From a virus: a stretch of 64,000 nucleotides of DNA. The position numbers and the translations under genes were made by a program. The notes under the pieces are model-generated. The model was not told where the DNA came from and made no database searches. It saw nothing but the letters and a program-made list of their open reading frames with translations. The first letter of the stretch is position 1. Every line of letters begins with the position of its first letter. Positions 1 to 64,000 of the stretch are shown here, piece after piece. The stretch is taken from UHGV virus genome UHGV-0113858. One strand, written 5' to 3'.

Positions 1-471
1 TGCAGTCACGGCAGTACCATCCCCAGCACGGTTACCCGCAGCAACCAGTACAGCCCCTTCCGGGAACTGATAGGTCCCGATTCGACGGTCCAGCATTATT
101 TGGAATGCCAGTTTCTGAAGGTAAGGCTCTGCGTGGAGAAGTTCGTCAAGGAACACAATACCTTTCCAGTTAGGATCACGAGGCCAGAAATCCGGCAAGG
201 CGTACACTGTGCGAGTAACACCATTGTCATCGGTGTATGGAATCTGCACCCCGGTGAGGTCGGTGTTATCTTTATCAGCCAAGCGAAAGTCTACCAGGTT
301 ATCACCAGGCCCGAAAAGAGAATCCGCAATTTGCTTCACAGCCTGACTTTTACCAATACCTGCCCCGCCGAAGATCATCAGTGAACGTTTGTGACGCTGG
401 CAAAATTGTACCAGTGGTGGAAGGTCACGTAAAGTGATCCAGTTACCAGAAAAGATGTTGCGACTTGACAT
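1..471 (-). CDS. AAA+ ATPase (MoxR/AAA_5-like), partial: the C-terminus lies beyond the window start
   Basis: Manual translation from ATG at 471 gives MSSRNIFSG...MIFGGAGIGKSQ (Walker A) and IVFLDELL (Walker B). SD AGGAGACAAATAATG lies upstream. Not in the ORF track because it is truncated. Confidence 0.7.
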   Translation of the reverse strand, partial: MSSRNIFSGNWITLRDLPPLVQFCQRHKRSLMIFGGAGIGKSQAVKQIADSLFGPGDNLVDFRLADKDNTDLTGVQIPYTDDNGVTRTVYALPDFWPRDPNWKGIVFLDELLHAEPYLQKLAFQIMLDRRIGTYQFPEGAVLVAAGNRAGDGTAVTA

Positions 472-534
472 TATTTGTCTCCTGTAAATTAAATTCGGGA
501 GCAGGATACATTTGATCCTCCCCCATTGCAATGA

Positions 535-906
535 TTATTTATCCACCCATACGCGATTTTCATCACACCAATCATAAAAATCATTCATGATGTCGTTGAA
601 TTCCCGCAAGGGTGTATAATGGCGAATAGGATCAGCATCATACCCCTCATTTTCACATTCTGCAATAGAGGTTAGCCAATCTTGGTATGTTGGAACATCC
701 CGGAAATAGCCAATTATATCACACAACTCGGTATCGCAGAGGTCGCTATCATAGTTTGATTCATGAGGGAATTTCCGTTCAAGACGACGGGCTATCTCTT
801 TAGCAAGCTCATGTACCGTCTTATCTGTCCAGTCTTCTCTACCGCATTCACCATTTCTTTTAGACCAGATGTCACGTAGGTCCAGAGCTGTTTTCCAGTT
901 AGACAT
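535..906 (-). CDS. hypothetical protein (123 aa)
   Basis: ORF-track ORF in the same leftward operon. Its ATG overlaps the stop of the upstream gene (899). Confidence 0.5.
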   Translation of the reverse strand: MSNWKTALDLRDIWSKRNGECGREDWTDKTVHELAKEIARRLERKFPHESNYDSDLCDTELCDIIGYFRDVPTYQDWLTSIAECENEGYDADPIRHYTPLREFNDIMNDFYDWCDENRVWVDK

Positions 907-1387
907 TAGTTATTTTCCTCAATTCAAATTCATCACCGTACCCGATCATATGCCCTTTAGCTGTGATCACCTTTTCTCCGAACACACTGCCAGTGCATTT
1001 ACCAATGAAAACTTCTGGCATATCTTCTTCTGAAAGAAGAATATCCACAGTAAATTTACCATGATAGTGCCTTGCGTTGTAATGCGGACCTTCATCATCT
1101 GTTTTATACCAGTATTTACCATTCCAGCGGTATTTGTTATGCCTGTACCATACGTATGACCCCCAGGCGTCTTGTGCTATATGGTCCACTTTGGTAGTAA
1201 TAAGTCGGCCTGTATTACGAAGTAGCTCGTCATATTGCTTTTCGTAAACTTCCACACGATTTTTCATACTGTTGTAATAGTTCTGGTAACGATCAGCTCT
1301 GTTGACCATAACCCTGAGAAGGTTCTCAATAGGCGTACCTTTCTCAAGATGTTCTTCATAAAGTTGTTGGCTTGTCTTGCTTCCCAT
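899..1387 (-). CDS. hypothetical protein (track ORF 899..1429; the SD-supported start MGSKTSQQ is near 1387)
   Basis: TAAGGAGATTTGATATGGG lies at the internal Met. Aromatic-rich, no motif recognised. Confidence 0.5.
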   Translation of the reverse strand: MGSKTSQQLYEEHLEKGTPIENLLRVMVNRADRYQNYYNSMKNRVEVYEKQYDELLRNTGRLITTKVDHIAQDAWGSYVWYRHNKYRWNGKYWYKTDDEGPHYNARHYHGKFTVDILLSEEDMPEVFIGKCTGSVFGEKVITAKGHMIGYGDEFELRKITNV

Positions 1388-1388
1388 A

Positions 1389-1724
1389 TCAAATCTCCTT
1401 AATAGATTCGAGGTCAAGATAGTCATCACCGCCCACAGCTTTCCCGTCAGTCTTACGATACTTCACTATCTTTCCGGTCTCCGAATGCTGGTAAGACATC
1501 CAGTAACGAGATGTTTCGCGAAGTTTCTCAGTCCACGCCCAGCCGAGACGAGGCTTCTTGACTGTTCCTTTGTGGGTATAACCTTGGTTTCTGGACATTC
1601 TTTGCTCCTGTATAGAGTCACTTTCCATGATGGAATTCCCAGCAGGAATTCCATCTTTTTCTGAGTATACTTGTTTGTGCGAAGCAGTGTCAAGATGTTC
1701 ATGACAAATACCATTTAAAGCCAC
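1389..1724 (-). CDS. hypothetical protein (111 aa; start uncertain)
   Basis: ORF-track entry. Overlaps neighbours at both ends, as in the rest of this operon. Confidence 0.4.
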   Translation of the reverse strand: MALNGICHEHLDTASHKQVYSEKDGIPAGNSIMESDSIQEQRMSRNQGYTHKGTVKKPRLGWAWTEKLRETSRYWMSYQHSETGKIVKYRKTDGKAVGGDDYLDLESIKEI

Positions 1725-1884
1725 AGTTCGGGCAACAAGGTTCCTTAATCCGAAGCTGGTCGGGAGCCTTTACAGGAGCATCTTTAAGGTTATAATTAGA
1801 AAAACATCTCGCACATACTACAACCTTGTCAGGAATTTCCATTTCGAACCAAGGAAGGCCATTTAATTTTTTCGTAATGATCAT
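1699..1884 (-). CDS. small zinc-ribbon protein (61 aa)
   Basis: CARC...CCPNC gives two CxxC pairs. Confidence 0.45.
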   Translation of the reverse strand: MIITKKLNGLPWFEMEIPDKVVVCARCFSNYNLKDAPVKAPDQLRIKEPCCPNCGFKWYLS

Positions 1885-2390
1885 AATGTAGCCAACATGT
1901 TGATCGCTTCGTGGTGTTCTTTCATCTTTGTCAGACGAAGATACATGTCATGATACTTACGAACACGTAACAAATCCTTATCTGTCAGACCTTTCAGACG
2001 ACGAACATCGGAGTTATGGCGCAGGTCTGCAAGCTTCACACGTACCGCATCATAGTTTTGGGCCAGGCGGTTAAAATACTCTTCCGGTGTCTGATTAGGG
2101 GTTTTCGTCAGAAGAACCACAGCATCCTTCACACGGTTCGAGAAGCCTAGCAGAACCAGATCCGCAGCGGTAACATCGGTGTCTTCAACCACATCATGAA
2201 GCGCGGCGATAGCCATAAGCTGAAAATCATCAGTCTTCAGATAGTGCATTACCTTCAGCGGGTGAAGGATGTATGGGTTACCACCCTTATCTTTCTGATT
2301 CAGGTGGGCTTCTGCTGCAATTTTGATCGCCAGCGCCAATTCCTGGGCCGGACTTAAAGCTTGAATACAACTCTTGTCTGTTGATACCAT
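1881..2390 (-). CDS. HD-domain phosphohydrolase, SpoT/RelA-N-terminal-like ((p)ppGpp / small alarmone hydrolase-like)
   Basis: H..LHP...AALHDVVEDT signature of the SpoT-type HD hydrolase domain. 169 aa. Confidence 0.65.
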   Translation of the reverse strand: MVSTDKSCIQALSPAQELALAIKIAAEAHLNQKDKGGNPYILHPLKVMHYLKTDDFQLMAIAALHDVVEDTDVTAADLVLLGFSNRVKDAVVLLTKTPNQTPEEYFNRLAQNYDAVRVKLADLRHNSDVRRLKGLTDKDLLRVRKYHDMYLRLTKMKEHHEAINMLATL

Positions 2391-3415
2391 TTGACAGCTT
2401 CCTCTAGGTTAAAGGGTTTTATGTTCAGTCTATCGAAAGATTTTACGTTGTCAAGCCAAAATTCATCTTCATACCCTGCGATCGACATCATCATCAGTTC
2501 TTCCTCTGTCGGGGAGTCCCCCTCCATCATACTCTGTAGCTTGGGGTCATATTCCAAGTGGAACATTGTTTCTTTCGGGGAACAAACGAACATTGCCTTA
2601 CGTGCCTTATTAGCGATCTTTCTGTTCATGATGTTGATAACAGAATGATTTATTTGGCTACAAATACGATCTAATGCGGAAGGCTCAAGATAGTCAGAGT
2701 AAAGAACCAAATCACCACTGATGAGGCTTACATTTTTAAGGGTTAATCTCTCCCCATTATGGGCCATCCAAGATTGGATAGGGGCATTTTTTTGATAACC
2801 GGTGTATTCGACAACCAAACGAAGAGCAAGAGTATCCCTTGACATCCCCACCAAAAGCTGCTTTATACACTCAAGAAAATACTTAGTACGGTAGTTAAAA
2901 TTGCAGAACCCACCAAGAAATGCTTCACCGCAACCGTGACTATAAATATTGATGGAGATTGTTTCTACAAAGCGATGTTTCCAAGGATCATCACCCGTAA
3001 TATGTGATTTGTGGCCTATTTCCATACGTGAAACATTTAGCTTCTGATTCATATCAGAACCATACTCCCGGACATCACCGGAATGCCATTGCCAATAAAA
3101 AGGGCCACCATGAGCCGGGAGTTTATGGAGACATGACAAAAATATGTCCAATATGGGGTTTGAATCCTGTACCCCTTGGAGATAATCTCTAAAGCGGGTG
3201 ATGGGATTGTCAACAGATCTGTCCCTCTCAAAAGTTGAAAGAAATCTCTCTTGAGCAGCCTGCTTCCCTTGTAACAACTTGTCTATGAAATCCCGCTCCT
3301 CATTCCAAGTATAAGTATAGTTTGGTTTTACATTAATATCTACCTTGCTCATAATCTCACTTACCCTCTTATACAAATAATGAACAAAGATACACCGCCA
3401 CTTTTTAGAAATCAA
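2354..3415 (-). CDS. hypothetical protein (353 aa in track; that start is TTG. ATG MSKVDIN near 3349 with SD GAGGGTAAGTGAG is more likely)
   Basis: Long ORF. I checked the track start codon and it is TTG. Confidence 0.5.
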   Translation of the reverse strand: MISKKWRCIFVHYLYKRVSEIMSKVDINVKPNYTYTWNEERDFIDKLLQGKQAAQERFLSTFERDRSVDNPITRFRDYLQGVQDSNPILDIFLSCLHKLPAHGGPFYWQWHSGDVREYGSDMNQKLNVSRMEIGHKSHITGDDPWKHRFVETISINIYSHGCGEAFLGGFCNFNYRTKYFLECIKQLLVGMSRDTLALRLVVEYTGYQKNAPIQSWMAHNGERLTLKNVSLISGDLVLYSDYLEPSALDRICSQINHSVINIMNRKIANKARKAMFVCSPKETMFHLEYDPKLQSMMEGDSPTEEELMMMSIAGYEDEFWLDNVKSFDRLNIKPFNLEEAVKWYQQTRVVFKL

Positions 3416-3418
3416 GGG

Positions 3419-3447
3419 TTGACAACTCTTTTCAGAATGGTGATAAT
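3419..3447 (+). promoter_or_regulatory. sigma70-type promoter TTGACA-N17-GATAAT for the 3486 gene
   Basis: ttgaca actcttttcagaatggt gataat, then AAGGAG SD and ATG at 3486. Confidence 0.6.
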
Positions 3448-3451
3448 CACC
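3439..3451. promoter_or_regulatory. perfect palindrome GGTGAT-A-ATCACC overlapping the -10 (candidate operator)
   Basis: Seen directly in the sequence. Overlaps GATAAT. Confidence 0.4.
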
Positions 3452-3485
3452 TTACTAAGAACGGGTAAGACCCAAGGAGTTAGAA

Positions 3486-4397
3486 ATGTTTGATATTAAA
3501 AAGAAATTTACCAACAGCGAGATTAAAAGTCTAGAAGAACGGTATCATAAAAAGGTAGAGCGCACAAAGAAACGGGGTTTAGAATTCTCCTTGACCCTTG
3601 ATGACTGGTTCATGATGGGAGAAAAGCTTTTGGGCATCGGCCCGTGCGACTACACCAATATGAACTTTAGCACGAGGTCGGTACATGGCGAAAAAGACCC
3701 ATTGTATCCGACAGTTGAGCGCATTGACGATAAGAAAGGTTATGTTCGTGGAAATGTATGCGTTGTCTTGCAAAGAGCCAATGAATTGAAAGATCGTTTG
3801 GTTGACAAGAAAACAGCCATCACTATAATTGATCCGCTAGACCGTGAGATTGTGCAGGCTATGATACTGAATATGTCTAAAGACCATCTCGAAAAACTGA
3901 AAACTAAATATATCCCACAACAGGAGACAAAAATGGACATGAAAGAACACATGGCAGAAGTAGAAAAGAATCATAACACCGACTATAAAGAGCTTGCTGA
4001 ACACGAACACAAACAACCGCCTGCGGCAGAAGAAACCACTGCGCCTGTGGAAGTGGAGGCTGAACCGAAAGAAGCTATCAGTGTTGCACTGCCAGAAGAT
4101 GTAGCTGTTGCGCTTGCTTATGCAAATTACTGCAATACTTTTGCGAATGTCGGTATGAAAGTAAGTGTGACATATGCTCAGTTCAAGGCAAAATATATTC
4201 GCAGCACCTGTGCAATGACAGGAGAGAAGCTTACTGGTGAGCCTAAATCCATTCTGATTCTGGATCTTAACATTGGCTTTGCCAAAGATAATTTCATCAT
4301 CGTCTCCAAGAAAATGGAAACGGCTATGACTCAACTGATGATCCAGACGGGCCTTAGCCTGCCAAAAGTTACAGCGATGCTGAACAAGGTGGTGTAA
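3486..4397 (+). CDS. hypothetical protein with acidic Glu/Pro/Ala-rich central linker (303 aa)
   Basis: Perfect SD AAGGAG. ATG confirmed at 3486. Confidence 0.6.
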   Translation: MFDIKKKFTNSEIKSLEERYHKKVERTKKRGLEFSLTLDDWFMMGEKLLGIGPCDYTNMNFSTRSVHGEKDPLYPTVERIDDKKGYVRGNVCVVLQRANELKDRLVDKKTAITIIDPLDREIVQAMILNMSKDHLEKLKTKYIPQQETKMDMKEHMAEVEKNHNTDYKELAEHEHKQPPAAEETTAPVEVEAEPKEAISVALPEDVAVALAYANYCNTFANVGMKVSVTYAQFKAKYIRSTCAMTGEKLTGEPKSILILDLNIGFAKDNFIIVSKKMETAMTQLMIQTGLSLPKVTAMLNKVV

Positions 4398-4598
4398 ATG
4401 GACAAGCTCCTTGAGCGGTTCGCACTGGACCGCCTTGGACATTTCGACTACTCCGAAGTTGTATACTCAAAAGAGCTATCTAAGAAGAAAAGAGAGTTCA
4501 AAATACGATACAATAAAGGTGAAAAGTATGTCGAAGTAACCTACCAAGGCGATAATACAGGCGGCATTGAGGTTGTTGAAATAAAGGAGAACACCTAA
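4398..4598 (+). CDS. hypothetical protein (66 aa)
   Basis: TAAATG overlap with the previous gene. Confidence 0.45.
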   Translation: MDKLLERFALDRLGHFDYSEVVYSKELSKKKREFKIRYNKGEKYVEVTYQGDNTGGIEVVEIKENT

Positions 4599-4858
4599 TG
4601 TACGAAGATATCTTGGGCAGGCCAGCATCCCCGCCAGAGCAAAAAATGCTGAATGCTGGCTTCAGGCCGGGTCTTAGTTTCGGGGATCTGGTAGAGACTT
4701 TCACAGAGAACGCGATTCGAGGAACTATTGATGGGATCGTCTTGTTTGCTGTTCCTCACCTTCCGGGAGCGCCTGGACCACAACTAGCGTGGGGTTTCAG
4801 GATTGAAGGGATAGATGAATTTTTACCCCAAATTGCATTGCAAAGGGTGATGAATTAA
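4598..4858 (+). CDS. hypothetical protein (86 aa)
   Basis: Coupled start. Followed by a terminator. Confidence 0.45.
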   Translation: MYEDILGRPASPPEQKMLNAGFRPGLSFGDLVETFTENAIRGTIDGIVLFAVPHLPGAPGPQLAWGFRIEGIDEFLPQIALQRVMN

Positions 4859-4867
4859 CCTATAATA

Positions 4868-4897
4868 AGGCCATCGTAACTGATGGCCTTTTTTCTT
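4868..4897 (+). terminator. rho-independent terminator
   Basis: aggccatc-gtaact-gatggcct followed by TTTTTCTT. Confidence 0.65.
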
Positions 4898-4907
4898 GGA
4901 GATAAGA

Positions 4908-6335
4908 ATGTATACAGATGAAAAAGAAAGCATTATGGAACTGGCTGATGAAGCACTGAAGAAAGTTCAGTCTGCCCGCATCGCTTTACTTACTAATCGA
5001 CCATTCTACGGGACGCTATTAAGCGGTATGCCGCTGATAGTTGACTGTGCATGGCTTCCAACCGCAGCGACTGATCATCGCAACCTATACTTTAACCCAG
5101 AGTTCATTATGGGTATGCCTGTTGATCGCAAGAAAAAGGTTTTTGCTCGTATTGACAAGCACCCGATGATGACACAACAGCAAAAAGATGAATATAAAGA
5201 ATATGTTGATGTCTTCTATCGTCAAAAAACCATGAAGGAAATTGTATTTATTCTAATGCATGAGGTCCGCCATGTTACCAACGACCACATGTCTCGTGGG
5301 AAAACATTTGACCGTAGACGTTTCAATATCGCAGCCGATCACTATATCAACACCGACCTGGTCAAGGAGTTGGGCCAGAAAGCCGAGAGTTTGAAATGGT
5401 TCACTCATCGGCAAGTCTTTGATAAGACAAAAGAATTTGGATTCCTTGCTTACTGCTATTGTGACTATCAGTACGAGGGGAAAACGGCTGAAGAGATTTA
5501 TGCTCTGTTGCCGGATGAGGTTGGTGATGGTAAAGGTAAGCCGCTGGGGGCGCACATCGGGGATTATGATAAAGACCTGGACATCCTGGGGTATACGGAC
5601 CCACACCCACAGAAGTCTGCTGATCAGGAAGATGAGGATATGTCTTGGTCTGAGGACATGATTGACGCTGCTATGAAAGCCGCAGGTGGTGAAGGACCGA
5701 AAGAAGCCAGAGAATTAATCGCACAAAAAGGTAAACCGAAGATTAATTACCTGCAAATAATTAAGCAACGAATGATTTCTCGTGTTAAATCTGATCGTAC
5801 TTACCGGGTCTTAGGTCGTCGATCAGGGGGGATGACAAAAGTCCTTCGTGATCACGGCGCTCTAACTAAGAGACAGTTCATGGTTATGCCTGGCAGAAAA
5901 AGAACAGAGACTGTTGATATTGTAATCGGTTTTGACGTTTCAGGTTCTATCTCTCGTCAAACAATGACGCGTATTTTCAATGAGATAATCGCTTTGAGCA
6001 CCCTGTACCAATGTTTCCGTATCACATTGTTCTGTTGGTCAACCCAAGTTGGCAACGTCAACGTGTACACACAGGACAATATAAAGGAAATTCTGGATTA
6101 CAGAGTTACATCAACTGGTGGAACAACTGCCGCATGTGCATTTGAGTACATCGATGAGTTTATTCCTAAGGCAAAAGAGGTTATAATCTTCACAGATGGT
6201 TACATAGAGGACCTGAGACATCGTGGCGCAAGCTGGGGGCGTAAGTACAACACTCTCTGGGTTATCTGCGGTGGGCGCAAGGGTTGGTTAGCTCCTTTTG
6301 GGAAGGCGGTAGATTTGGATGAGCACTTTAAATAA
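4908..6335 (+). CDS. HExxH metallopeptidase-like N-domain plus C-terminal von Willebrand A (VWA/MIDAS) domain protein
   Basis: HEVRH motif and MIDAS-type DVSGSIS. The track start at 4896 is TTG; ATG at 4908 follows SD GGAGA. This kind of protein is commonly partnered with MoxR-type ATPases. Confidence 0.6.
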   Translation: MYTDEKESIMELADEALKKVQSARIALLTNRPFYGTLLSGMPLIVDCAWLPTAATDHRNLYFNPEFIMGMPVDRKKKVFARIDKHPMMTQQQKDEYKEYVDVFYRQKTMKEIVFILMHEVRHVTNDHMSRGKTFDRRRFNIAADHYINTDLVKELGQKAESLKWFTHRQVFDKTKEFGFLAYCYCDYQYEGKTAEEIYALLPDEVGDGKGKPLGAHIGDYDKDLDILGYTDPHPQKSADQEDEDMSWSEDMIDAAMKAAGGEGPKEARELIAQKGKPKINYLQIIKQRMISRVKSDRTYRVLGRRSGGMTKVLRDHGALTKRQFMVMPGRKRTETVDIVIGFDVSGSISRQTMTRIFNEIIALSTLYQCFRITLFCWSTQVGNVNVYTQDNIKEILDYRVTSTGGTTAACAFEYIDEFIPKAKEVIIFTDGYIEDLRHRGASWGRKYNTLWVICGGRKGWLAPFGKAVDLDEHFK

Positions 6336-6726
6336 GAAAGTTGTCCACAATTTGGATTTTGAGATTTACTTGATGGGGCTTGGTTGTTGTCTCATTGTGA
6401 ACTTTGAAGTACAAAATGGTCATGATCTGACTGGCTATAGGTATGACATTTTCTGTAACAGGAAGATTGTCGAGGTATATGGTGCCGGAGAAGGTGGTGA
6501 GAGGGAGATTATCATTTCCAGGGATTTCACGGATGATCCCCTCCACATCACAGAAGAAGAGCTTAGTCTGGTCGAAGTTATGATGACACACTTGTCGCCA
6601 TTCGAGAGAAGTTTGCACAAACTTGGATGTGATCTGGCTGTTCTTCACCATAATGATGCATCTCAAGAGTATGCCCAAGAGGTTGTTAAAAATCACTTGA
6701 ATAATTATCTGGAGGTAGAAACATGA
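6319..6726 (+). CDS. hypothetical protein (135 aa)
   Basis: ORF-track entry, overlaps the previous stop. Confidence 0.45.
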   Translation: MSTLNKKVVHNLDFEIYLMGLGCCLIVNFEVQNGHDLTGYRYDIFCNRKIVEVYGAGEGGEREIIISRDFTDDPLHITEEELSLVEVMMTHLSPFERSLHKLGCDLAVLHHNDASQEYAQEVVKNHLNNYLEVET

Positions 6727-7019
6727 GAATCTCTAAGAGTTTCAGTGTTTTATGCTCTTATGGGATGATATCCAATCTGAAGTTATCTTCAACGGATATC
6801 CGCATTTACCTGTACTTGAAATTCAGGTGGCAGTTCTTTCACAGCAAAGGCTCAGAGTTTTGTGAATCAACCACCACTATCTCTGAAGAGGTTGGTGTTT
6901 CTGAAAGGACTGTTCGTCGGTCTATGGAGAAATTAGAAGAGTTGGGATACCTAGAGGTAGTCAACCGACCAGGAAAAACCAGCCTGTATATCACCAAAGA
7001 TGAGGTGGCTATTAAGTAA
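6723..7019 (+). CDS. winged-helix/HTH DNA-binding protein (98 aa)
   Basis: SEEVGVSERTVRRSMEKLEELGYLE helix-turn-helix signature. SD GGAGGTAGAAACATG. Confidence 0.55.
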   Translation: MRISKSFSVLCSYGMISNLKLSSTDIRIYLYLKFRWQFFHSKGSEFCESTTTISEEVGVSERTVRRSMEKLEELGYLEVVNRPGKTSLYITKDEVAIK

Positions 7020-7292
7020 CCAACCCCGGACACTGGTGACCGGACACCCCGGACATGGATGACCTACGACATAATAAAGAATAAAACAATAAAGATAATA
7101 AAACATAAAACATAGATCTTTATAAAAAGATCTTGATCTATGGTTTAGTTAGTGTATAGTTAGTTTCAAGAGGAAGTGATGAATCACTTCAGTCATCCAT
7201 AAGTGGATTAGCCATAAGCTAACCCGTTTACGGGTGTTAGATGTGTGTGGAAGTGCAATGTGTTCGGAGCCACGGGCGACAGGAGCTTCTAA

Positions 7293-7544
7293 ATGCGACG
7301 ATTAACTGGGGGCGGCGCGAGCCGTACTGAGATGGAAGTTATAAAACTACGAAAAACGTGGAATAACCTTGTTGGTGGAAGACGAGGTACGGTAAAAATG
7401 CATTTGGTAGCCAGCTTTATTGACCAAGGTCAACACGTTGCAACATATCGTTGGTGGTCAAGAAAATATGGCTGGCAATATGAGACCAAACCTGCATACC
7501 TTTATGCACAGACATGGCGGCTAATGGAAAAATGGAATGACTAA
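7293..7544 (+). CDS. hypothetical protein (83 aa)
   Basis: ORF after a 270-bp repeat-containing spacer. SD AGGAG at a 9 nt spacing. Confidence 0.4.
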   Translation: MRRLTGGGASRTEMEVIKLRKTWNNLVGGRRGTVKMHLVASFIDQGQHVATYRWWSRKYGWQYETKPAYLYAQTWRLMEKWND

Positions 7545-7610
7545 ACAACAAGCTTGGACACTTGACAAGGGCATAGAAGCACTAGATTCAACCCTAAACA
7601 AGGATAAAAA

Positions 7611-7871
7611 ATGAAAACGATCCGTATCCGTCAACACCGTGGTGGCCTGTTGGAAAGCAAACAAACAGAGAAAGAAATTCCTGCCACCAAAGAAGCTGTG
7701 CTTGAATACGTTGTAGATTCTGGTATGATTATGACTATGCTTCCTCTGGGAGCTGATGATGTTGTAGTTGTGCCTTACTATGAAGATGGTAAGGACAGGA
7801 TTTATATGGTGAAGATATTCTCTATGCCCTTCGGCTTCATCGAAACTGTTGGAAATTTAACACTTAACTAA
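7611..7871 (+). CDS. hypothetical protein (86 aa)
   Basis: SD AAGGATAAAAAATG. Confidence 0.5.
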   Translation: MKTIRIRQHRGGLLESKQTEKEIPATKEAVLEYVVDSGMIMTMLPLGADDVVVVPYYEDGKDRIYMVKIFSMPFGFIETVGNLTLN

Positions 7872-7896
7872 AGTTATCTTAAGAGGAGATTACAAA

Positions 7897-8541
7897 ATGG
7901 GTTCATGGCCTTTTCTGATTTATGTGATTGATGTTCTGACCACAGACGGTAATTATGGTGGTTGGGTTGCTCTGATGCTTATCTCTGCTCTCGCATACGC
8001 CGCCTGCTATTGCGGTCAGAAGATTTATGAAGACCTTGAGAAGAATGGTACAGCCTTAGGGTATCAGTTCTTCGAAGGTGAAAATCTGGTTCTTAACCAA
8101 GACTGGAGTGGATATAAGGCCGGGGATACGATTGAAATCGTTACGGTATGGAACAGTGATAATACGCTTCGAGTTCGCTTGCCGAATGGAAGGGTCTCCA
8201 GCAACGATATTAAGCAGTCCACAATTTACAAAGTAACCCGGAAGGAAGGCCAATCAACAACACCTGTTGTGGTAAAGGATGTTACCAAAGGCCCACGTAA
8301 GATCGCAGTCTTTGGCATGGTGATCTGCTTCATTGGTATCCTGTATGCTAACTTTATGCCTCAGAAAGAAACTGCGTATAAAATGCTGGCAGCGTATGTA
8401 GGTCAGAATGTGGTTGAGTCACCACGTACACAACAACTGGCTGATAGCACCATTAAGTATCTTGATGCTCAAATCAAGAAATATACTGAAGAGTTGGATG
8501 CAGCCGCCAAAACAAAAGAAGAGAAAAAGGAGTCTAAATGA
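7897..8541 (+). CDS. membrane protein (two or more TM segments, 214 aa)
   Basis: SD AAGAGGAG. Hydrophobic N-terminal and central segments. Confidence 0.55.
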   Translation: MGSWPFLIYVIDVLTTDGNYGGWVALMLISALAYAACYCGQKIYEDLEKNGTALGYQFFEGENLVLNQDWSGYKAGDTIEIVTVWNSDNTLRVRLPNGRVSSNDIKQSTIYKVTRKEGQSTTPVVVKDVTKGPRKIAVFGMVICFIGILYANFMPQKETAYKMLAAYVGQNVVESPRTQQLADSTIKYLDAQIKKYTEELDAAAKTKEEKKESK

Positions 8542-8873
8542 CAGGAATCACTGAACGCGTACTCCAGTCCTCGGTTCGGGCGCAAGCCCGTTCTGTCCCC
8601 TCTGTCATGATGAATTTGGTAGAGGAAGTCGGGGAACTGGCACGAGCACTTAATCGTCCTTATCGCTGTGACGAGCCATCAATTGCAGAAATTGCAGATG
8701 TTATCAACTGTGCAGTCGACCTTGCATACATGTTGGAGATTCAAGAATATCTCAGCCCTCGCGTGTATGACCCCAAAGATATTGCAGAGACCGTGAAGCG
8801 TCGTCTTGAATACTTTGTTGACAAGAAGTGCGATAAGTGGGACAGTATCGTAAAGAAGCTGGAGGAAAAGTGA
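8538..8873 (+). CDS. MazG-like nucleotide pyrophosphohydrolase (small form)
   Basis: NLVEEVGELARAL gives the EExGE motif. Confidence 0.5.
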   Translation: MTGITERVLQSSVRAQARSVPSVMMNLVEEVGELARALNRPYRCDEPSIAEIADVINCAVDLAYMLEIQEYLSPRVYDPKDIAETVKRRLEYFVDKKCDKWDSIVKKLEEK

Positions 8874-9073
8874 AAACTGACTTTCTTGGCAATAATCTTG
8901 CAATTGGTGATAAGGTTGCATTCACAGAGGGTGGCTACAAAAACATGTTACTTGGAGAGGTTATTGGGTTCACAAAGACCACAATCAAGATAAAGCATCT
9001 TTCAAAGCCCCGCTTTGATCATCGTGAGTTTTGTAACCGCGAGCCAGCTTATGTAGTATTGGTGGGTAAATGA
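8870..9073 (+). CDS. hypothetical protein (GTG start after GGAGGA; track ORF 8837..9073)
   Basis: SD GGAGGAAAAGTG. Confidence 0.4.
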   Translation: MKTDFLGNNLAIGDKVAFTEGGYKNMLLGEVIGFTKTTIKIKHLSKPRFDHREFCNREPAYVVLVGK

Positions 9074-9414
9074 AACCATTTGAAAGTAAGCGAATAGCCC
9101 TTGACTTCGATGATACCTTTACCCTCGACCCTGAACGCTGGGCTGAGTTTGTCCACCTGTTCTGTTCTCGTGGTTCTGGTTGGTCAGTGAAGTTTGTTAC
9201 CTTCAGGTATGAAACGGATCGCAATGAAGACATCGAATACTGGTCTGAGAAACTTGGCATTGACATCATCTACTGTGGTGGTGTACAAAAGGCTACGGCT
9301 TGTGCTAAAGCGGGTTGGGTTCCTGATATCTGGATAGATGACTTCCCAGTGCTGATCCCAATGAAACAGCAACTCCAGGGTATGATCCTTGGTATTGAAA
9401 AGAATGGAGGATAA
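9070..9414 (+). CDS. mini-HAD superfamily phosphatase (deoxyribonucleotidase-like)
   Basis: Motif I ALDFDDTFT (DxDxT) and motif IV DIWIDDFP. Confidence 0.5.
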   Translation: MKPFESKRIALDFDDTFTLDPERWAEFVHLFCSRGSGWSVKFVTFRYETDRNEDIEYWSEKLGIDIIYCGGVQKATACAKAGWVPDIWIDDFPVLIPMKQQLQGMILGIEKNGG

Positions 9415-9417
9415 TTT

Positions 9418-9747
9418 ATGAAATTCGAAGAATGGTTATCGCAACAAGATGGCATTATCGAGGTGGATTGCGGCTGTGTTACCATGGAAGCTTTTTATCA
9501 CTGGCTACGTATGGCTTATGTAGCTGGGAACTCTCCGGCAATTCCAGAGGGGTACGTGATGGTGCCGAAGGTTCCAAGTCAAGCCCACCTGAACAGCATA
9601 GCTATGCGCTACCGTCACGATTTCTATTTGCTTAACGATGCGCAGAAAGATATCGCCCTTGCTACCGCCAGGCAGATGTATGAGGAATGTAGTGGGCAGG
9701 GATTCTATACGCTGCCAGCCGTCCCGCAGGAGGTGAGGCATGGCTAA
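9418..9747 (+). CDS. hypothetical protein (109 aa)
   Basis: SD GGAGGATAATTTATG. Confidence 0.5.
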   Translation: MKFEEWLSQQDGIIEVDCGCVTMEAFYHWLRMAYVAGNSPAIPEGYVMVPKVPSQAHLNSIAMRYRHDFYLLNDAQKDIALATARQMYEECSGQGFYTLPAVPQEVRHG

Positions 9748-10150
9748 GTTAGGAAAGCGTGGATATCCAGCACTATACCTGAAGGGCAGTAATGCTTGGT
9801 ATACCGGGTATGCCCATGACTGGAAAATGGAAGATAAGGTGGATGTTTCCGATCGTCATGAAATTCGCGAGCTGAAACTCCAGTACACTGGATTCAGTCG
9901 TGGTCGTTCTGCTGCGAATATTGAAATGGTCGATCAAGACGGGAACAAGTTCCTGATGTCAATGTCTGGGTTTGATTTGTTGATGAAAATAGCCGATGCA
10001 CCAGCAAGTGTCAAAAGAGCAGAAAAGCTTCGCGGATATGATATCCTCCGTAGCACCCATCATGGTGGTTCCGGTGTCTGGTACGTTGGTTCATTTTGTC
10101 AAACAAAACAAGGTCAGAACTATTTTATTGAACCTGTGGAGGTGAGATGA
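9740..10150 (+). CDS. hypothetical protein (136 aa)
   Basis: Overlaps the previous stop. Confidence 0.5.
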   Translation: MAKLGKRGYPALYLKGSNAWYTGYAHDWKMEDKVDVSDRHEIRELKLQYTGFSRGRSAANIEMVDQDGNKFLMSMSGFDLLMKIADAPASVKRAEKLRGYDILRSTHHGGSGVWYVGSFCQTKQGQNYFIEPVEVR

Positions 10151-10305
10151 TGAGCTTAGAAAAACGATCTAAATATTTGGTTTTCAAGTTCTGGGAGATC
10201 CTGTATGATGTCTGCTACTTTGTATTTGGTAATCTTCCGGTTACTTACGATGTCAAACACAAGATGAATATGGCGTATATGCGCTACCAAATGAAACGTG
10301 ACTGA
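10150..10305 (+). CDS. small protein (about 51 aa), ATGA-coupled to the upstream gene
   Basis: Manual translation gives MSLEKRSKYLVFKFWEIL... Confidence 0.35.
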   Translation: MSLEKRSKYLVFKFWEILYDVCYFVFGNLPVTYDVKHKMNMAYMRYQMKRD

Positions 10306-10432
10306 AAAAACAGATGCTATGATACCCCGTATGATGCGTAGAAACGCCGTGGCGGGGTTTTTAGCACATAAGGTAGGCAAACGTACTGCCTTTTCATAAA
10401 ACCCCTCAGGATTGATTACAGGACGCTACACG

Positions 10433-11248
10433 ATGACTACTATCTTAAACACTCTCGAACTTATCCCCCATAACAAGGTTAGTTATGATTTTCCTAACGT
10501 GCGCGGCGACCTTGAAAGGCTTTACCTTGATGCAGTATATGCCCTTGGTGGTGTAGAATTCTCTACTGACGAGACTGATGAGAGGACTTTCAATCAGGCC
10601 AAGGCCAGCGTGGAAAGTGTGCTTGATGACCTTAAGCAATACGCTACAGGTTCAGAGGTTGAAGGGCTTCTCGATTATGCAAAAGACACTGAACGTGCCT
10701 TTGTTGAAAGAGGTGAGTATGTACTCAATGCCATGCGGCGCATGAACAAGTTCAGTAAGGATATCTTAGATATCGACAATACTTGGAACAGAGAAGACAT
10801 TGCAAATGGTGTTGCCTGGATCGCAGAGCAACTGGGTGAGATGTTTGATGGAGGATCCCATATACGGTACATGATGCAGAATCGAGGATGGCGAGACCTG
10901 TATCTTGATTACCTCGTGAACCTTGTCGGTAACCCGGTAGTAGAGGTGCTTGCACATTATTCTTCTGCTCATGATTTGGTGTATGGTGTCGATGGTCGTA
11001 TCAAGATTGCTGATAATACCGTTACACTTATGAATGGCCCTACTTCCTTGGTCCTTTCTCCTATTCCCGGTGATATGCGTATTGTTTACACAGTCCCAGG
11101 AAAGACAGAACGGTTCCTGATTTCTGTATTGAGCACATTTTTCATTGACATTTGTAATCCGACTCCAGATGAGGTTCAAATGTATGAAATTTCTACAGGC
11201 ACAACCTATGATATTATTAAATGGAAGGATATTTTCAATCCAAGATAA
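10433..11248 (+). CDS. hypothetical protein (track 10412..11248 starts on TTG; first ATG MTTILN is at 10433)
   Basis: Long ORF with no recognised motif. Followed by a hairpin, gggatatt-N12-aatatccc. Confidence 0.55.
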   Translation: MTTILNTLELIPHNKVSYDFPNVRGDLERLYLDAVYALGGVEFSTDETDERTFNQAKASVESVLDDLKQYATGSEVEGLLDYAKDTERAFVERGEYVLNAMRRMNKFSKDILDIDNTWNREDIANGVAWIAEQLGEMFDGGSHIRYMMQNRGWRDLYLDYLVNLVGNPVVEVLAHYSSAHDLVYGVDGRIKIADNTVTLMNGPTSLVLSPIPGDMRIVYTVPGKTERFLISVLSTFFIDICNPTPDEVQMYEISTGTTYDIIKWKDIFNPR

Positions 11249-11523
11249 GATTCAAAACTGTGGGATATTTGTACGATATTTAATATCCCAAAGATATTTT
11301 AAAATTCGAAATGGTTTTCAAAATCGTTTTTGAAACGGATTTCATCTTACCTGCAAATTTTTAAATAAAGAGTTTTGGGAGTAGATTATCTCAAACCTTT
11401 GTGGAAGCTATGTCGAAAAATGATGCACAAGTGTATGATTGCTATAGGTATCTTGGCATCAAGATTGGACATTTATCTCAAATAGGCGAAAAAGATATCT
11501 CAAATTTTCAGGTAGAAAACTCT

Positions 11524-11730
11524 GGGTTCTCGATCGACTTTTCGTTTTCAAAAACGTATTTGCTCTCACTATCAAAAAATTTTTCTCTATATCAACCGGG
11601 TTCTCGATCGGTTTTTCAAAATCGAGATCGTAATTGTTTTTTCTCTAGAAAAAATTTTTCGGCCCGGTTCTCGATCGAGATCTCAATTTCCAGATCGTAT
11701 TTGTTTTCTTACGCGAAAAAATTTTTTAGG
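11524..11730. repeat. three tandem roughly 67-75 bp repeats (iteron-like; core GGTTCTCGATCG ... TTTTCAAAATCG ... AAAAAATTTTTC)
   Basis: Core motif at about 11524, 11598 and 11665. The A6T5C motif recurs at 11574, 11649 and 11715. Confidence 0.7.
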
Positions 11731-11787
11731 GGTATCGCTCAGTATCTCACATGAAAAATCAGAAGTCAATATTTAAATTTTTTGTTG

Positions 11788-11835
11788 AATGAGAAGCATT
11801 CTTATTTAGTTATTTGAATGATAATCATTCTCATT
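11788..11835. promoter_or_regulatory. two adjacent imperfect copies of the palindrome AATGAGAAnCATTCTCATT (operator-like)
   Basis: aatgagaagcattcttatt at 11788-11806 and aatgataatcattctcatt at 11817-11835. Confidence 0.5.
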
Positions 11836-12105
11836 TGCTGAATGACAGGCACCCCCGGTGTTTTGTACTCCGGTTTCAATGTTCCCGCTATGTGTATAAT
11901 ATAGGATACACGGCCCCATGTTGCAAGCGTCTTTACAATTCTTTACAAATAGACTTTAGGCGAGCTACCGGCGATCCACCTTCCAACCAGGTCTCCGCGC
12001 CTGGTATGTTAGCCCCGCCTTTCCGCCGTGGGGTGGCGTCTCTTCTCCTGTCTGATAAATATAACCCAAGCCGGGGCCGTTTGCAAGCCCCGCGATAAAA
12101 TATTT

Positions 12106-12291
12106 TTACTCCCAGGAGTCCGCGATCACTTCTCCATTTTCCGCAACAATTCTCACCCTGGTAAATCCTGAATTATACATTTTCAACGCAAAGGGTAAAG
12201 GCACGATCCTAACCTGGGGCGCTGCGCTTTCCGTCTCCCAGGTGGAAAGGGTAACCATTGTTTCACTCGTTATTACTTTTGCGTTTTCCAT
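12106..12291 (-). CDS. hypothetical protein (61 aa); the only minus-strand gene in the GC-rich block
   Basis: Carries the block-typical RBS AAAGGTAAACGAAATGG on the minus strand. Confidence 0.5.
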   Translation of the reverse strand: MENAKVITSETMVTLSTWETESAAPQVRIVPLPFALKMYNSGFTRVRIVAENGEVIADSWE

Positions 12292-12395
12292 TTCGTTTAC
12301 CTTTATTTGTTGGCGTCCTTATATAGTACACTAACCAGGCCGGGGCGCAAGCCCACACGAACAAAAATATTTTTAATTTATTTTCATCCAGGGTA

Positions 12396-12424
12396 TTGAC
12401 GCGGGGATCACTATCACTTAATAT
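12396..12424 (+). promoter_or_regulatory. sigma70-type promoter TTGACG-N17-TAATAT
   Basis: ttgacg cggggatcactatcact taatat. Confidence 0.5.
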
Positions 12425-12579
12425 TCATTTCACCGGGGCGGGGTGAATCCAAGGCCCCCGGTTGAAATAGTGGGGCGTGGAGTAAAGCGCAAGCGATGAG
12501 GATTCAATCTGGCCCGGAAAGGTGAGGATCTCCAAAATCCAGGGCAAAACAAAATTACATCTACTGAAGAGGCTACAAC

Positions 12580-12747
12580 ATGAAAAACATTTCTTTTACT
12601 ACCCGTGACCAGGCCCGCGCTTTTACCCGTAATGTTAACAGCAAGGTAACCACGGCGGCGCGTTTACGTCAACCTGTTAAAGATGGCGCCGGGCAATGGG
12701 TTATCCCTGGAATTAACCACGGTAAAACCTTATCCCTGGCTAAATAA
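12580..12747 (+). CDS. small protein (about 55 aa)
   Basis: SD GAAGAGG then ATG. Manual translation MKNISFTTRDQARAF... Below the track's 60-aa cutoff. Confidence 0.4.
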   Translation: MKNISFTTRDQARAFTRNVNSKVTTAARLRQPVKDGAGQWVIPGINHGKTLSLAK

Positions 12748-12840
12748 AATATTTTATCCTGGGCGCTTGCTTTCAGTTAGCGCCTTTGATAAAGTGTTTT
12801 CTCAGGCGGCAAGGGCCGCGATAAATCGAGGTAAAAAGCA

Positions 12841-13626
12841 ATGTCTACGTTTAAACTTAATAATGGTCTGGTTGTCAACTCAGAATCCGAGATCGTGCAT
12901 AGTGTACCGGGTAAAAAATCCACAGCAAAAAAGGGTTATGTATTATATAAAGGCCCGTCAGTTCTGGATAAGGCCCCGATCGTGGTCATTGCTACAATGT
13001 CAACCGCTAACGATAAAACCGGCGATATGATCCAGACCTGGATCATGCGGGAAGATGTTAGCCCACTGGAAGCGAGCGCTAAAAAACTTGATTCATCTGT
13101 TTGCGGTATGTGTCCCCATCGTACCAGCTTAAACGGCGCTTGTTATGTGACGTTACACCAGGCCCCGCTGGCAGTCTGGAAGTCTTACAAAAAAGGCAAC
13201 TATAAAGATCTTGATTCTCGCGATCTGGTACATTTTGCGGGGCGTTATATCCGTTTAGGTTCCTACGGTGATCCGGCGGCGGTCCCTTTTGAGGTATGGC
13301 AAAACATGGTCAACCATACGCAAGGAAACACGGGATACACTCACCAGATCCACCATAAGAATTTTGATCATCGTATCGCTACCATTTGCCAGATCTCAGC
13401 CGATACGGAGAAACAAGCGATCACAGCATGGGGCCAGGGTTATAAAACTTTCCGCGTGAAAACTCCCAACATGCGCCGCTTGGAAGGTGAGATCACTTGC
13501 GTTAATACAACTCACAATATCAGCTGTTTAGATTGCGGATTGTGCGACGGTAAACGCGCCAACGTCGTGATCGACGTTCACGGCAGATCCGCAAAAAGAT
13601 TCGATAAATTCGAACGTATCATTTGA
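12841..13626 (+). CDS. hypothetical Cys-cluster protein (261 aa)
   Basis: CGMCPH and CLDCGLC pairs. RBS GAGGTAAAAAGCAATG. Confidence 0.55.
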   Translation: MSTFKLNNGLVVNSESEIVHSVPGKKSTAKKGYVLYKGPSVLDKAPIVVIATMSTANDKTGDMIQTWIMREDVSPLEASAKKLDSSVCGMCPHRTSLNGACYVTLHQAPLAVWKSYKKGNYKDLDSRDLVHFAGRYIRLGSYGDPAAVPFEVWQNMVNHTQGNTGYTHQIHHKNFDHRIATICQISADTEKQAITAWGQGYKTFRVKTPNMRRLEGEITCVNTTHNISCLDCGLCDGKRANVVIDVHGRSAKRFDKFERII

Positions 13627-13699
13627 CAACCGCCACACGATAACAGATAATACAAATCAGCCGGGGAATTCTCCCCGGCCCTAGCAAGGGTAAAATATC

Positions 13700-13969
13700 A
13701 TGGCAATGAATCTCAGGTCTTTAAAGCTTATGCGCGATTTTAACAAGTGTTTTCACCAGGTCGCCCAGTATGGCGAGTGTATCAGCATATCAAAAGAGGC
13801 CTACAACGTGGATCACTTCCATCACGGCCCTGATTGCCTGATCTCAGTCCTTGTTAAAAAATTTAACTATCTTGGGCATGAATTCACCTTTAAGATCTCA
13901 GATCTTGATAATAAATATTATCTAGCTGGCGATATATGCGCCGCTGGCTGGAAAGATTTAAGAAAATAA
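13700..13969 (+). CDS. hypothetical protein (89 aa)
   Basis: Upstream promoter, hairpin gccgggga-attc-tccccggc, then AAGGGTAAAATATCATG. Confidence 0.55.
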   Translation: MAMNLRSLKLMRDFNKCFHQVAQYGECISISKEAYNVDHFHHGPDCLISVLVKKFNYLGHEFTFKISDLDNKYYLAGDICAAGWKDLRK

Positions 13970-13972
13970 TAT

Positions 13973-14002
13973 TTGACACCAGGCCCGGAAAGGGCCTATA
14001 AT
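13973..14002 (+). promoter_or_regulatory. sigma70 promoter TTGACA-N18-TATAAT with a GC hairpin (ggccc-ggaaa-gggcc) in the spacer
   Basis: Seen directly in the sequence. Confidence 0.6.
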
Positions 14003-14045
14003 TACCAGGCACCAACAAACTAAACACTAAACGAGGTAAAATATC

Positions 14046-14558
14046 ATGGGCTGGACTGGCATTTATTCTAATCTTAATAACAAAAAATTTGTTGAAAATT
14101 ATCTGACTGATAACCGCGTGATCGAAACTTCTGTTGTAGGCAATGAAGTTTATCAACTTGCAAGGGCGAGGGATGAAAGTCTTTACATTCGTGTAACAAT
14201 TCTTTCCCGTAAAGATGGTATGGTTTTTTATAAGGATATGGATGAATCTTGCGGCCCGTGTTATTACAACTGTCCTGAAAAATTCCTTAAGCTATCCACG
14301 CAAAAAGATGAATTTTCCGTTAATTGGCGCGCCGCTTGCCGTCAACATGCTAAATACAAAAAAGAGCAGAAAGCATTGATTGATCGGATCAAGATCCTGA
14401 AAAATGGTGATCGCGTGGAAATGATATCCGGGCGCGTGGTAGTCTTTGAGTTCCCCCATAACCGCGCCCGATTTGCTGGACGTCTGGCGGACGTTGCACC
14501 AGGTAAACAAAATTCTCTTTTTGCATGGTCTTATAAAGACGTTGCAAAGATTCTTTAA
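14046..14558 (+). CDS. hypothetical protein (170 aa)
   Basis: RBS CGAGGTAAAATATCATG. Confidence 0.55.
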   Translation: MGWTGIYSNLNNKKFVENYLTDNRVIETSVVGNEVYQLARARDESLYIRVTILSRKDGMVFYKDMDESCGPCYYNCPEKFLKLSTQKDEFSVNWRAACRQHAKYKKEQKALIDRIKILKNGDRVEMISGRVVVFEFPHNRARFAGRLADVAPGKQNSLFAWSYKDVAKIL

Positions 14559-14617
14559 ACCGCTATACTGATTAAAGCCGGGGAATTGTCCCCGGCATAA
14601 CCTAAAAGGTAAACAAA

Positions 14618-14995
14618 ATGGCCTACATGAATAAAGAGAAGAAAGCGAAAATTGTTGAAGCAGTGAAAGCTGTATTGCCAAAAGGCTGGAAAGCAACATT
14701 TGCGATCCGTCACTATTCAACTATTGTTTGCACTATCCGATCCGCGCCGCTGGATCTCAAAGATGCCTTTCATCGTACCCGTGATGATTGGGATTTTCTA
14801 ACGATTAATACCTATCACGCTGAAAAGCAATGTAAGAATAAAGATATCGCCGATAAATTAGAAAAAATCATTGCAGCGTTAAATCTTGATAATTACGATA
14901 ACAGCGATATAATGACAGATTATTTTGATGTCGGTCATTATGTAGATCTTAAGTTCGGATCATGGGATAAGCCATTTAAAAACAGCGCTGCGTAA
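14618..14995 (+). CDS. hypothetical protein (125 aa)
   Basis: Hairpin gccgggga-attg-tccccggc, then AAAAGGTAAACAAAATG. Confidence 0.55.
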   Translation: MAYMNKEKKAKIVEAVKAVLPKGWKATFAIRHYSTIVCTIRSAPLDLKDAFHRTRDDWDFLTINTYHAEKQCKNKDIADKLEKIIAALNLDNYDNSDIMTDYFDVGHYVDLKFGSWDKPFKNSAA

Positions 14996-15101
14996 TATGA
15001 AAGAATTGTTGATTCTACTCATATTTTGTTATTATGCAAAAATACACGCCAGATCCTGGCGTGTTATAAAATGGTTTTACTACTGGTACAGGGTTAAAAC
15101 A

Positions 15102-15359
15102 ATGTTCCACTATATAGAATATCGCTTCCAGGGGGAGGATTACCACACCAGGCGATCCGGGCCGTTGAATGATCTGGAGGGTAGCGGCCTGATATGTGAG
15201 ATTAAACACCGGGGCGGCGTGGTCCTGGTACATAAAGAGGGATCCTTCGACTACATCGAAGAGCTGATCGAATATCGCAAAAAACAGATCGCGGAATGGC
15301 GATCGGAAACATACAACCACAGGGGATCAAGATATGACAGCAAAAAGCCGCAACTTTGA
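15102..15359 (+). CDS. hypothetical protein (track 14997..15359 has no RBS; in-frame ATG at 15102 follows GGGTTAAAACAATG)
   Basis: Hairpin cgccag-atcc-tggcg upstream of the alternative start. Confidence 0.4.
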   Translation: MFHYIEYRFQGEDYHTRRSGPLNDLEGSGLICEIKHRGGVVLVHKEGSFDYIEELIEYRKKQIAEWRSETYNHRGSRYDSKKPQL

Positions 15360-15549
15360 GAAGATGACAAGCCAGCGCGATCGCCTTGCTTTTGGTGAGA
15401 CTAACGAGCGGCGCGAGCGTAACAATAAACGGCATAAGCCGGAACGGATCGCGGTTCAATGGTCGCCGGACCAGTATGATCCGAAGTTGAATAAACGCCT
15501 TGCGGATCGTAAACGTAATTTGCAGCGATACGCCGTAGCAGGTGAATAA
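15334..15549 (+). CDS. small basic (Arg/Lys-rich) protein (71 aa; start may be 15364)
   Basis: ORF-track entry. Highly basic, candidate nucleic-acid binder. Confidence 0.4.
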   Translation: MTAKSRNFEKMTSQRDRLAFGETNERRERNNKRHKPERIAVQWSPDQYDPKLNKRLADRKRNLQRYAVAGE

Positions 15550-15553
15550 CCAG

Positions 15554-15579
15554 GCCGGGGATAATTCCCCGGCTTTTTT
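15554..15579 (+). terminator. rho-independent terminator gccgggg-ataatt-ccccggc then T6
   Basis: Seen directly in the sequence. Confidence 0.7.
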
Positions 15580-15608
15580 ATGCAAAATAGTGAATATGGC
15601 GAGATCTC
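15578..15608. repeat. 31-bp element TTATGCAAAATAGTGAATATGGCGAGATCTC (copy 1 of 2 identical copies)
   Basis: Identical copy at 19312-19342. A related ATGCAAAAAGTGAATAATG is at about 19488. Confidence 0.7.
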
Positions 15609-15882
15609 AGCGCAGCAATGCACTTACCAGGGTTACACATTGAAGCGCTTAGAATCGATTTGAGGGCGTTTTAGATGGTATCCGATAACCGCGCCCCGCT
15701 CAAAACGCCGAAAATTTAGTTACCGGTTGAAACTAATTGCATAACAGCGATTTTCTATGCACATCACTGCATATGAGAACAGTTCTCAACAATTCTTAAA
15801 AATATTTGTTGCATCCTGGCGGCGTTATGCTATCCTTTAATCAGTGGCGGAATTCACCGCCACACTGAAAAAGGTAAACACT

Positions 15883-16059
15883 ATGGAAAAGCAAAACATG
15901 TATAAAACGGCCTATAGTTCTGAATTTTGTTGTTATGTTGGGATTAATCGCGCTTGGAAAGATTCAAATGGTAAATGGATTTTTGAGTGCTCAAATGTGG
16001 CAAAGGGCCTGGATAACTTCCTTTTTCGTGAGTCAGAACTAGAAAAATTTTGTCTTTAA
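15883..16059 (+). CDS. small Cys-containing protein (about 58 aa; track 15844..16059)
   Basis: Hairpin gtggcgg-aatt-ccgccac, then AAAAAGGTAAACACTATG. Confidence 0.45.
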   Translation: MEKQNMYKTAYSSEFCCYVGINRAWKDSNGKWIFECSNVAKGLDNFLFRESELEKFCL

Positions 16060-16139
16060 TTGTTGACAAGCCAAGTCAAAAGGCCTATTATTCTCAATAA
16101 GGCGGGAATAGGTCCCGCCACCAGCTGGAAGGTAAAGAT

Positions 16140-16391
16140 ATGACAATTGTAAATGAAATCAAAAAACCTGGTATCGTTATTCGTGATATCTCCTCGGATT
16201 TTGGGGACGGAACTTATGACGTGTTGATCACGGATGAAAAAGGTAATTGCAGGTACTCACCCGAAGTTTTTAACACGGCAGAAAGCGCCGAAAAATATGC
16301 TCTTGCTGTTAATGATTTTTCTTGGTGGGATCAATACTTTAACAGTAAAGAGGCGGCCAGTGTCTGGGAATTGGTTAAACGCGTAAAATAA
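16140..16391 (+). CDS. hypothetical protein (83 aa)
   Basis: GGAAGGTAAAGATATG. Confidence 0.5.
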   Translation: MTIVNEIKKPGIVIRDISSDFGDGTYDVLITDEKGNCRYSPEVFNTAESAEKYALAVNDFSWWDQYFNSKEAASVWELVKRVK

Positions 16392-16469
16392 CAGTTGACA
16401 CTGGTTAATGTGTGGGATTATACTTCCTACACATTGACAAGTGAAACAATTAACCAAAAGGTAAACAAC

Positions 16470-16754
16470 ATGCAAAACGTAAAATCTAACATCGCCGATC
16501 TTGAATCAAAATTCCTGGGTAAAATGGTGTATCATAACTATGGTCAAATCGCTTTTGGCGTGGTAACCGGAATCGATGATCGCGATCCCAATAAATTACG
16601 TTTACGCGTGAAGTTTACCCGCAACAATACTCCGGCGCATATCAAAAAATATGACAACCGCGCGGATCGTGTTCGTTGCTTACTCCCTCAATCTGTTACC
16701 GTGTCCCGTGTTCAATATGGGATCTATAATCAGACAAACCAGATCAACAAATAA
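16470..16754 (+). CDS. hypothetical protein (94 aa; track 16395 start is non-ATG)
   Basis: Promoter TTGACA-N17/18-TATACT at 16394-16423. RBS AAAAGGTAAACAACATG. Confidence 0.5.
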   Translation: MQNVKSNIADLESKFLGKMVYHNYGQIAFGVVTGIDDRDPNKLRLRVKFTRNNTPAHIKKYDNRADRVRCLLPQSVTVSRVQYGIYNQTNQINK

Positions 16755-16792
16755 TCATTAACGGGGCTTTGCGCCCCATTAAGGCGGCTAAC

Positions 16793-17011
16793 ATGTTCGG
16801 ATTTATTATATTGGCTTGTCATATTTCTGTTAGTTCGATGGCATTACAATGTGATTGGAATGTTAAAAAAACATTCCCCACGGAACAGGCTTGCAACGTG
16901 TACGAAAACGAATACACGTTAGGCAAAGGCGAGCAGATTGGGATCTGCGATGAGTTAGATCCCGGCGTTAAAGAAGGCGATAAGCGCCCTATTCTCACCC
17001 TCAAAAAGTAA
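16793..17011 (+). CDS. small protein with N-terminal signal-peptide-like segment (about 72 aa)
   Basis: MFGFIILACHISVSSMA... with SD AAGGCGG. Hairpin ggggc-tttgc-gcccc upstream. Confidence 0.45.
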   Translation: MFGFIILACHISVSSMALQCDWNVKKTFPTEQACNVYENEYTLGKGEQIGICDELDPGVKEGDKRPILTLKK

Positions 17012-17021
17012 GGTAACGATC

Positions 17022-17225
17022 ATGTTTGAAGTATTCGCGGGTATGTGCTTTTATGGTGCGCTGGCTTTAAAACAGTGTGATGATTATGTAGTAGAAAGCT
17101 ATGATGATCAATTGACTTGCGAGATCGTCGCCGTTGACTATCAGCGCCAGGGGCGCTGGATTAATCCGGCCTGCATACCATCGCCGGAAGTCGAACCGAT
17201 GCCGGAAAGCAAAAATAATTATTGA
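17022..17225 (+). CDS. hypothetical protein (67 aa)
   Basis: AAGGTAACGATCATG. Confidence 0.45.
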   Translation: MFEVFAGMCFYGALALKQCDDYVVESYDDQLTCEIVAVDYQRQGRWINPACIPSPEVEPMPESKNNY

Positions 17226-17296
17226 TCCCCCGGCCCGGTTAGGTTATATTACTTGGACCGGGCAAGATTGGCCCACTAACAAAAAGGTAAAATAGT

Positions 17297-17620
17297 ATGG
17301 AAAAGGCAAACAAATTTTTCTTTCTGGAAAATGTTAACGATAATGTTAATTGCGACTTTAATCGCCAGGGTGAAAAAACCATGTTAGTATTTTGTCATGA
17401 GAATGACAGCGAACAAACTGACCGTTTAACTGTCCTGATCCGCACTGAAAAATCCATTCAATCCCATAGCGGGAAACTTGAAAACCGTCATTTTATCGCC
17501 TACACGCTTGAAAGAAGCGGAGTAACAATAAAACAGGCTGACAGCCTGCCTATAACTACCCCGGATCTAGTCTGGATGTTTACAACTGCTATTGTTAACG
17601 ATGTTTTCCGTGCTGACTAA
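17297..17620 (+). CDS. hypothetical protein (107 aa)
   Basis: AAAAAGGTAAAATAGTATG. Confidence 0.5.
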   Translation: MEKANKFFFLENVNDNVNCDFNRQGEKTMLVFCHENDSEQTDRLTVLIRTEKSIQSHSGKLENRHFIAYTLERSGVTIKQADSLPITTPDLVWMFTTAIVNDVFRAD

Positions 17621-17636
17621 TTGAGAAAATTAATCT

Positions 17637-17670
17637 GAAAAGTCGCTTGCAAACGTGAGCGACTTTTATT
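17637..17670 (+). terminator. rho-independent terminator agtcgct-N10-agcgact then TTTTATT
   Basis: Seen directly in the sequence. Confidence 0.6.
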
Positions 17671-17727
17671 ATATTTAATGCACAGGGCGGCAATGGTGCG
17701 ACGGCCCAAAAATCGAGGTAAAACAGA

Positions 17728-18498
17728 ATGACCACTAAAATCACCGTTACTTATTACATCGACTCCGGTAAGCTGAATGCAATGTATACATTGCGCCGCC
17801 GTAATTTTGGTGGTGGCGTTTTTGCAGATTCTTACATTTGCAATCTTTCAACCGATCCCCAAAAAGCAGAAAATAAAGCAAAGGAATATTTTGATCGAGT
17901 AACCGCGCGGATCGCCAATACAGAAAACTTTGAGCAAGTTTTTGCAGGCTATGCGGATTTTGAGCTGGGGCAACGTCGCGGTAAATTGTCGATCGTCGAT
18001 ACCGCCCGGATCGAAGAAATCGAAGCGGGGCGCTTTCCGTTTGGCAAGCATTGCGGTAAAACGTTTGCCGATGTTAAAGAATCCTATGTTTTATTTTTTG
18101 CCGATATGGCAAACAAGCCAGACAACGGCCCGGTAATGGAAGCATTAAGCGCGGCATGTTTGGGTTATGCTCTTGATCATGGTTACATTGCAGCCCGTGA
18201 CCAAAAACGCGCCGAGCGTAAAGCCGAGGATTTAAAAAGCAATTGGATCGGCAACATTGGCGATCGCCTGGTTTTTGAGGGTGAGATTATTTTCTCTTAT
18301 CTGAAAATTGATGAATGGAGTTTATCATCTTACTATATTATAAAAATTCGCCAGGGTGACGATCTGGTTACCTACATCGGATCAAAAGAGTTAGGCCCGG
18401 TTGGAGCGGTTATTAAGTTTAAAGCTACCGTCAAAAAACATGATACCTATCAGGACGTCAAAACGACCGTTGTAAACCGTCCCGCCATTCTGGCATAG
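17728..18498 (+). CDS. hypothetical protein (256 aa)
   Basis: ATCGAGGTAAAACAGAATG. Confidence 0.55.
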   Translation: MTTKITVTYYIDSGKLNAMYTLRRRNFGGGVFADSYICNLSTDPQKAENKAKEYFDRVTARIANTENFEQVFAGYADFELGQRRGKLSIVDTARIEEIEAGRFPFGKHCGKTFADVKESYVLFFADMANKPDNGPVMEALSAACLGYALDHGYIAARDQKRAERKAEDLKSNWIGNIGDRLVFEGEIIFSYLKIDEWSLSSYYIIKIRQGDDLVTYIGSKELGPVGAVIKFKATVKKHDTYQDVKTTVVNRPAILA

Positions 18499-18541
18499 TG
18501 TACACCAGGCCCCGGATCGCCGGGGCAACTTTTACTGGTAA

Positions 18542-18697
18542 ATGCAAATGATACGTTTTCTCAATATGCGATCTGGTAAAATTTACCGCTGGATTGAAAA
18601 CCGCGTTTTAGTTGAAACGCCAAAAGGCTGGCGACGTGTAGATCACTTGCGCCCCGCCGATCTGGCTTGCTTTCCTTTCATGGGGATTAAAAAATGA
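18542..18697 (+). CDS. small basic protein (about 51 aa), ATGA-coupled to 18694
   Basis: Manual translation MQMIRFLNMRSGKIYRWIENR... with GGTAAATG. Confidence 0.3.
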   Translation: MQMIRFLNMRSGKIYRWIENRVLVETPKGWRRVDHLRPADLACFPFMGIKK

Positions 18698-19161
18698 TTA
18701 GTGTACGAATGTTTTATTACGATGAATTATCAGACCAGGCAAAAGCCGCCGCCCGCGCTAACGTTGTGATCCCCGAGGTGGAAGCACTGATCCGTAATGT
18801 TGGCAACGCTCGCCAGGCCTGGAAGGAAAACATTCACCGGGCAATTAATGACCCTTATCACGTGCGCCGGATCTACAATGGACAAATGGCGCTTTACAAA
18901 ATCCGGCACCAGGGCGAGGCTTATTTGATACCCTACATCCGGCAAAACTGCACAATTTATCTGGCCGATGGATCATATGTTTACTATGATTGCAACAAAA
19001 AACGGATCGCTATTGTTAACAGTGGTTATCATGGATTATTACCCGACGATCTCCAGGTGGCGGCGCGTGATGAATATGTGAGGGTAAACGAGCGAGGCCC
19101 GGCATACTTTAGAAAATTATATTCCGACATTGCAAAGGCGAAGAGATCCGGCCCAGCATGA
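18694..19161 (+). CDS. hypothetical protein (155 aa)
   Basis: GGGGATTAAAAAATG. Confidence 0.5.
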   Translation: MISVRMFYYDELSDQAKAAARANVVIPEVEALIRNVGNARQAWKENIHRAINDPYHVRRIYNGQMALYKIRHQGEAYLIPYIRQNCTIYLADGSYVYYDCNKKRIAIVNSGYHGLLPDDLQVAARDEYVRVNERGPAYFRKLYSDIAKAKRSGPA

Positions 19162-19311
19162 TAGGAAAAATCTTTACAATTCCAGGGCTTGTTTTCGGTC
19201 CTGGTTTTTGTTATTCTGTTTTTGAAGCGGCAACGATGGACACCGGAGGAAAGTCACCGGAGGTGCCCGCTATTATGGTAATGAGAATTACTCTCAACAA
19301 CACCTAAAATC

Positions 19312-19342
19312 TTATGCAAAATAGTGAATATGGCGAGATCTC
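19312..19342. repeat. 31-bp element TTATGCAAAATAGTGAATATGGCGAGATCTC (copy 2)
   Basis: Identical to 15578-15608. Preceded by an AATGAGAAT half-site at 19280-19288. Confidence 0.7.
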
Positions 19343-19529
19343 CGCTAAAATGGACTAGGGTACAGCCTGGACGAAAAACCGCTTAAAACTCGTTACAGGA
19401 CGTTTAAAGGCCATATAAAAACAGCTTGACACGGGAAAACGGCTAAAAAGTAATTTCACCATGAAATCAATTGCATAGCGATGCATAAAGATGCAAAAAG
19501 TGAATAATGTAAAGATACGTAAAAGTCTA

Positions 19530-19558
19530 TTGACAGCGACCCCCGCTTATATTATTAT
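19530..19558 (+). promoter_or_regulatory. sigma70 promoter TTGACA-N17-TATTAT
   Basis: ttgaca gcgacccccgcttatat tattat. Confidence 0.55.
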
Positions 19559-19606
19559 TTATCTCGTAGGGCAAACAAACGAAAACAACTTAACGAGGTA
19601 AACATC

Positions 19607-19978
19607 ATGCGCTTAACTAACTTTGACCGTTACTACATCCGCGACGAACAAGCCAGCGCTTTCGGGTATGATCGTTCTATGTGTATGCAGCAGCACAAAG
19701 AAGGCGCACGTTTACACGTTGAAACCGTTGCTTTTGAAAATTATTTCATGGCTACTTTTACCGATGGTTTGCAAATGTCTATTGAGTTTAAAAATGGCGT
19801 TATGACCCTCGCAACCGAAGACAAATTTCGTAAAAAAGATCTCCGCGCTCATCCTTGTTTTGCAACTAATAAAGAATTATTGATCCGTGTTTATATCCGC
19901 CACGTTGTAGGCCGCATCGCTAACGAACAGCAGATCGCCGCCCTTGTTGATCTGGCCCTGAATCTCGATTTAAACTAA
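19607..19978 (+). CDS. hypothetical protein (123 aa)
   Basis: AACGAGGTAAACATCATG. Confidence 0.55.
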   Translation: MRLTNFDRYYIRDEQASAFGYDRSMCMQQHKEGARLHVETVAFENYFMATFTDGLQMSIEFKNGVMTLATEDKFRKKDLRAHPCFATNKELLIRVYIRHVVGRIANEQQIAALVDLALNLDLN

Positions 19979-20008
19979 TTGACAACGGGGCCGAAAGGCC
20001 CCATAATA
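19979..20008 (+). promoter_or_regulatory. sigma70 promoter TTGACA-N18-ATAATA with hairpin ggggcc-gaaa-ggcccc in the spacer
   Basis: Seen directly in the sequence. Confidence 0.55.
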
Positions 20009-20040
20009 CAGACTCACTAAACAAAACGAGGTAAACGGAA

Positions 20041-20355
20041 ATGACTAAATCTAAATTCTTTGAAATGCTGGATAAATATCTATCAAGCCATAACGAGTGG
20101 GCCAAACTTGGAAACGGTGGCGATTCATACAACGCTCGCCAGCTTAAACCCTACGTTTTCCACGAAGATCCGGCAAAACTGAAAGCATATCAAGAAAAAG
20201 ATCCGTCATATCCCTGGACCGCTCACGCATCAGGTTTTACCCTAGCTGATTGTTGGCATGTTGAAGTAATGCAACATAAAACCGCCGAGGCGGCAGAAAA
20301 GCAAGCCAAGATTTTTACCCGCTGGATCGCTGAATATAAAGAGCTTAACAAATAA
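20041..20355 (+). CDS. hypothetical protein (104 aa)
   Basis: AACGAGGTAAACGGAAATG. Confidence 0.55.
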   Translation: MTKSKFFEMLDKYLSSHNEWAKLGNGGDSYNARQLKPYVFHEDPAKLKAYQEKDPSYPWTAHASGFTLADCWHVEVMQHKTAEAAEKQAKIFTRWIAEYKELNK

Positions 20356-20403
20356 TTAAACCGGGGCGCTAGCCGCCCCGTTATCCTTTGAGGTAAAGCA
20401 ATT

Positions 20404-20634
20404 ATGATTAATATTAGTGTTGACAAGTTAGCCGAAATCATCCAGAAAGCAGGCGATGAAAAATATGGCGTAAACGATTGTTATTTCATTGGGCAGTATG
20501 AGGACGGGCGCTATTATGGTGTGTTGTCTAACAAGGTGAAAAGCCGTAGCAGCGCCGCACAATTGCGCCGCCCGGAGTTTTTAGAACAAAAGGGCCTTAA
20601 AGTAATAAAAGTAATTAAACGCAAAAAAGGTTAA
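20404..20634 (+). CDS. hypothetical protein (76 aa)
   Basis: Hairpin cggggcg-ctag-cgccccg, then GAGGTAAAGCAATTATG. Confidence 0.5.
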   Translation: MINISVDKLAEIIQKAGDEKYGVNDCYFIGQYEDGRYYGVLSNKVKSRSSAAQLRRPEFLEQKGLKVIKVIKRKKG

Positions 20635-20846
20635 TGATCATGAGAACTGTAAAAGCGAAGGAATTAAAAGGCGGAATGGTCATTGAGTTACCGGACATTG
20701 CACCAGGCTTTAAGCCGGGTAGCGTCCTCATCACACAAATAGAAATCGAAGCGCCCCACATTGTGGAAGTATCTTTCTATTACAAAAAGCGCTATATGGC
20801 CGACCTTTATCACCCTGAGGCGGAATTTAAACTAATCGGTGAATGA
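20634..20846 (+). CDS. hypothetical protein (70 aa)
   Basis: TAATGA-type overlap. Confidence 0.45.
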   Translation: MIMRTVKAKELKGGMVIELPDIAPGFKPGSVLITQIEIEAPHIVEVSFYYKKRYMADLYHPEAEFKLIGE

Positions 20847-20959
20847 GGCTGTAAAGAAAAGGCAACTAATTAAAAAGCGCTTGCCTGGCCAGATGTTTTC
20901 GACTATTATTTATTTCAGGGCGGGAAGATAATCAACCCGCAAAACCGAAGGTAAATAAA

Positions 20960-21130
20960 ATGTCAAATATCCGCTACAATATCAAAAGCACTTCAAAAAC
21001 CGGTTATGTGTCTTATGTTCGCCAGGGGTCTACAACTGCTTGGACCTTTGAAGAATGTATGAAAATTGTTACTACGCTTTCAGGTGATGATCGCTATATG
21101 GGCGTTTTATTTGAGATTGAATTAGCTTAA
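20960..21130 (+). CDS. small protein (about 56 aa)
   Basis: GAAGGTAAATAAAATG. Manual translation MSNIRYNIKSTSKTGYVSYV... Confidence 0.4.
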   Translation: MSNIRYNIKSTSKTGYVSYVRQGSTTAWTFEECMKIVTTLSGDDRYMGVLFEIELA

Positions 21131-21146
21131 TTAGCAAAATAACACC

Positions 21147-21172
21147 GGGGCGCTATTGCAGCGCCCTTTTTC
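21147..21172 (+). terminator. rho-independent terminator gggcgct-attgc-agcgccc then TTTTT
   Basis: Seen directly in the sequence. Confidence 0.65.
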
Positions 21173-21215
21173 GTCTGTTATTCTTCTATCTCCTTCATTA
21201 AACGAGTAACACCAA

Positions 21216-21479
21216 ATGACAAACATGATTTACACTGTAAGCAAAACAAGCCTTTTACGCGCTACCCTGCTGGCTTGCCTTATTGCTTTAGTGTCTAATA
21301 CGTGTTTTAACTCGCTGGCTTGCCTGGTAACGACTGAGACAATGGCGCAAGGTTTTAACACCATGATCGACGTTTTACAATTGACGTTTTACACTCTGAT
21401 TAAACTTAATCGCTTTAATCGTTTAGACCGTTATGATCTCCCTTTCTTGATCGCTGGCCTGCTGGCTATCGCGCTGTAA
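21216..21479 (+). CDS. putative membrane protein (87 aa)
   Basis: Hydrophobic segments. Weak RBS. Confidence 0.35.
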   Translation: MTNMIYTVSKTSLLRATLLACLIALVSNTCFNSLACLVTTETMAQGFNTMIDVLQLTFYTLIKLNRFNRLDRYDLPFLIAGLLAIAL

Positions 21480-23250
21480 GTCTCCACTACTCCCCAAAAA
21501 TAATGCCGGGCAACTCCCGCTTTTGTGTTTTTATACTTTAGGTTTTATCAATCAATAATCAAAAAGTGATAGATGACTAAAACCTGCATAATCGAGATCT
21601 CCAGACGGTAACCCACTAACCAGGGTAAGAGATAAAGCCCCTCAAAATGGCACATATTGCGCTTAAAATGGTATGGCCCTACCTAACAACCCCAACAATT
21701 AATAACGCATGTTATTAACTGAATAAAACATGCATTTTTAAGCATTATGTATGCATAGTGTGAGAATCGCTATCAAATGACAACTTTTATCATCTAGCCT
21801 ATTGTGTGAACTGGTTTTATTGAGCATAAAAATAAAATCTTGTCAAATAAAAATCGTTCGCGTAATCGTGGGGAGTGGCGCGAGCGTAGCGAGCGACACA
21901 ATAACACGGGAGTAACTCAAATGATAATCTCCCCGTCGCTAAAGCGATTAGCAACTAAAGTTGCTAACCCGTGGAACGGGCTATTATCATTTTCGTTCGC
22001 GTTATCGTGGCTCGTAGACGCCTAAGAGCGAATGAAAATTGTTATCATTAAGATGATTACATACGTAATCATTAACAGCCTAATTTTATCACATCGCCAC
22101 GATAACACCGATCACGCCCTGCGTGATCGCTCCCGTGTTATTGTGTCGATAGATATCGATTAGCGTAAACGCTAACCCGTTTCGGGCATTGATTGTGTCG
22201 GTATGTGATGATAACACATGGTTACTATATGCGATCAAATCGCATTAAATCGTGAATAATGGTTGACAAACCAGAATTATTGATAATGAAAACATGTTGT
22301 TTTTGAGCATAGTTTGCCTGAAGTGTCAATATAAATTTATCATAGGGAATAGCTATCAATCCCTTGCGTAGCAATAAAGAAAATAGTTACCTATTGTAAC
22401 TATTTCAATGCTTTAGCATTGCCGGGTATCCGGTCCGTAACGGTGTTGATGGGAATGATTATCATTGCGGAAATGCTCAAAGTATAGCTGTGTGTTAAAC
22501 ACAATTCTCTCTCCTTGTCAAGCTTTTATTTATAAATTTACAAAATATTTATATTTGCGGAATGATTCTCATTTCGAAATTGAATTCGAAATCGAAATAA
22601 TAATGATTCTCATTCGTCGTCTCATTCACAAAACAACCCTAAAACATGAATAATCACACATGAAACTATCACCACAGTAACAGTCACACCATGTAATGAC
22701 CTGAAGCGGCTGGCCTATGCGTCGCACTGGTAACATTGGGGCATTATTAGCTTGCTATGTGTTGTTATCTAGTGCGTATAACGTGTTTTATGTTAAATGG
22801 CGTAATTCATATAAATATAAACAAGTCAATAGCAAATCGTGCTCTAAGCTGGCAAACCATATGCTTGCTATGTATCACACACAATTATTATTAGTTTCGG
22901 CAAGTAACTATCATGTCTGAGGAGGCCCCGAGGAACCGGGAACCGGATCGACCTTGCCCATGATATTTTGTAAAGATCCGTAAAAATAGTTGACGCCCGG
23001 AGCTGTCCGTCTAGCACCTCAGACAGTGCGAATGCTCCAAAACACCCAGACAGATATTTTTCGGCAAGTGATATTTTCGGCAGGGGGCATGTTTTGATTT
23101 CCCCACGGGGGAAGGGGTGGTTATACGGGGAAAACAGGGGCCTGTTTACGGTATCGACATATCGGGGAGTCCCTTCAGATTGTGTGTTAATGAAATGAGT
23201 ACGTAGTACAATGAGAATCATTCTCATTTACAGACAACCGGGCAGGTCCG
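21480..23250. other. 1.8 kb noncoding, repeat- and palindrome-rich island (candidate origin, packaging or regulatory region)
   Basis: No credible ORF. Direct repeats CGTTCGCG(T/A)TATCGTGG (about 21854 and 21994). Inverted GTTATCGTGGC / GCCACGATAAC (about 22000 and 22097). GATAACAC repeated three times. Palindromes TTAGCAAC-TAAA-GTTGCTAA (about 21947) and TTAGCGT-AAA-ACGCTAA (about 22160). TCGAAAT repeated three times (about 22575). Confidence 0.6.
23210..23228. promoter_or_regulatory. perfect 19-bp palindrome AATGAGAATCATTCTCATT (operator-like), at the right edge of the noncoding island
   Basis: Related copies AATGATTCTCATT at 22561-22573 and 22602-22614. Confidence 0.55.
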
Positions 23251-23332
23251 GTGATTGTTTCGTGCAGCCTCAGCACCTGTTGCTGTGTGCAGGATAACAG
23301 GGTTGCCTATTCAGGTCAACCCCTTCGTGCGG

Positions 23333-23620
23333 TCACCACTGATGAAATCTTTTGTGCTCCCATCTCGCCCGGCTGATGATACACCACATAGCCTGTTCAT
23401 CATAGAAACCAAGCGCTTTAAGCTCTTGCTTCACATCGCTCAACTGTGCGTATAAATAAAGCTTTTTACTACCTTGACGCAGGAGGATAGCTGGTACAAG
23501 TGTCTTTGCATAGTCCAACAACACCTCTATTCTCTGCCTTTTCCCTTCAGATTTCTTGCGTGGGCAATTCCTGATGTGTGCCAGTTTTGCTGGCGCTTTT
23601 ACTACTTTGTTGAAAGCCAT
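23333..23620 (-). CDS. hypothetical basic protein (95 aa)
   Basis: SD TAAGGAACCTCTATG. Confidence 0.5.
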   Translation of the reverse strand: MAFNKVVKAPAKLAHIRNCPRKKSEGKRQRIEVLLDYAKTLVPAILLRQGSKKLYLYAQLSDVKQELKALGFYDEQAMWCIISRARWEHKRFHQW

Positions 23621-23629
23621 AGAGGTTCC

Positions 23630-23800
23630 TTAAAGAATGGTTGTGATGATCAGACATTGTTGTGTGGTTCTCATCATTGCATGGGTGGCCTGGCCCGTTG
23701 GAGGGTCGTTATTGTCATCATCGTCATCTACGAATAAGGTAAGGACCACCACCACGATGGCAACAATCCCCAACACCCAAAGAACTATAAGTCCCATCAT
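23630..23800 (-). CDS. small membrane protein (about 56 aa) with acidic DDDDDN loop
   Basis: Manual translation MMGLIVLWVLGIVAIVVVVLTLF... Overlaps the upstream stop. Confidence 0.4.
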   Translation of the reverse strand: MMGLIVLWVLGIVAIVVVVLTLFVDDDDDNNDPPTGQATHAMMRTTQQCLIITTIL

Positions 23801-23913
23801 TCATCCTTCTTAGCCACTGGCCCAATAGATACGTACAACATCATCCCATAAGGGATAAGGATCAGGAGCACTGTAATCAGCATCCCTAGTAATAAGAAAC
23901 CCATGTCGTCCAT
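23797..23913 (-). CDS. small membrane protein (about 38 aa)
   Basis: SD GAGGAGAATTTTATG. Manual translation MDDMGFLLLGMLITVLLILIPYGMMLYV... Confidence 0.4.
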   Translation of the reverse strand: MDDMGFLLLGMLITVLLILIPYGMMLYVSIGPVAKKDE

Positions 23914-23942
23914 AAAATTCTCCTCGTGTAATTGATAGAGGG

Positions 23943-23971
23943 AGTATAATCGCCGAGCCTGTTTACGTCAA
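23943..23971 (-). promoter_or_regulatory. sigma70 promoter (minus strand) TTGACG-N17-TATACT
   Basis: The reverse complement of 23943-23971 gives ttgacg taaacaggctcggcgat tatact. Confidence 0.55.
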
Positions 23972-24036
23972 GGTAAATTGATGCTCCACTTTAGATAAAA
24001 GAAAAGGAGCCTCTTCAGACTCCCTTGTGGTGTGGG

Positions 24037-24465
24037 TCAGATATTCTTGACTGCGATCAGGTTTGGGACATACGTACATGTTGGGGAGTAAGGGGTGTCC
24101 TTCCTGCGAAGCTGTGTCTTGCACAGAGAAGCATGTGATTGTGTGTCCACAGGCTCTCGGTCATAGAACGGATATCCGCTGCACATGTACGGGCGATCCT
24201 CGTAAATTGAGCACTTGTTGTCTTTCAGCTTTGTGCAGGTAAAGTAGCTGGTGAAGTGATTTGTTCCTTTACCAACTTCCTCACGACCTGTAACAACAAG
24301 AGGATTCCGTTTGTAGGCCTCATCCCTGGAGATTGGTTTCATCATCTCCCCGTGGATAGCAGATATTCTTCCGGCCCTGATTTTTTCGTGGAAGTCTTCG
24401 TGGGTGATGTTGTCTATGGCGATAACTTCACAACAGGCACTGCAATTATGGCAATGTTTTATCAT
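24037..24465 (-). CDS. Cys-rich protein (142 aa; CHNCSACC..., many Cys/His)
   Basis: ORF-track entry. Probable Zn-binding. Confidence 0.5.
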   Translation of the reverse strand: MIKHCHNCSACCEVIAIDNITHEDFHEKIRAGRISAIHGEMMKPISRDEAYKRNPLVVTGREEVGKGTNHFTSYFTCTKLKDNKCSIYEDRPYMCSGYPFYDREPVDTQSHASLCKTQLRRKDTPYSPTCTYVPNLIAVKNI

Positions 24466-24783
24466 TTATAACCTCATCCAGGTTTGATAGTCAGCTTCTG
24501 TGTGGTGCTCATCCCGTGCAACCTTTTGTGGTGGAGCAGGGTTCTTTGCAGCAGCTTCCATGATTCCCCGTGGGTCGGGGTCTTCAATCAGGTGTTTGTG
24601 TTCATCACAGGCGTAATGCTTGTACCAGTCACGCAGTCCCCACGGTGGTTGGTATTTCGTCATAACTGTGCAGCGCCTGCGGATGCCAATGGCTTTGCAG
24701 AATTTGCAGTAGGTTATAGGTTTGCACTTCTTCAGCGGGATAGCTTTCATTATCACCCCGCAAATGGATGGTGCAGAATACAC
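24466..24783 (-). CDS. Cys-rich protein (105 aa; CKFCK...C, YACDEHKH)
   Basis: ORF-track entry. Confidence 0.5.
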   Translation of the reverse strand: MYSAPSICGVIMKAIPLKKCKPITYCKFCKAIGIRRRCTVMTKYQPPWGLRDWYKHYACDEHKHLIEDPDPRGIMEAAAKNPAPPQKVARDEHHTEADYQTWMRL

Positions 24784-24947
24784 ACAGCGAAGTTAAATAG
24801 TGTCAGCAACTGAAGTGGCAGCATCCACCACCGACGTCCTTCGGGAAAGAATTGCACCATACTTCTCCAACCAACACATTCGAAAACCGCTGCGACGGAG
24901 ATGAATAACCAAAGAAACCAGAGTATTGCCAATAGTGCTGTCATCAA
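24753..24947 (-). CDS. small membrane protein (64 aa)
   Basis: Two hydrophobic helices. Confidence 0.4.
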   Translation of the reverse strand: MMTALLAILWFLWLFISVAAVFECVGWRSMVQFFPEGRRWWMLPLQLLTLFNFAVCILHHPFAG

Positions 24948-25147
24948 TAATATTCCCCCTCATCACCCATATACCACGAGTCCGGGCTATCGTCTAAAGC
25001 AGCCTCTCCCCAGTCACGGCTCTTTTTCCCTTTGGTCTGTTCCTTTCCAAAAAGAGCAGTCCCGTCAAGAAGATGGCCCATAGCTTTCTCGCCCTTTTTG
25101 ACGATCCTCCCACGGGCATTCCATTCTTCAAATGTTCTGTAGGCCAT
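24944..25147 (-). CDS. hypothetical protein (67 aa)
   Basis: Coupled stop and start. Confidence 0.4.
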   Translation of the reverse strand: MAYRTFEEWNARGRIVKKGEKAMGHLLDGTALFGKEQTKGKKSRDWGEAALDDSPDSWYMGDEGEYY

Positions 25148-25156
25148 AATTTTCCA

Positions 25157-25402
25157 TCACCAAAGAATTACATAGTTATGCTTCAAGCATCTCTTCATAC
25201 CATAAAGGTCGGCCTGAATGCACATGATGACCAACTCACGATCGAAAGATGTCATGCCGTCTTCATGGCAACTCTTTACATAGTTTTCGATCCAAACTTC
25301 ATCTGTTAACAGCGCCTCTGTGGTAGCAATTTCTTGCTTTATCCACTCACGCTCTTCAGGTGTTATTGGGGTCCCCATCCTTGCATCCGTAAAGATATTC
25401 AT
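25157..25402 (-). CDS. hypothetical protein (about 81 aa; track 25157..25435; SD GGGAGA-supported start MNIFTD)
   Basis: Manual check of the start. Confidence 0.45.
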   Translation of the reverse strand: MNIFTDARMGTPITPEEREWIKQEIATTEALLTDEVWIENYVKSCHEDGMTSFDRELVIMCIQADLYGMKRCLKHNYVILW

Positions 25403-25581
25403 GGTGTCATCTCCCACCAAACATTGAACATCCATGCTGAAAGAAATGCATGGGCAATCATCATGAGACCAGGGAAAACAAACGGATCTTCTTTTTTACG
25501 AAGCAGGAGTGTTAATCCCTGCAACCCACAGCAAACCGTGTTCAAAATGAACAAGAAAAACGTAAATACTAAGACAAACAT
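25399..25581 (-). CDS. small membrane protein (about 60 aa; track 25399..25632)
   Basis: SD GGGAGTAAGGATATG. Confidence 0.4.
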   Translation of the reverse strand: MFVLVFTFFLFILNTVCCGLQGLTLLLRKKEDPFVFPGLMMIAHAFLSAWMFNVWWEMTP

Positions 25582-25585
25582 ATCC

Positions 25586-25741
25586 TTACTCCCAAAGACC
25601 AAAGTGATTAAGTACCGCGATGATGAGAACAATGGCTACGACTTTCAGGATAAAAGGCAGACATCCGAGGTTCTCATAAACACCGCTTCTTTCCGCATTG
25701 AAGTGATCGCGGACGATCGCCCTCATTATCCAGAAATTCAT
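25586..25741 (-). CDS. small membrane protein (about 51 aa)
   Basis: SD AAGAGGAGGAGCTATG. Manual translation MNFWIMRAIVRDHFNAERSGV... Confidence 0.45.
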   Translation of the reverse strand: MNFWIMRAIVRDHFNAERSGVYENLGCLPFILKVVAIVLIIAVLNHFGLWE

Positions 25742-25793
25742 AGCTCCTCCTCTTGATTAGATACCCTGAGGATATATTACTATCCATGAGGTG

Positions 25794-26039
25794 TCAAGGC
25801 TCTTTTCCAAAAAGAATACGATCATGACCAACAATAGCCTTCGTCTTTTCCTTCAGAGCGAACCGCTTTGTCCAGTCAGCCATGTCCTGAATGTACCAAC
25901 AAGCCTCTGCCGCTGCACGAATATTCGCTACATATTCGAGTGCGCCCTGATACCCACGAGAAACACCCTCCGCCCACCGGATACCGGGGCGCGTTGTATC
26001 AAGATGCTCTAATGCCTTCTTAACATTTTCCATCATCAA
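25794..26039 (-). CDS. hypothetical protein (81 aa)
   Basis: ORF-track entry. Confidence 0.45.
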   Translation of the reverse strand: MMMENVKKALEHLDTTRPGIRWAEGVSRGYQGALEYVANIRAAAEACWYIQDMADWTKRFALKEKTKAIVGHDRILFGKEP

Positions 26040-26334
26040 CCTCCAGGAGATATTTTTGTCTACGTCGCACTCTCACATCATGCATACCTGTACTGCCGAG
26101 AAGATTTGCGATCTTCCATGATTTTACTTCAGGAAATTCCTTTTTTACCACACCCTGAAGATGTTTGTTTATTTTTCTACGGGTCTCCACTGCACGTTTA
26201 TAACCTTTAGTTTTGAACAGGTTACACCAGGTGTCTCTGGTATTTGCATCGATGCTGAAACTTCTCATCACTAATTGAAAGATCCGTTTACGGTGACCCG
26301 TACATGTCTCATCGAGGACATAATAATTTTTCAC
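26020..26334 (-). CDS. hypothetical basic protein (104 aa)
   Basis: ORF-track entry. Confidence 0.45.
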   Translation of the reverse strand: MKNYYVLDETCTGHRKRIFQLVMRSFSIDANTRDTWCNLFKTKGYKRAVETRRKINKHLQGVVKKEFPEVKSWKIANLLGSTGMHDVRVRRRQKYLLEVDDGKC

Positions 26335-26421
26335 AAGAACTCCTTCACAAAAAGATCGACGGCAAAATCCAGGCCCCGGCGTAGCGGGGGTACTGGATTT
26401 GGACGGCGCGGCGCTTCGCGC

Positions 26422-26970
26422 CTATACACGATCACCAAACAGTTTTTCAAAGCTAGCCATTCTTTCTTTCACCCGTTCAGGGTCTGCGGACAAGAAGTGG
26501 CGACTATCGCCCCTGATAAGTGTTCCCGTGTAGCCGATACTTTTATTAAAGGCTGTGGCGATATCTTCCACAGCATATCCTCTCTTGTGCAGTTCCCTTA
26601 TGACCGCGACATCCTCGTCACTGAGTGCTTGATTTCCCGCCTTGATGTTCTTAGCAGTACCTTCGGGACCATTTTTACCCTTCACCATCCCCGTAACCTC
26701 ATAAAAGTATTCCGGGATTCTTGAAGGAACCAGCACAGGGTCTCTTAATCGGACGGCCTTTATAACCTTGTGGTATGAGATTCCCATCATTTCGGCTACT
26801 TTCGTCAAAGGCCATTTGGTGTACTTCTTGATGGCTTTCAGAAAGATAACCTCCTCGTTTGAGAGCGATCTCCCATTGGGGGTCCCACTCGGGTCCCACC
26901 ATTGGTAATCTCTTGCCATCTGCTGTAAAGACTGCGTTCCCATAGCCATATTTTTGCTTTCTATCTTCAT
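26422..26970 (-). CDS. DNA-binding protein with two HTH-like segments (182 aa)
   Basis: LTKVAEMMGISYHKVIKAV and VEDIATAFNKSIGYTGTLIRG. Confidence 0.5.
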   Translation of the reverse strand: MKIESKNMAMGTQSLQQMARDYQWWDPSGTPNGRSLSNEEVIFLKAIKKYTKWPLTKVAEMMGISYHKVIKAVRLRDPVLVPSRIPEYFYEVTGMVKGKNGPEGTAKNIKAGNQALSDEDVAVIRELHKRGYAVEDIATAFNKSIGYTGTLIRGDSRHFLSADPERVKERMASFEKLFGDRV

Positions 26971-27129
26971 TCACCGCCACTCCATCTTTACGCAACCGTA
27001 GCCTTTGTCCTTACATTTTACCATCTGCCGAATGGCCTCGTCAAAGCTTTCGCCCTGCCAGAATACATAATATTTATACTCACCTTCGTAGGCGTTTGTC
27101 CAGTATTGGACAGTAAAAGTGCTTCCCAT
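26971..27129 (-). CDS. small protein (about 52 aa)
   Basis: SD TTAGGAGGCTAAATG. Manual translation MGSTFTVQYWTNAYEGEYKYYVFWQGE... Confidence 0.4.
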   Translation of the reverse strand: MGSTFTVQYWTNAYEGEYKYYVFWQGESFDEAIRQMVKCKDKGYGCVKMEWR

Positions 27130-27137
27130 TTAGCCTC

Positions 27138-27314
27138 CTAATGATTTTCTAATAGCCGCCAAAAACGATCCAGGAAAAGGTTAGCCCAGAATGCGAATGC
27201 TATTCCAAACAACAACATCCCCAAGAACTCGCGAAATTCTGTTGTCAGCACCAGGCCAGTCCCCATGATAATGGTCATGATAACACAGCCCAAGGTTTTC
27301 CAGATCTCAATCAT
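27138..27314 (-). CDS. small membrane protein (about 58 aa)
   Basis: Manual translation MIEIWKTLGCVIMTIIMGTGLVLTT... ATGA-coupled to 27311..27559. Confidence 0.4.
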   Translation of the reverse strand: MIEIWKTLGCVIMTIIMGTGLVLTTEFREFLGMLLFGIAFAFWANLFLDRFWRLLENH

Positions 27315-27559
27315 AAAGCGCCATCCCAGATCTCAAAAGATTCACCACCAAGCCTGAGGAGATCATGCTCATGAATCGGACAACAACGAAATCCTTCCAG
27401 CAGGCACATTTTGTCTAAATTGTAAACAAGATATAAACTGCCTCCCTTAGACATGTAAATGTAAATGCCCTGTAACCACTTAGGGTCCCTGAAGTAAATT
27501 CCATTGCTCCGAGATTTCTTCAGAGCAGACTTTATCAAAACCAAATCATCGTAAATCAT
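27311..27559 (-). CDS. hypothetical protein (82 aa)
   Basis: ORF-track entry. Confidence 0.45.
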   Translation of the reverse strand: MIYDDLVLIKSALKKSRSNGIYFRDPKWLQGIYIYMSKGGSLYLVYNLDKMCLLEGFRCCPIHEHDLLRLGGESFEIWDGAL

Positions 27560-27571
27560 ATTTTATCCTCA

Positions 27572-27931
27572 TTAAGGCTTGGAAGGAGGGGCTGGTGGTG
27601 GACCTGGTCGCAACATCTTAGCAGAGACTGCGGCGATAATCTCTTCCCGTGTGGGATAGTAAATGCACTCATCCTCTTTTTCCTGGACGTGCTCTGCAAT
27701 CTTTGCCATTGCACTTTCTTTCGTCAAAGAGGAATTCCAAATGGTTAGCCACAGGAATCCAAAGAATTTTTCCTGCACCCACCAACGTCCACCTTGACAT
27801 TTTAGCCTAAATTTATTCATCGTAAGAAATCCCCTTAACATAACGCCAAGTTTTACGGCAATAGGCGAGCCACTTGGCAAGTTCGTCTTCACCAACACCA
27901 GATTTGCACAAATACCAGCCGTTGTCAACAC
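27572..27931 (-). CDS. hypothetical protein with Pro-rich C-terminal tail PGPPPAPPSKP (track start is GTG; ATG MNKFRL at about 27820 is possible)
   Basis: First gene of the minus block after the divergent promoter region. Confidence 0.45.
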   Translation of the reverse strand: MLTTAGICANLVLVKTNLPSGSPIAVKLGVMLRGFLTMNKFRLKCQGGRWWVQEKFFGFLWLTIWNSSLTKESAMAKIAEHVQEKEDECIYYPTREEIIAAVSAKMLRPGPPPAPPSKP

Positions 27932-28035
27932 TCACCCGCCCATAGATGCAGAAGTTTTTCATACGCCTCCCCATGATTTCTCCTTTGAAATTGTTTATCT
28001 TGGCATTATGACAGAAAAAGAGGTCGTGTCAACAG

Positions 28036-28064
28036 TTGATTGATACCAAATTTGTTGGTATACT
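28036..28064 (+). promoter_or_regulatory. sigma70 promoter TTGATT-N17-TATACT for the + cassette
   Basis: ttgatt gataccaaatttgttgg tatact. Confidence 0.55.
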
Positions 28065-28087
28065 CCCCATACAGATTTTAGAGGAGA

Positions 28088-29584
28088 TTGATTTTGAACT
28101 ACAGTGATTTTGGGGTTACTTGTGCAGAAGAGCTTGAACAGGATGAGTGGTCACTGAGCAGACCAACATTCGAAACACCGAAGGGTGGGGTGTTGACAGT
28201 GATTGGTCACAACGGAAAAAAGAGTAATATGAAAAGGTATATAGTCTACTGTAATAACTGCGCGTCAGATCCCCTCCTCTTTGGAGAGGCAGTATTTTCA
28301 TGCGGCAAAGAGTCATTAACTGGCGGGTCCTTTCCATGTGGGTGCTCTAAGAGACCCAAGTGGAATCAGAGACAACAGGTAGTAAGGGTGGAAAGGTTAC
28401 TTGAAGGAACCAAGTTATCATTCATCGGATTTGCCGAAAAATACTCTAATGCCTCCACAAGATTACTCGTCTCATGTGGAAAGTGTTCACATGACCGTTT
28501 TGTAAAAGAGGGTTTTTGCAAAGGAGTTTTCATAACAACTTATGATGGGATAAAGGCGGGGACGTTACCCTGCCGATGCTCTCCCTGTTACAAATGGAGT
28601 CATCAACAACAGGATGCAAGAATGAAATTTCTTGCAGAGGAGAATGGGCTAACCATTATTAAAAAGCTCGGTAGCGCACGTAATTACAACGATACCAAGT
28701 TTCTTCTTTCAGATAAGGATGGAAATCAGTGGTCTTGTTCCATACAATCCGCATTTTTCAGGAAAACACCTTTAGCATATCCGGGAAAAAATATAAAAAT
28801 GAGGTCAGAAAACTCACGGGCCACGGAAAGGGATTGGGAAGAGAGGTTCCTCTCGACAGGTAAATTTGTTAAAGGAACAACTTTTAAAAGATTGGCAAAG
28901 AGGAATCATCAAGGGGTCTTTTCTTTTTGGGAGGTGTTTTGCCCTGTCTGCGCCGATGATGATTATTCACGCGCTGGCCTGTGCAATGGAACATTTATAA
29001 GCAACTCTACAAACCTGTCCAAAGGGCAGGTTCCGTGTAGGTGCAATACCAAAAAACACAACTGGACAGAGGAACAACAGATTTTCCGCATATCTCCTGA
29101 GCTAAAGGCCAGGGGGTGGGAATTTTTAGGGTGGGTAGATGGTTACAGAGGTAGTAAATCAAAATTTTATTACAAGTGCCCTCATCATCCACACCACAAA
29201 TGTGAGACTAACATCTCCTCATTCCTGTCATTGGGCAGGGGTTGCCCATTGTGCTCTGGGAAATCACAAAAACAGGCCTATCTCCATGCTGTGCAGGATG
29301 GAGAGATTATATGGGCGGTTAAGTTCGGAATCTCCAATGATTGGGAAAAGAGATTGTATATGCAGAATTATCTAAACGCGATTAAATTGGAGAACTTGGG
29401 GGTGTGGGAGTTCTCTTCAGTTAAAACTTGCAAATTAGCAGAGAAGGAGTGTAAAATGTCTTTACAAACAGGGGTTGTGTCTAAGAACGTGATGCCTGAC
29501 GGGTGGAGTGAGACAACTCTCAGCCTTAATATTGAAAAAGTCATCGCCATTTATGAAAAACATGGTGGAAAAAGAATCAAATAG
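28088..29584 (+). CDS. Cys-rich protein with three internal zinc-ribbon-like repeats; C-terminal region weakly GIY-YIG/T5orf172-like (candidate nuclease)
   Basis: Repeats: CNNC..SCGK..PCGCSKRPKWNQRQQ, then CGKCSHD..PCRCSPCYKWSHQQQ, then CPVCADD..PCRCNTKKHNWTEEQQ. C-term CPHHPHHKC...CPLCSGKS and IIWAVKFGISNDWEKRL. Track start is TTG (28088); TTG at 28094 or ATG at 28232 are also possible. Confidence 0.55.
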   Translation: MILNYSDFGVTCAEELEQDEWSLSRPTFETPKGGVLTVIGHNGKKSNMKRYIVYCNNCASDPLLFGEAVFSCGKESLTGGSFPCGCSKRPKWNQRQQVVRVERLLEGTKLSFIGFAEKYSNASTRLLVSCGKCSHDRFVKEGFCKGVFITTYDGIKAGTLPCRCSPCYKWSHQQQDARMKFLAEENGLTIIKKLGSARNYNDTKFLLSDKDGNQWSCSIQSAFFRKTPLAYPGKNIKMRSENSRATERDWEERFLSTGKFVKGTTFKRLAKRNHQGVFSFWEVFCPVCADDDYSRAGLCNGTFISNSTNLSKGQVPCRCNTKKHNWTEEQQIFRISPELKARGWEFLGWVDGYRGSKSKFYYKCPHHPHHKCETNISSFLSLGRGCPLCSGKSQKQAYLHAVQDGEIIWAVKFGISNDWEKRLYMQNYLNAIKLENLGVWEFSSVKTCKLAEKECKMSLQTGVVSKNVMPDGWSETTLSLNIEKVIAIYEKHGGKRIK

Positions 29585-29592
29585 GAGATAAA

Positions 29593-29832
29593 ATGTCAGA
29601 ACAAGTTCTTGAACAAGATAAGTACAAAATTTACGAAGTCGTCCTCATCGATGGTCAATACGAGGCAACGATTCGGGATATCTTTACCCGGACTGTCCGC
29701 AAGGACGAGGATACCGTTGAGGTTTATGTGTCTTATCGTCTTCACGAGAAGGATTGGTGGTGGCAGGAAATTCTCCCTCACCGTGTACAAAAGTTGAATG
29801 GCGAACTTAACTTTGGAGATAAAAAATGCTGA
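29593..29832 (+). CDS. hypothetical protein (79 aa)
   Basis: SD GGAGATAAAATG. Confidence 0.5.
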   Translation: MSEQVLEQDKYKIYEVVLIDGQYEATIRDIFTRTVRKDEDTVEVYVSYRLHEKDWWWQEILPHRVQKLNGELNFGDKKC

Positions 29833-30122
29833 AATTAGAAGATAGTGGTATGCCTGATCGTAACGAGCCAGACCATAAGGTTTGTGTTGATTCCATCTGC
29901 CTGCTGTATGGATTCTCGGAGGATAATATCCTTAATGGAAAACGCTGTCTTGTGCTGGAGAAGACCATCCTCGGTGTAAATGGATATTACCCTCGTAACG
30001 AATCCTGGTTTCTTTGTCACGTTGATGGACTCCCATATCTGCATGATATCCGATCTGATCACTTGATGCACCTGGACGATTCAGATCATCTCGTGATAGA
30101 AAAGCTATCCAAAGGTCAATAA
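29826..30122 (+). CDS. hypothetical protein (98 aa)
   Basis: Overlapping coupled start. Ends at the terminator. Confidence 0.5.
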   Translation: MLKLEDSGMPDRNEPDHKVCVDSICLLYGFSEDNILNGKRCLVLEKTILGVNGYYPRNESWFLCHVDGLPYLHDIRSDHLMHLDDSDHLVIEKLSKGQ

Positions 30123-30153
30123 AAAAAACCCGGCGATTGCCGGGTTTTTTTTT
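30121..30153. terminator. bidirectional rho-independent terminator A8-cccggc-gatt-gccggg-T9
   Basis: Seen directly. Sits between convergent genes. Confidence 0.8.
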
Positions 30154-30526
30154 ATACATCTTTCAACCATTCATTCCTTTCGGTATAAATCATACGGTTT
30201 TTCTTCTTTCTGTTGAGGGTAGCAGGTATCACTTGGATATTATCACCACAGTTAAGGCCGGACACTTTAGTTGCCCTGAGCGGAAGCATATGGTCTGGTT
30301 CCCACTTTATTCCAGTATCTTCACAGCGAACAGAACACAAGTGGTCAGCCTCATCTCTGACAAACTCATCCCACTCACTATGGAGGGTAGCACGTTTCTC
30401 TGCTTCAATACGAGCAAGACGGATACGAAGTTGTTCTGCTTTACCTTCCGGTGTGGAACGCCGCTGACGATCAATCTCACGACGACGGGCGGCATACTGA
30501 CGATAATACTCCTGACGATCTCTCAT
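30152..30526 (-). CDS. small HNH-family endonuclease-like protein (124 aa)
   Basis: C..C..., WEPDHMLPL and GDNIQVIPATLNRKK give the H-N-H pattern. Confidence 0.5.
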   Translation of the reverse strand: MRDRQEYYRQYAARRREIDRQRRSTPEGKAEQLRIRLARIEAEKRATLHSEWDEFVRDEADHLCSVRCEDTGIKWEPDHMLPLRATKVSGLNCGDNIQVIPATLNRKKKNRMIYTERNEWLKDV

Positions 30527-30538
30527 AAGAATCTCCTC

Positions 30539-31018
30539 TTAATGCAAGGTCAGAAATACCGTTAACAGGCCGTAGAGAACTGCCGCCAGAAGAAACCAGC
30601 GGTTATTGGAATTTCTGAACCAGTCTTTTACTCGGTATTTTACACCTAGCGTTTTCTTGTGTTCACTGATAATCCTATCCAACGATCTATAGAGATCACG
30701 AATAGAGGCTTCGAACCCTTCATAACTATCAAAGGCCTCTTCCAGATGTTCTGGATCTAGCTTCCCCATGTCTCCAACACGAAAAGTGTAAGTTGTTGGT
30801 CTTATGGTATTTGAACCTCTAGTGACGTCCAGACGACCAACTTTGATAGAAAAAAGGATGCCGTTTTTGGCATCCCTTATGACGAGAACTCGTTCTTCTG
30901 TCACAGGCTCCCTTACGAGAGCGATGCAACCTTTTGAGTTTTCTATAAAACCCTTTTCCAGCAGAGTATGCCAGTGCTCTCGAAGGATAGGGTGTTCACG
31001 TACAATCTTTTGAAACAT
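30539..31018 (-). CDS. hypothetical protein (159 aa)
   Basis: ORF-track entry. Confidence 0.5.
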   Translation of the reverse strand: MFQKIVREHPILREHWHTLLEKGFIENSKGCIALVREPVTEERVLVIRDAKNGILFSIKVGRLDVTRGSNTIRPTTYTFRVGDMGKLDPEHLEEAFDSYEGFEASIRDLYRSLDRIISEHKKTLGVKYRVKDWFRNSNNRWFLLAAVLYGLLTVFLTLH

Positions 31019-31090
31019 ACTAACCTCCTATCTTAATGATAGATCCATTTTATCATGAAAAACAGGGTTATCATATAAGATAGGGACGAT

Positions 31091-31321
31091 TCAGCACTTA
31101 AAACTGCACTTGGGACAAGGACAAGATATGCCGTGGAAGCATAAACCAGTGCCATCTTTTCTAACACCAGTGCCACCACAATTCGGACAAGAGTCATGCA
31201 AGCACTTCATAGTCCCGGTATCACCTGAAGAATGCCATACAACTTTCTCGATGCCTTGCTGGGCATAGTATCTTTCTCTCATAATCTTTGCCTGTTCTGG
31301 AGTGAGAAGACCATAACTCAT
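31091..31321 (-). CDS. small DnaJ-type zinc-finger protein (CxxCxGxG)
   Basis: CPNCGGTG plus a CPCPKC motif. Confidence 0.5.
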   Translation of the reverse strand: MSYGLLTPEQAKIMRERYYAQQGIEKVVWHSSGDTGTMKCLHDSCPNCGGTGVRKDGTGLCFHGISCPCPKCSFKC

Positions 31322-31480
31322 ACTGTATACCCCTTACATTGTAGCCAAACAAAGAAATCCTCCATCCAATCTTCCTGATCTCTGGTGTCGGGCCAGTTCT
31401 CAGGTTCTTCGGAGAGATTCCTGTGCATTTTATATTCTGATTGCCATTCTGAAATCAGTTCTACCATTCTACCCATAAAC

Positions 31481-31693
31481 TCAAGCTGTCGCATTTCTTC
31501 TCCTCATAACATAGTGGATTAAGGCCCCGAAGGGCCATGCAAAACCGATGGCAAAACAAATTTCAGACCAATCCCGATCCGTCTTGGCCTTATAGATTTG
31601 CTTCAGGACTGTATCCTTTTCCATCCTGATTGAGTATACCACGGCTATGATTGAATATGCAACACCAAATATCCCTACCAGCGCTTCAATCAT
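31481..31693 (-). CDS. small membrane protein (70 aa)
   Basis: Two TM helices. Confidence 0.45.
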   Translation of the reverse strand: MIEALVGIFGVAYSIIAVVYSIRMEKDTVLKQIYKAKTDRDWSEICFAIGFAWPFGALIHYVMRRRNATA

Positions 31694-32763
31694 ACCATTT
31701 TACTCCAGCACATATCCTGAGCCGTCATGAGAACCCTGGCAAACAGGTCAAGATCCGCCATTTTAGGAAGCTGTGTCTTTTTGTACAAATCTTCCCGGAT
31801 ATAATGGTCCTTCTCGTCAGCCCATGAGAGCAGTTCGTCAAGAGTCCACTTACCAGCCCGGATATCGAGAAGTTCCTGAGCATCAGGACGCTTCACAAGC
31901 ACCTTCCCATCAGAAAGAATCTCTTCTGCCATACGCATCAGGCGTACAAGGTGCATCGCGTGTTTGGTATCATAACCAAAGTCAACTTCGAGCTGATGAC
32001 GAACTTCGTTTCGGTTCTGTTTCCATGTCCAATAGTTACGATGCTTCTCTTTCGCCTGCTTGTGGTCTTCTGCTAGGTACTTGACAATGAACACAGGCTT
32101 TCTTCTTTTATCAGCATCCGATAACTGCTGGTAGTCCACACGACGGATCGAACCATCGGTATTAAACATCCCTGAGCTGCTGAAGTTTTCCATCACCCCG
32201 TAGATATCATTCCCATAAGGCACAAGGATACACATATCGTTGAGGTTGTTCATTGCTTCCATGAAACGATCATGTTTAATTGCCCCGGCAAGGAATTCGT
32301 TCTCACTATAGTTGTGAACTAATCGGAAGAATTCCTTTTGCGTAGGCTTTGCCTCAGGCTGCGGGTTGCTGATCCATTTATCGTGACCACGAATACGCTT
32401 CAACTGAGCCATCGCATACCCAGAAAAGGAGAACGCTACCTTACTGGTCAGTAGCGCCGGGGCCATTGTGCGAAGATATTCATAAACTTCAGAGGTTTGC
32501 AGAATATCCATATCGTCGACAAACATCAGTTCGATAATGTTGGGGTTCATCTCTGCAAACAATTTCATGAAGTTTGTCAGCTCATAAATCTTCCCATCTT
32601 CTTCATCTTCCAGTGTCTGCTCTTTAATGTTAAAGAACGGTGTGCGAATGAATTTAGGAGGGGCGCAGAACAGACCCCGGATATCCACATCACTAGTTGG
32701 CAGATTTGTGCCATAAGCCAAACTTCCTGAGTGACATCGCATCACTTCGAAATTTTCCATCAT
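31690..32763 (-). CDS. Pol-beta-superfamily nucleotidyltransferase (Cid1/TUTase/OAS/cGAS-like signature)
   Basis: GSLAYGTNLPTSDVDIRGLF matches the GS-x(n)-(D/E)hD NTase motif. Later acidic ELMFVDDMD. 357 aa. Confidence 0.55.
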   Translation of the reverse strand: MMENFEVMRCHSGSLAYGTNLPTSDVDIRGLFCAPPKFIRTPFFNIKEQTLEDEEDGKIYELTNFMKLFAEMNPNIIELMFVDDMDILQTSEVYEYLRTMAPALLTSKVAFSFSGYAMAQLKRIRGHDKWISNPQPEAKPTQKEFFRLVHNYSENEFLAGAIKHDRFMEAMNNLNDMCILVPYGNDIYGVMENFSSSGMFNTDGSIRRVDYQQLSDADKRRKPVFIVKYLAEDHKQAKEKHRNYWTWKQNRNEVRHQLEVDFGYDTKHAMHLVRLMRMAEEILSDGKVLVKRPDAQELLDIRAGKWTLDELLSWADEKDHYIREDLYKKTQLPKMADLDLFARVLMTAQDMCWSKMV

Positions 32764-32769
32764 CTCTCC

Positions 32770-33144
32770 TTAGGAGGTTACCAGTTTCATCGGGCGTTTC
32801 ATATCCCAAAAGTTCAGGAGGCCCTGACACAGTTGCTTTGTGGGCAGACCATCTTTATTCATCGGGGCTTCGTCACGCAGACGGCGGATCTCTTCAAGCA
32901 GAAGGATCACCTCATCTGGATAATAACCAGTAGGCTCTTCCGCCTTGATCATGCAGATACCAGGTTTCCACTTAGACAAAGAGTAACGACTCTCGTCTTC
33001 TTCCCGGTTAGGGTATGCATCAACCAACACCTTAGCCAGCTTACCACGGATCTGCTTTACAATACCGGGTTTTAGTTCATTGTACCCGAAATAAATATAA
33101 ACAGAGTCGCCAACCTTGAGAGTATCGCCACGAACATCATTCAT
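32770..33144 (-). CDS. hypothetical protein (124 aa)
   Basis: ORF-track entry. Confidence 0.5.
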   Translation of the reverse strand: MNDVRGDTLKVGDSVYIYFGYNELKPGIVKQIRGKLAKVLVDAYPNREEDESRYSLSKWKPGICMIKAEEPTGYYPDEVILLLEEIRRLRDEAPMNKDGLPTKQLCQGLLNFWDMKRPMKLVTS

Positions 33145-33145
33145 G

Positions 33146-33637
33146 CTATTCTCCTTTCAGTCGGAAAGATTTGATCATGGTAATCAGGTCTTTCTCCACT
33201 TGGGTATAGTTGTGGATAACATTTCCCATCTCATCACGATACTGATTCGCAATTTGTGGACCTGACAGTTGACCTGGTCGGTATACTAGATCCGCAACTT
33301 CCATGTATTGTGGATTGTACATATACTCTGGTAGCACAACAGCAACCGCCGTCATTGCCCCGTTAAGAGCATCCTTTTCCTCACAGAACGAGGCCCACGG
33401 ATACGTGGCCGAAACAGGGATCAGCTTTTCACACAAGGATTGAAGGCTTGACTGATAACCGCCATTAAGAACAATGATAGTCTTATCTTCATCCGCCCAT
33501 TCCAATACTAACTTACCTGCCTTTGTCTTGGCAGGGGTGTAGTCACGGAATACCTCCGCGATCGCATGAGCGGACTGAATTCCGGCATGGATACCTGCAA
33601 TATATTGATTTACTACGCAATACATACGTGTCTTCAT
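33146..33637 (-). CDS. hypothetical protein (163 aa)
   Basis: ORF-track entry. Confidence 0.5.
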   Translation of the reverse strand: MKTRMYCVVNQYIAGIHAGIQSAHAIAEVFRDYTPAKTKAGKLVLEWADEDKTIIVLNGGYQSSLQSLCEKLIPVSATYPWASFCEEKDALNGAMTAVAVVLPEYMYNPQYMEVADLVYRPGQLSGPQIANQYRDEMGNVIHNYTQVEKDLITMIKSFRLKGE

Positions 33638-33852
33638 TATTTCTTTCTCCTGTACACAACTGTCCTACTATTCAGATGCTTCCCTACCCAACCACAAATG
33701 GCGCATAAAATGGCTAGCCACCAAAAAACACCACAGATCAGGGAAATTAAAATATCTTCGACCCTCAGTAAATCTTGTTCACGAAGGATGTGATAAATTA
33801 TAGCCACTGCTGTGATGATACCGAGAACAATATAAATAATGGCAAAAATCAT
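33637..33852 (-). CDS. small membrane protein (71 aa)
   Basis: Hydrophobic. Confidence 0.45.
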   Translation of the reverse strand: MIFAIIYIVLGIITAVAIIYHILREQDLLRVEDILISLICGVFWWLAILCAICGWVGKHLNSRTVVYRRKK

Positions 33853-34205
33853 TTTTCTTTCCTTTCTTTCAAAAACTTACCAAGAAGGAATGCCCCTAAT
33901 GCCAAGATAGCAACCCCCGCAGCAAGCACAAGAATAGGGAGCAGTAGCACACCCATTGCAATAATTACTGGAAGGAATAATCCACACATGACCGCAAGGC
34001 AAGCTGGCAGGCCATACTTGTACCAGATAGTATCATCTTCTGCCCGGTAACTGATACCAATCCCCAGCCCAGCCAGGAGGCTGAACACGAACATAAGCAA
34101 GAATGCGTTATTAAAGATAAATCTCCATACAGGAAGTACAACATCATCGATATAATTCATTTTCCTATCCTTTTTTGAAGAACTCTGTGTATTTAAACAT
34201 AGCAC
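33849..34205 (-). CDS. membrane protein (118 aa, three or more TM segments)
   Basis: Hydrophobic. Confidence 0.5.
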   Translation of the reverse strand: MLCLNTQSSSKKDRKMNYIDDVVLPVWRFIFNNAFLLMFVFSLLAGLGIGISYRAEDDTIWYKYGLPACLAVMCGLFLPVIIAMGVLLLPILVLAAGVAILALGAFLLGKFLKERKEK

Positions 34206-34374
34206 CCTTGTAGCTTGGATGCAAGCGATAATTACAACCTTTTTCGATACACCAGTCTGTGGCCTTGTTACGCAGGGCTACTAAACCGCACCATGCACAA
34301 ACTTGCTTCCCTGCATGTTTGTCCAGAAAGAAATGATGTTTCTCGTAGGTGTACTCTTCTTTGTCCTTAGACAT
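34165..34374 (-). CDS. small Cys-containing protein (about 69 aa; track 34165..34569 overlaps the upstream gene; ATG MSKDKEEY verified at 34374)
   Basis: CAWCG...C..C...GC. TAA/ATG coupling. Confidence 0.4.
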   Translation of the reverse strand: MSKDKEEYTYEKHHFFLDKHAGKQVCAWCGLVALRNKATDWCIEKGCNYRLHPSYKGAMFKYTEFFKKG

Positions 34375-34825
34375 TGTTCTTCGCCTCCAGCCAATTCCCA
34401 AGTTCATCTCTGGCCTGTTTGAAAGATTCAAGTTCAAGCAGTTTTTCATCTTTTTCCGTGAGCCTATCTGCCAGGTTGAAAAGTCTTGCCAACGCATGGT
34501 TGAGCAGCGTTCTCTCAAACAGAGTAGCCCAAGAAATTCCTTTGAAGCTGATTGCGTGATCAGTCCCATACTCAGTTATATCGAAGATTTCCACCTTCTC
34601 TATGCGGAAAGGAAGCTCTCCATTTTTCCACACAAGAAATTTCCTTTTCCCTTCATTTCTGGTCCTAAAGTTGTTCGCCTCTTTTTCCAAGAACTTAAGG
34701 AATTCCCAAGCCGGGTAATCACATCTCGCCACAAGTCGAGCATACTCTGCCTTCGCGTCTATAGTATTCTTTGGAGAGCGTCTTATCCACCACAAGTTGA
34801 AATCTTCGTGACTTACAAGTTTCAT
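34367..34825 (-). CDS. hypothetical protein (152 aa)
   Basis: ATGA-coupled to the CCA enzyme gene. Confidence 0.5.
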   Translation of the reverse strand: MKLVSHEDFNLWWIRRSPKNTIDAKAEYARLVARCDYPAWEFLKFLEKEANNFRTRNEGKRKFLVWKNGELPFRIEKVEIFDITEYGTDHAISFKGISWATLFERTLLNHALARLFNLADRLTEKDEKLLELESFKQARDELGNWLEAKNNV

Positions 34826-36069
34826 GGTCTCTCCTTAAGAACATTACGGATTGCATCGATACGTGCAACACGGATCGCCTCACCGATCTCCTTACCGCTT
34901 TTGCCTTTCTCCAGCATTGCGGAAGATACCGCCTTGCTGTCCGTATTTACAACCGCCTCGAAAGCATCAAGGAGAATTTTTCCTTGCGGGTATTCCTTAT
35001 CTGCGTGCGTGGCACCACGACCACGGGCATCGCAGAAACAAGCGTCTGCTAAGGCAAACACCTTGTCCTGTGTCTTCTGACTAGCCACGTTACCTGCGGC
35101 TTCGAAAAGCTTCATCATGGAACGTGGCTTGATTCCTTTATTATTCCCACGGCCCAAAATGCAATGCACACGAGTATGGTGCTCTGTCACGTACAGCGCA
35201 ATATCCCTGAATTCGTTAGGAACTCGAATCCGACTGCACAGCGTCCGCACAGGATCAAGACCAGCCTCTTCATGACCGAGGAGATTACCGTACTTACGGA
35301 AAGTGATCGCCTTTCCAAAGTCATGGCACAGCACCGCAAATTTCACCTGAGGAGAGCAAAAGGTTTTGTCTGCATGATGTAGACACATTAATGTATGAAT
35401 GAAAGCGTCTCCCTCCGGGTGATGTTCTGGTGGCTGCTCTACTCCACGTAGGGCATCCAGTTCTGGAAGTTCACCCATAATCGACATGTGGTAGGCGTAA
35501 TTATGGAAGTTTTTGGAATTTAAGGCCTTTTCCATTTCTTTCCATTTCCGCTCAGGGCTAATCTCCGCAAGACGGTGACGATTATTAAACATAAGTGTGT
35601 ATGTTTTATGGTCAACAGACCAACTCTCACCCAACTGCGACTTAAGACGGAAAAGACGCAGAATACGCAGCGGGTCATCCATGAACGCCGACGTAGTATG
35701 ACGAAGAATCATATTCGACAGGTCATGCATACCATTGAACGGGTCAATGATAAATCCTGTCTCCATGTCTTTAGCCATCGCATTGATCGTCAGGTCACGA
35801 CGCGATAAATCCTCTTCCAGAGTTACATCCGGGCTGAAGAAGGTCTCAAAGCCAGTATGGCCCTCACCCGTTTTGCGCTCAGTACGGGCCAGTGCGTATT
35901 CTTCTTTGGTTTCAGGATGCAAGTACACCGGGAAAGCAGCGCCAACCTGGGTGAAACCTTTTTCAATCATCTCTTCGTGTGTTGCACCCACAACCACGTA
36001 ATCACGGTCATGAACTGGACGACCCAGCAGACCATCACGAACAGCGCCACCTACCAGATATACTTTCAT
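34822..36069 (-). CDS. cca: CCA-adding tRNA nucleotidyltransferase with HD domain
   Basis: MKVYLVGGAVRDGLLGRPVHDRDYVV head-domain motif. HD-domain residues HHPEGD and H..D.GK are also present. Confidence 0.85.
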   Translation of the reverse strand: MKVYLVGGAVRDGLLGRPVHDRDYVVVGATHEEMIEKGFTQVGAAFPVYLHPETKEEYALARTERKTGEGHTGFETFFSPDVTLEEDLSRRDLTINAMAKDMETGFIIDPFNGMHDLSNMILRHTTSAFMDDPLRILRLFRLKSQLGESWSVDHKTYTLMFNNRHRLAEISPERKWKEMEKALNSKNFHNYAYHMSIMGELPELDALRGVEQPPEHHPEGDAFIHTLMCLHHADKTFCSPQVKFAVLCHDFGKAITFRKYGNLLGHEEAGLDPVRTLCSRIRVPNEFRDIALYVTEHHTRVHCILGRGNNKGIKPRSMMKLFEAAGNVASQKTQDKVFALADACFCDARGRGATHADKEYPQGKILLDAFEAVVNTDSKAVSSAMLEKGKSGKEIGEAIRVARIDAIRNVLKERP

Positions 36070-36078
36070 CTTTTCTCC

Positions 36079-36345
36079 TTAGAAATTGTCTGTGTTGATG
36101 AAGTGTATACCGTTCTTCTTCAACAAGTCAACCTTTAATTTCCGTAAAAGAAGATCGTGGTCTTTTTTAATGGAAATAAGGGTATTCCTATGACCATCTA
36201 TCTCATGTGACGGCCTCACATGGAGGACCTTTTCGCGATTGTATGTGCCAGATGCCGTTTTCACATCAAAATTCTCTTGCAGGTCACCCAAAACAACAGT
36301 GTAATACGGATACAGATCATATTTCACAAATGCAGTTACTTTCAT
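36079..36345 (-). CDS. hypothetical protein (88 aa)
   Basis: ORF-track entry. Confidence 0.45.
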   Translation of the reverse strand: MKVTAFVKYDLYPYYTVVLGDLQENFDVKTASGTYNREKVLHVRPSHEIDGHRNTLISIKKDHDLLLRKLKVDLLKKNGIHFINTDNF

Positions 36346-36349
36346 AGTA

Positions 36350-36634
36350 TCACCATATCACGTAAGTTTTATAAATTTGGGGAAGATTGTTTTTATTCAT
36401 GAAGATATCGTACTCTTCAAGACCATTTTCACCTTCAACGAAAAATGTAAACTGAACACTGTTCCAGCCGTTTCCGTGCTCATTGAGAGTTATGGCTGTG
36501 CTGCTACGACCAATAGCAACTTCAAGCACAGAGAGAATTTCTTCCTCATCATGAGTTTTCAAAAACTCTTTTGCTCGTTTCTCATCATAAGGCCAACCCG
36601 CATTCGGGCTAGTAAGCTTTGCGTAAAGATTCAT
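36350..36634 (-). CDS. hypothetical protein (94 aa)
   Basis: ORF-track entry. Confidence 0.45.
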   Translation of the reverse strand: MNLYAKLTSPNAGWPYDEKRAKEFLKTHDEEEILSVLEVAIGRSSTAITLNEHGNGWNSVQFTFFVEGENGLEEYDIFMNKNNLPQIYKTYVIW

Positions 36635-36939
36635 TCAGTAATCTCCAGCTCTTCTGCGGTATACACATCGTTACCTTCGTACACTGTACCACCAATACGC
36701 ACGACGAATGTACGATCAACAACCTTACCAAAGTGTAAAGTTCTTGATCCTCCGCCCGTGGTTAAGTAGACATCCCGACTAGTGCGTGCAGTCCCGCACA
36801 ACTTATCCTCGGAATAAATAGCCATCTCTGTCCCAGCAGGTATTGCTACGACTGCTGTTACAATTTGTCCAACAGTAGAAGATGTTCCCACAACTTCACT
36901 GCACAGATCTCTAACAACGGTATAGATTTTATTAATCAT
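36631..36939 (-). CDS. hypothetical protein (102 aa)
   Basis: ORF-track entry. Confidence 0.45.
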   Translation of the reverse strand: MINKIYTVVRDLCSEVVGTSSTVGQIVTAVVAIPAGTEMAIYSEDKLCGTARTSRDVYLTTGGGSRTLHFGKVVDRTFVVRIGGTVYEGNDVYTAEELEITE

Positions 36940-37267
36940 TGTGTCTCCCCCAAGTATTCATATAAGAAACCAGATCCTTAAGTGAGCGTTTGTCGGATAG
37001 TGGATAAATACCATCTGAAGGGACGCCACCAGAAGCTAGCATTTTGTTCAATCGATTATACACGGCCTCAGGACGATTGCAACGTTTAATTTTCCATTGC
37101 TCCCCATCCGGGCTAAAATCTTTCTCTTCACAAGAAACATGGATCAGATCGCCCATGTACTCTTTGAATTTGATGGTGTGCATAGGACGGTGATAAATGT
37201 AGAATTTCATAGCAATCTCCTCTGATACGAGAAGCATAATTGAAGCTGTGCAGGGAGTCAAGCACAA
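36932..37267 (-). CDS. hypothetical protein (111 aa)
   Basis: ORF-track entry. Confidence 0.45.
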   Translation of the reverse strand: MCLTPCTASIMLLVSEEIAMKFYIYHRPMHTIKFKEYMGDLIHVSCEEKDFSPDGEQWKIKRCNRPEAVYNRLNKMLASGGVPSDGIYPLSDKRSLKDLVSYMNTWGRHND

Positions 37268-37272
37268 AAACT

Positions 37273-37296
37273 AAAAAACCCGCCGAAGCGGGTTTA
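37273..37296 (-). terminator. rho-independent terminator (minus strand) cccgc-ttcg-gcggg then U6
   Basis: The plus strand reads aaaaaacccgccgaagcgggttt. Confidence 0.7.
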
Positions 37297-37572
37297 CCAT
37301 GTAATATACAATCGTGCTCTAATGCCTTGCATAGAGGGTTCAACTTCTACGACATCAACCTCGAAACCTCCACCACGAAGATCAGCAATAATATGAGGCA
37401 AATAATCAAGCAGGTGATCCGGCAGGTCTATCACCATCCCCATCCCCAAAAGTCCCTTCTTGGCACATTGGTGAATCCCCTCCACCATGTTGTCGTACAA
37501 CTGGTTCATCTCGGGCGGGATTGCTGCGTTTGCGATTTCTGCGATCCCTCGCATCTTGCTTGCGGCACTCAT
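37294..37572 (-). CDS. hypothetical protein (92 aa)
   Basis: SD GGAGGGACAAGACGATG. Well-formed protein. Overlaps the 3' tail of the MTase ORF. Confidence 0.5.
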   Translation of the reverse strand: MSAASKMRGIAEIANAAIPPEMNQLYDNMVEGIHQCAKKGLLGMGMVIDLPDHLLDYLPHIIADLRGGGFEVDVVEVEPSMQGIRARLYITW

Positions 37573-38089
37573 CGTCTTGTCCCTCCAAAAAATAAAATGG
37601 CTTAAGATTCAGCCTGTTCTTTCGATCCCAGACAAAGTAAGCATACCCACTTCCGTCTGTTTTACCATCTTCAGTAAATGATGGTCTTTGAGACAACACC
37701 ATCAGACTGGTGATAGGATTCTCTTGCCACCATTCCCATCGCTTCATACTCTCAAGGAACCCTAACCGCAAAAGCATAATCACGACATCGGCATCGTCAA
37801 GTGCTTTTGTCACAAACTCTTGGGCCAATGAATATGGCGGGTTGGTGATGATGCAATCCACATGATTTGGATAATAGGTGTTGAGATAATCCACACCTTC
37901 ACGAATTTCCCCCCAAGCTGAACCGAGAGGCATGTGATTATAGAACCTCCCAGACGCTCTACAAGGTTCTAGGTATGTCCATGAGGGGTTAATAGGGATA
38001 ACATCCAAAAGGGCCTGTACGGCCCATTCAGGAGTCTCATATACGTCCATAGGCTTGCGTTCAGATTTCTTTTTCAAAGGGACCATCAT
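37406..38089 (-). CDS. DNA N6-adenine methyltransferase (Dam-like, NPPY); the 3' roughly 55 codons are low-complexity and overlap the next gene, so this is a possible frameshift or read-through
   Basis: YETPEWA...EPCRASG...CIITNPPY. Confidence 0.7.
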   Translation of the reverse strand: MMVPLKKKSERKPMDVYETPEWAVQALLDVIPINPSWTYLEPCRASGRFYNHMPLGSAWGEIREGVDYLNTYYPNHVDCIITNPPYSLAQEFVTKALDDADVVIMLLRLGFLESMKRWEWWQENPITSLMVLSQRPSFTEDGKTDGSGYAYFVWDRKNRLNLKPFYFLEGQDDECRKQDARDRRNRKRSNPARDEPVVRQHGGGDSPMCQEGTFGDGDGDRPAGSPA

Positions 38090-38760
38090 TTCCTCAACGT
38101 CTTATGTGTCAAATTACCCTCTGCCAGATCTTGCAAAATGTTTTTGCAGATAGTCTTTATAGCTGCTCCCACCCTTTCATCTTGATAAGGTGACAACAGA
38201 TACTTCTTCCTTGCCAGCATCAGTATTTCAACTTTTCTTTTTTGCCAAGAACGATGCGCCTCGTAGGCATTATCGAAATATCCCAAGAATTCTCTTTCGC
38301 CACGGTTTGAAATCTGGGCCTTGTATTTACCAATCGCCTTATTAAAGTATACACCAAGTGGAAGATGTGAATCCCCCTGCCTATCGTTCAACAAACTATT
38401 TAACCATGATGGTATAAATACGCATTCCTCAGGGCCGTAGGTTTTCCCATCTCCCAAAAAGTCCTTGTCCAACTCTAGGGTCTTGTCAAGAAATCCCATC
38501 TTATTTCGGTTTTCCTGCACCCATGATTTAAAATTTTCGAAAGTGTGCCATACCTCCGCCACAACACAACCTCTGTAGCTGGGATTTTTCAAGAGATATA
38601 CTTCGGAGTAACAACGTCTTAAGATAGATGTCCAGAGAACGTAATAAGGGCATTTCCAGAGCATAACTTTGTTTTCGAAAGCATACACCTTTGTTGAAGG
38701 GGCCTTGTGGCCCACTCCAAACACCCTACGTTCCCCCTTTTTCTTTAGGGGAGCACTCAT
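38086..38760 (-). CDS. AP2-domain protein (HNH/AP2-type homing-endonuclease-like)
   Basis: The segment LGVYFNKAIGKYKAQISNRGEREFLGYFDNAYEAHRSWQ resembles an AP2/ERF-type DNA-binding domain. Confidence 0.5.
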   Translation of the reverse strand: MSAPLKKKGERRVFGVGHKAPSTKVYAFENKVMLWKCPYYVLWTSILRRCYSEVYLLKNPSYRGCVVAEVWHTFENFKSWVQENRNKMGFLDKTLELDKDFLGDGKTYGPEECVFIPSWLNSLLNDRQGDSHLPLGVYFNKAIGKYKAQISNRGEREFLGYFDNAYEAHRSWQKRKVEILMLARKKYLLSPYQDERVGAAIKTICKNILQDLAEGNLTHKTLRK

Positions 38761-39686
38761 TACTCGGCATTCCCAAAGGTGTCGATGATAACTTCACCTG
38801 CGGTCAGGAGAGCTTCGATTAGTGCTTGGCGATCACGAGAAGTGATCTCCAGAGCATTCTCTTCCCCTTGTGCAATAGCCCCGACCTGTGACAGGATGCT
38901 TTGCAGCTCATCAATGTTGAAGATATCAAAATCAGAGGCCTTCAGGTTTCTCACATCCAACGAGAAAGTCTCGCCATCGACATGTACCTTCAGGACAACA
39001 CTGCGGTCAGGATCTCCAGTAACAGTGTCCTCTTTCTGGGTATCTTTCACACCAACAGGGGTTACGATCGGATTTTTACCGGATTTCATCCTTTCGATAT
39101 TTTTATCATCCAAAATCACTGCGCGGGTTCGTTTCGTGATCTCAACTTCATCCAGCCACACCTGCCCGCCACCTTTGATTGTGTTGATCTCCCCATCCGT
39201 CAATACACCTTTGTAGAAATAATCGATTAAGCGATCGAAGTGTTGTTTATAGAACAGCACCTGGGTATAAATATTAGCCCCATCACCAAATGCCCCGCCC
39301 TGATAGTTATGGAACATAAATTCCGTCATCGGGGCGACAGTTCGCTCTTTAGAAGCCAGCCATAAGATTGTTCCAGCAGAACACACCTGCCCCTCTGCAT
39401 GGGTAACTACAGTTGCTTGACTCTCGCGCATCGCACTAACATAAGCCATTGCGATATCTACACGTCCACCGTAAGTGTTGATGATAACACGCACCATATC
39501 GTCTGGGTTGGCTTGACGTATTTGTTGCAATTTATTGAAATGATCTTCCATATAATCCAAATCATGAATATAGATCACATGCTCATGAGAGGGCATTGGA
39601 TAGCAGAAAGAACCTTCCCCACCAAAACCACCGCCAAAGCCAAAGTAATTCTTTTTGTCGTTATTCTGCATCTTGTGTCTCCCCAT
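38760..39686 (-). CDS. ClpP-like (S14 family) serine protease homologue
   Basis: INTYGGRVDIAMA...GQVCSAGTILWLA...MFHNYQGG parallels the ClpP INSPGG...G.AASMG...HQP blocks. Ser and His are in place. Confidence 0.65.
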   Translation of the reverse strand: MGRHKMQNNDKKNYFGFGGGFGGEGSFCYPMPSHEHVIYIHDLDYMEDHFNKLQQIRQANPDDMVRVIINTYGGRVDIAMAYVSAMRESQATVVTHAEGQVCSAGTILWLASKERTVAPMTEFMFHNYQGGAFGDGANIYTQVLFYKQHFDRLIDYFYKGVLTDGEINTIKGGGQVWLDEVEITKRTRAVILDDKNIERMKSGKNPIVTPVGVKDTQKEDTVTGDPDRSVVLKVHVDGETFSLDVRNLKASDFDIFNIDELQSILSQVGAIAQGEENALEITSRDRQALIEALLTAGEVIIDTFGNAE

Positions 39687-40155
39687 TCGCGTCTACAATC
39701 AGTTGTCGTAATGTGTATGCATTCCGTAACAACCAGTCTATATTGAACCCTGAATCATCATCCACAAGGACTTGGTCGCTGTACTTAAAGCACAGGAGTA
39801 CCCTCTTGGCGCGTTCTGAGGCTACTGCCGCTTGATGCAACAGCGTAAAGTGGTTAAGCTCTTCTTTGGTCAAACTCACGTACTGAGATTTTCCATCTAG
39901 GTAAATCAAATGTTCCAACAGGTCACGACGATCCGGGAACATCCAAGAGGCATCCCGCTCGGCAGCGGAACGACTATAAATCATCCGGGTAAAGAACCCG
40001 TCATTCATTCTATAAAGTGATTCAGCCACAACCTTTAGATAGAGATTGTAATACTTTGTCACCTCGGACTCGAAAAATTCAGGCTCGACGACTCCACAAT
40101 TCTTCAGTTCCATCAGTCTCCGATGGGAAAGAATCCCATGAATACTAACTGTCAT
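39661..40155 (-). CDS. hypothetical protein (164 aa)
   Basis: ORF-track entry. Confidence 0.5.
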   Translation of the reverse strand: MTVSIHGILSHRRLMELKNCGVVEPEFFESEVTKYYNLYLKVVAESLYRMNDGFFTRMIYSRSAAERDASWMFPDRRDLLEHLIYLDGKSQYVSLTKEELNHFTLLHQAAVASERAKRVLLCFKYSDQVLVDDDSGFNIDWLLRNAYTLRQLIVDANGETQDAE

Positions 40156-40162
40156 ACTCCTC

Positions 40163-40474
40163 CTATCGAGCTATAAGGTACTTAATACTTCCGTCTTTCT
40201 CACGGTGACCGATATCTACCACATAGTATGGTCCAAACTTGTCAACGTTCACCTTGTCACCAACGAATAACTCTCTCTTACTTTGGTACTCAATGGATTC
40301 CAGGAAGTATCTGAATAAATCAGTATCGTCTGTGTTACAGATGTTTTTCATCCCGCCATCCTTGTAAGTAATGAAAATCACTTTGTTACCGATTTTACCA
40401 ACTGACCAGCCCTGCCCATCAACTTTAACGAGACAATAAGAATTATTAAGCTTATCGCGAAATCTGGATGCCAC
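40163..40474 (-). CDS. hypothetical protein (103 aa)
   Basis: ORF-track entry. Confidence 0.5.
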   Translation of the reverse strand: MASRFRDKLNNSYCLVKVDGQGWSVGKIGNKVIFITYKDGGMKNICNTDDTDLFRYFLESIEYQSKRELFVGDKVNVDKFGPYYVVDIGHREKDGSIKYLIAR

Positions 40475-41093
40475 GTTTTTCCTCCAAGGATCTTAAGAAC
40501 CTCTCCAACAAGGCTAGTTTATCAGGTGTGTTCAGGTTAAGAACCCGAACTCCGTACTTTCTGGCTAAATTAACTGCGGTTGCAGTACCTCCCTTAGGAT
40601 TTCCGTTCCTATCTTCTTTGGCATAGTACAAACAAAATGCAGAGGGACGTGGATCGAGGATATTGGCCCCCAAGACTTGATGCACATTACGAGAATGGAG
40701 CGCAAAAGCTCCTCTTTTTCTTTTAAGAGCTTCAAAATTAGGATGAATCTCCTCAACCAGTTCCTCACGTACAACCTTTTGGTCGGGAATCAGATAATCA
40801 AGATAATCTAAAGGATAATCCCAGAAATCCCAGAGATTGTCATTGTCAGATGCAAATCCATCCCAGGGTATATAGATCTCCGCCAAATGTGTACGATACT
40901 CTTCTTGCTTCCCATTGTCAAGAGATTCGTAATATTTTTGCATTCCGACCTGGAATGCTTCATCTGCGCCACCTGCTTTTCCACTTCTCAAGGTGAATCC
41001 GCACCTTGCAAGGCGGAAACCAGCATCTTCCATGATGCTGATAACCTCAGGAGGGGTCTCCCTGCTTCCTATGCCGCTGTAGTACGCTCTCAC
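40452..41093 (-). CDS. SLOG/DprA-like Rossmann-fold protein
   Basis: YSGIGSRETP...GKAGGADEAFQ resembles the DprA/Smf/SLOG nucleotide-binding motif. Confidence 0.4.
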   Translation of the reverse strand: MRAYYSGIGSRETPPEVISIMEDAGFRLARCGFTLRSGKAGGADEAFQVGMQKYYESLDNGKQEEYRTHLAEIYIPWDGFASDNDNLWDFWDYPLDYLDYLIPDQKVVREELVEEIHPNFEALKRKRGAFALHSRNVHQVLGANILDPRPSAFCLYYAKEDRNGNPKGGTATAVNLARKYGVRVLNLNTPDKLALLERFLRSLEEKRGIQISR

Positions 41094-41695
41094 ATTCCCT
41101 CCCTTTTTGTTATATTACGGCAGAAGTCTAAAAATTCCTCTTCCGTAAGGTCGTTTTTCATCCTGTTTACCGCATAGGTTACCCATTCAACATTCCCTAA
41201 TGTATAGCCCTTGCTTGGTATTTTCCTATCTATAGATGGAAAATCCCTATGAGGTTGTCCCTTCTCTGAACACCGAAGGGTAAAATCCAGTTTCTTTCCT
41301 GTATATCGACATAACCCGCCCTGAGCATCAAACTCATGAATAAGATCTTCGGCAGTGAGATTGAACGGCAGGTTTTCACTCTTTGCTCTTGCCTTGAGCT
41401 GGGATAACAGTTTTTTGCAGTACCATTTATAATCTTCCTTTATTCTGGCGTTGTGCAAAGCTCTTTTTCTTACCATGCACAACTTACATGCTCCATCGTA
41501 ACCTACAGAAACAATCTTGCCGTTTTCATCCCTGTAGTATCTATGTACACCGAAGTTTTCTTTATTCAAGTCTTTTATTTCCTGACATGAACTGCAACAA
41601 CGTTTGCCTTGTGGATGAAATACATATCTATTCATCTTTCTTAATGTTTGCCCAGAGTAGGGTGGGCTTTCGCCCACGCCTGTATAATAAGCCAT
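41090..41695 (-). CDS. HNH homing-endonuclease-like protein
   Basis: CSSC... C..C...; SIDRKIPSKGYTLGNVEWVTYAVNRMK gives the HNH pattern. Confidence 0.55.
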   Translation of the reverse strand: MAYYTGVGESPPYSGQTLRKMNRYVFHPQGKRCCSSCQEIKDLNKENFGVHRYYRDENGKIVSVGYDGACKLCMVRKRALHNARIKEDYKWYCKKLLSQLKARAKSENLPFNLTAEDLIHEFDAQGGLCRYTGKKLDFTLRCSEKGQPHRDFPSIDRKIPSKGYTLGNVEWVTYAVNRMKNDLTEEEFLDFCRNITKREGM

Positions 41696-41704
41696 AATCC
41701 TCCG

Positions 41705-42493
41705 TTACGAAGCCAGTGGAGTATAGCGTCCTTCTGCACGGTCGGCGATTAACGCCTTGGCAATGTCACGAACCATACCACCACGGACGATGTCATCATC
41801 TGGGTTGTCGAAGTTTACAATACCCACACCCGCGATCCCGTTCCGGCTCAGGAAATCTTCCACCCACTCCAGACCGGATATTCCGTGGATATCTTTCTGA
41901 GAGGCATCCCCCATGACCACGAGTGTACAGTTGTCAGAGATACGTGTGATGATACTCAACATTTCCTCTGGGGTACTCTGCTGGGCTTCGTCGATCAGGA
42001 GATAGCTTCTTTCATCGAATGAACGACCACGGATGCTTTCCAATTCCTGAACTTCAATACGCCCATTCAGACCATCTTTAAGCGCATTGTAATAGGCACC
42101 GTCGCCCATACGTTTACGGATGGTGTCTAACATGTTACGAACATACGGGAAGAGTTTTTCCAACGATGTTCCCGGTTTGAAGCCGGAGGTTTTACCCGTC
42201 TGCACATAAGGGCGAGCGACAATGATCTTGTCGAGTTCATTCTTACGGAGCAGATCAGCAGCGTAGGCCGATGCCAGGTAAGTTTTACCTGTACCGAAGA
42301 TACCTTTTGCGATAACAATATTGCAAGTTTGCAACTTGTGAAGGTAATCTTGCTGCTTGTCATTCAGAGGAGTCAGCGGTTGAGCGCTATTCCTTTCCTC
42401 ATCGAATTTAGGGTGGTGCTTGGCTTGTCTCTCAGCACGTTGTTGCTGGCGAACGCTGAGTTTGGTTGCACGAGCCTCTTTGCTTCTTCCCAT
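41705..42493 (-). CDS. phoH: PhoH-like ATPase
   Basis: Walker A GIFGTGKTYLA. LLIDEAQ Walker B/DEAD-like. Confidence 0.85.
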   Translation of the reverse strand: MGRSKEARATKLSVRQQQRAERQAKHHPKFDEERNSAQPLTPLNDKQQDYLHKLQTCNIVIAKGIFGTGKTYLASAYAADLLRKNELDKIIVARPYVQTGKTSGFKPGTSLEKLFPYVRNMLDTIRKRMGDGAYYNALKDGLNGRIEVQELESIRGRSFDERSYLLIDEAQQSTPEEMLSIITRISDNCTLVVMGDASQKDIHGISGLEWVEDFLSRNGIAGVGIVNFDNPDDDIVRGGMVRDIAKALIADRAEGRYTPLAS

Positions 42494-42503
42494 GTGGTTC
42501 TCC

Positions 42504-43058
42504 TTAAGAGGTTAGAACAGATTTTGCCTTTTTGTAGTATGCGGTTCTTTCTGCGAGGTGGTTAGTCCCGCCATTTACCAGCTTGGTGATTTTGGTGATA
42601 TCATCAGCATCGCAAGCGGCGTTGATGTTTCTCATGTTCCAGTACCAACCAGCGCTGGCAACTGCATATTTCGGCTGTTCAAGTAATTCAGGGTGATTGA
42701 CGAGATCCAACCCTAAGGCTTTACCACAAGCTTTGTAGTTTGCAAGCCCGGTGACTTGGATCAGACCACGTCCCTTGTACTTAGCTCCGTCACCATCCTT
42801 TTCTGGTGTATTGCCAAGTCGCTTTGCAATTGGTCCGGTATCATACTTATTAAAGTAGGCATTGTTTCCAAGCTCTCTGGTATACAGGAACTCTGCGGAC
42901 TCCACACCGATTTGGGAAAGGAATCCGGCAATGCGGTTGACAGTATTAATACCACCCTTCTCAAACAAATCATTCAAAGGACCAATAAACTTGGCATTTC
43001 TGCCAGCCTTCGCGCCATTCGGAAATATTTTGTTGAGTTGTTCCAGCGTAAGTTTCAA
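42504..43058 (-). CDS. endolysin, glycoside hydrolase family 19 (chitinase-like lysozyme)
   Basis: GFLSQIGVESAEF...YKGRGLIQVTGLANY, GH19 catalytic signatures. Confidence 0.75.
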   Translation of the reverse strand: MKLTLEQLNKIFPNGAKAGRNAKFIGPLNDLFEKGGINTVNRIAGFLSQIGVESAEFLYTRELGNNAYFNKYDTGPIAKRLGNTPEKDGDGAKYKGRGLIQVTGLANYKACGKALGLDLVNHPELLEQPKYAVASAGWYWNMRNINAACDADDITKITKLVNGGTNHLAERTAYYKKAKSVLTS

Positions 43059-43076
43059 AAGACCTCCTTTTTCAGG

Positions 43077-43457
43077 TTAGGCCTCTCCCACCGCCTCTTC
43101 AAAAGCCGCTTCGAGCTGGGAGGCTACCCCATGAATCTTGATCGTAATCTTCTCTTGGAAGATCGCGTATCTCAGCTCTTCTTCTGTCAAAGCCTCTGCC
43201 AACTGGCAGACCAATTTATCAAACACTTTCTGTTGAACCCCTGTAGAGAGAGTTTTACGAAGGCGTTCTTTTTTCTCCTTTATTTCCTTGGCAAAATATA
43301 CGTCTTTCTCTCCCTTTACCATGTTCTGGAGACTTTCAACCTGCACCTGCAATCCAGTAGCAAAATCTCCGATCAGTCGGTCCCACACCAGAGAAACAAA
43401 CTCCTTTGCCAGAGAAGGTCGTAAGTCAGTGGTTACAACTGCGGCCTTTTTTGACAT
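43077..43457 (-). CDS. hypothetical protein (126 aa)
   Basis: ORF-track entry. Confidence 0.5.
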   Translation of the reverse strand: MSKKAAVVTTDLRPSLAKEFVSLVWDRLIGDFATGLQVQVESLQNMVKGEKDVYFAKEIKEKKERLRKTLSTGVQQKVFDKLVCQLAEALTEEELRYAIFQEKITIKIHGVASQLEAAFEEAVGEA

Positions 43458-43597
43458 TAGTAACCCCCGCGAGCGGCAGCGTCTGCTGCAAGTTGCTGAA
43501 GTTCTTCATCAGAAGAGCGTTTATTCTTCGGCTTTTTGCCACGCAGTTCCAGAGCCAGTTCCTTGGTATATGCCTTACGCAGTGCTTTCTTACTCAT
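43457..43597 (-). CDS. small basic protein (about 46 aa)
   Basis: SD AGAGGAGAATTCGAATG. Manual translation MSKKALRKAYTKELALELRGKKPKNKR... Confidence 0.4.
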   Translation of the reverse strand: MSKKALRKAYTKELALELRGKKPKNKRSSDEELQQLAADAAARGGY

Positions 43598-43651
43598 TCG
43601 AATTCTCCTCTAAATTTCCTGCCGGACAGATTTCTCGGCAGGATTACATAA

Positions 43652-43680
43652 ATCATACAGACAGAAGGTTGCTATGTCAA
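43652..43680 (-). promoter_or_regulatory. sigma70 promoter (minus) TTGACA-N17-TATGAT, then hairpin cctgccg-N-cggcagg
   Basis: The reverse complement of 43652-43680 gives ttgaca tagcaaccttctgtctg tatgat. Confidence 0.55.
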
Positions 43681-43949
43681 CAGGATTTCATATGTTTTTG
43701 CACAAAAGCAATGAAGTCATCAGCGCCACCAATGTACTCCGTTGAGGAGTCCGTCTCACGGAAAATCTGCGGGACGGTGCGAGGGATAACCGGGGCGCAC
43801 TGCTCCACCAGCTCTTCCTTGGTGTAATTCTTCCCGAGTGTCAGATAGATATACTCGATCCCGTTTGCAATGGCGAACTCCTTCGCGCGGGTGCAGTGCT
43901 GGCAGTTCTCCTTACCATAAATGGTAAAGGTGGAATTCTTCAGATTCAT
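43677..43949 (-). CDS. glutaredoxin/NrdH-like redoxin (CxxC = CQHC)
   Basis: FTIYGKENCQHCTRAKEF with a thioredoxin-fold signature. Adjacent to nrdB. Confidence 0.7.
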   Translation of the reverse strand: MNLKNSTFTIYGKENCQHCTRAKEFAIANGIEYIYLTLGKNYTKEELVEQCAPVIPRTVPQIFRETDSSTEYIGGADDFIAFVQKHMKSC

Positions 43950-43958
43950 TGTTACTCC

Positions 43959-45047
43959 TTAAAAATCCCAGACTTCGTCTTCAGCGTCATTGACTGTCGC
44001 ATTAAGACGATAATCGGTGTTTGTTTGTTCCTGATTCGCATTCTGTTGCTTGGAAGGATTCATCCAAACATCCATGAACGGGAGAGGATCACGTTTTGGT
44101 GCTACGAAATCTTTTTCAATGCCGTAGTAATCGTAGATCGGAGCACAGTTCCAGTCAGTCCAATCTTTCAGCAATGGAGCGTTCAACCCGATGATCGCAC
44201 GGCCTTCACTGAAGAGATAATCGCCCCAACCATATTCATTGGTACGAACTTCATCCAGAATTGCTTTCAGCTCGTGCTTGATTGCGATAAAACTGGCCTT
44301 CCATACCGGGTCTTTCAGAAGGATATCGATAACTCCGAAATCCATCTTGGTATGCAGCATCTCATCCAACATAATTTTCTGCACTAGCTGCCCCACCTGG
44401 ACAAACACACCCTGTTCTGCAAGAGCGAACGTACAGGCAAAGCTAGAGATGAATTCAATACCTTCCAGCCCCAACAGGGAGAACATAGCTCTCAGGATTC
44501 CTCGACGGATTTCCTCTTTGTCGACAGAGTCCGGGTCAATACGGTATCGAGCACCGAGGATCTCTAATTCACGCATGAATTTGACAATGACTCCAGAGCG
44601 TTCAAGGACTGCTTGGTTGTTCTGAATATCTTCAATGATCTGGCGAGAATTAGGCAGACATTGACGAACGATATCAGAATACGTCAGAGCATGTAGGACT
44701 TCAATCTCTGATTGCTTCATCATCATGGCGAACAGTTCACTATTCGTGATGAACGGTGCAAACAGACAGATGATAGACTGTGCTGCAACACTATCAGCTT
44801 CCCATTGCCACATCAGGGTCTGCACCATGACGTCGTAAGTCGATTTGCTGCAAGTAGCAAAGTCAGTGATAGACTGGCTTAGTTCAACTTCATCTTCTGA
44901 CCAGTCCTGTTCTTTCTGCTTTTTATACAGGTCAAACAGTTGCGGATACTTTTTATTGATGGAGTCATACATCCCCATCTGTTGACCAAGGAACAGGGGG
45001 TAGTCCCCGGTCTTATGCGCGGTGTTTTCTACGTTAAAAACTGCCAT
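43959..45047 (-). CDS. nrdB: ribonucleotide reductase class Ia small (beta) subunit
   Basis: Two ExxH iron-ligand motifs (EIEVLH, DEMLH). Acidic C-terminus DEVWDF. 362 aa. Confidence 0.9.
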   Translation of the reverse strand: MAVFNVENTAHKTGDYPLFLGQQMGMYDSINKKYPQLFDLYKKQKEQDWSEDEVELSQSITDFATCSKSTYDVMVQTLMWQWEADSVAAQSIICLFAPFITNSELFAMMMKQSEIEVLHALTYSDIVRQCLPNSRQIIEDIQNNQAVLERSGVIVKFMRELEILGARYRIDPDSVDKEEIRRGILRAMFSLLGLEGIEFISSFACTFALAEQGVFVQVGQLVQKIMLDEMLHTKMDFGVIDILLKDPVWKASFIAIKHELKAILDEVRTNEYGWGDYLFSEGRAIIGLNAPLLKDWTDWNCAPIYDYYGIEKDFVAPKRDPLPFMDVWMNPSKQQNANQEQTNTDYRLNATVNDAEDEVWDF

Positions 45048-45084
45048 TTTCTCTCCTCAAAAACGGGGCCGAAGCCCCTACAAC

Positions 45085-47397
45085 TTATAAAGAACAACTT
45101 TCGCAATAAGGATCTTCAGTATCCCCGGCGATAAGTGGTGCAACAGCCCTTGTCTCTTCCTCAGCTTTTGCTTTAGCATGAAGTTCCTCAGTGAGGGAGT
45201 CTCCCGCCCCAACCTTGGAGTTCAGGTAATACCATGTCTTCATTCCCATCTTCGTGGCGCGAATCAGATACCCAAGTTGTTGTTTCATGGAAATCTTACC
45301 ATCCGGCAACTGGGTATAGTCGATGTAAAGATCCGCACTAATTGCTTGCCCTGCGAACTTCTGAATGATTGCATAGGTATCAATCAAGTCATTCGTATCG
45401 ATATCCCAAGCCGATGTGTAATATTCCTTCAGCTCTTCATACTCAGGCACGATAAACAGCACAGAGCCTTGAGGGGATTTCTTGAAGATCACATGGTCAC
45501 GTACTGGATACAGGCCATTTGTTGTGTTGGTAGCCAATGATGAACTTTCGTTCGGCATATAAGCTTCCAGAACACTGTTACGGATACCACCATTTTCGAT
45601 GATTTCCTGGCGCAAAGTTTCCCAGTCCTGCTTCAGGCTCGGATTCTTCACGACACTATCAACTGCCTTATTATAGGTATCGATAGGCAACCAACCCTGC
45701 GGATACTTAGTCTTATTCATCCACGGAGCAACACCACGCTCTTTAGCCAGTCGCAGACTTGCCTTATGCAGACTGAAGCTATGCAGTTCTGCCAGATCGT
45801 GAACCAACTGCTTGCTCTCAGGAGAACCATACGCGACTTTGTGTTTCGCGATGTAGTGTGCAAGGTTGGTCAGGCCAACACCAATCGAACGACGAGATTC
45901 GGCTGTGTACTTCATGTTCTCATACGGATAATCCATGATATCCATAACGTTGTCGATCATCAGGACGGTGTAGTAAGCAACATCCTCGTATTCTTCTTCG
46001 GAAACACGACCAGCAACCAGAGAGGCGATAAAGCACAATGCAACTTCACCATCATCGATGGTCGGGTTGAAAATATTGCGCATATCTGTATACCCTTTTG
46101 TTGGCAGACAGATTTCTTGACACAAGTTAGATGAGTAAATTGTCTCAAGGAATGGCGTATGACGGTTCATTTCGTCAGGCCAGTAAACATAAAGACGACC
46201 AGTTTCAGCACGTTGAGTGATCAGTTCCATTGCCAGATCACGAGCCTTCACCCAAGTCTTTGGAATCTTAGTATCTGCTGCTACACGGGCAACCTCAGCA
46301 TCAAACTCCTGCATTGTCATTCGGAACATACCCTCATGCAGCTGAGGGGCATCCTTATACGACACCAACATCCAGTCCAGATTCTTAGCCACTCGATTCA
46401 TGAACGAGTGGTTGACACCGATCGAATAGTCCATCGTATTTATACGCTTTGAGGTAACCGTCATCGGGTTACGCAGGCGCATCAGTTCTTCAACTTGCGG
46501 GTCTAGCGCAAGGAAAGATACCGTTGCAGAACCACCACGGGATTGTTGGCGATTTTCCTTAACACCTACATCAATTCCACGGTAATAAGGGAGTTTACCC
46601 ATATGCTTGATCGTATTGTCACGAACACCATCGCCGATAGAACGAGAAGACAGATAATATCCAATCCCCGCTTGTGCTACTGTCATAGTGTACGCCACTT
46701 CACGGGCAACACCAATACTTTTAGCTGTATCGTCTGCTTTGATAATGCAACAGGATGCATATCCAGTTTTACCAGTACGCAACCCATTCAGGTACGGCGT
46801 TGGTGCATTGATTTTAAGATCAGAAAGATACGTATACAGTCTGATGACGTCATTCTTCCTGCGGGATAGTGGCATATTCTTCATAACAGCCATAGCAATA
46901 CCCATGAACATCATCTGTGGGGATTCGAACAGGATATCATTGATGTTATCTTTGATACCATACTTATCCCGGAACTGTTTCAGAACCGCATACCCATAAC
47001 TCAGGTCCTTACTGTGGTCAATGACTTGATCAAAGTTTAACAGCTCAGGTCCAGTATAGCCCATTTCTTCCCAGTACCCACGCATCACCATGTCCTGGTA
47101 AAACTCGGTAAGGCTTGGGATTTTCTTAAATCCGCCAAAAGCTTCCTTGTAGATTTGTCCAATCAGGACGCGCCCAGCCATCCGTGAATGGGCTTCGTCT
47201 TTACGACTCACACAGGCGTCGATCAATGCCTGGTTAACTTCACGAGTGGTGCAGCCGTCATACAGTCGCTTATATGCATCCATTGAGATATACGACCAGT
47301 TACCATTACCGTCATCACCAAAGATAGCGGCCTTGTTTAGACGTTCTGGTTCAAATGGAACCACACTGCCATCACTCTTCACAACTGTATTGATCAA
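45085..47397 (-). CDS. nrdA: ribonucleotide reductase class Ia large (alpha) subunit
   Basis: 770 aa. C-terminal CESCSL redox tail. ATP-cone-like N-terminus. Confidence 0.95.
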   Translation of the reverse strand: MINTVVKSDGSVVPFEPERLNKAAIFGDDGNGNWSYISMDAYKRLYDGCTTREVNQALIDACVSRKDEAHSRMAGRVLIGQIYKEAFGGFKKIPSLTEFYQDMVMRGYWEEMGYTGPELLNFDQVIDHSKDLSYGYAVLKQFRDKYGIKDNINDILFESPQMMFMGIAMAVMKNMPLSRRKNDVIRLYTYLSDLKINAPTPYLNGLRTGKTGYASCCIIKADDTAKSIGVAREVAYTMTVAQAGIGYYLSSRSIGDGVRDNTIKHMGKLPYYRGIDVGVKENRQQSRGGSATVSFLALDPQVEELMRLRNPMTVTSKRINTMDYSIGVNHSFMNRVAKNLDWMLVSYKDAPQLHEGMFRMTMQEFDAEVARVAADTKIPKTWVKARDLAMELITQRAETGRLYVYWPDEMNRHTPFLETIYSSNLCQEICLPTKGYTDMRNIFNPTIDDGEVALCFIASLVAGRVSEEEYEDVAYYTVLMIDNVMDIMDYPYENMKYTAESRRSIGVGLTNLAHYIAKHKVAYGSPESKQLVHDLAELHSFSLHKASLRLAKERGVAPWMNKTKYPQGWLPIDTYNKAVDSVVKNPSLKQDWETLRQEIIENGGIRNSVLEAYMPNESSSLATNTTNGLYPVRDHVIFKKSPQGSVLFIVPEYEELKEYYTSAWDIDTNDLIDTYAIIQKFAGQAISADLYIDYTQLPDGKISMKQQLGYLIRATKMGMKTWYYLNSKVGAGDSLTEELHAKAKAEEETRAVAPLIAGDTEDPYCESCSL

Positions 47398-47406
47398 ACT
47401 TTCCCC

Positions 47407-47637
47407 TTATTCTTCTTCAAATTGAGACAAAAACTTATCTGCCTCGTCAACATCCTGATCGTCTTTCTCGTTTTGATCTGGCGCAACGATGTTAACTATT
47501 TTACCAGAAAACTCATCATAGTAAACATCGTCGTACATTTTACTGTCATCGGTTAAATCGTTGAAGTAGAGCCACCCGGCATAATGATGCTTATCATCGA
47601 AGCCACGGTCTTTCCATTTCGTTTTTTCTTTACTCAT
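47407..47637 (-). CDS. small acidic protein (76 aa)
   Basis: ORF-track entry. Confidence 0.45.
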   Translation of the reverse strand: MSKEKTKWKDRGFDDKHHYAGWLYFNDLTDDSKMYDDVYYDEFSGKIVNIVAPDQNEKDDQDVDEADKFLSQFEEE

Positions 47638-48143
47638 TCGTCCTCCAGGCCAAATACATCGCCCAGACGAGCTTCGTCTTCAATATCGAAAGTGATTTCA
47701 AATGTCTCTGGCCGATCCCCTCGCTTGGTATACTTGCGGGTGTTAACTTTTTCAGTTACAGGGATGTCGTAAGGAAGATCTAAAACAAATTCCATATCAC
47801 TGCCTGAATAAACCCCTACATCAAGGATTTCAACACCGTTGTATATCTTCGCGTATTTATAATCAGGTCGCATTTCTCCGACAAAAATCATTGTCTTACG
47901 ATACGTCGATGGCATATTGGCACATCTTACATTTTTGTTTTGGAACACAGTTACGTGTTTAGGATTCCCATCTTTATCGGTAACCTGAAAACCGAGTGCG
48001 TATAAGGCAGCGCGGAGGTCATTATCTTTCTGAACATCAAATCCTGGGACCGTTCTCAGGAAGTCAATGGTGACCGAAATATGTTGTGGTGGCTTGCGTT
48101 TCTCTTTACTCATGTAATCTCCATTCTGCCTGACAAGGGGCAA
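47634..48143 (-). CDS. hypothetical protein (169 aa)
   Basis: ORF-track entry. Confidence 0.5.
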   Translation of the reverse strand: MPLVRQNGDYMSKEKRKPPQHISVTIDFLRTVPGFDVQKDNDLRAALYALGFQVTDKDGNPKHVTVFQNKNVRCANMPSTYRKTMIFVGEMRPDYKYAKIYNGVEILDVGVYSGSDMEFVLDLPYDIPVTEKVNTRKYTKRGDRPETFEITFDIEDEARLGDVFGLEDE

Positions 48144-48193
48144 AATCGCCCCTAATTAATATGCTTCTAAGATACGAATTAACGATATCTTTG

Positions 48194-49192
48194 TCAACCT
48201 GAAATTGCATTGTCAGGCACTAACTGGCGATGTTGTCGCCAACCACGCAGGTTACCGGACCAGAGTTGCCCTTGACGATCTGCGTGTGTGATACCTTCTT
48301 CCCAAGAGCTTGGATCACGGGGAAAGTTAATATGCCCGATAGTTAAATAATCAGAGTTCTCAATTTCCCTGTATTCTGCCATAGGTGTAGCCTGATGTTC
48401 GAATGGAGAGGCATGAACCTTGTTACCACTCACCAACTTCTCATAGATATCCAGAGCCTTTTCTTTGCTCGTATTCAGAACACGATAAGACACCTGAGCA
48501 CAACAAGATGCGGAAATAGCCAAAGCCTCTTCTAGGGTCAGCATTACAGGCTTGTTCTCTTCGTCAAGAACGCAATAGCCTTCAAATACTGCACACTCTT
48601 TGTCATCGATATCTTCAAAGCCATAAACGTGATCAACGTATGGTGTATGCCACTGTCCCGGTTCAAGAGGGTCTGGGATAGAATTATCGCTAGCCTCTTT
48701 CATTTCCTTAGCTAGTTCATAGATCGTCGGGTCAGCATCCGGGTCAACCCGCAGCCAGAAGAAATTATTCCAGTCTGTAGCGGTGACAACTGTCTTCATT
48801 CTTTGGTATGGTTCCAGAAGGCGGTTTGCAATCTGCTTGTGATAACCAGCATCTGCAAATTCTGCTGCAAACCGGGCTGCACTAAGTCCTGCGAGTTTCC
48901 ACCATTCTTCTGCCGAGTACCCATCACCAAGCTGTGCTGAGTGCTCCCCGGCATCCTGCATTCCAGGTTGGTTCTTACCAAACTTCACAGGCATTGCAGG
49001 ATTTTGCTGAACCTGCTCGATCATTTTCTTAATCGGAATAGCACGACTGCTCATCGCATTCCGACTTAACAGTCGGTGAGTCATCAACTCACTGTGAATA
49101 ATGCGTGGATATTCAAGCTCGAAAGTTGTGATCCGAGAACCAGAAGGTGAAATGCTGTCAGCTACAATTTTTACGGAAATCAAATTACTCAC
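48194..49192 (-). CDS. thyX: flavin-dependent thymidylate synthase
   Basis: HRLLSRNAMSSR matches the ThyX (R)HRxxSxxxxSxR motif. Confidence 0.8.
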   Translation of the reverse strand: MSNLISVKIVADSISPSGSRITTFELEYPRIIHSELMTHRLLSRNAMSSRAIPIKKMIEQVQQNPAMPVKFGKNQPGMQDAGEHSAQLGDGYSAEEWWKLAGLSAARFAAEFADAGYHKQIANRLLEPYQRMKTVVTATDWNNFFWLRVDPDADPTIYELAKEMKEASDNSIPDPLEPGQWHTPYVDHVYGFEDIDDKECAVFEGYCVLDEENKPVMLTLEEALAISASCCAQVSYRVLNTSKEKALDIYEKLVSGNKVHASPFEHQATPMAEYREIENSDYLTIGHINFPRDPSSWEEGITHADRQGQLWSGNLRGWRQHRQLVPDNAISG

Positions 49193-49502
49193 TCATTGCT
49201 CCTAATTTCTCAATAATCTTGTCTTGGTTTTCAGCCATACGAGCGGCGATGGCAGTTTCAACTAACAGGTCAAGTTCAGCAAGACGGTCTTTGTATTTGA
49301 TCTGGGGGGTAATAATCTCTTCCAGCTCGCGGAGAGAGAATAAGTTCAGATAGACGTCATAAAAAAGACCTTTATTAAAATCCGCATCAATCCCCATGAT
49401 ATCCGCAGTCAGTCCTGTACCTGGGAACATACCTTCAATAACACGATTCACACGAGCCGTTGCTTGTGTACGGATGTGTTCCGCCATTTCATCCTTTGTC
49501 AT
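49185..49502 (-). CDS. hypothetical protein (105 aa)
   Basis: ORF-track entry. Confidence 0.45.
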   Translation of the reverse strand: MTKDEMAEHIRTQATARVNRVIEGMFPGTGLTADIMGIDADFNKGLFYDVYLNLFSLRELEEIITPQIKYKDRLAELDLLVETAIAARMAENQDKIIEKLGAMSE

Positions 49503-49699
49503 TTTCCAACCCTCTTAATTTTGTAGTTAACATTTGGATCAAGTTCTGCCTTGAACACCAAGTAGCGGTTAAGCACATTCTTACACATGTCGCTTGTCGC
49601 TTTGAATGAGTACACGAAATTATCCTTCTCATCGAATACTTCGTACCACTTACCCTGACGGGCGATGAAATCACCGCCCTCGCATCTATTCCTTTTCAT
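49499..49699 (-). CDS. hypothetical protein (66 aa)
   Basis: ORF-track entry. Confidence 0.45.
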   Translation of the reverse strand: MKRNRCEGGDFIARQGKWYEVFDEKDNFVYSFKATSDMCKNVLNRYLVFKAELDPNVNYKIKRVGK

Positions 49700-50352
49700 C
49701 AGGAGAGGTCCAGAATAAAGTCCTGAATATGACTCCAGTCGGATGTCTCAAGGTCAATCGAGACTTTCAACTCCTCAGATTGGTCATACGGAGTCCAGAA
49801 CTTAATCTTAAGTACGTCATCTCCGAACTGATTCAGGAATTCATTGCGATCATCAATAATGACGTCAAGCTTAAGACCTGCTTTGTTCTTCGTCGCATAA
49901 AAACCATGACCAGAACCCGGCTCAAGACTGAAGAACTCTTCTGTCTCACGTTTCAAGAAGCGTACCTTAGACGAAAAGTGTCCCTTTTTGCAGTATGATA
50001 CAAATTGGTTGAAGTGACCAGCTTCAGCAAATGCGGCCACTGCTTCAACAGCGCCAGGGCGTGGTTTCAGCCTATCGTACAAATAAGGATCTTCCCAGAA
50101 CTCATACGGAGGTAATTGATTCACCTTCGCGGGTGGAAAATATTTAGAAAGATTATAGTAAGTCTTCCCCTGTGGGTTCGGGGGTGGCAAACTACAGTCC
50201 GCCTTAACGCCATACATCAGTTCCAACCAATGAAGCCAAGGAGTACCAGAATCTACAAAAGTTAGATCGACATCAATACCTATATTCATCGGTTTACGCA
50301 TCATCTTCTCCATAGCTAATTGACCTAGCCCACTCAAGGATCTCTTCTGCAC
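49699..50352 (-). CDS. HAD-superfamily phosphatase (5'-deoxynucleotidase-like); true start probably internal (about 50299-50311)
   Basis: Motif I IGIDVDLTF (DxDxT). Motif IV VIIDD. Confidence 0.5.
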   Translation of the reverse strand: MQKRSLSGLGQLAMEKMMRKPMNIGIDVDLTFVDSGTPWLHWLELMYGVKADCSLPPPNPQGKTYYNLSKYFPPAKVNQLPPYEFWEDPYLYDRLKPRPGAVEAVAAFAEAGHFNQFVSYCKKGHFSSKVRFLKRETEEFFSLEPGSGHGFYATKNKAGLKLDVIIDDRNEFLNQFGDDVLKIKFWTPYDQSEELKVSIDLETSDWSHIQDFILDLS

Positions 50353-50899
50353 AATCGATCATAGCGCCCTCTTTGTTATCAAAGTCACGTTCATGACCTC
50401 GGATACCATCAAGGTATAACCAGTTACGACTGTCATTCCCCCAATCATAACCTTTTCGGTGGATACGTGCAAGGAAGAATTCACCACCAGTCGAGTATGC
50501 ATAATCTGACAACTCTTTGATTTCCTCAGCAAAGCCACCATCTGAGAATACAATCACCTCGTCGTTGGCATAGGTCTGCTTCAGCTTTTCCACAGCAGCT
50601 TTACCGAATGCTGACTTTCCGAACAACGGCTTGATTACCTTCTCAGAGCAATGGATCATCCATTCGCGGGGAGAAACAAAGAAGCCGTCTATCATCAGGT
50701 AAGGTGTTGGTTTCTCTTTGTAGCGGCGCGTGTACAGAGAGTCCCATAGCTCGCGAGAGATACCTGCACTTCGAATAGCGACCTCAAAAAGGAGTTCCTT
50801 CACCTCTTCGTGGTTGATGTTTGGGTTACCTTTACAAAGGTACGCAGAAATCTCATCTTTACCGCTCTGTGGTGGAGCATTCAGAACAATAATATCCAT
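50294..50899 (-). CDS. deoxynucleoside-monophosphate kinase-like P-loop protein
   Basis: N-terminal IIVLNAPPQSGKDE, a P-loop variant. I call dNMP kinase from the general pattern only. Confidence 0.4.
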   Translation of the reverse strand: MDIIVLNAPPQSGKDEISAYLCKGNPNINHEEVKELLFEVAIRSAGISRELWDSLYTRRYKEKPTPYLMIDGFFVSPREWMIHCSEKVIKPLFGKSAFGKAAVEKLKQTYANDEVIVFSDGGFAEEIKELSDYAYSTGGEFFLARIHRKGYDWGNDSRNWLYLDGIRGHERDFDNKEGAMIDCAEEILEWARSISYGEDDA

Positions 50900-51084
50900 T
50901 AGTACCCCGTATACTGTTGGAGTGCATCAATGATGTCAAGACAAGCACCTAACTTATCAAAGCTTTCTTCGTTATCCTCAACCTCTACAACAGCCTCGAT
51001 CCTTACACGTAAGGATTCGATCTGCTCTCGCAGCCAATCATCATCTGCGGCATCAGGAACTTTAACAACAATTTCTCTTCCCAT
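50899..51084 (-). CDS. small acidic protein (about 61 aa; track 50899..51264 overlaps the exonuclease; SD AAGGAGATCCTATG supports the internal start)
   Basis: Manual check. UUCG-tetraloop hairpin gggc-ttcg-gccc just upstream. Confidence 0.4.
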   Translation of the reverse strand: MGREIVVKVPDAADDDWLREQIESLRVRIEAVVEVEDNEESFDKLGACLDIIDALQQYTGY

Positions 51085-51119
51085 AGGATCTCCTTTGCAA
51101 AGGGCCGAAGCCCTTAAAG

Positions 51120-52061
51120 TTAAACCAAAATATTTGACAGAAGTTGCGCTCGTTTCTCTTTCGAGAGAAGGTTTGTTCTCCCACGGCGCTGTTGCCCGGT
51201 GACCTTGTGACGGTAACGTTGGTACTTGCCAAGATTGGTGTAATGGAAACCATCCTCTATCCACTCGCTCATATCCAGAACACCATCAACATACAGATCG
51301 AAGTTAGGCAGACGAGAATCCCAAGGCATGAAGATTTCGTACAACTCTTGGTTCGATAAAACGTCGAACTTGTTATACTCTTCCATCTCATCCCAAGCCT
51401 CGGGGTTACCTTTCAAGCACTCATCCCACAGTAGGTGTCCTGGGAATTTGGTGTGCTTAGACTTCTTGTATTTCGTACACAGGCGATCGGTCAGATATTC
51501 CAGCTTGTTGGAGGTGAATCCAAACAGGGCTTTGGCGATAAGCATGGTATCGATAATACGGAAGGTTGATGGCTTATCCATTCCATTCAATAGGAAACGA
51601 GCATTGACCTTCTTAATGTCGAACTTACGGACATTATGCCCAACAACAAAATCCGCTTCATCAAGCAAGTCCCACAGGTCTTGAAGGATAGATGCATCAC
51701 TTTCCTTATCGTAGTTATCACGGATATCGCGATAAATGACCTCGTCCTGGTCAGCCCATTTGGCTACGAAAGATAGCATGTACCAGTCAGAAACCATCTG
51801 GTTAAGCCCAATTCCATTCTGCCATAGACTCCAGAGATGCCCCTTCAGCGGTGCAGTCTCGATATCTAAGAACAGGATCTTGGCTTTCTTATAGTCCGAT
51901 ACTAAGGCCTTTGTTAAAGGCGTAGACTCTGCGCTATGACGCTTAAGAACCAAACGGATGTATGACTCTCTCGACTCTTTTCCAAGAAATGTGCGAGCAA
52001 TTTCACGGTTACTCATTCCGCTTTCATGAAGTTCTATAATCTTTTTATCTACAGGTAGCAT
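51120..52061 (-). CDS. DnaQ-like 3'-5' exonuclease (DEDDy) with N-terminal HTH
   Basis: Exo I FLDIETAP, Exo II GHNVRKFD, Exo III YNKFDVL. N-terminal SNREIARTF HTH. Confidence 0.65.
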   Translation of the reverse strand: MLPVDKKIIELHESGMSNREIARTFLGKESRESYIRLVLKRHSAESTPLTKALVSDYKKAKILFLDIETAPLKGHLWSLWQNGIGLNQMVSDWYMLSFVAKWADQDEVIYRDIRDNYDKESDASILQDLWDLLDEADFVVGHNVRKFDIKKVNARFLLNGMDKPSTFRIIDTMLIAKALFGFTSNKLEYLTDRLCTKYKKSKHTKFPGHLLWDECLKGNPEAWDEMEEYNKFDVLSNQELYEIFMPWDSRLPNFDLYVDGVLDMSEWIEDGFHYTNLGKYQRYRHKVTGQQRRGRTNLLSKEKRAQLLSNILV

Positions 52062-52264
52062 TACACCTCTCGGACGAATTCAATGATATCATTCACAGCG
52101 AAATCTCTAAAGTCTTGTTTATCTAGATCATAACCTCTAATAAACCATTGAGAGTTCTTGTGATACTGGGTAGACCCATACCACATGACGGGTTCTTCTA
52201 CAGTACGATATCCGCACTTACCTCGCCAATTTCTGTAAAAGAATTTAAGTGGTTTCTTTGGCAT
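52061..52264 (-). CDS. hypothetical protein (67 aa)
   Basis: ATGA-coupled. Confidence 0.45.
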   Translation of the reverse strand: MPKKPLKFFYRNWRGKCGYRTVEEPVMWYGSTQYHKNSQWFIRGYDLDKQDFRDFAVNDIIEFVREV

Positions 52265-52739
52265 GTTTTTCCTCCGTCTGCTTGACGAACTCTGTAAGGT
52301 ATAGCAAGAGGCTGTCTTGTTTCTGAGTACCTTCGGGGATAATTATGCCAAGGTCCGCCTTAGCTCTTTCAATTATCTTCTCGTTGGTGCATCTTCTCAA
52401 AAACTTCAACATATCGTTCTTAAACCCGCCGTGAAGCGGATAGCCACTGAAGTCTTGCTCTAAGTAATCTGCCAAATTTCTAAGAGCGGTGGATAACGAC
52501 GTCTGAGTATTCTCTGAAACGTACTTCATCCAAGCCTTCAGGACATATCCCTCAAAAGTATTCACGCACTGACTAAGGACACCTCTGCATTTACCTTCGA
52601 AGTGGTCATGATCCAAGCACGGTTTGCGAAGTGGCTCGCCGAGTATAGGATCTAACCCTTGCTGCTCCAGAATCAATTTGTTTCTGAAAGCAGCAATCTG
52701 CTTTGCATCTTTCACCCAAAGTTCCGGTGTTAATGGCAC
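52245..52739 (-). CDS. hypothetical protein (164 aa)
   Basis: ORF-track entry. Confidence 0.5.
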   Translation of the reverse strand: MPLTPELWVKDAKQIAAFRNKLILEQQGLDPILGEPLRKPCLDHDHFEGKCRGVLSQCVNTFEGYVLKAWMKYVSENTQTSLSTALRNLADYLEQDFSGYPLHGGFKNDMLKFLRRCTNEKIIERAKADLGIIIPEGTQKQDSLLLYLTEFVKQTEEKHAKETT

Positions 52740-52783
52740 AACTACTGGCTTCTTCCTTGCTTTTGGTTTGGATGCTCGACTCT

Positions 52784-53398
52784 TTATTCTTTTCCTACGG
52801 ATATATCCTCCAAGAACTTCTTCCCTATCAAATATGCATCTGCGTAGTCAGCCTTTCCGGCGGCAAGAGTCATTCCATCAAGCCAACCTGGAAAATCACA
52901 ATCTACTGCTCTCACCATGTGCGATTTTTCCATTTTAACCTGACCTGTTGAGTATACCTTTTTCCCGGTCTTTTTGTCAACCTTTTCTTTAACAACTGTG
53001 CGTTCTGATTCAGGCAAAAGTGCTCTGGCATAAGCCTTCACAGAGGTAGGGGCTACAGTATGGATCGCTTGATACCCCAAAATTGCTGACTGATACAACC
53101 CGTACACAATACAGTAGAACAGACCAGCCAAATCCCGAGTGGCGCTGCCGATAGAACTAAGGCTAAGGGCCTCCATAACATATTTGTCAATCCGATGTTC
53201 TTCAGCCAAAGTAAGGATTCTGCCAACAATGAACCTAATCTGTTCATGAACATTGTCAAAATAAATAACATCCTTGTTTTTCTTGCTCTTGCTATTGTTT
53301 GAGCCTGTTCTGATCATTTCCCGGTAAACAGGCACTCCATCATCGAATATGACAACAGCACAATGGCTAAGACTCTGATCAACCGACATCAGCTTCAT
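52784..53398 (-). CDS. RuvC-like Holliday-junction resolvase
   Basis: N-terminal LMSVDQSLSHCAVVIFDDG and C-terminal DYADAYLIGKKF resemble the RuvC catalytic Asp blocks. Confidence 0.45.
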   Translation of the reverse strand: MKLMSVDQSLSHCAVVIFDDGVPVYREMIRTGSNNSKSKKNKDVIYFDNVHEQIRFIVGRILTLAEEHRIDKYVMEALSLSSIGSATRDLAGLFYCIVYGLYQSAILGYQAIHTVAPTSVKAYARALLPESERTVVKEKVDKKTGKKVYSTGQVKMEKSHMVRAVDCDFPGWLDGMTLAAGKADYADAYLIGKKFLEDISVGKE

Positions 53399-53699
53399 CG
53401 GTTACCTCCGAGTCATTTTGGTCCTTGAAGACAACAAGCGAGAATTCTTGAGTGTCTAGCAAAACGCTTGTTAACATCAACAGCTTCTCACCTTCTACCA
53501 GCTCGCAATCATCCAGAAGCAATACGGTGAATGCAACATTCGGATCAGTATAGTCATCAGTGAAAATCACATAGCAATCATCACCAGACTCAACCATGCG
53601 CCACAATCCTGTGGCGACTAAGAATTTACCCTTGACGCTGGGAACAGCCAGCGCCTCAGCATCCCTCATAACTGCCTGCATGATTAAGTTATCAATCAT
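53379..53699 (-). CDS. hypothetical acidic protein (106 aa)
   Basis: ORF-track entry. Confidence 0.45.
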   Translation of the reverse strand: MIDNLIMQAVMRDAEALAVPSVKGKFLVATGLWRMVESGDDCYVIFTDDYTDPNVAFTVLLLDDCELVEGEKLLMLTSVLLDTQEFSLVVFKDQNDSEVTDEADVG

Positions 53700-54829
53700 A
53701 TAACCCCCACACGGCGTAACTCGCTTGAAAGGGTTGTCTTATCATTTGCAGAACGTTTCATGTAGACCATCTGGAAGATGATAGATGCCCACTGGCCTGC
53801 ACTCATTTTCCGTTGTGTGCCGTCCCACGAAGTAAACTCAACACCGTTCGGGAACCAGGTTTTATACTGGTTAATGATCGCTTGCCACATGGATTTCTCA
53901 TCCTGAAGGTGTCCGATCAGATTGAATGCCGCCGTATCACCGAAACGTCCAGCGATATCGAAACACTGGTAAGGCTTGATGTTATCTGAACTGTCACCGC
54001 AAAGCATCTGGTAACCGAAGAACTTACGCCCCCATCCCTTGACCTTACTACCTTCCATCCAGATCTCTCCCATCGAATCGTCGATCAACATAGGGATCGG
54101 GTGCTTCCATGTCTTCTCTTCTGAATCGCGCATAGTATCGAAGATAAGCCCAGGGTTTCCTTTCTGGTCTTTATCAAACGATGCCACGATGTAGTTGAAC
54201 TTCCCGGTCTTCTGGTAATTCTCCCACCCCATATAAGCAAGAACAGACAGATAGTCATCTGCTTCAACACCATTGATCACCTTAGCGTTATACTTCCGGG
54301 TAACATAATCCCTTGTTTCCTGAAGAAGGAGTGGGCGTAATGTATCCTCACGATTACCCTTGTAACGCTCTGGAGCTGGGAGCATAAGGCGGAAGTTACC
54401 CTCACCACCAAGTACACCCATCCCTGTATTGCTTTCCATCTCAAGGTGTTCAAAGATAGCATTGATCTTTGTCTTCAGGATATGAAGGCAGTTTTCTACA
54501 GGTTCCGGTTCCTGAATGTCTTTAATCGTGAAGTCATCCCTACCCCACGGTACAAACACTCGGCCTTCGGCCTTTGCCTTCGCCTCCATGTTCATGTTTT
54601 GGTCTTTGATCCATCCACCGACAACTTTCTTTGTCGATCCCCAAAACTCAGTCCTGTTTTTGAAAATCTTTGTTCTTCCAGACTCAATGTGAGTGACCTC
54701 AATTGTACGCTTTTCAGCACCAGCGGCTGATACAAAGCATGTCTGGTCGAGATCCAAAGCTAATACGCAGTCTTTTGTGACTTTATTTTTCCAATCTTTA
54801 TCATACGGATATCCCACTAGCCCTCTCAA
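53696..54829 (-). CDS. hypothetical protein with N-terminal HAD-like DxDxT motif (377 aa)
   Basis: CVLALDLDQTCF. Confidence 0.45.
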   Translation of the reverse strand: MRGLVGYPYDKDWKNKVTKDCVLALDLDQTCFVSAAGAEKRTIEVTHIESGRTKIFKNRTEFWGSTKKVVGGWIKDQNMNMEAKAKAEGRVFVPWGRDDFTIKDIQEPEPVENCLHILKTKINAIFEHLEMESNTGMGVLGGEGNFRLMLPAPERYKGNREDTLRPLLLQETRDYVTRKYNAKVINGVEADDYLSVLAYMGWENYQKTGKFNYIVASFDKDQKGNPGLIFDTMRDSEEKTWKHPIPMLIDDSMGEIWMEGSKVKGWGRKFFGYQMLCGDSSDNIKPYQCFDIAGRFGDTAAFNLIGHLQDEKSMWQAIINQYKTWFPNGVEFTSWDGTQRKMSAGQWASIIFQMVYMKRSANDKTTLSSELRRVGVI

Positions 54830-55317
54830 TCTTTACTCAAATACTCGTCCAAATACCGGACATCCAATTCCCACTTTTCGCGCTTGCTTCGTTCATGATA
54901 CAAATCAAACGCTTCCTTAACATATTTCTCTGCCACAGGGCGACTAACTTCATTCACTCTCATAAAGTGACGAAGGGCAATTTCACCACGCCCACGGATC
55001 CCTGCCAAACCAATATGCTTGACTTCATGACAGGAAGGACATAGCGCGATTAGACCTATCAGAGTTATCTTACCGTCTCCGAAATTCCACTTCTCATGGC
55101 ATTCAACAGGGTGTTTTGTTCCTTTGCCCCCGCAGATTTCACATCGATAATTGGCCTTCGCATAACACTTCTTTCTGACAACATCCCACTGGGCTTTGGG
55201 GAGACGAGATCGGAGATTAGTAAACCACGCGGTCTTTGGAACTAGTTCAATCTCTAATTTCAAATCACCTCCACGTTGCAGCAACAACAATATCAATAGC
55301 TCGTTCCCAGCACTCAC
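54826..55317 (-). CDS. HNH endonuclease (track start is GTG)
   Basis: CEICGGKGTKHPVECHEKWNF...CPSCHEVKH. Zn-finger HNH. Confidence 0.6.
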   Translation of the reverse strand: MSAGNELLILLLLQRGGDLKLEIELVPKTAWFTNLRSRLPKAQWDVVRKKCYAKANYRCEICGGKGTKHPVECHEKWNFGDGKITLIGLIALCPSCHEVKHIGLAGIRGRGEIALRHFMRVNEVSRPVAEKYVKEAFDLYHERSKREKWELDVRYLDEYLSKD

Positions 55318-55770
55318 CGAGAAGATTCAAACCACGCCAGTTGGTTGGGTCATCGATACGTGTGTCATATTCGTTTAATTTAACACCCCAGATGGCATCA
55401 TAAGGGGAGGCTTCCACAAACTTACGCCCAGCATCTCGATGCCCAAGAGCAGCTTCGAGAACAGATCTGTTGGCCTTCATTTTCAATACAAGACCTGAAG
55501 TCACTATATCCATTCTATTTTCTTCCCAGACGCTGTTGTCGAAACCTTTTACCTGACGACCAAGAGCTTTGGCCTCATTAGGGTTATCAACCGTAGCGAT
55601 ACGGGAAGCAATTTCTTTGTCATCGAAGAGCATTGCCTTCTGGAACATCATGTAATGTTCTACAGTGAAAAACTCGTAACCACCACAACGAATAGGAATA
55701 ACTTGGCGGTAGTGATTACTGAACATATCCCGGTAAGTGAAGAAAAAGACGTATTTATCAGTTACTCGCA
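55265..55770 (-). CDS. NADAR (YbiA-like, DUF1768) domain protein; SD-supported start MRVTDKY near 55770
   Basis: YEFFTVEHYMMFQKAMLF...AIWGV NADAR signature. Confidence 0.6.
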
Positions 55771-55778
55771 TTATTCCC

Positions 55779-55973
55779 TCAATGAAATGTTTTCTTACTT
55801 GGACAAGAACCAGCGCCATCTTTTGTTACAGTCTCTGTTCGATGACCGTCGCTGTAAACGCAGACCTTAGAGCTGCCGTTGGTATATTCATCAACCAAAT
55901 CGAGAGTGTTTACAGTTGCGAATACCGGAGAAGAGAGCAGCAATGCTGCGATAAGAATTTTTGTGCGGATCAT
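55779..55973 (-). CDS. small exported protein with signal peptide (64 aa)
   Basis: MIRTKILIAALLLSSPVFA cleavable-type leader. SD AAAGGAGATACACAATG. Confidence 0.5.
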   Translation of the reverse strand: MIRTKILIAALLLSSPVFATVNTLDLVDEYTNGSSKVCVYSDGHRTETVTKDGAGSCPSKKTFH

Positions 55974-56035
55974 TGTGTATCTCCTTTTGTAAGTAGAGAC
56001 CCGATGATACTAATCACCGGGCCTTTTGTCAACCT

Positions 56036-56926
56036 TTACTTACCTGCTGGCAGATTTACGAAAGGTACTGCACCGTTGCCACCCATAATGGTCGGGGTTT
56101 TACCGTCCCACTTGTTGATCGCTTCCAGTTGCATGATTTCAGGGTTCTTACGGAGAGCATCACCACGCAGTTGGATGGATTCTGCTTCACCTTTTGCCAG
56201 AGCTACTTTAGCATCTGCCTGGCCCTGAGCTTGCAGTCGCTGGGATTCTGCTTCACCGCGAGCTGCTTCAATTTGTTTCTGAGCTTCAGCTTTAGTCTGC
56301 TGGATTTCGTTTTCACGCAGCAGCGCTTTCTGAGTCGCTTCGATCTTAGCGTTGATGGACGCAGTTACCTGAGGAGGATAACCAAGGTCATCAGTGTAAG
56401 ACAGTTTCACAATAATGATACCTACCGGATCAAGTTTCTGCTTCAGCGTCTTGGTCACTCGGTCCAGAAGCTGAGATTTACCATCACCAGCAAGTGTACC
56501 AATATCCATCGTACCAGCTTCTTTGATCAGCGCATCAGAGATGTTCTGACGGATGTTGACATCGGTAATCTCTTGGACGCCTTTACGGTAGGTCTGGAAG
56601 ATCTTGGTAACCTTGGAGCGGTCAACGTAATACTCAACACCGATCTTTGCAGTAACCGTCATAGAATCTTTGGTCTGGAAGTTAAACGGTTGTTCGTAGT
56701 TGTTCAACTGGTTAAACGTCGGGAACTGATAGATCTCTTCGTTCCAGGTTAACCAATACTTACCAACGCCCACTTCTTGCTGCTGAACGCCTTTCTCATC
56801 ACCATACAGGTCAACCTTAACACCCACATAACCCGCCGGAACAGTTGCACGTTCACAACCAGTCAGACCAATTGCACCCAGGGCGATCAGTCCAGCAAAT
56901 ACTACGCGTTTGATATTCTTAAGCAT
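56036..56926 (-). CDS. SPFH/band-7 (stomatin/prohibitin/HflK-C family) lipoprotein
   Basis: Lipobox LTGC after a signal sequence. SPFH core. C-terminal coiled coil AQKQIEAARGEAESQRLQAQGQADAKVALAKGEAES. Confidence 0.7.
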   Translation of the reverse strand: MLKNIKRVVFAGLIALGAIGLTGCERATVPAGYVGVKVDLYGDEKGVQQQEVGVGKYWLTWNEEIYQFPTFNQLNNYEQPFNFQTKDSMTVTAKIGVEYYVDRSKVTKIFQTYRKGVQEITDVNIRQNISDALIKEAGTMDIGTLAGDGKSQLLDRVTKTLKQKLDPVGIIIVKLSYTDDLGYPPQVTASINAKIEATQKALLRENEIQQTKAEAQKQIEAARGEAESQRLQAQGQADAKVALAKGEAESIQLRGDALRKNPEIMQLEAINKWDGKTPTIMGGNGAVPFVNLPAGK

Positions 56927-57083
56927 CAGTTTGTTTCTCCTCTTTGATTTTATACTCAGTCTTTACGTTTTCATCAACGTGGTCATCTACGATTTTTGCA
57001 ACATAAGATGCCGCAGACTTACCTTTGGACTTTGCCAAGTGCTGCAACTTTTCCCAAGTTGCCGCCTTCAAATTTAGCAACAT
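56919..57083 (-). CDS. small ribbon-helix-helix-like protein (about 54 aa)
   Basis: SD CTGGAGGAGATCGATAATG. Manual translation MLLNLKAATWEKLQHLAKSKGKSAASYVAKIV... Stop overlaps the SPFH ATG (ATGCTTAA). Confidence 0.4.
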   Translation of the reverse strand: MLLNLKAATWEKLQHLAKSKGKSAASYVAKIVDDHVDENVKTEYKIKEEKQTDA

Positions 57084-57283
57084 TATCGATCTCCTCCAGC
57101 GCTTGTCTTCGGAATGAAGACCTTACGCAACCAGTACCACACGACAACCGGGGCGGTGAAGACTAAGGCAAACCCGCCAATAACACTGATTGTATCTTTG
57201 GCAGAAACCAGAGTTGGGACACCAAACCCGAATACGACGCAGATGAAGACAAATAGGCCAACACCATTAAGGTAGTATTTCAT
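57083..57283 (-). CDS. small two-TM membrane protein (66 aa)
   Basis: TAATG coupling to the RHH-like ORF. Confidence 0.5.
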   Translation of the reverse strand: MKYYLNGVGLFVFICVVFGFGVPTLVSAKDTISVIGGFALVFTAPVVVWYWLRKVFIPKTSAGGDR

Positions 57284-57642
57284 TATTCAGTGTCCTCAGC
57301 TCCATCATCGGCTTCAGTCTGTGCAACATTGGGTGTTCCACGACCAAACAGAATATCTGCCTCGGTGAAGACTTCTTTTTCAGCCTCTAATGCAGCAGTT
57401 TTCTTTTCGGCTTCGAAGCGAACATCATACTCGCGCTTCACCAAACTATTGAAGAATTTTGGAGAGATATTATGCGTTTCTTTCTCCACAGAGCGAATAT
57501 CTTTGATCTGGTCTTTCAGATCAGCGATTTGACGCTGGAGATCAACCACTTCAGTTACGCTATCTTTCAGGCGTTTACGTTGAACCGGGTCAGACGGCAG
57601 AGAGGTGATCAGTTCGATTTTGATTTTTGGCATACGTGGCAT
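57283..57642 (-). CDS. coiled-coil protein (119 aa)
   Basis: Heptad-rich and charged. ATGA-coupled. Confidence 0.5.
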   Translation of the reverse strand: MPRMPKIKIELITSLPSDPVQRKRLKDSVTEVVDLQRQIADLKDQIKDIRSVEKETHNISPKFFNSLVKREYDVRFEAEKKTAALEAEKEVFTEADILFGRGTPNVAQTEADDGAEDTE

Positions 57643-57704
57643 ATATTGCTCCTTTGTTTGGTTTAGTGTGGTCAGTATAACCGTTCAGTTTTATTTGTCA
57701 AGCT

Positions 57705-57932
57705 TCAATTGTCAATGCCGACAATTTTTCCGCCCATTCTCTCGATCTGGTTGACATGAGATACCAGTGTGCCGAGTGTGCATTCATAAGCGTATTTCTT
57801 TACGCCACCCCAACGACGCTTCATCGTGAAGCGGATAACATGACGGGAAGATGCCCCGCGATTCATGATGGTCATTTTAAGGCGTTTAGCCAAGGCACCA
57901 ATTTCAGAATAATCAATATTTTCTTCCACTTC
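57705..57932 (-). CDS. hypothetical protein (about 75 aa; GTG start after AAAAGGAGA; track 57705..57989 runs through a promoter)
   Basis: Manual check. A consensus TTGACA-N17-TATAAT lies inside the track ORF's 5' part. Confidence 0.4.
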   Translation of the reverse strand, partial: EVEENIDYSEIGALAKRLKMTIMNRGASSRHVIRFTMKRRWGGVKKYAYECTLGTLVSHVNQIERMGGKIVGIDN

Positions 57933-57957
57933 GTTCTCCTTTTGTCTTGATGGGGTA

Positions 57958-57985
57958 ATTATACAGACCCCGATACGATTGTCAA
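57958..57985 (-). promoter_or_regulatory. consensus sigma70 promoter (minus) TTGACA-N17-TATAAT
   Basis: The reverse complement gives ttgaca atcgtatcggggtctg tataat. Confidence 0.65.
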
Positions 57986-58653
57986 ACAATAATGTTTGGT
58001 TTTTTGAAAGTCCCTGGCTTCATGATTTTACCGCCTTTGTCGAAGAATACTACGCGGTCTTCCTGGCCCAAAACACCTTTAACAATACTGAAGTGAACAC
58101 CTTCATAACGACCCTTGTTACGCTCCTCAATACAAGCACATTCTGCCTCAAGTGCCTCTACCAAGTCAAGATCTTTATGCAAAGACCGGACTTCGATCAC
58201 AGTTGGGTATTTAGAATCGTTAGACTCAAGAACGCTACTCATGTTCTTATCCAATTGCATATCAAGACTAAACAGAAGAGCCGTGCTCAGTTTGAGCATT
58301 TCTTCATAATCTTCATTCGCAAAAGCATCAAAAGCTTTACCAGGAGAAAACTTAAGATCAGGATTATAGGTTAAGGATAGCGAATAGTTATTACTCATAC
58401 TCAACCAATAAGCATACGACGCCACAACAAACAAGTCACACGCTCCATCAACAACTTCCTTACGGTCATTTTCGATTAATGCTGTAACGGTTTCTTGTAA
58501 CTCCTCTCCTACAAACTCCCACTGCTTTTCCAATGGGGTAAATTCACCCTTTGCAGAGGCTGCGATAGAATTCCAATCTACAACATGTTTCGCATACTTA
58601 ACAAGAGAGGTTGGGCGCAGCATAGCATTCAGAGTATCATAAGCTTCTTTCAT
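57982..58653 (-). CDS. MazG-like nucleoside triphosphate pyrophosphohydrolase
   Basis: WEFVGEELQETVTAL gives the EExxE block. Confidence 0.45.
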   Translation of the reverse strand: MKEAYDTLNAMLRPTSLVKYAKHVVDWNSIAASAKGEFTPLEKQWEFVGEELQETVTALIENDRKEVVDGACDLFVVASYAYWLSMSNNYSLSLTYNPDLKFSPGKAFDAFANEDYEEMLKLSTALLFSLDMQLDKNMSSVLESNDSKYPTVIEVRSLHKDLDLVEALEAECACIEERNKGRYEGVHFSIVKGVLGQEDRVVFFDKGGKIMKPGTFKKPNIIV

Positions 58654-58661
58654 TAAGTCTC

Positions 58662-58940
58662 CTAAATTGTTTTTTCAAAAACACCATCGATGGCGTATTT
58701 AATTTTTTCCCAAGTTTCTTTGTCGAAACCTACCATACCACGCTGCTCATAGCCTTGGCGAGAACGGTTGTCATAATGAGCTAACTCATTATAAGAAAGA
58801 TTAACTGAACCGGGTAGGTCAGGATCTGGACGAATTGACCATCTATAGTTGTCGTTCATCGCAGAATCGTAGATATGCGCTTCAAAATCTACAGTATTTT
58901 CTTTAATTTGATGCATCACTATCTCCTTGCGGTTGATCAC
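58662..58940 (-). CDS. hypothetical protein (92 aa)
   Basis: ORF-track entry. Confidence 0.45.
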   Translation of the reverse strand: MINRKEIVMHQIKENTVDFEAHIYDSAMNDNYRWSIRPDPDLPGSVNLSYNELAHYDNRSRQGYEQRGMVGFDKETWEKIKYAIDGVFEKTI

Positions 58941-59253
58941 GACTGATACCTAAAGGTAGCCATGCCCCTGTCTTGCTTTTATACAGGCAGGTTGATTTGT
59001 ACCATGAATAACTGGTCTCTGTATTCGCGGCCCAGCCGTCGAACTGACAAGTCATAGTATGCCATAATGGGACAGTAAGGGCCAGCGTAACAAGGCCCAT
59101 AACAAATACCCAGATGATCAGCAGACGTTTAACCTTTCCAGCAACCCAGTCAAAGAAATCATCCAGCTTATCTTTTCGGAATCTGTAAGCGGCATAAATG
59201 CCGCCTCCTGTTACAAATGATGCGCCTAGTAGCGCTAGCCAATACCAGATCAT
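58903..59253 (-). CDS. membrane protein (116 aa)
   Basis: Two to three TM helices. Confidence 0.45.
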   Translation of the reverse strand: MIWYWLALLGASFVTGGGIYAAYRFRKDKLDDFFDWVAGKVKRLLIIWVFVMGLVTLALTVPLWHTMTCQFDGWAANTETSYSWYKSTCLYKSKTGAWLPLGISRDQPQGDSDASN

Positions 59254-59254
59254 T

Positions 59255-59734
59255 TTACTGTGCCTTTGTTACGATAATTTGAGTATCAGGGCGCACAGGG
59301 ATTTGGGAACCATCACCGAGAGTCAGGATAACATCCTCCCCCATCGCACCAGTATTCGTTACGGTATAAACCTTTCCGCAAAACATGATCTCATCACCCT
59401 TACGGATTGCTTTAGCTGGGTAGTTCCCAGGTTCCCGATCAGTGTCTTCCAGCGGGTCATATGTTGCATGGAAAATTTCTGATTTGCAAGGATAGAATTC
59501 TCCAGCCACCCCTTTAATTACATAATCCCCAGCAGAGGCTACAACCACACCCTCTGGGGTTTTTATCTCTACAGTACGACCACAATCACGCGTGTGGATT
59601 TCGGAATCCTTCCACACACCAGTTTCCATCCAATTATGGATCTGCCCTGCGCTGGTTGACGACCCGTCAAACTTATGTGCTTCAACCTCTACAGGTTTTT
59701 TACGATAAAATCCCATTAGTATACAGGCTCCCAT
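59255..59734 (-). CDS. hypothetical protein (159 aa)
   Basis: ORF-track entry. Confidence 0.5.
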   Translation of the reverse strand: MGACILMGFYRKKPVEVEAHKFDGSSTSAGQIHNWMETGVWKDSEIHTRDCGRTVEIKTPEGVVVASAGDYVIKGVAGEFYPCKSEIFHATYDPLEDTDREPGNYPAKAIRKGDEIMFCGKVYTVTNTGAMGEDVILTLGDGSQIPVRPDTQIIVTKAQ

Positions 59735-61020
59735 GTTAATGTATCGAGTTCACGAACGCTTTGGCCCACAGGGAACTGAGGAACACCATCATCAGTTCTA
59801 GCCTGGAACGTGAAGTTAATAAACTTATCCACCAGCAGGAGCATTCTTTCCTGAGATCGCTCTGCGTGGGTTCCCTTCATTTTACAGTTGAAACGTGTAC
59901 CATCTTTCTCTTCACAAAGAAGGACACCCTCACCGTTCTTATCTTCCACAGAATCAAGGACTTTAGCCTCACCATCTTGGAACAATTTCCATTTTAGAAG
60001 GTCTGATGAACGCTGTCCAAATTCATACAGGCCTTTGTAGTTTCGAATGATAATACCCTCGAAACCACTCTGCATGTAATGTCCAATAAAACTCTTGACC
60101 AGAAGCTCGTTGTTCACAAACTCGCCAGTAAGAGTTTTTACCAGGGGGATGTCCAGTTCACACTCAACAGCTTCCTGCACAGTGTACAGATCTGCAAGGC
60201 GACACTGTTCTGGTTCATCTGGATCGTGCCACGGGCGTCCTGCGTTTACAGGGATATCGAAGATATGATATTCAAGATCAAGGCTTGAATAACCACCATA
60301 ACGATCAACATCTTTAACGGGTTCAATTGCGACGGAATAAACCTCACCATCATGATCTTTCCAGCTTTCTTCTCCGTTGTCAACAGCTTTCTGATGACGC
60401 TTCAGGTCTGACTGATAATCCTTTTCAATCTCTTCTTGAATCTGCTCTGGTGTACGCCACTTCTTAGCAAGAGCGACAATCTTTTGCAGACTCAGGCCAT
60501 GAATGTACAGCTCCCCATCGAATTTGTCAAACCCTGAATGCTCAGAAAGGGATTTAACCTGTTCAGACAACTCAGAATCAAGCGGTACAGGATACAGTTT
60601 GTTACCACGGCTATTGAATTGTGGGAAGCCATCTGCATCAAGAGTAACCAGAGCACGTACACCATCGAGCTTTGGCTGCACGTATGCAGGATAAACTATT
60701 GATTTTGAACGTTTAGTTGCATCATGGGCCAGCATTGGGGAGAAGTTCTCTTCCTGCTCAAGCTTGCTTGTATCGTCACGATATCCAAGGCGAACCTGTT
60801 TCTCCCATTTGGAAACCGCCTCAGCCAATGCCTGCTGTTCTGCGGTGGTTTCGTTAGAACGTCCAACGTTCTTCGGTTCACAGGTGGTAACCTTTTGTTG
60901 CTTCTTACCACCAACCTTGCCAAACTCTACAACTACCTGATTACCAGAAATAAACACCTTCCAACACTGGAAAGAACCATCTTTATTAAGGGCGTACAGT
61001 GTACTGTTTACTTGTTGCAT
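59716..61020 (-). CDS. ATP-dependent DNA ligase
   Basis: Motif I YVQPKLDGVRAL (KxDGxR). 434 aa. Confidence 0.75.
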   Translation of the reverse strand: MQQVNSTLYALNKDGSFQCWKVFISGNQVVVEFGKVGGKKQQKVTTCEPKNVGRSNETTAEQQALAEAVSKWEKQVRLGYRDDTSKLEQEENFSPMLAHDATKRSKSIVYPAYVQPKLDGVRALVTLDADGFPQFNSRGNKLYPVPLDSELSEQVKSLSEHSGFDKFDGELYIHGLSLQKIVALAKKWRTPEQIQEEIEKDYQSDLKRHQKAVDNGEESWKDHDGEVYSVAIEPVKDVDRYGGYSSLDLEYHIFDIPVNAGRPWHDPDEPEQCRLADLYTVQEAVECELDIPLVKTLTGEFVNNELLVKSFIGHYMQSGFEGIIIRNYKGLYEFGQRSSDLLKWKLFQDGEAKVLDSVEDKNGEGVLLCEEKDGTRFNCKMKGTHAERSQERMLLLVDKFINFTFQARTDDGVPQFPVGQSVRELDTLTWEPVY

Positions 61021-61796
61021 TATTTCTCCTTGCTTTGCAATGGTGTCTTACCTTCAAGGTGATTCTCAACTATCTTGATAAGGCCGGGATTATTAAAGGC
61101 ATCAACAGCTCCGGTACGATATACAAGAACACCCGCATTCTCATACATCATTTGTTCATCATACCTAATAGCAGGATTAACAACAACAACTTTTGTCCCC
61201 CGCATAACCGCAGGGAACAACTCCCAGTTGAAGTTAATAACTGTATTTGAACAGCCTACAACAATTACAAGATCCTGATTTGTCAATGACTCCAAGGTAT
61301 CATTCATAGGGCCATAGGCCGGAGCATTCTCACCAAAGAAAACTACGTTTGGTTTACACCAATGAAATTGGTCGGGGTCTACCTCATCGTAACCGATGTC
61401 AACCAACTGCTCTTCAGAATCTTCATGGAGCTTGTATCGAATTTCTTTCAGATACCCGTGGATGTAAAGAGTATCTTCTTTAGGGACACCCGCACGTTCC
61501 AGAAGGTCATCAACGTTAGTTGTCATGTTAACAACCTGCCCAGGATAACGTCTGTACCACTCAGCCACGCGAAGATGCGCCGCATTCGGATGTACCGTTG
61601 GTAACTCTGCACGACGCTTGTTATAAAACATGTGCGTTTTATGGTAGAAGTTACCACGGAAGGCGTGTATGTTACAAACCTCCTCAAGGTCGTATTCATC
61701 CCACAGGGCTTTACCAGATTCAGTATCTGTGCGGAATGTACGTACACCACTCTCCGCAGAGAAGCCAGCACCACTTATAACGATAAGACGTCTCAT
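61020..61796 (-). CDS. Sir2-family NAD-dependent deacylase/ADP-ribosyltransferase homologue
   Basis: ISGAGFSAESGVRTFR matches GAGIS..SGIPTFR. VVVGCSNTV C-terminal Rossmann strand. Confidence 0.7.
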   Translation of the reverse strand: MRRLIVISGAGFSAESGVRTFRTDTESGKALWDEYDLEEVCNIHAFRGNFYHKTHMFYNKRRAELPTVHPNAAHLRVAEWYRRYPGQVVNMTTNVDDLLERAGVPKEDTLYIHGYLKEIRYKLHEDSEEQLVDIGYDEVDPDQFHWCKPNVVFFGENAPAYGPMNDTLESLTNQDLVIVVGCSNTVINFNWELFPAVMRGTKVVVVNPAIRYDEQMMYENAGVLVYRTGAVDAFNNPGLIKIVENHLEGKTPLQSKEK

Positions 61797-62017
61797 GGAT
61801 TTTCCCCTATAACATTATTTATCTCATTCATAGCCTCATTATAACCATTGCACCGCTCGGTAATACCTTTCATATAACGAATTTTATTAAGAACTCGTAA
61901 ATTTGAAAACTTCCAGGCTTCCCATGCAGCAGATTTTGCTTCTGGTGTTGACCAAGGATCGCTAAGAGAGTCCCACCAATTTTCGAACGATTCCCGTAGG
62001 TTATTTCCTTTATACAT
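61793..62017 (-). CDS. hypothetical protein (74 aa)
   Basis: ORF-track entry. Confidence 0.45.
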   Translation of the reverse strand: MYKGNNLRESFENWWDSLSDPWSTPEAKSAAWEAWKFSNLRVLNKIRYMKGITERCNGYNEAMNEINNVIGENP

Positions 62018-62025
62018 ATCTTTCC

Positions 62026-62430
62026 TTACTGTAATTTCAATGAGTTACGCAGACGAAGCTCTTGAGCATCACGAGTTTCCTGCGGAACATTGTGAATAGA
62101 ATCATTACCATGCCTATTCTCGACCACCAAGCTAATAACTTGGTATCCGTGCTCATCAGCAAGGGCAATGTAGGGTTTTAGTTCCTTCTCTGTTGTCGAA
62201 GTGTTGGATACGATAATTTTTGCAATACGGCACACCATAGCCTCACGTACCTGTTCTTGACACCACTTATGAGCAACAGCCATGTTTTCAGGCTTCCAGT
62301 CGTAAACCCCGTCCCGATAATGGTATTTATCGGCCTCAAATACAGGCCATGCTTTACCAGCGATTGTTTCAGCAACTGTAGACTTACCAGCACCAGACAC
62401 GCCGCGTAAGATAATCAGAATCTTTTCCAT
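62026..62430 (-). CDS. polynucleotide 5'-kinase domain (T4 Pnk kinase-like P-loop; no phosphatase domain)
   Basis: ILRGVSGAGKST P-loop. EADKYHYRD and IVSNTSTTEKE parallel T4 Pnk RDDYRQ and ISDTNLNPERR. Confidence 0.55.
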   Translation of the reverse strand: MEKILIILRGVSGAGKSTVAETIAGKAWPVFEADKYHYRDGVYDWKPENMAVAHKWCQEQVREAMVCRIAKIIVSNTSTTEKELKPYIALADEHGYQVISLVVENRHGNDSIHNVPQETRDAQELRLRNSLKLQ

Positions 62431-62439
62431 CTCTTCTCC

Positions 62440-62784
62440 TCAGTAATTGTTTCTTAAGATCGTAATACGATACTTCGAGAAGCTCTCTTTTGCAAGCATG
62501 AACTTTTGTGCCGCAGAAGGGTTAGACGTATGGACATAGAGTTTAGCATCATGCACAGGAAGTTTTCCATACACAAGCTTCTCTTCCAAGGCCAACAGGC
62601 AGTCATAGCCCTCCATTTCTGACCCTTCCCCAAGGTCATTATCGAAATGCCACTCTGTGACATAACGATAGAACTTTGACCTGTTGTCCAGAAAGTCCAT
62701 AAATTTCTGAGAGGTCTTGAACCACAAGGCATCAGGATACCCGTAGTCTTTTGGATCTCTCAGGTCATCAAGCCAGATAATCAT
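62440..62784 (-). CDS. hypothetical protein (114 aa)
   Basis: ORF-track entry. Confidence 0.45.
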   Translation of the reverse strand: MIIWLDDLRDPKDYGYPDALWFKTSQKFMDFLDNRSKFYRYVTEWHFDNDLGEGSEMEGYDCLLALEEKLVYGKLPVHDAKLYVHTSNPSAAQKFMLAKESFSKYRITILRNNY

Positions 62785-63743
62785 TTTGGAACCCCAACAT
62801 AAAAACGACTACCACGATCAAACATGTCTTCGATAGCGAAGTAATCTTCAACAACCTGACGTCGTTTTTGAGAATCCATCGCGGACCAAACATCTTTAGA
62901 GTAATACTCACGAATATGGTCTAGCAACTCGTAATACTCTTCGTCAATACGCTTCTTGGCCTCTTTCGGGTTATCCCAGATCATATCCCACTTGTTATCA
63001 CCTCCACGCATCAGGAATTTCTTCGCCAGGTAATGTGGGGACTTGATTTTCAAAAGTAGTTCGCTATTTTCGTCATCTGTCCCGATATTTCGGACAACAA
63101 AACCTTCGTGGCTAACAGCATGACTGGCTGCAACGACATCGCCAAATGCACGGACATCCCATTGAGGACGTTTTGCACCGATCACTTCAGCGATGCGATC
63201 AAGTTTGTGCTCTTCAACCATAACACCGTTTAAAGCGAGGTCACGGACACCAATCAGATAAGCACCTTCTTTCTCTTCCACAATATGTGGGTCGCTGCTA
63301 TCGCATATTTCGAAAATGAAAGTGTAATCTTCACGGAAAGAAATCAGATCAAAATTCATTTTTTCGAGGTACTTACGAGCCAATTCTGAAAACTCAGAAT
63401 CCAATGTCCCTGTTGTTGAAACGAGAAGCTTGTCTTTGTGTATTGCCGCTGTAGCCATAAAACCATTGACCTTGCGGGAACAAATAACCGGTTTGTCAAG
63501 AGGAAGGTCAGTTCCATTCTCGAAGCGGTTGAAAATCTTAGTGAAAGGCCAGATAATCACGTTGTCTTCTGAATCAACAACCATGCCACGGCACTCAAGC
63601 AGGCGTGGATCAGTATGCCACAGGTTATCCCAGAACACATTGTTCTTATACTTCAGCACAGACAGACCTGCGAACGGGCCTTCGGTGTAAGTCTTTTTGG
63701 TTACCAGTTTTTTAGCGACCAAATCGTCTACGTTGAATTTCAT
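62781..63743 (-). CDS. RNA ligase (Rnl1/Rnl2-like covalent nucleotidyltransferase)
   Basis: Motif I SRKVNGFMA (KxNG), motif IV EGFVVRN, motif V LLKIKSPHY. Confidence 0.55.
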   Translation of the reverse strand: MKFNVDDLVAKKLVTKKTYTEGPFAGLSVLKYKNNVFWDNLWHTDPRLLECRGMVVDSEDNVIIWPFTKIFNRFENGTDLPLDKPVICSRKVNGFMATAAIHKDKLLVSTTGTLDSEFSELARKYLEKMNFDLISFREDYTFIFEICDSSDPHIVEEKEGAYLIGVRDLALNGVMVEEHKLDRIAEVIGAKRPQWDVRAFGDVVAASHAVSHEGFVVRNIGTDDENSELLLKIKSPHYLAKKFLMRGGDNKWDMIWDNPKEAKKRIDEEYYELLDHIREYYSKDVWSAMDSQKRRQVVEDYFAIEDMFDRGSRFYVGVPK

Positions 63744-63909
63744 GTTCTCTCCTTCGTCTGAGATTTTTCAATAGTTTGAGCACTTCTTTTTGTGCTGATT
63801 TCATTTCACTGTAGTCATCATAGATGCTCAGGTCTAGTTCGTCAACATATTCTTCAAGCTCGCTAATCAAAAAGGCCACGTTATGGATAAGATCAAGATC
63901 TTTTTTCAT
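63712..63909 (-). CDS. hypothetical protein (65 aa)
   Basis: ORF-track entry. Confidence 0.4.
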   Translation of the reverse strand: MKKDLDLIHNVAFLISELEEYVDELDLSIYDDYSEMKSAQKEVLKLLKNLRRRREHEIQRRRFGR

Positions 63910-64000
63910 AACCTTCCGCCTGATAATATGTTGTATTATAAGGGGTTTCGATACTGAAGCTTATCTGGCACATCTCCTGAGCAAGATATTTTCCAAGTTC

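Follow-up and report, generated by a model that had tools for sequence, protein, structure and literature searches.

The replication origin of phage lambda, ori lambda, is built from four 19-bp iterons that are internally dyad-symmetric and bent by A-tracts, followed by an AT-rich region and then a palindrome; classical iterons are 17–22 bp in length. Other phage origins are activated by transcription. The primary origin of T7 comprises promoters 1.1A/1.1B and an AT-rich region, T4 oriF and oriG each combine a middle promoter with a downstream unwinding element, and the ori of lactococcal phage c2 is another transcription-activated origin. Longer repeats are found in crr of P4, where two 120-bp repeats carry iterons, and in sopC of the F plasmid, which has twelve repeats of 43 bp that each contain an inverted repeat. 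The rV5-like phages and their relatives find wide use in phage therapy and biocontrol but, to our knowledge, the replication origin of the Vequintavirinae and of their phi92/phAPEC8-like relatives has never been located, and a literature search found no published origin for rV5-like phages.

The locus considered here lies in a 64,000-nucleotide stretch of viral DNA, called the window throughout, which nucleotide comparison with relatives assigns to the genus Mydovirus, subfamily Vequintavirinae, as a Klebsiella rV5-like phage. Mydovirus relatives are virulent myoviruses of ~143 kb that are related to coliphage rV5. By blastn, the 5 kb around the array is 94–97% identical to Klebsiella, Proteus and Raoultella phages of this genus (KNP2, BIS47, KB57, Mydo and KPP-1), and KPP-1, whose complete genome is 143 kb, is 99.7% identical to the window at the array locus. 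The array sits within an 857-bp non-coding stretch (11249–12105) that holds no credible gene, an island embedded in a long block of small plus-strand genes. On its left a plus-strand gene that has no known function ends at 11248; on its right is a small minus-strand gene, 12106–12291 (DUF7170). The preliminary description had placed the repeats in AT-rich intergenic DNA at a boundary between compositional blocks. No other kilobase of the window is as AT-rich (GC 0.36), the region lies between the two genes just named, and plus-strand GC skew falls across it from about +0.13 (4–11 kb) to about +0.03 (12–20 kb). A scan for tRNAs found none. The elements of the locus are, from left to right:

11264–11298 (starts at 11264, 11275 and 11292): three GATATTT(G) words, immediately following the upstream gene's stop codon
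11305–11343: 12-bp periodic T-tract/A-tract words (TTCAAAATCGTT, 2.2 copies by TRF), forming an imperfect inverted repeat
11386–11395, 11473–11482 and 11496–11505: three copies of the motif TTATCTCAAA, from a repeat search, in a spacer that is otherwise poorly conserved
11401–11754, plus strand: an open frame of 117 aa that spans the array and that we do not regard as a gene
11522–11595: unit 1, with the core GGTTCTCGATCG at 11525–11536, the palindrome CGTTTTCAAAAACG, CGTATTTG, and A6T5 at 11574–11584
11596–11662: unit 2, with the core at 11599–11610, the inverted repeat TCTCGAT-N12-ATCGAGA, CGTAATTG, and A6T5 at 11649–11659
11663–11729: unit 3, with the core at 11666–11677 within the 12-bp palindrome TCTCGATCGAGA, CGTATTTG, and A6T6 at 11716–11727
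11740–11830: AT-rich spacer between the array and the palindromes, a candidate unwinding element
11741–11769, minus strand: predicted sigma-70-like promoter, pointing left into the array
11788–11806 and 11817–11835: a pair of palindromic boxes, each 19 bp long and of the form AATGAGAATCATTCTCATT; a conserved tail comes next and has CGGTGTTTTG at its end

The three tandem units recognised in the preliminary description are borne out. Copies of the repeat family (11522–11585, 11596–11659 and 11663–11726) are spaced 74 and 67 bp apart and are 69–78% identical, TRF reports a period of 67 (1.9 copies, score 165), and self-comparison by BLAST aligns units 1–2 with units 2–3 at E = 8e-12. The core GGTTCTCGATCG is exact in all three units, with no other copy in the 64-kb window. 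Over the whole 143-kb KPP-1 genome, a relaxed core, GG[TG][TA]CTCGATC, occurs only in the array, to which exact A6T5 is likewise confined. The units are clustered direct repeats unique in the replicon, as expected of an iteron origin. The earlier term ‘iteron-like’ is loose, since no 17–22-bp helically phased repeats were found in the array, whose period of 63–78 bp, with a block of ~40 bp, is three to four times that of classical iterons. The block, GGttCTCGATCG..TTTTC..TTTC.A.A.CGTATT, is conserved in each unit and has internal dyad symmetry, and tracts of the A6T5 type bend DNA. Some finer details need amendment. The word TTTTCAAAA(T/A)CG, assigned to every unit, is present in units 1 and 2 but unit 3 has TCTCAATTTCCAG at that place; A6T5C is likewise correct for units 1 and 2 but not for unit 3, which has A6T6A; and the additional upstream copy of TTTTCAAAATCG exists, but at 11315–11326.

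Several simpler identities for the repeat were considered. There are six GATC sites in the array, the second of each unit not being conserved, and a Dam/SeqA-type GATC cluster was rejected: GATC shows no depletion across the genome (352 against 372 expected) and a denser cluster lies at ~15.2 kb. A CRISPR-like repeat–spacer arrangement was rejected because conservation extends along the whole unit. The classical Fur box (GATAATGATAATCATTATC) gave no match, even at three mismatches.

The DNA on either side of the array is equally distinctive. A hairpin stressed in the preliminary description is real, with arms at 11258–11269 and 11282–11293 that are 92% complementary, but it is not conserved in relatives. 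It is formed here by two of the three GATATTT words, whereas relatives carry direct GATATTT(G) repeats instead, with two to four GATATTT copies at the equivalent place in all aligned relatives; the hairpin is lineage-specific. The 12-bp periodic words that follow fall within the least stable 200 bp of the window (11175–11374). By nearest-neighbour energies, 11161–11660 is the least stable 500-bp segment of the 64 kb, ~4 SD from the mean, and the equivalent segment of KPP-1 is the least stable 500 bp of that complete genome. Just right of the array, 11770–11829 is the least stable 60 bp of the locus. These stability minima provide a candidate for the adjacent AT-rich unwinding DNA that is a feature of iteron origins. 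Beyond the spacer, the palindromic boxes and tail form an invariant block in alignments. There are five sites for the 19-bp palindrome in the 64 kb, against 0.03 expected, and it recurs only at this locus and around the terminal-repeat region. A GC-rich element at 11905–12110 showed no excess stability when folded as either strand.

Comparison with relatives, proposed earlier as a check, shows the array to be kept in number, span and position over two subfamilies. In blastn comparisons within Mydovirus, the array is 97–100% identical, compared with 95–99.7% for the complete non-coding region of 862 bp and 94–97% for the surrounding 5 kb; it is ~73–77% identical in Seunavirus (PVP-SE1, 4MG, GAP31) and Avunavirus, with traces in Certrevirus. 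Alignment of nine phages and extraction of their units gave three units in every phage, with cores spaced 74/67 bp in Mydovirus, 75–76/67 in Seunavirus, 75/67 in Avunavirus and 78/63 in Certrevirus, the distance from first to third core being 141–143 bp throughout these genera. The consensus of 24 units is GGttCTCGATCGa.tTTTCa.ttTC.AaAtCGTATTttttcT. The A6T5 block is present in Mydovirus, Seunavirus and Avunavirus and is replaced by GC-rich sequence in Certrevirus, while in Vequintavirus (JES2013, Bas53) two units are good, the third is degenerate and the order is unchanged. At matching positions, units from different genomes share 80% identity, against 72% for units at different positions within a genome, which indicates that the triplication predates the genera, that each unit is constrained and that concerted evolution has not occurred.

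In the Stephanstirmvirinae the locus follows the same plan, with GATATTT words, a spacer, three units and then palindromic boxes. Phage alia has three units at 67/75 bp (TRF period 67, score 185) and the array of phAPEC8 spans 138 bp. The motif TTATCTCAAA, whose last two copies in the window are 22 bp apart, is present twice in phAPEC8 with a period of 24. The unit sequence, however, is unrelated to that of the window, and this retention of layout while sequence is replaced argues for a structure that is read by a co-evolving protein. Outside these phages, 185,579 genomes of bacteria and archaea were scanned for the three-core pattern. There were four hits, of which the two inspected were unrelated tandem repeats in MAGs, so that nothing points to a copy in a prophage, satellite or plasmid. 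The pattern was found in 14 IMG/VR viral contigs, one array in each, ten of them of 142–153 kb and four of 38–98 kb.

Evidence that the locus is needed comes from a transposon-saturation study of Bas54 (the HIDEN-SEQ preprint, 10.1101/2025.11.20.689424, Extended Data Tables 2 and 8), a phage of another genus, Vequintavirus, and it speaks to essentiality rather than to replication function. Alignment matches three open frames listed in those tables to the locus:

bas54_0100, 147 bp, about 11505–11655 of the window (units 1–2): 1 of 3 TA sites hit, mean reads 5, call NA
bas54_0101, 105 bp, about 11660–11775 (unit 3 and the AT-rich spacer): 0 of 11 TA sites hit, mean reads 0, call ‘Essential’
bas54_0102, 279 bp, from about 11819 (the palindromes and beyond): 5 of 15 TA sites hit, mean reads 13, call ‘Strong fitness defect’

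In the same tables, mean read counts in the neighbours of these three are 150–600, genes 0088–0094, 0096–0099 and 0104–0109 are non-essential, and 0095 is scored ‘Reduced fitness’; the preprint does not discuss bas54_0100, 0101 or 0102 (10.1101/2025.11.20.689424). Unit 3 aligns with the start of the insertion-free bas54_0101, and the spacer at 11740–11830 with 11 TA sites that lack insertions in the tabulated data. The sister phage Bas53 has identical open frame lengths, gaps and TA counts (21, 3, 11, 15, 13), which validates the mapping of the Bas54 frames. The 34-codon frame of the bas54_0101 type has no counterpart in the window. Since most flanking Bas54 genes are dispensable and tolerate insertions, the requirement is best explained by a cis-acting element and not by the expression of neighbours; a trans-acting RNA is a less likely explanation. 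An ‘essential gene of unknown function’, bas54_0101, may accordingly be re-read as a non-coding element. The tables also contain a second insertion-free non-coding region in Bas54, of ~2.5 kb at a convergent junction (10.1101/2025.11.20.689424), which corresponds in position to the terminal-repeat region of the window. This second region counts against an origin at the array, as it could hold the origin instead.

The array is, in our tentative view, the core of an essential, non-coding, cis-acting element, for which a phage replication origin is the leading interpretation. We infer that a sequence-specific protein would bind the three units; its gene is probably carried by the phage, given that the subfamilies share the layout but not the unit sequence. 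Protein binding together with the A-tract bends would organise the DNA, and the neighbouring AT-rich DNA (11740–11830 and/or 11175–11374) would melt, possibly aided by host RNA polymerase transcribing leftward from the predicted promoter at 11769->11741. The phage primase-helicase and polymerase would then begin synthesis. Among the readings considered, an origin fits the largest number of observations, namely unique, conserved direct repeats with dyad symmetry and bends, flanks that are the least stable DNA of the genome, palindromes beyond, predicted promoters directed into the region, essentiality in a relative and the lack of any known origin in this phage group. The preliminary description had offered an origin or a multi-site regulatory array; that suggestion is strengthened by the conserved layout, the unstable DNA and the scarcity of insertions in Bas54, though it falls short of proof and its two alternatives are not separated. 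The locus is a concrete origin candidate of ~600 bp for the rV5-like phages.

Other features expected of an origin were sought with less success. A search of 20 neighbouring proteins against Pfam and PHROGs found no initiator, although distant or novel types could escape it; these proteins match only families of unknown function, MazG, an Srd-like anti-sigma/HNH family, DUF2201/VWA and DUF7170. A consensus scan showed no enrichment of DnaA boxes, the one DnaA-like 9-mer (11891–11899) being at chance frequency, and there is no match to the IHF consensus in the locus. Other observations also count against an origin. Plus-strand GC skew falls across the array, whereas a bidirectional origin between co-oriented genes is expected to raise it; in the rV5 genome paper, skew analysis revealed only changes in transcription direction (PMC3606486). 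The leftward promoter on the array side was not detected in Bas53, and GC-rich sequence takes the place of A6T5 in Certrevirus.

The main rival to an origin, less probable, is that the array is a multi-site transcription-control region, the units and palindromic boxes serving a regulator of phage or host as operators or enhancer-like sites. Such a regulator would control the leftward promoter cluster and/or time the early-to-middle switch, and essentiality would follow from lethal mis-regulation. The non-coding island contains three sigma-70-like sites by consensus matching, all on the minus strand (11769->11741, 11926->11898 and 12086->12058). The first has the −35 box TTGACT (11769–11764), a 17-bp spacer ending TGA and the −10 box GATACT (11746–11741). 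Its equivalent in PVP-SE1 (1752->1723) is TTGACA-18-GAAAAT with TG, a 10/12 match, and inspection by eye of 4MG and Av-05 shows the array-facing site with its −35 box, TGn extension and critical positions of the −10 box retained. A predicted sigma-70-type promoter faces the array in three genera; the scan found none next to the array in Bas53 or CR9. At positions homologous to the island promoters, PVP-SE1 has sites for all three, CR9 for two and alia for one. This positional conservation favours a regulatory role, as do the dyad-symmetric sub-sites in each unit and their symmetric substitutions between genera (the 14-bp palindrome of unit 1 changes symmetrically to CGATTTCAAAATCG in PVP-SE1), the restriction of the 19-bp palindrome to this locus and the surroundings of the terminal repeat, as in an operator set, and the paucity of insertions at the locus in the Bas54 tables. 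However, by the same tables most neighbouring Bas54 genes are dispensable, leaving no essential gene nearby that depends on the promoters; leftward transcripts would run antisense to non-essential genes; and a fixed span of ~141 bp with three long units is unusual for operators.

A more doubtful possibility is that the three ~70-bp units form an essential cis-acting nucleoprotein element, distinct from classical origins and from packaging sites, of a kind undescribed in virulent phages. Its number of units and ~141-bp span would have stayed constant across two subfamilies despite complete replacement of the unit sequence, and its action would be coupled to the palindromic boxes that also flank the terminal repeat.

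It is improbable that the units act as RNA, either as an essential non-coding RNA or as a repeat RNA that mimics an antitoxin or acts as a decoy, like the pseudo-ToxI of PhiTE. The predicted promoter directed into the array would be in keeping with such a role, there is a precedent within the subfamily in pseudo-ToxI, a functional repeat RNA of the Vequintavirinae (PMC3475682), and the minus-strand fold has a z-score of −3.0. This score is explained by palindromic words that are shared between units: in RNAalifold on nine phages (239 columns; −13.4 and −7.6 kcal/mol) most pairs are palindromic cores pairing with one another, and neither conserved structure nor covariation was found on either strand, the covariation term being ~0. 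An Rfam scan of the whole 64-kb window gave no match, and the sequence of the insertion-free spacer is not conserved between genera. Pseudo-ToxI resembles the array in being a set of tandem non-coding repeats in a Vequintavirinae genome, but it has a 36-nt period, a known RNA pseudoknot and a variable copy number, in contrast to the 63–78-bp period, lack of detected RNA structure and fixed copy number of the array. It also lies elsewhere, at 106,714–106,772 of PhiTE, where the array is at ~39.2–39.5 kb, and a link between the two is ruled out by the different locus and period.

A packaging (pac) site or other terminus-related site is very improbable. Two database records, EC152 and RUS_R7, begin or end within the array, the latter with an ‘attR’ repeat feature. 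The direct terminal repeat of KPP-1, 514 bp as determined with PhageTerm (PMC9862379), nevertheless maps to 22498–23011 of the window, 11 kb from the array, and once it had been placed there the terminus reading was rejected. With the terminal repeat elsewhere, the breaks are most simply assembly artefacts; RUS_R7 has lost one unit and retains two, as is typical when a repeat collapses during assembly. PhiTE and PVP-SE1, moreover, are reported to be circularly permuted (PMC3475682).

The open frame across the array had already been set aside as not a gene, and this is supported by its lack of conservation in frame and extent and by disagreement among annotators. It matches phrog_25933 (E = 5e-43), a PHROG built from annotated copies, and the match arises because those copies share the DNA repeat. 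The array frame is annotated in Mydo, PVP-SE1, GAP31 and KPP-1 and unannotated in KNP2, 4MG and Av-05, and in EspYZU14 the annotated frame is on the opposite strand. The Mydo array gene has no RBS feature, whereas neighbouring genes have one, and the GAP31 record flags a ‘poor ribosome-binding site’. The spacing of the cores varies from genus to genus by one to four bases, not multiples of three, so that the conserved blocks fall in different frames: in the longest plus-strand frame, the window and PVP-SE1 share the core phases 1/0/1, GAP31 and 4MG share 0/1/2, and EspYZU14 has 0/0/1. DNA motifs are kept between genera where the protein is not. In each phage, two to five further frames of 40 codons or more run open through the array, counting both strands, and the 117-aa frame would be a by-product of stop-poor repeats. 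As for the small frames, bas54_0101 is scored essential in the preprint tables, but four codons of this 34-codon frame differ between Bas53 and JES2013, three of them non-synonymously. That the 117-aa frame, or small frames such as bas54_0101, are real genes is thus the least credible reading of all, and phrog_25933 and many ‘hypothetical protein’ annotations are probably artefacts of a DNA repeat.

Set beside the described systems, an origin at the array would combine features of several. With P4 crr, F sopC and plasmid iteron origins it shares long direct repeats, each with a small dyad-symmetric putative protein site, and a repeat sequence that co-varies with lineage. It differs from them in belonging to a virulent 143-kb myovirus with no plasmid state, in having no Rep, ParB or SopB gene nearby and in the fixing of its copies at three. 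The origins of T7, T4 and c2 lack a three-unit repeat, and those of T7 and T4 are individually dispensable, in contrast to our reading of the array; the array promoters, moreover, are predictions from the host sigma-70 consensus, the one adjacent to the array not being found in Vequintavirus. The likeness to these origins lies in a predicted promoter that leads into AT-rich non-coding DNA, against the direction of neighbouring genes. As in T7-type systems, the phage encodes a T7-style primase-helicase and its own DNA polymerase, according to the KPP-1 annotation. Ori lambda has four repeats of 19 bp where the array has three units of 63–78 bp with a ~40-bp block, and the frame overlapping the array is not an initiator gene, O/P-like proteins not having been found. 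In both, however, symmetric, A-tract-bent direct repeats are followed by the least stable AT-rich DNA and then by palindromes, an open frame overlaps the repeats, and the element is single and essential, the essentiality of the array being inferred from Bas54.

Beyond the array, a 19-bp palindrome, AATGAGAATCATTCTCATT, is present five times, where chance would give 0.03 sites, and it is confined to the array neighbourhood and the surroundings of the terminal-repeat region. The features discussed here are as follows.

11788-11806, 11817-11835, 22448-22466, 22596-22614 and 23210-23228: the 19-bp palindrome
11386-11395, 11473-11482 and 11496-11505: motif TTATCTCAAA, left of the array
12058-12086 and 12330-12375, minus strand: promoter-like module GGGCTTGC..CCCCGG..GGTTA..TAT
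12396-12424, plus strand: promoter-like site TTGACG-17-TAATAT
3486-4397, plus strand: first gene of the plus-strand block, at the divergent junction
Bas54 81475-82064 (Bas53 sequence, L020:2727-3316): region of bas54_0100, bas54_0101 and bas54_0102

Written in 7-1-7 form the palindrome is TGAGAATnATTCTCA, from which a Fur/PerR-type box differs by one symmetric change, and the palindromes may be the operator set for an unknown Fur-family-like regulator. The copies at 11817 and 23210 are followed by a common tail of ~35 bp that ends in CGGTG(T/A)TTG, and phage alia carries 5-6 boxes of this type.

The 514-bp direct terminal repeat reported for phage KPP-1 in the literature maps to 22498-23011 with 96% identity, so the physical genome ends are probably within the window. 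The setting is AT-rich and ORF-poor, with convergent gene blocks on both sides, and its ~2.5-kb counterpart in Bas54 received zero transposon insertions.

The same Bas54 transposon-saturation study (HIDEN-SEQ, preprint 10.1101/2025.11.20.689424) scores the hypothetical gene bas54_0101 as 'essential'. Together with the adjacent bas54_0100 and bas54_0102 it overlies the non-coding array, spacer and palindromes; these three are probably not genes. Two GenBank records, EC152 (L004:1-200) and RUS_R7 (L005:2001-2221), begin or finish within the array; one of them has two units only and carries an 'attR' repeat feature. The probable cause is that the assemblies broke or collapsed at the tandem repeat.

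To the left of the array, the second and third copies of TTATCTCAAA lie 22 bp apart; phAPEC8 has two copies with a period of 24, despite the array units differing between the subfamilies.

The gene at 3486-4397 matches Srd-like anti-sigma/'decoy of sigma-70' families, a likeness reportedly also noted for rV5 gp11. Among the promoter-like elements, the 12330-12375 module lies upstream of the DUF7170 gene (12291-12106); the plus-strand site is followed by a GC-rich leader of ~150 nt and then the next gene.

A GC-rich, almost invariant stretch, 11930-12045, is absent in Vequintavirus and retains ~84% identity even in phi92/phAPEC8-like phages; on each side of it lies a conserved promoter-like site on the minus strand (12086->12058 and 11926->11898). 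The stretch has no Rfam match, and its folding energy is not in excess on either strand. It starts with two copies of TCTTTACAA, which is similar to the boxA antitermination sequence.

Follow-up and report, generated by a model that had tools for sequence, protein, structure and literature searches.

A noncoding island with a conserved four-way fold at the probable genome ends of a Mydovirus-like phage

The gene-free island at 21480-23332 of the 64-kb window (the whole stretch of viral DNA that was analysed) is best explained as the region where the genome ends of a Mydovirus-like (Vequintavirinae) phage lie, or where its genomes are joined in concatemers. This reading is considered probable because part of the island matches a terminal repeat that has been mapped in relatives. 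While the 514-bp terminal repeat was already known in close relatives, the conserved fold found to its left, a four-way junction of about 250 nt inside the right genome end, has apparently not been described before. This fold, given its place beside the terminal repeat, may help to form or copy the genome ends. A more specific proposal, that the junction is an essential cis structure (DNA or RNA) for repeat duplication, replication or packaging, and is surrounded by double-hairpin modules that shift or shuffle within the terminal region only, is put forward as tentative.

Results

Extent and coding status of the island

Plus-strand genes stop at 21479 and minus-strand genes, which start from 23333, are transcribed into the island, so that transcription converges on it from both flanks. 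The preliminary description of this DNA had called the two blocks divergent, which is incorrect; its report of a noncoding region was borne out, with the span running slightly past the earlier limit of 23250. Comparison with eight relatives showed that none of the seven longest island ORFs (43-119 aa) has an intact reading frame, including a 119-aa minus-strand ORF (22868-23227) that was considered as a gene. As the frames break in relatives, these small ORFs are not taken to be genes. The homologous region is thus noncoding in the relatives too, and the finding of a noncoding island withstands the comparison that the preliminary description had named as a possible refutation. Small CDSs annotated across the gap in relatives are mutually inconsistent and the small "hypothetical proteins" called there are probably spurious. 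A tRNA scan of the window found none. GC skew at the island merely tracks the switch in transcription direction and was rejected as an origin marker, a conclusion also drawn for the skew of rV5 (PMC3606486).

The coordinates of the features are collected in Table 1. In relatives, the terminator-like stem that closes the plus-strand block has one G more than here; the hairpin is kept as GCCGGG..CCCGGCTTTTG in the aligned Mydovirus relatives, and a terminator is annotated at the equivalent place in phage Mydo and PVP-SE1. Exact 30-nt copies of the intergenic module that follows it are found at 15579-15608 and 19313-19342. The next conserved hairpin (21698-21719) has a Seunavirus counterpart, TTGATAAC..GTTATCAA, that represents a compensatory A:T to G:C change, and the paralogous modules carry hairpins at the equivalent position.

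Table 1. Features assigned to the island and its terminal repeat
Position	Strand	Feature	Basis
21507-21535	+	Terminator-like hairpin GCCGGG-CAACT-CCCG with T-run, closing the plus-strand gene block	Sequence reading
21572-21601	+	Degenerate copy of repeated intergenic module ending GAGATCTC	
21698-21719	none	Conserved palindrome/hairpin TTAATAAC-GCAT-GTTATTAA	Alignment
21761-21775	none	Fur-box-like palindrome TGAGAATCGCTATCA	
21855-21871	+	Direct repeat copy 1, CGTTCGCGTAATCGTGG	
21894-22148	none	Four-way junction, 19-bp outer stem around hairpins H1, H2 and H3	Covariation, 18 phages
21919-21992	none	Hairpin H1, AAATGATA (21919-21926) with TATCATTT (21985-21992)	Covariation
21930-21982	+	53-nt triple-hairpin insertion in H1 loop	Alignment
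21994-22010	+	Direct repeat copy 2, CGTTCGCGTTATCGTGG, invariant; 3' part is the H2 5' arm	
22001-22106	none	Hairpin H2, 11-bp stem GTTATCGTGGC with GCCACGATAAC	
22110-22128	none	Hairpin H3, GATCACGC-CCT-GCGTGATC	Covariation
22149-22204	+	Second double-hairpin insertion, TTAGCG-TAAA-CGCTAA and CCCGTTTCGGG	
22375-22441	+	Patchy 67-nt three-hairpin insert	Alignment
22445-22469	none	Fur-box-like site GGGAATGATTATCATTGCG, 14/19 against consensus, 30-50 bp left of terminal repeat	
22498-23011	+	514-bp direct terminal repeat, both ends collapsed into one copy	Homology to KPP-1, DP and KP12 records
22561-22614	+	Two AATGATTCTCATT sites flanking three TCGAAAT copies, AT-rich left third of repeat (28% G+C)	
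22962-23025	+	Right-boundary motif GATATTTTGTAAAGATCC ... TGTCCGTC/TAGCAC (slash, repeat end)	
23020-23082	+	Short direct repeats immediately right of terminal repeat	
23198-23228	none	31-nt insertion with perfect palindrome TGAGAATCATTCTCA	

The terminal repeat

By homology, the direct terminal repeat (514 bp) of a Mydovirus-like phage is located at 22498-23011, with 94-97% identity to the repeat of its relatives. The segment aligns to KPP-1 (MT438396) at exactly 116316-116829, an interval that showed twofold read coverage and in which PhageTerm, assigning KPP-1 to the T7-type class, confirmed a repeat of 514 bp (PMC9862379). In phage DP (OP296941), the two repeat_region features at 1-514 and 145135-145648 are identical copies that both map to 22498-23011, and the KP12 record terminates at the equivalent of window position 23011. 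In three independent records, ends or boundaries therefore coincide at these two positions, which supports the packaging or terminus option of the preliminary description. Taking the ends of the phage under study from these 94-97% identical relatives, the left end of its genome would be at 22498 and the right end at 23011. No 16-mer of 22498-23011 was found elsewhere in the 64-kb window; the repeat is present only once here because the assembly collapsed both ends.

The right-boundary motif is kept in Mydovirus, Seunavirus and Avunavirus. Just to its right, CAGACAG occurs twice (23020 and 23047), as does GATATTTT(T)CGGCA (23053 and 23070), and the equivalent place in relatives carries two copies of CAGATGGTG in Mydo and KPP-1 and three copies of CCTTCAGAGAT in Av-05. 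Terminal repeats of 459 bp have been reported for Gotham, a Vequintavirus (PMC7471380). PVP-SE1 and phiTE have been reported to be circularly permuted, from restriction analysis (PMC3475682), suggesting that the mode of packaging may vary within the subfamily. For rV5-type phages, a search for a terminal repeat by record ends gave no informative record, the "repeat_region" of navn being just 36 bp.

A conserved four-way junction

The direct repeats (starting at 21855 and 21994) and inverted copies (22001 and 22096) named in the preliminary description lie where it placed them, and all but the first repeat copy fall within a four-way junction whose outer stem pairs 21894-21912 with 22130-22148. 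RNAalifold, run independently, gave the identical four-way fold. Folding of the 263-nt core yielded z = -10 as RNA (either strand) and z = -11.7 as DNA, with both strands folding equally well by z-score. In the alignment of 18 phages from two genera, 95.9% of cells are paired in the junction, and the covariation score of 0.124 compares with 0.047 in shuffles (0/500 reach 0.124) and at most 0.028 in slid controls. Changes on both sides were seen in 9 of the 46 pairs of the four junction stems (4 in the outer stem, 3 in H1 and 2 in H3); the tool's count of 11/61 includes the H2-interior hairpin. The three covarying pairs of H1 give ATGCGA..TCGCAT or AACGATA..TATCGTT in other phages, and the two of H3 give GATCAAC..GTTGATC or GATTAGC..GCTAATC. 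The 11-bp stem of H2 is invariant, enclosing a variable interior (22012-22095, 32% G+C) with its own small hairpin. In the first direct repeat copy, the ATCGTTCGCG part is near-invariant (16/18 phages) and TCGTTCGCG is invariant; the rest is variable, without covariation with 22096-22106.

Substitutions in the junction stems lead from one Watson-Crick pair to another with wobble intermediates almost absent, which is the pattern expected if both DNA strands must pair. The few variants that are not Watson-Crick comprise 9 A.C cells, equal to G.U on the minus strand, a hint that one strand folds on its own and does not form a symmetric cruciform. In a third genus, represented by Av-05, the outer stem is retained with 3 further compensatory pairs while the interior is replaced, so that only the outer inverted repeat is kept. 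The junction is always on the same side of the terminal repeat, Av-05 included, at a distance that varies between about 230 and 350 bp (350 bp left of the repeat here).

A search of Rfam 15 (including phage RNAs) with 20500-24500 on both strands gave zero matches at E up to 1. The invariant 23-mer of the element was matched only 5 times across 185,579 bacterial and archaeal genomes; the lineages concerned are high-GC or uncultured, none of them enterobacterial, and chance is the probable cause. Among viral contigs, the 23-mer matched the same phages plus two metagenomic relatives. Since the 23-mer is essentially confined to phages, the junction appears to be a phage-specific element.

Hairpin modules and short repeats

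The two palindrome-plus-hairpin units noted previously prove, on alignment, to be copies of a small double-hairpin module inserted in particular lineages. The first was confirmed as described (TTAGCAACTAAAGTTGCTAA at 21948, then CCCGTGGAACGGG at 21968) and belongs to the insertion in the H1 loop, which has the hairpins TCGC-TAAA-GCGA, TTAGCAAC-TAAA-GTTGCTAA and CCCGT-GGA-ACGGG and is found only in this window and phage Mydo among the aligned phages. The second was located as well (TTAGCGTAAACGCTAA at 22160, CCCGTTTCGGG at 22176), with its palindrome corrected to the form given in Table 1. It is bordered by a duplicated ATTGTGTCG, and none of the 8 relatives in the first alignment has it; a near-identical unit is found in FENT2 just past the element. 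The 67-nt insert is present in Mydo, KPP-1, KB57 and PVP-SE1 and not in Ro1, AV124, GEC_vB_MG or GAP31. Target-site duplications were rejected as proof of transposition, as they occur only where an insert abuts the ATTGTGTC repeat and not at other inserts, so that it is the patchy presence of the modules that points to their mobility. Possibly, these modules (TTAGC..GCTAA with CCCGT..ACGGG) shift or shuffle only within the terminal region. A search of viral contigs for the double-hairpin pattern GCTAACCCGT-N3-6-ACGGG returned 82 matches, roughly estimated to be at or below chance.

Island repeats exceed chance by far. The TCGAAAT triplet was confirmed (22574, 22586 and 22592); the supposed triplet of GATAACAC has only two exact copies (22101 and 22210), and the shorter ATAACAC has three on the plus strand (21901, 22102 and 22211). 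A conserved sigma-70 promoter with normal geometry was not found on either strand of the island, where only weak consensus matches occur. The island carries TTGACA-N12-14-TATGCT motifs, the spacing of which is wrong for sigma-70. TGAGCATA-N12-TGTCAA (the reverse complement of TTGACA-N12-TATGCT) was considered as a phage promoter and rejected, being restricted to the island and having a spacing of 12-14 in relatives, too short for sigma-70.

Fur-box-like sites

The AATGATTCTCATT sites are, by their sequence, Fur-box-like palindromes clustered in the island. They had been described as operators at both ends of the island; the sites were found (22561, 22602 and, as the palindrome AATGAGAATCATTCTCATT, 23210), but not at the ends. 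Two belong to the terminal repeat, close to its left edge, in an arrangement with TCGAAAT that is kept in Seunavirus, and the palindromic copy lies 200 bp past the right edge of the repeat in an insertion that is missing in the eight relatives aligned and whose TGAGAATCATTCTCA matches the Fur-box consensus at 15/19 positions. The palindrome at 21761-21775 reads TGAGAATCACTCTCA in 4 of the 5 Mydovirus relatives aligned. In total, 11 Fur-box-like 19-mers were counted in the island against 0.9 expected, with matches of 13-15/19, and one such site overlaps a weak promoter-like TTTACA-18-AATGAT. Compared with the Fur box (GATAATGATAATCATTATC; 7-1-7 form TGATAATnATTATCA), the sites here read TGAGAATnATTCTCA, agreeing at 13-15 of the 19 consensus positions and differing by a symmetric T-to-G / A-to-C change at one position per half-site. 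These TGAGAATnATTCTCA sites are clustered both in the island and in the intergenic DNA of the plus-strand block; the candidates for binding them are Fur and, no less plausibly, a phage protein.

Discussion

Proposed role of the junction and alternatives

In the mechanism proposed here, virion DNA would have the 514-bp repeat at both ends, 21480-22497 being the last unique DNA of the right genome end and 23012-23332 the first unique DNA of the left. Replication would link genomes through the repeat, and the terminase could recognize the motif around TGTCCGTC/TAGCAC together with the adjoining short direct repeats, cutting at about 22497/22498 and 23011/23012. The repeat would be duplicated to give two copies per packaged genome, as in T7. 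In unwound or single-stranded DNA, the junction may fold as a hairpin or cruciform that primes or resolves this duplication, a role suggested by its position and by analogy with T7, and the Fur-box-like palindromes may serve as operators at which a host or phage regulator acts on promoters near the ends. That the junction acts in cis at the DNA level is given somewhat less than an even chance. A hairpin intermediate on T7 concatemers was reportedly described by Chung, Nardone and Hinkle in 1990. A hairpin containing the terminal repeat has been described as a processing intermediate in T7 (PMC4281155).

Alternatively, the junction could be a non-coding structured RNA, some 260-400 nt long and likelier on the minus strand, which is produced from the terminal region and acts in trans, for example on regulation, in anti-defence or in packaging, with the terminal repeat as a separate feature; we regard this as rather doubtful. 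Compensatory changes in three helices, invariant junction bases, insertions limited to hairpin loops and recovery of the fold by RNAalifold would all fit an RNA, and the minus strand is the more stable (-117 vs -106 kcal/mol), would turn the 9 A.C cells into G.U pairs and has a GC-rich hairpin followed by ATTTTTATTT at its 3' side (21855-21886 and flank). Moreover, the related phage phiTE expresses a functional intergenic non-coding RNA (PMC3475682). Nevertheless, the many transitions involve hardly any G.U intermediates, contrary to what RNA helices usually show, the interior was swapped in Av-05 with the outer inverted repeat alone retained, no Rfam family matched at E up to 1, and neither strand showed a conserved sigma-70 promoter of normal geometry. 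Of the earlier suggestion of structured ncRNAs, covariation thus supports the structure, while its RNA nature drew no evidence from Rfam, which gave no match, or from any convincing conserved promoter or terminator.

It is unlikely that the core (about 21650-22150) is instead a lytic replication origin in which iterons (the two ATCGTTCGCG copies and ATTGTGT-type repeats) and inverted repeats bind an initiator and the AT-rich interior of H2 is the unwinding element. The direct repeats with a near-invariant core and the invariant 11-bp inverted repeat around a variable spacer of 32% G+C would suit an origin, as would the strong clustering of ATTGTGT (7 of the 13 window copies are inside the island, Poisson P about 1e-7), the extra direct copies of the GTTATTGTGTC arm in Av-05, AV124, PVP-SE1 and GEC_vB_MG, and the conservation of the core between genera (up to 83% identity), which exceeds that of the adjacent gene (70%). 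However, arrays of binding sites need no arm-to-arm complementarity, which is kept here at variable positions; no DnaA-box match was seen on reading the sequence, a nearby initiator gene was not identified and the GC skew mirrors transcription direction only. The positional argument made earlier for an origin relied on divergent genes and falls with the convergent arrangement. In phage T5, the injection-stop signal, which makes DNA transfer a two-step process, forms part of a 10-kb terminal repeat that carries pre-early genes. A T5-style injection-control region, or a recombination-prone spacer of terminators and mobile hairpins without a function of its own, could account for the frequent insertion and deletion of hairpin modules in individual lineages and for the transcription converging from both sides, but either is highly improbable, as long invariant blocks and compensatory changes in three genera indicate purifying selection on noncoding sequence. 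A long terminal repeat with pre-early genes was not found; the repeat here, unlike that of T5, is 514 bp and gene-free.

If the junction does take part in forming the genome ends, it bears on a process that is still debated even in T7, where the duplication of the repeat during concatemer cutting is concerned, and that has hardly been studied in large myoviruses, several of them under development as therapeutics against Klebsiella, Salmonella and E. coli. The covarying fold on a fixed side of the repeat, the conserved cut-site motif and the candidate binding repeats supply targets that can be mutated, and for annotation the repeat shows the true start and end of the genome. Should the Fur-box-like sites bind host Fur, phage transcription near the ends would be linked to iron status.

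Comparison with known systems

The closest counterpart is the repeat of the Klebsiella Mydoviruses KPP-1 (PMC9862379) and DP (OP296941), which has the same length and boundaries, 96% identity and the same convergent blocks of small genes. The published accounts consulted on the Mydovirus repeat treat it as a coverage feature only and are silent on the fold, the hairpin modules and the Fur-box-like sites. Large gene-free gaps between convergent blocks are also found elsewhere in the subfamily, in PVP-SE1 (2.3 kb), rV5 (2.6 kb) and Av-05 (1.9 kb). The gap of rV5, which was drawn as an unexplained "non-coding" box with no function given (PMC3606486), resembles the island in having an 18-bp perfect inverted repeat with nested repeats, but shares no detectable sequence with this window. 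With the concatemer junction of T7 and T3, the region has in common a direct repeat that is short, free of genes and fixed at its ends, and an inverted repeat capable of forming a hairpin just inside the right genome end. It differs in that the phage, a 145-kb myovirus, has no RNA polymerase of its own, as judged from the related CB7 (PMC7344957), in that the repeat measures 514 bp against 160 bp, and in that the simple hairpin of T7 and T3 is replaced by a four-way junction with arms 217 nt apart.

Setting of the island

Fifty-four phage records match 21480-23250, in identity bands that range from 80-90% to ≥99%. With few exceptions they are myoviruses of Klebsiella, Proteus, Raoultella, Salmonella and Cronobacter, 135-150 kb in size and assigned to the subfamily Vequintavirinae; the nearest of them are members of the genus Mydovirus. 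While the preliminary description placed the noncoding island between divergent gene blocks, the + strand block stops at 21479 and the first real gene to the right (23333-23620), like all genes further right, is on the - strand; the blocks therefore converge on the island. This convergent layout is likewise annotated in Mydo, KPP-1, KB57, Ro1, AV124, PVP-SE1 and GAP31, and large gene-free gaps are found at the equivalent position in PVP-SE1 (2.3 kb), Av-05 (1.9 kb) and rV5 (2.6 kb), the last drawn uncommented as a 'non-coding' box (PMC3606486).

The motifs quoted in the preliminary description were all located where it placed them, and its view of the island as noncoding was borne out: in relatives, each of the seven longest ORFs (43-119 aa) is interrupted by a frame change or by stop codons, even though its nucleotides are conserved, and the small CDSs annotated here by different records do not coincide in position. 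Repeats exceed chance expectation, with a core folding z of about -10, 7 of the 13 window copies of ATTGTGT inside the island (2.8% of the window) and 11 Fur-box-like 19-mers observed in the island vs. 0.9 expected. At 21520-21523, the terminator hairpin downstream of the final + gene is one G short of its counterparts in relatives (CCCGCTTTT vs. CCCGGCTTTT), and its stem is correspondingly shorter.

Further repeats occur in the + block. An exact 30-nt repeat, TATGCAAAATAGTGAATATGGCGAGATCTC, is present at 15579-15608 and 19313-19342, and a third, degenerate copy lies within the island (21572-21601); GAGATCTC is also found at 11677. Each copy heads a module of approximately 250 nt that is bounded by a terminator on one side and the following early promoter on the other. 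The modules have blocks in common, and at an equivalent position each has a hairpin, the sequence of which differs between modules. More Fur-box-like palindromes lie in intergenic DNA of this block (TGAGAAGCATTCTTA, TGATAATCATTCTCA, TGAGAACAGTTCTCA and TGAGAATTACTCTCA; 11790-11834, 15774-15788 and 19282-19296), and the one at 11814-11838 has 15/19 matches to the Fur consensus.

Features of the island and its four-way junction element, from left to right
Feature	Position	Remarks
Terminator-like hairpin closing the + block	21507-21535	
Degenerate copy of intergenic module	21570-21800	
Direct and inverted repeats of the preliminary description	21855-22150	
Outer stem, 19 bp	21894-21912 with 22130-22148	
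Hairpin H1	21919-21926 with 21985-21992	
First palindrome-plus-hairpin unit	21930-21982	In H1 loop; among aligned phages only in the window and Mydo
Hairpin H2	22001-22011 with 22096-22106	Stem invariant; interior variable, 32% G+C
Hairpin H3	22110-22128	
Second palindrome-plus-hairpin unit	22149-22204	Missing from 8 relatives of the first alignment; near-identical FENT2 unit directly after the element
Variable stretch	22150-22497	
Third insert	22375-22441	Presence/absence independent of phylogeny
Terminal repeat	22498-23011	AT-rich left third: two AATGATTCTCATT sites flanking three TCGAAAT copies
Right flank	23012-23332	Short direct repeats beside cut site: CAGACAG twice, GATATTTT(T)CGGCA twice
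G-rich hairpin, then palindromic insertion		After the short repeats; insertion missing from eight aligned relatives

Terminal repeat and probable genome ends

In phage DP, a repeat_region of 514 bp is annotated at both 1-514 and 145135-145648 of the record, and its two identical copies map to 22498-23011; the KP12 record ends at the equivalent of 23011. When 22498-23011 was used as query, the KPP-1 match was exactly 116316-116829, a region of approximately twofold read coverage for which PhageTerm called T7-type packaging with a direct terminal repeat of 514 bp (PMC9862379). Gotham, a Vequintavirus, has terminal repeats of 459 bp (PMC7471380). The evidence from these four phages indicates that 22498-23011 is very probably the terminal repeat in a single collapsed copy, and points to the island as the concatemer junction holding the genome ends. 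No second copy of 22498-23011 was found within the 64-kb window. As a caveat, older restriction-based reports termed PVP-SE1 and phiTE circularly permuted (PMC3475682), which conflicts with a fixed terminal repeat. Because close relatives are known to have this terminal repeat, this part of the finding is ordinary.

The right end of the repeat sits in the motif TGTCCGTC/TAGCAC (slash, boundary), conserved in Mydovirus, Seunavirus and Avunavirus. The short direct repeats to the right of the cut site, which have counterparts at the matching place in Mydo and KPP-1 (CAGATGGTG twice) and Av-05 (CCTTCAGAGAT three times), are candidate terminase-binding sites.

Several smaller elements lie near the ends. 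The inferred left end is the centre of a small palindrome, TGTGTTA/AACACA (22491-22503), which is restricted to the window and Mydo, with TGCTAA/ACAC in other relatives. An early-promoter-like element, AAAA-N3-GTTGAC-N17-TAGCAC (22982-23017), spans the right boundary, with the inferred cut exactly where the spacer meets the -10-like hexamer; GEC_vB_MG shares this geometry, whereas PVP-SE1 and GAP31 do not. Approximately 135 bp left of the repeat, TATCAATCCCTTG (22352-22364), which fits the IHF consensus WATCAANNNNTTR, is conserved in the five aligned Mydovirus relatives and altered in Seunavirus. Near the end of the - block, a small hairpin (GTGC-AGCCTCA-GCAC, 23262-23277) covaries with CTCC..GGAG in KB57, Ro1, AV124 and GAP31; it is not an obvious terminator, because a U-run is absent on both strands.

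A conserved four-way junction

The nested inverted repeats form a conserved four-way junction. In an alignment of 18 phages from two genera, with lineage-specific inserts of the window, Mydo and LNA4 cut out by hand, both sides of the pair have changed in four outer-stem, three H1 and two H3 pairs. There were zero violations among the covarying outer-stem and H1 pairs, and the two H3 pairs showed one and three unpaired cells, the three being due to alignment shifts. Overall, 95.9% of cells were paired and the covariation score was 0.124 vs. 0.047 in shuffles (0/500), with slid controls at ≤0.028; RNAalifold independently recovered the fold. The outer stem is likewise kept in Av-05, which belongs to a third genus and adds three compensatory pairs (ACGCAGTAG with CTACTGCGT). 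Av-05 further has a nested inverted repeat of 16 bp, but the interior of its element is different. Between genera, the fold part of the island is conserved at up to 83% vs. 70% for the adjacent gene. The first direct repeat copy (21855-21871) does not covary with the H2 3' arm, which makes it likelier to be a binding site than a partner in an alternative pairing.

In AV124, PVP-SE1 and GEC_vB_MG (at about 2098-2261 of the sequences analysed) and in Av-05 (at 2581-2596, 2727-2744 and 2836-2849), the outer-stem 3' arm, GTGTTAT(A/T)GTGTC, is present as two or three direct copies with a 92-nt hairpin-rich insert between them. Several 3' arms with a single 5' arm give alternative, mutually exclusive pairings. 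The SalP219 record starts at approximately window 22021, within the H2 interior, and its ends are thus probably arbitrary. NINP13076 does not have the 3' half of the element where it would be expected, pointing to either a rearrangement or a problem in the assembly.

The two palindrome-plus-hairpin units are insertions. Their design, TTAGC-stem-GCTAA followed directly by CCCGT-loop-ACGGG, recurs in the islands of Ro1, AV124, PVP-SE1, GEC_vB_MG, KE22, FENT2, LNA4, NINP13076 and Av-05, where its position and orientation differ, with stems that vary in length and sequence and retain complementarity; it was not found in the rest of the 64-kb window. The literature searched, the coverage of which was incomplete, contained no account of the covarying fold, of the hairpin modules with their restricted distribution or of the Fur-box-like cluster.

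Possible role of the fold

Substitutions in the fold run from one Watson-Crick pair to another with wobble intermediates nearly absent, the two strands fold equally well, a conserved normal promoter was not found, and an Rfam search gave no match. Our analysis thus leads us to favor, tentatively and at somewhat less than an even chance, a fold that acts at the DNA level with a cis role in end formation. A structured RNA, which would be consistent with the invariant junction bases, insertions tolerated in loops only, nine A.C cells that become G.U pairs on the minus strand and the more stable folding of that strand, is a serious though less likely alternative, as is, with slightly lower probability, a replication origin in the island, one of the options in the preliminary description.

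In the model favored here, ends form as in T7: the terminal repeat would join genomes, the conserved right-boundary motif and adjacent repeats would guide the terminase, and cleavage at both repeat boundaries, with copying of the repeat, would leave two per virion DNA. The rV5 gap has its own 18-bp perfect inverted repeat and nested repeats, with no detectable sequence similarity to the window; this inverted repeat (GACATAATATAAAAGCAG and its complement, 149 nt apart, at 3740-3974 of the rV5 sequence analysed) encloses multiple copies of ATAGTTGCCTTG, some in each orientation. In T7, a repeat-containing hairpin is described as an intermediate (PMC4281155). Invariably found just inside the right genome end, the four-way junction may play a similar cis role at the DNA level. 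Further detail on the T7 hairpin intermediate is reportedly provided by Chung, Nardone and Hinkle (1990).

Follow-up and report, generated by a model that had tools for sequence, protein, structure and literature searches.

Lytic phages can tune their own transcription through a nutrient-sensing regulator of the host, as illustrated by the Pho boxes that cyanophages carry upstream of pstS and phoA. Sites for Fur, the bacterial iron sensor, are likewise found on the cargo of temperate phages, and the stx1 promoter provides one such Fur box. When Fur boxes are present in multiple copies they titrate Fur, an established effect that is the basis of the FURTA assay, and we know of no natural phage Fur sponge. 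Fur boxes on temperate-phage cargo genes are also represented by sitABCD, which is carried by lambdoid phages (PMC6969025). The published Fur consensus GATAATGATAATCATTATC has a 7-1-7 reading as the inverted repeat TGATAATnATTATCA, and the box overlaps the −35 and −10 hexamers at Fur-repressed promoters (PMC11353095).

We analyzed a window of 64,000 nucleotides from a virulent Klebsiella Mydovirus (UHGV-0113858), wherein a first-pass annotation had proposed that a recurring 19-bp palindrome is the operator of a dimeric regulator from either the phage or the host. The evidence favors the host option. As judged from its sequence, the palindrome is not phage-specific but is a 7-1-7 Fur box, TGAnAATnATTnTCA, the canonical operator for Fur, which is a host regulator. 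We consider it probable that these palindromes are host Fur operators and that this virulent Mydovirus and its relatives maintain them at set positions within two non-coding control regions. As with sitABCD and stx1, a host Fur site on phage DNA would couple phage-borne transcription to the Fur regulon. However, the sites on temperate-phage cargo control prophage morons that benefit the lysogen, whereas those described here belong to virulent phages from two subfamilies, in which they are conserved within the early and terminal non-coding control regions. The likeness to the cyanophage Pho boxes is that a lytic phage would tune its own transcription via a host nutrient-sensing regulator, but the regulator and the nutrient are different, and the cyanophage boxes have clear auxiliary metabolic gene targets whereas the targets here are apparently non-coding. 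A literature search for Fur boxes in virulent phages or in Vequintavirinae returned no relevant report, and no transcriptome was found for this phage group.

The minus strand of the site at positions 22596 to 22614 (AATGAGAATCATTATTATT) is identical to the E. coli ryhB operator (AATGAGAATGATTATTATT) at 18 of 19 bases and has 16 consecutive bases (AATGAGAATCATTATT) in common with the operator of the aerobactin gene iucA. The iucA promoter sequence GATAATGAGAATCATTATT, which lies ~20 bp upstream of iucA, occurs on 804 plasmids, including 52 from Klebsiella. The ryhB and iucA P1 operators and the phage sites are built on the same 19-bp, 7-1-7 inverted repeat, and in the phage the box overlaps candidate promoter hexamers that are −35-like and −10-like. 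In contrast to ryhB and iucA, the phage boxes, which are predicted Fur sites, reside on a strictly lytic genome with no iron-acquisition gene downstream, and they form part of a phage-specific cassette that includes the element GGCAnnnCCGGTG and of arrays that repeat every 29 bp. Compared with the symmetrized 7-1-7 Fur consensus AATGATAATNATTATCATT, there is one mismatch at 11817, two each at 22031, 22596, and 23210, and three at 22448, and the 15-bp Fur core is matched perfectly at 11819 and 23212.

The exact 19-mer is present in at least 120 bacterial genome stretches, and it falls solely within a long ORF at only 4 of the 60 bacterial loci examined. Of 20 genes adjacent to these copies, those with the 19-mer upstream include six TonB-dependent receptors, FeoB, FTR1, two SBP_bac_6/8 (iron-type) binding proteins, and an esterase, with the reservation that the first ten neighbors were picked by size (~700 aa), which favors TonB receptors. 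Readings of the palindrome as an ARG box or as a CRP or FNR site were rejected by eye because the half-site spacing matches only the Fur 7-1-7 arrangement, and inspection by eye likewise excluded a sigma-54 reading of GGCAC-N5-GGTG, which lacks the −12 GC. An intrinsic terminator was also dismissed; the palindrome is AT-rich with a 1-nt center and was not reported by a terminator scan. A tblastn search of the window for a Fur homolog, with E. coli Fur as the query, yielded only noise (best E value of 0.44).

All of the strong sites in the window reside within two non-coding islands, as anticipated by the proposal that the sites are tied to two regulatory hubs. These islands are AT-rich (GC of 0.36–0.38), and AT-rich palindromes without function might therefore arise there by chance. 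Nevertheless, a scan with AATGAGAATCATTCTCATT recovered nine matches with three or fewer mismatches when 0.03 are expected, and none of 100 dinucleotide-preserving shuffles equaled this number. The independently derived consensus AATGATAATNATTATCATT gave five matches in the window at the same threshold versus 0.10 expected. In KNP2, a complete relative of 146 kb, all four sites with three or fewer mismatches are located inside the two islands, whereas block shuffling gives a mean of 0.2. The first-pass view of a dimer-type operator recurring far above chance is thus supported, and both an elevated motif frequency and conserved positions in relatives were observed. With site positions maintained across subfamilies, the chance explanation is effectively refuted.

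The islands otherwise offered few recognizable features. Similarity comparison of the island with the E. coli genome found no match, a tRNA scan of the window found none, and Rfam searches gave no hit for the whole window at the gathering threshold and only noise for both islands at permissive E values. Small ORFs that cross the boxes (11814–12098 and 22465–22653) were rejected as coding because indels between relatives disrupt their frames.

Three of the sites head a paralogous cassette in which the Fur box is followed, at constant spacing, by 12 nt that include a −10-like hexamer and then by GGCAnnnCCGGTG. Conservation of the cassette extends over Vequintavirinae, Stephanstirmvirinae, and a Vibrio phage, where it frequently forms arrays of 29-bp period, and the cassette region matches 363 records, among them 217 Escherichia phages as well as members of other genera. 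The first copy (11814–11860, plus strand) carries a −35-like TTGAAT (11814–11819), the box AATGATAATCATTCTCATT (11817–11835), a −10-like CTGAAT (11838–11843) separated from the −35-like hexamer by an 18-nt spacer, and GGCACCCCCGGTG (11848–11860). Its box, one mismatch from the Fur consensus, ranks among the top two 25-bp blocks of region 1 for conservation, with 22 of 25 columns invariant in five divergent genomes as compared with 35% overall. The copy is kept in Mydovirus, Seunavirus, Certrevirus, Vequintavirus, Phapecoctavirus, Justusliebigvirus, and a Vibrio phage.

Two imperfect tandem palindromes had been noted in region 1, and they were indeed found 29 bp apart at 11788–11806 and 11817–11835. 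The latter is the deeply conserved copy, whereas the distal Fur-like box (AATGAGAAGCATTCTTATT, 11788–11806) represents the upstream member of a 29-bp tandem duplication that only some of the relatives have. Some relatives carry a single region-1 box, and 4MG, V5, CR8, and nepoznato have arrays in which two to four boxes recur at a 29-bp period. The placement of the tandem copies just before a GC-rich module was borne out in part, in that the promoter-proximal 11817 box precedes that module by a constant distance in every relative examined. Three 64-nt direct repeats adjoin the boxes in this region.

Another cassette copy (19255–19298) runs along the minus strand, with the box GTTGAGAGTAATTCTCATT (19298–19280) followed by a −10-like CATAAT (19277–19272) and GGCACCTCCGGTG (19267–19255). 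It occupies an ordinary intergenic gap between early genes and is kept in VLCpiM5b, KB57, Mydo, and 4MG. The sequence at 19280–19288, which belongs to the box that heads this third, minus-strand copy, had previously been described as a half-site; the site is in fact nearly full, with TGAGAATTACTCTCA at 19282–19296 carrying only one mismatch to the 15-bp core. The remaining copy (23210–23253, plus strand) begins with the perfect 9+1+9 palindrome AATGAGAATCATTCTCATT at 23210–23228, as originally reported, and continues with 12 nt and GGCAGGTCCGGTG (23241–23253). Its box segment is a 31-bp insertion common only to this phage and VLCpiM5b among six aligned genomes, and PVP-SE1 has a degenerate copy near the same position.

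Near copies of the palindrome start at 11788, 11817, 22448, and 22596, and the core variant AATGATTCTCATT was confirmed as exact at 22561–22573 and 22602–22614. Several further sites in island 2, specifically those at 22031–22049 and 22448–22466, a degenerate double site, and a split ancestral box, were absent from the first-pass annotation. The double site (21761–21794) is formed by two adjacent degenerate Fur-like sequences, TGAGAATCGCTATCA and AATGACAACTTTTATCATC, and its position is kept in Mydovirus and Seunavirus. The ancestral Fur box, AATGATAAT-AC-TTATCATT (21920–21991), is intact in KB57 and PVP-SE1 and occurs as variants in VLCpiM5b and 4MG, but here and in Mydo it is split into halves (21920–21928 and 21984–21991) by an insertion of ~53 bp with multiple hairpins at about 21929–21983. 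The Fur-like box AATGAAAATTGTTATCATT (22031–22049, two mismatches) is common to KB57 but not to VLCpiM5b or Mydo, and the Fur-like box GATGGGAATGATTATCATT (22448–22466, three mismatches) keeps its position across genera while varying in sequence. A Fur half-site or core, GGAATGATTCTCATT (22559–22573), is kept in PVP-SE1 and 4MG and overlaps the −10-like AATGAT of a promoter-like TTTACA-18-AATGAT (22537–22566, plus strand). The position of the minus-strand Fur box at 22596–22614 is conserved across genera. Even close relatives differ by gain, loss, or splitting of several of these island-2 sites, and the copies therefore cannot all be essential.

Island 2 also holds the physical genome ends. 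Both ends of the Klebsiella phage DP record carry identical 514-bp repeats that map to 22498–23011, which identifies this segment as the equivalent of the direct terminal repeat, and a 514-bp direct terminal repeat has been demonstrated for KPP-1 by doubled coverage and PhageTerm (PMC9862379). The box at 22448–22466 lies outside this segment, 32 bp from its left edge. In addition, iteron-like repeats are dense in island 2, with two copies of TCGTTCGCGTWATCGTGG and a 26-nt inverted repeat. The terminal repeat, the iteron-like and inverted repeats, and the 64-nt repeats beside the region-1 boxes are all compatible with a cis-acting replication or packaging element, such as an origin or a terminal-repeat processing signal that is bound by an initiator or terminase or that forms a cruciform, in which case the likeness to Fur operators would be incidental. 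We regard this as very unlikely. It leaves unexplained both the match to Fur operators and the drift of the boxes on the Fur consensus, it does not account for a cassette in an ordinary gap between early genes or for the iron-gene context of the exact motif in bacteria, and 9-bp AT-rich arms with a 1-nt center make poor cruciforms.

The boxes might instead be bound by a dimeric protein of the phage itself, such as the 98-amino acid winged helix-turn-helix (wHTH) protein encoded at 6723–7019 or an unrecognized protein, whose operator resembles or mimics a Fur box. Small HTH proteins are indeed encoded in the window, and additional phage-specific factors are implied by the conservation of a second cassette element, GGCAnnnCCGGTG, and by recurrent motifs that include TCTTTACAA. 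However, the three phage proteins put forward in the first-pass annotation proved to be poor candidates. The wHTH protein is a generic HTH_36 member, labeled a replication initiator in some records, and only 68 phage records were found to contain it. Its sub-threshold cross-matches to DtxR and Rrf2 N-terminal domains were regarded as generic wHTH similarity. The double-HTH protein (26422–26970) has only sub-threshold HTH matches and was found in 26 records, all Mydovirus, and the RHH-like candidate at 56919–57083 has no DNA-binding family match on the minus strand and a stop in its plus-strand frame. Both HTH candidates are distributed more narrowly than the boxes across related genomes: the 68 and 26 records compare with 363 for the cassette region, and the proteins went undetected in some box-bearing genera, although tblastn can miss fast-evolving small proteins and absence from these records is not proof. 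Both HTH genes are also several kilobases from any box, the nearest at 4.8 kb. Furthermore, orthologous boxes drift yet stay on the Fur consensus, with variation concentrated at positions 6, 10, and 14, and they reach zero mismatches in VLCpiM5b and 4MG. A phage protein as the cognate regulator is therefore quite unlikely.

The boxes might alternatively act as a Fur decoy. Replication to hundreds of genome copies with ~8 sites each could titrate Fur and derepress host iron uptake, thereby supplying iron for phage needs such as iron-dependent enzymes. The boxes resemble the FURTA arrangement in that multiple putative high-affinity sites are placed on a replicon that reaches high copy number, and the titration observed with multicopy boxes counts in favor of a sponge, whereas FURTA itself is a laboratory artifact of plasmids. 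A sponge would also be consistent with many sites in arrays that have no obvious regulated gene, with turnover among relatives that preserves local site density, and with tandem exact copies of 30-bp period on unrelated IMG/VR contigs. However, Fur is abundant, at thousands of copies per cell, and so the stoichiometry of a sponge is uncertain. Moreover, a pure decoy would not need the proximal box to have a spacing and orientation, relative to the hexamers and GGCAnnnCCGGTG, that are fixed across subfamilies, and the single region-1 box of some relatives also counts against a sponge. We therefore view a sponge as an unlikely primary role, and it is compatible with the operator model and could add to it.

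A conserved non-coding module of ~200 nt (11848–12052, plus strand), which is the GC-rich module mentioned above, follows the first cassette; indels break any reading frame within it, and it ends with a weak terminator-like hairpin (12015–12038). A RyhB-like, Fur-regulated small RNA was considered for this position. However, the module has no Rfam match, and covariation analysis of both strands in 11 divergent sequences gave terms near zero with one or two compensatory pairs, and we do not claim a small RNA because there is essentially no covariation. No iron-related gene lies directly downstream of the boxes, the nearest being a CxxCxxCC protein gene (24037–24465) on the opposite strand. The arrangement TTGAAT-18-nAGAAT is conserved around the box, but the hexamers are weak, and a simple scan called no plus-strand promoter over the region-1 boxes. 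The −10-like sequences CTGAAT and CGGAAT do not have A at position 2 and could be further Fur hexamers instead of a −10 element.

Most likely, the boxes are Fe-Fur operators on weak sigma-70 promoters. In the best conserved layout, the 19-bp box would occupy the 18-nt spacer between the TTGAAT and nAGAAT hexamers of a weak sigma-70-type promoter and be followed by GGCAnnnCCGGTG, with extra boxes often stacked upstream at a 29-bp period. The identity to Fur operators and the enrichment, localization, and conservation of the boxes are direct observations on the sequences. From these we infer that Fur binds the sites, and promoter activity, transcript direction, and a physiological effect are likewise predicted. 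In an iron-replete cell, Fe2+-Fur dimers would be bound at the boxes, with probable cooperativity along the arrays, and would block the host RNA polymerase, whereas in an iron-starved cell the box promoters would fire. Iron would thereby control a limited number of transcripts, whether non-coding, leader, or antisense, with predicted origins at the head of the rightward early-gene block, within that block, and beside and inside the terminal repeat. Fur boxes at fixed places in the control regions suggest that an entire group of large lytic phages reads the iron status of its hosts. A more far-reaching possibility, which we offer tentatively and consider unlikely, is that the large virulent enterobacterial myoviruses of Vequintavirinae and Stephanstirmvirinae share an ancient iron switch, wherein Fur-gated cassettes located where the early region begins and at the genome termini launch non-coding or antisense transcripts only under iron starvation, the arrays might soak up Fur and thereby promote host iron import, and infection is reprogrammed by host iron.

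These phage groups are among the most used therapy candidates against Klebsiella, E. coli, and Salmonella, and the iron status of a host in laboratory broth is very different from that in the infected body. Body fluids are iron-limited, such that Fur mostly leaves its sites unoccupied in them. Should Fur gate a portion of the early or terminal transcription, the behavior of these phages in broth would not predict their behavior in a patient. The same outcome would assign a function to the "non-coding" boxes that Vequintavirinae genome maps have shown since rV5 (PMC3606486). It would also provide a clear case of a strictly lytic phage that is wired into a global host nutrient regulon via conserved non-coding DNA.

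The window shares 92 to 97% identity with Mydovirus phages (Vequintavirinae; genomes of about 145 kb) of Klebsiella, Proteus, and Raoultella, such as KB57, Mydo, and VLCpiM5b, and no match of the window to E. coli was found. By the gene maps of relatives, small plus-strand genes of early type form a block with a non-coding island on each side (island 1, or region 1, at ~11250–12680 and island 2 at ~21480–23330). A 'non-coding' box, without a function, is already drawn at the position of island 2 in the rV5 genome paper (PMC3606486).

The first-pass annotation had described a recurring 19-bp palindromic operator, and exact matching together with shuffle counts established that its coordinates are right and that the motif occurs far more often than chance allows. 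Positions 23210–23228 carry the perfect 9+1+9 palindrome AATGAGAATCATTCTCATT, matches with three or fewer mismatches start at 11788, 11817, 22448, 22596, and 23210, and the 13-mer AATGATTCTCATT has exact copies at 22561 and 22602. In all, nine strand-matches with three or fewer mismatches were counted where 0.03 would be expected, a number that 100 dinucleotide shuffles never reached; a chance origin of the boxes is excluded. In the related phage KNP2, whose complete genome is 146,203 bp long, the four sites at this threshold all fall within the two islands, versus a block-shuffle mean of 0.2.

Fur boxes are textbook elements, and judged by its sequence the palindrome is one of them. The published Fur consensus GATAATGATAATCATTATC has been interpreted as overlapping 7-1-7 repeats (PMC11353095), and the phage core TGAGAAT-C-ATTCTCA is that 7-1-7 unit bearing one symmetric T-to-G change. 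An independent consensus, AATGATAATNATTATCATT, identified five window sites with three or fewer mismatches (11817, 22031, 22448, 22596, and 23210) versus 0.10 expected. The minus strand of 22596–22614 reads AATGAGAATCATTATTATT, which is identical at 18 of 19 positions to the E. coli ryhB operator (promoter sequence AATGAGAATGATTATTATT). The aerobactin promoter sequence, which includes AATGAGAATCATTATT, is present unchanged on 804 plasmids (52 from Klebsiella) and sits ~20 bp upstream of iucA. At least 120 stretches of bacterial genome carry the exact phage 19-mer, which lies solely within a long ORF at only 4 of the 60 loci examined. Twenty neighboring bacterial genes were scanned, the first ten chosen by size, which biases them toward receptors, and the second ten taken in listing order, blind to product; they include six TonB-dependent receptors, FeoB, and an FTR1 iron permease, as well as two SBP_bac_6/8 binding proteins and an esterase.

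Within region 1, the block TTGAATGAnAATCATTnTCATTTGCnGAAT ranks among the two best conserved, with 22 of 25 columns invariant among five divergent genomes, versus 35% overall. Orthologous boxes vary among phages and keep to the Fur consensus, and those of VLCpiM5b (AATGATAATTATTATCATT) and 4MG (AATGATAATCATTATCATT) have no mismatches. Variation among 41 distinct box variants falls mostly at positions 6, 10, and 14; since consensus had already served to select these sites, the tabulation is in part circular. The number of boxes per array ranges from one to four with a conserved 29-bp period: two in the window, 4MG, and V5, four in CR8 and nepoznato, and three, more closely packed, in arall. Other elements of region 1 were also noted. 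From Mydovirus to Stephanstirmvirinae, the segment 11959–11983 (GCTACCGGCGATCCACCTTCC) hardly varies; 22 of its 25 columns are invariant, as many as in the Fur box. A conserved leftward sigma-70 promoter (11769–11741; TTGACT-17-TGnGATACT plus an A/T-rich UP-like tract) precedes three direct repeats of 64 to 74 nt (CCGGGTTCTCGATCG...AAAAAATTTTT; 11522–11726), which lie immediately left of the boxes.

At three window boxes, an interval of exactly 12 nt separates the box from a downstream GGCA(C/G)nnCCGGTG, forming the cassettes r1 (11817–11860, plus strand), r2 (23210–23253, plus strand), and r3 (19298–19255, minus strand). Within this interval lies a −10-like hexamer, which reads CTGAAT or CAGAAT in r1 and CATAAT in r3 and is degenerate in r2. 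In r1, TTGAAT precedes this hexamer by 18 nt and the box therefore fills the spacer, the layout seen in Fur-repressed promoters such as iucA P1. The promoter hexamers are poor and were not called by a simple promoter scan. The cassette is conserved in Mydovirus, Seunavirus, Certrevirus (CR8), Vequintavirus (V5), Phapecoctavirus (nepoznato), and Justusliebigvirus (arall), with a looser form in Vibrio phage 11895-B1, and a distant-mode search with 11500–12110 matched 363 phage records.

To our knowledge, no regulators other than those of the host are available to the phage at DNA entry, and no Fur homologue is encoded within the window. In the best-supported reading, the boxes would be operators at which host Fe2+-Fur occupies weak sigma-70 promoters; Fur binding, the activity of the promoters, and the direction of their transcripts are predicted from sequence. 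Binding by a phage-encoded protein, which the first-pass annotation had also entertained, is disfavored: two of its candidates, a wHTH protein (6723–7019; HTH_36) and a double-HTH protein (26422–26970), occur in 68 records and 26 Mydovirus records, respectively, far fewer than the 363 with the cassette region.

A module of ~200 nt downstream of r1 is conserved in sequence across subfamilies. Rfam gave no match to it and neither strand shows covariation, so we withhold the label of sRNA. After this module, Mydovirus, Seunavirus, and Phapecoctavirus carry a small minus-strand gene, and V5 and CR8 carry plus-strand genes directly. In the window, the gene encodes a 61-aa DUF7170 member (12106–12291, minus strand; E 2e-25) between the module and the plus-strand early genes, and any r1 transcript would read antisense across it. 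The sole constant downstream is that r1 is oriented toward the rightward early block; r2 and r3 are oriented against oncoming genes. No iron gene lies directly downstream of the boxes. The nearest iron-related candidate, the second gene in from island 2 (24037–24465, minus strand), encodes a CxxCxxCC/YkgJ-family protein with a putative zinc- or iron-chelating domain, and r2 faces it in the antisense orientation. Another motif, TCTTTACAA, also recurs, with tandem copies at 11930 and 11940 (11930–11948) and single copies at 19171–19179 near r3 and 22968–22976 (minus strand) in island 2. This motif and TTTACAAAATAT, which forms a perfect inverted pair of 12 nt at 22537 and 22974 (22537–22548/22963–22974) within the terminal-repeat equivalent, may be sites for a phage factor.

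Island-2 sites turn over individually among relatives. KB57 and PVP-SE1 have the ancestral box AATGATAATACTTATCATT in intact form; it is variant in VLCpiM5b and 4MG, and split in the window and Mydo by a multi-hairpin insertion of ~53 bp. The perfect copy at 23210 lies within a 31-bp segment that only the window and VLCpiM5b have, and the positions of the 22448, 22559, and 22596 sites are kept from Mydovirus to Seunavirus. The box arrays and this turnover are also compatible with a Fur sponge.

Klebsiella phage DP has identical 514-bp repeats at both record ends that map to window 22498–23011, and a 514-bp direct terminal repeat was demonstrated in KPP-1 by doubled read coverage and PhageTerm (PMC9862379). 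Thus, the physical ends of the genome lie within island 2. Sites 22559 and 22596 lie 60 to 115 bp inside the left edge of the repeat, site 22448 lies 32 bp outside it, and site 23210 lies about 200 bp past the right edge. Island 2 also contains iteron-like repeats. Boxes serving as a replication or packaging element would leave the Fur match unexplained.

Insertions of 45 to 70 bp comprising two to four consecutive mini-hairpins (21929–21983, 22155–22200, and 22375–22445) vary in presence between close relatives, and one splits the ancestral Fur box exactly at its center; their appearance suggests small hairpin cassettes that are mobile or recombinogenic. That box is flanked by a direct repeat, TCGTTCGCGT(A/T)ATCGTGG (21854–21871/21993–22010), and a 26-nt inverted repeat (CGACACAATAACACGGGAG...; 21887–21912/22130–22155), both almost invariant across genera, an architecture that appears iteron- or origin-like.

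Fur boxes on cargo genes of temperate phages, such as sitABCD, are already known (PMC6969025). Our literature search yielded no description of conserved Fur boxes in virulent members of the Vequintavirinae or Stephanstirmvirinae, including their non-coding and terminal regions. Seven IMG/VR contigs without detectable sequence similarity to the window carry two or three exact 19-mer copies, and one (L187, 1810–1888) has three in tandem with a 30-bp period. The operator itself is canonical; new are its host-independent (lytic) context, its arrangement in cassettes and in 29-bp arrays, and its association with genome termini, and Fur-palindrome arrays may be a wider phage feature.
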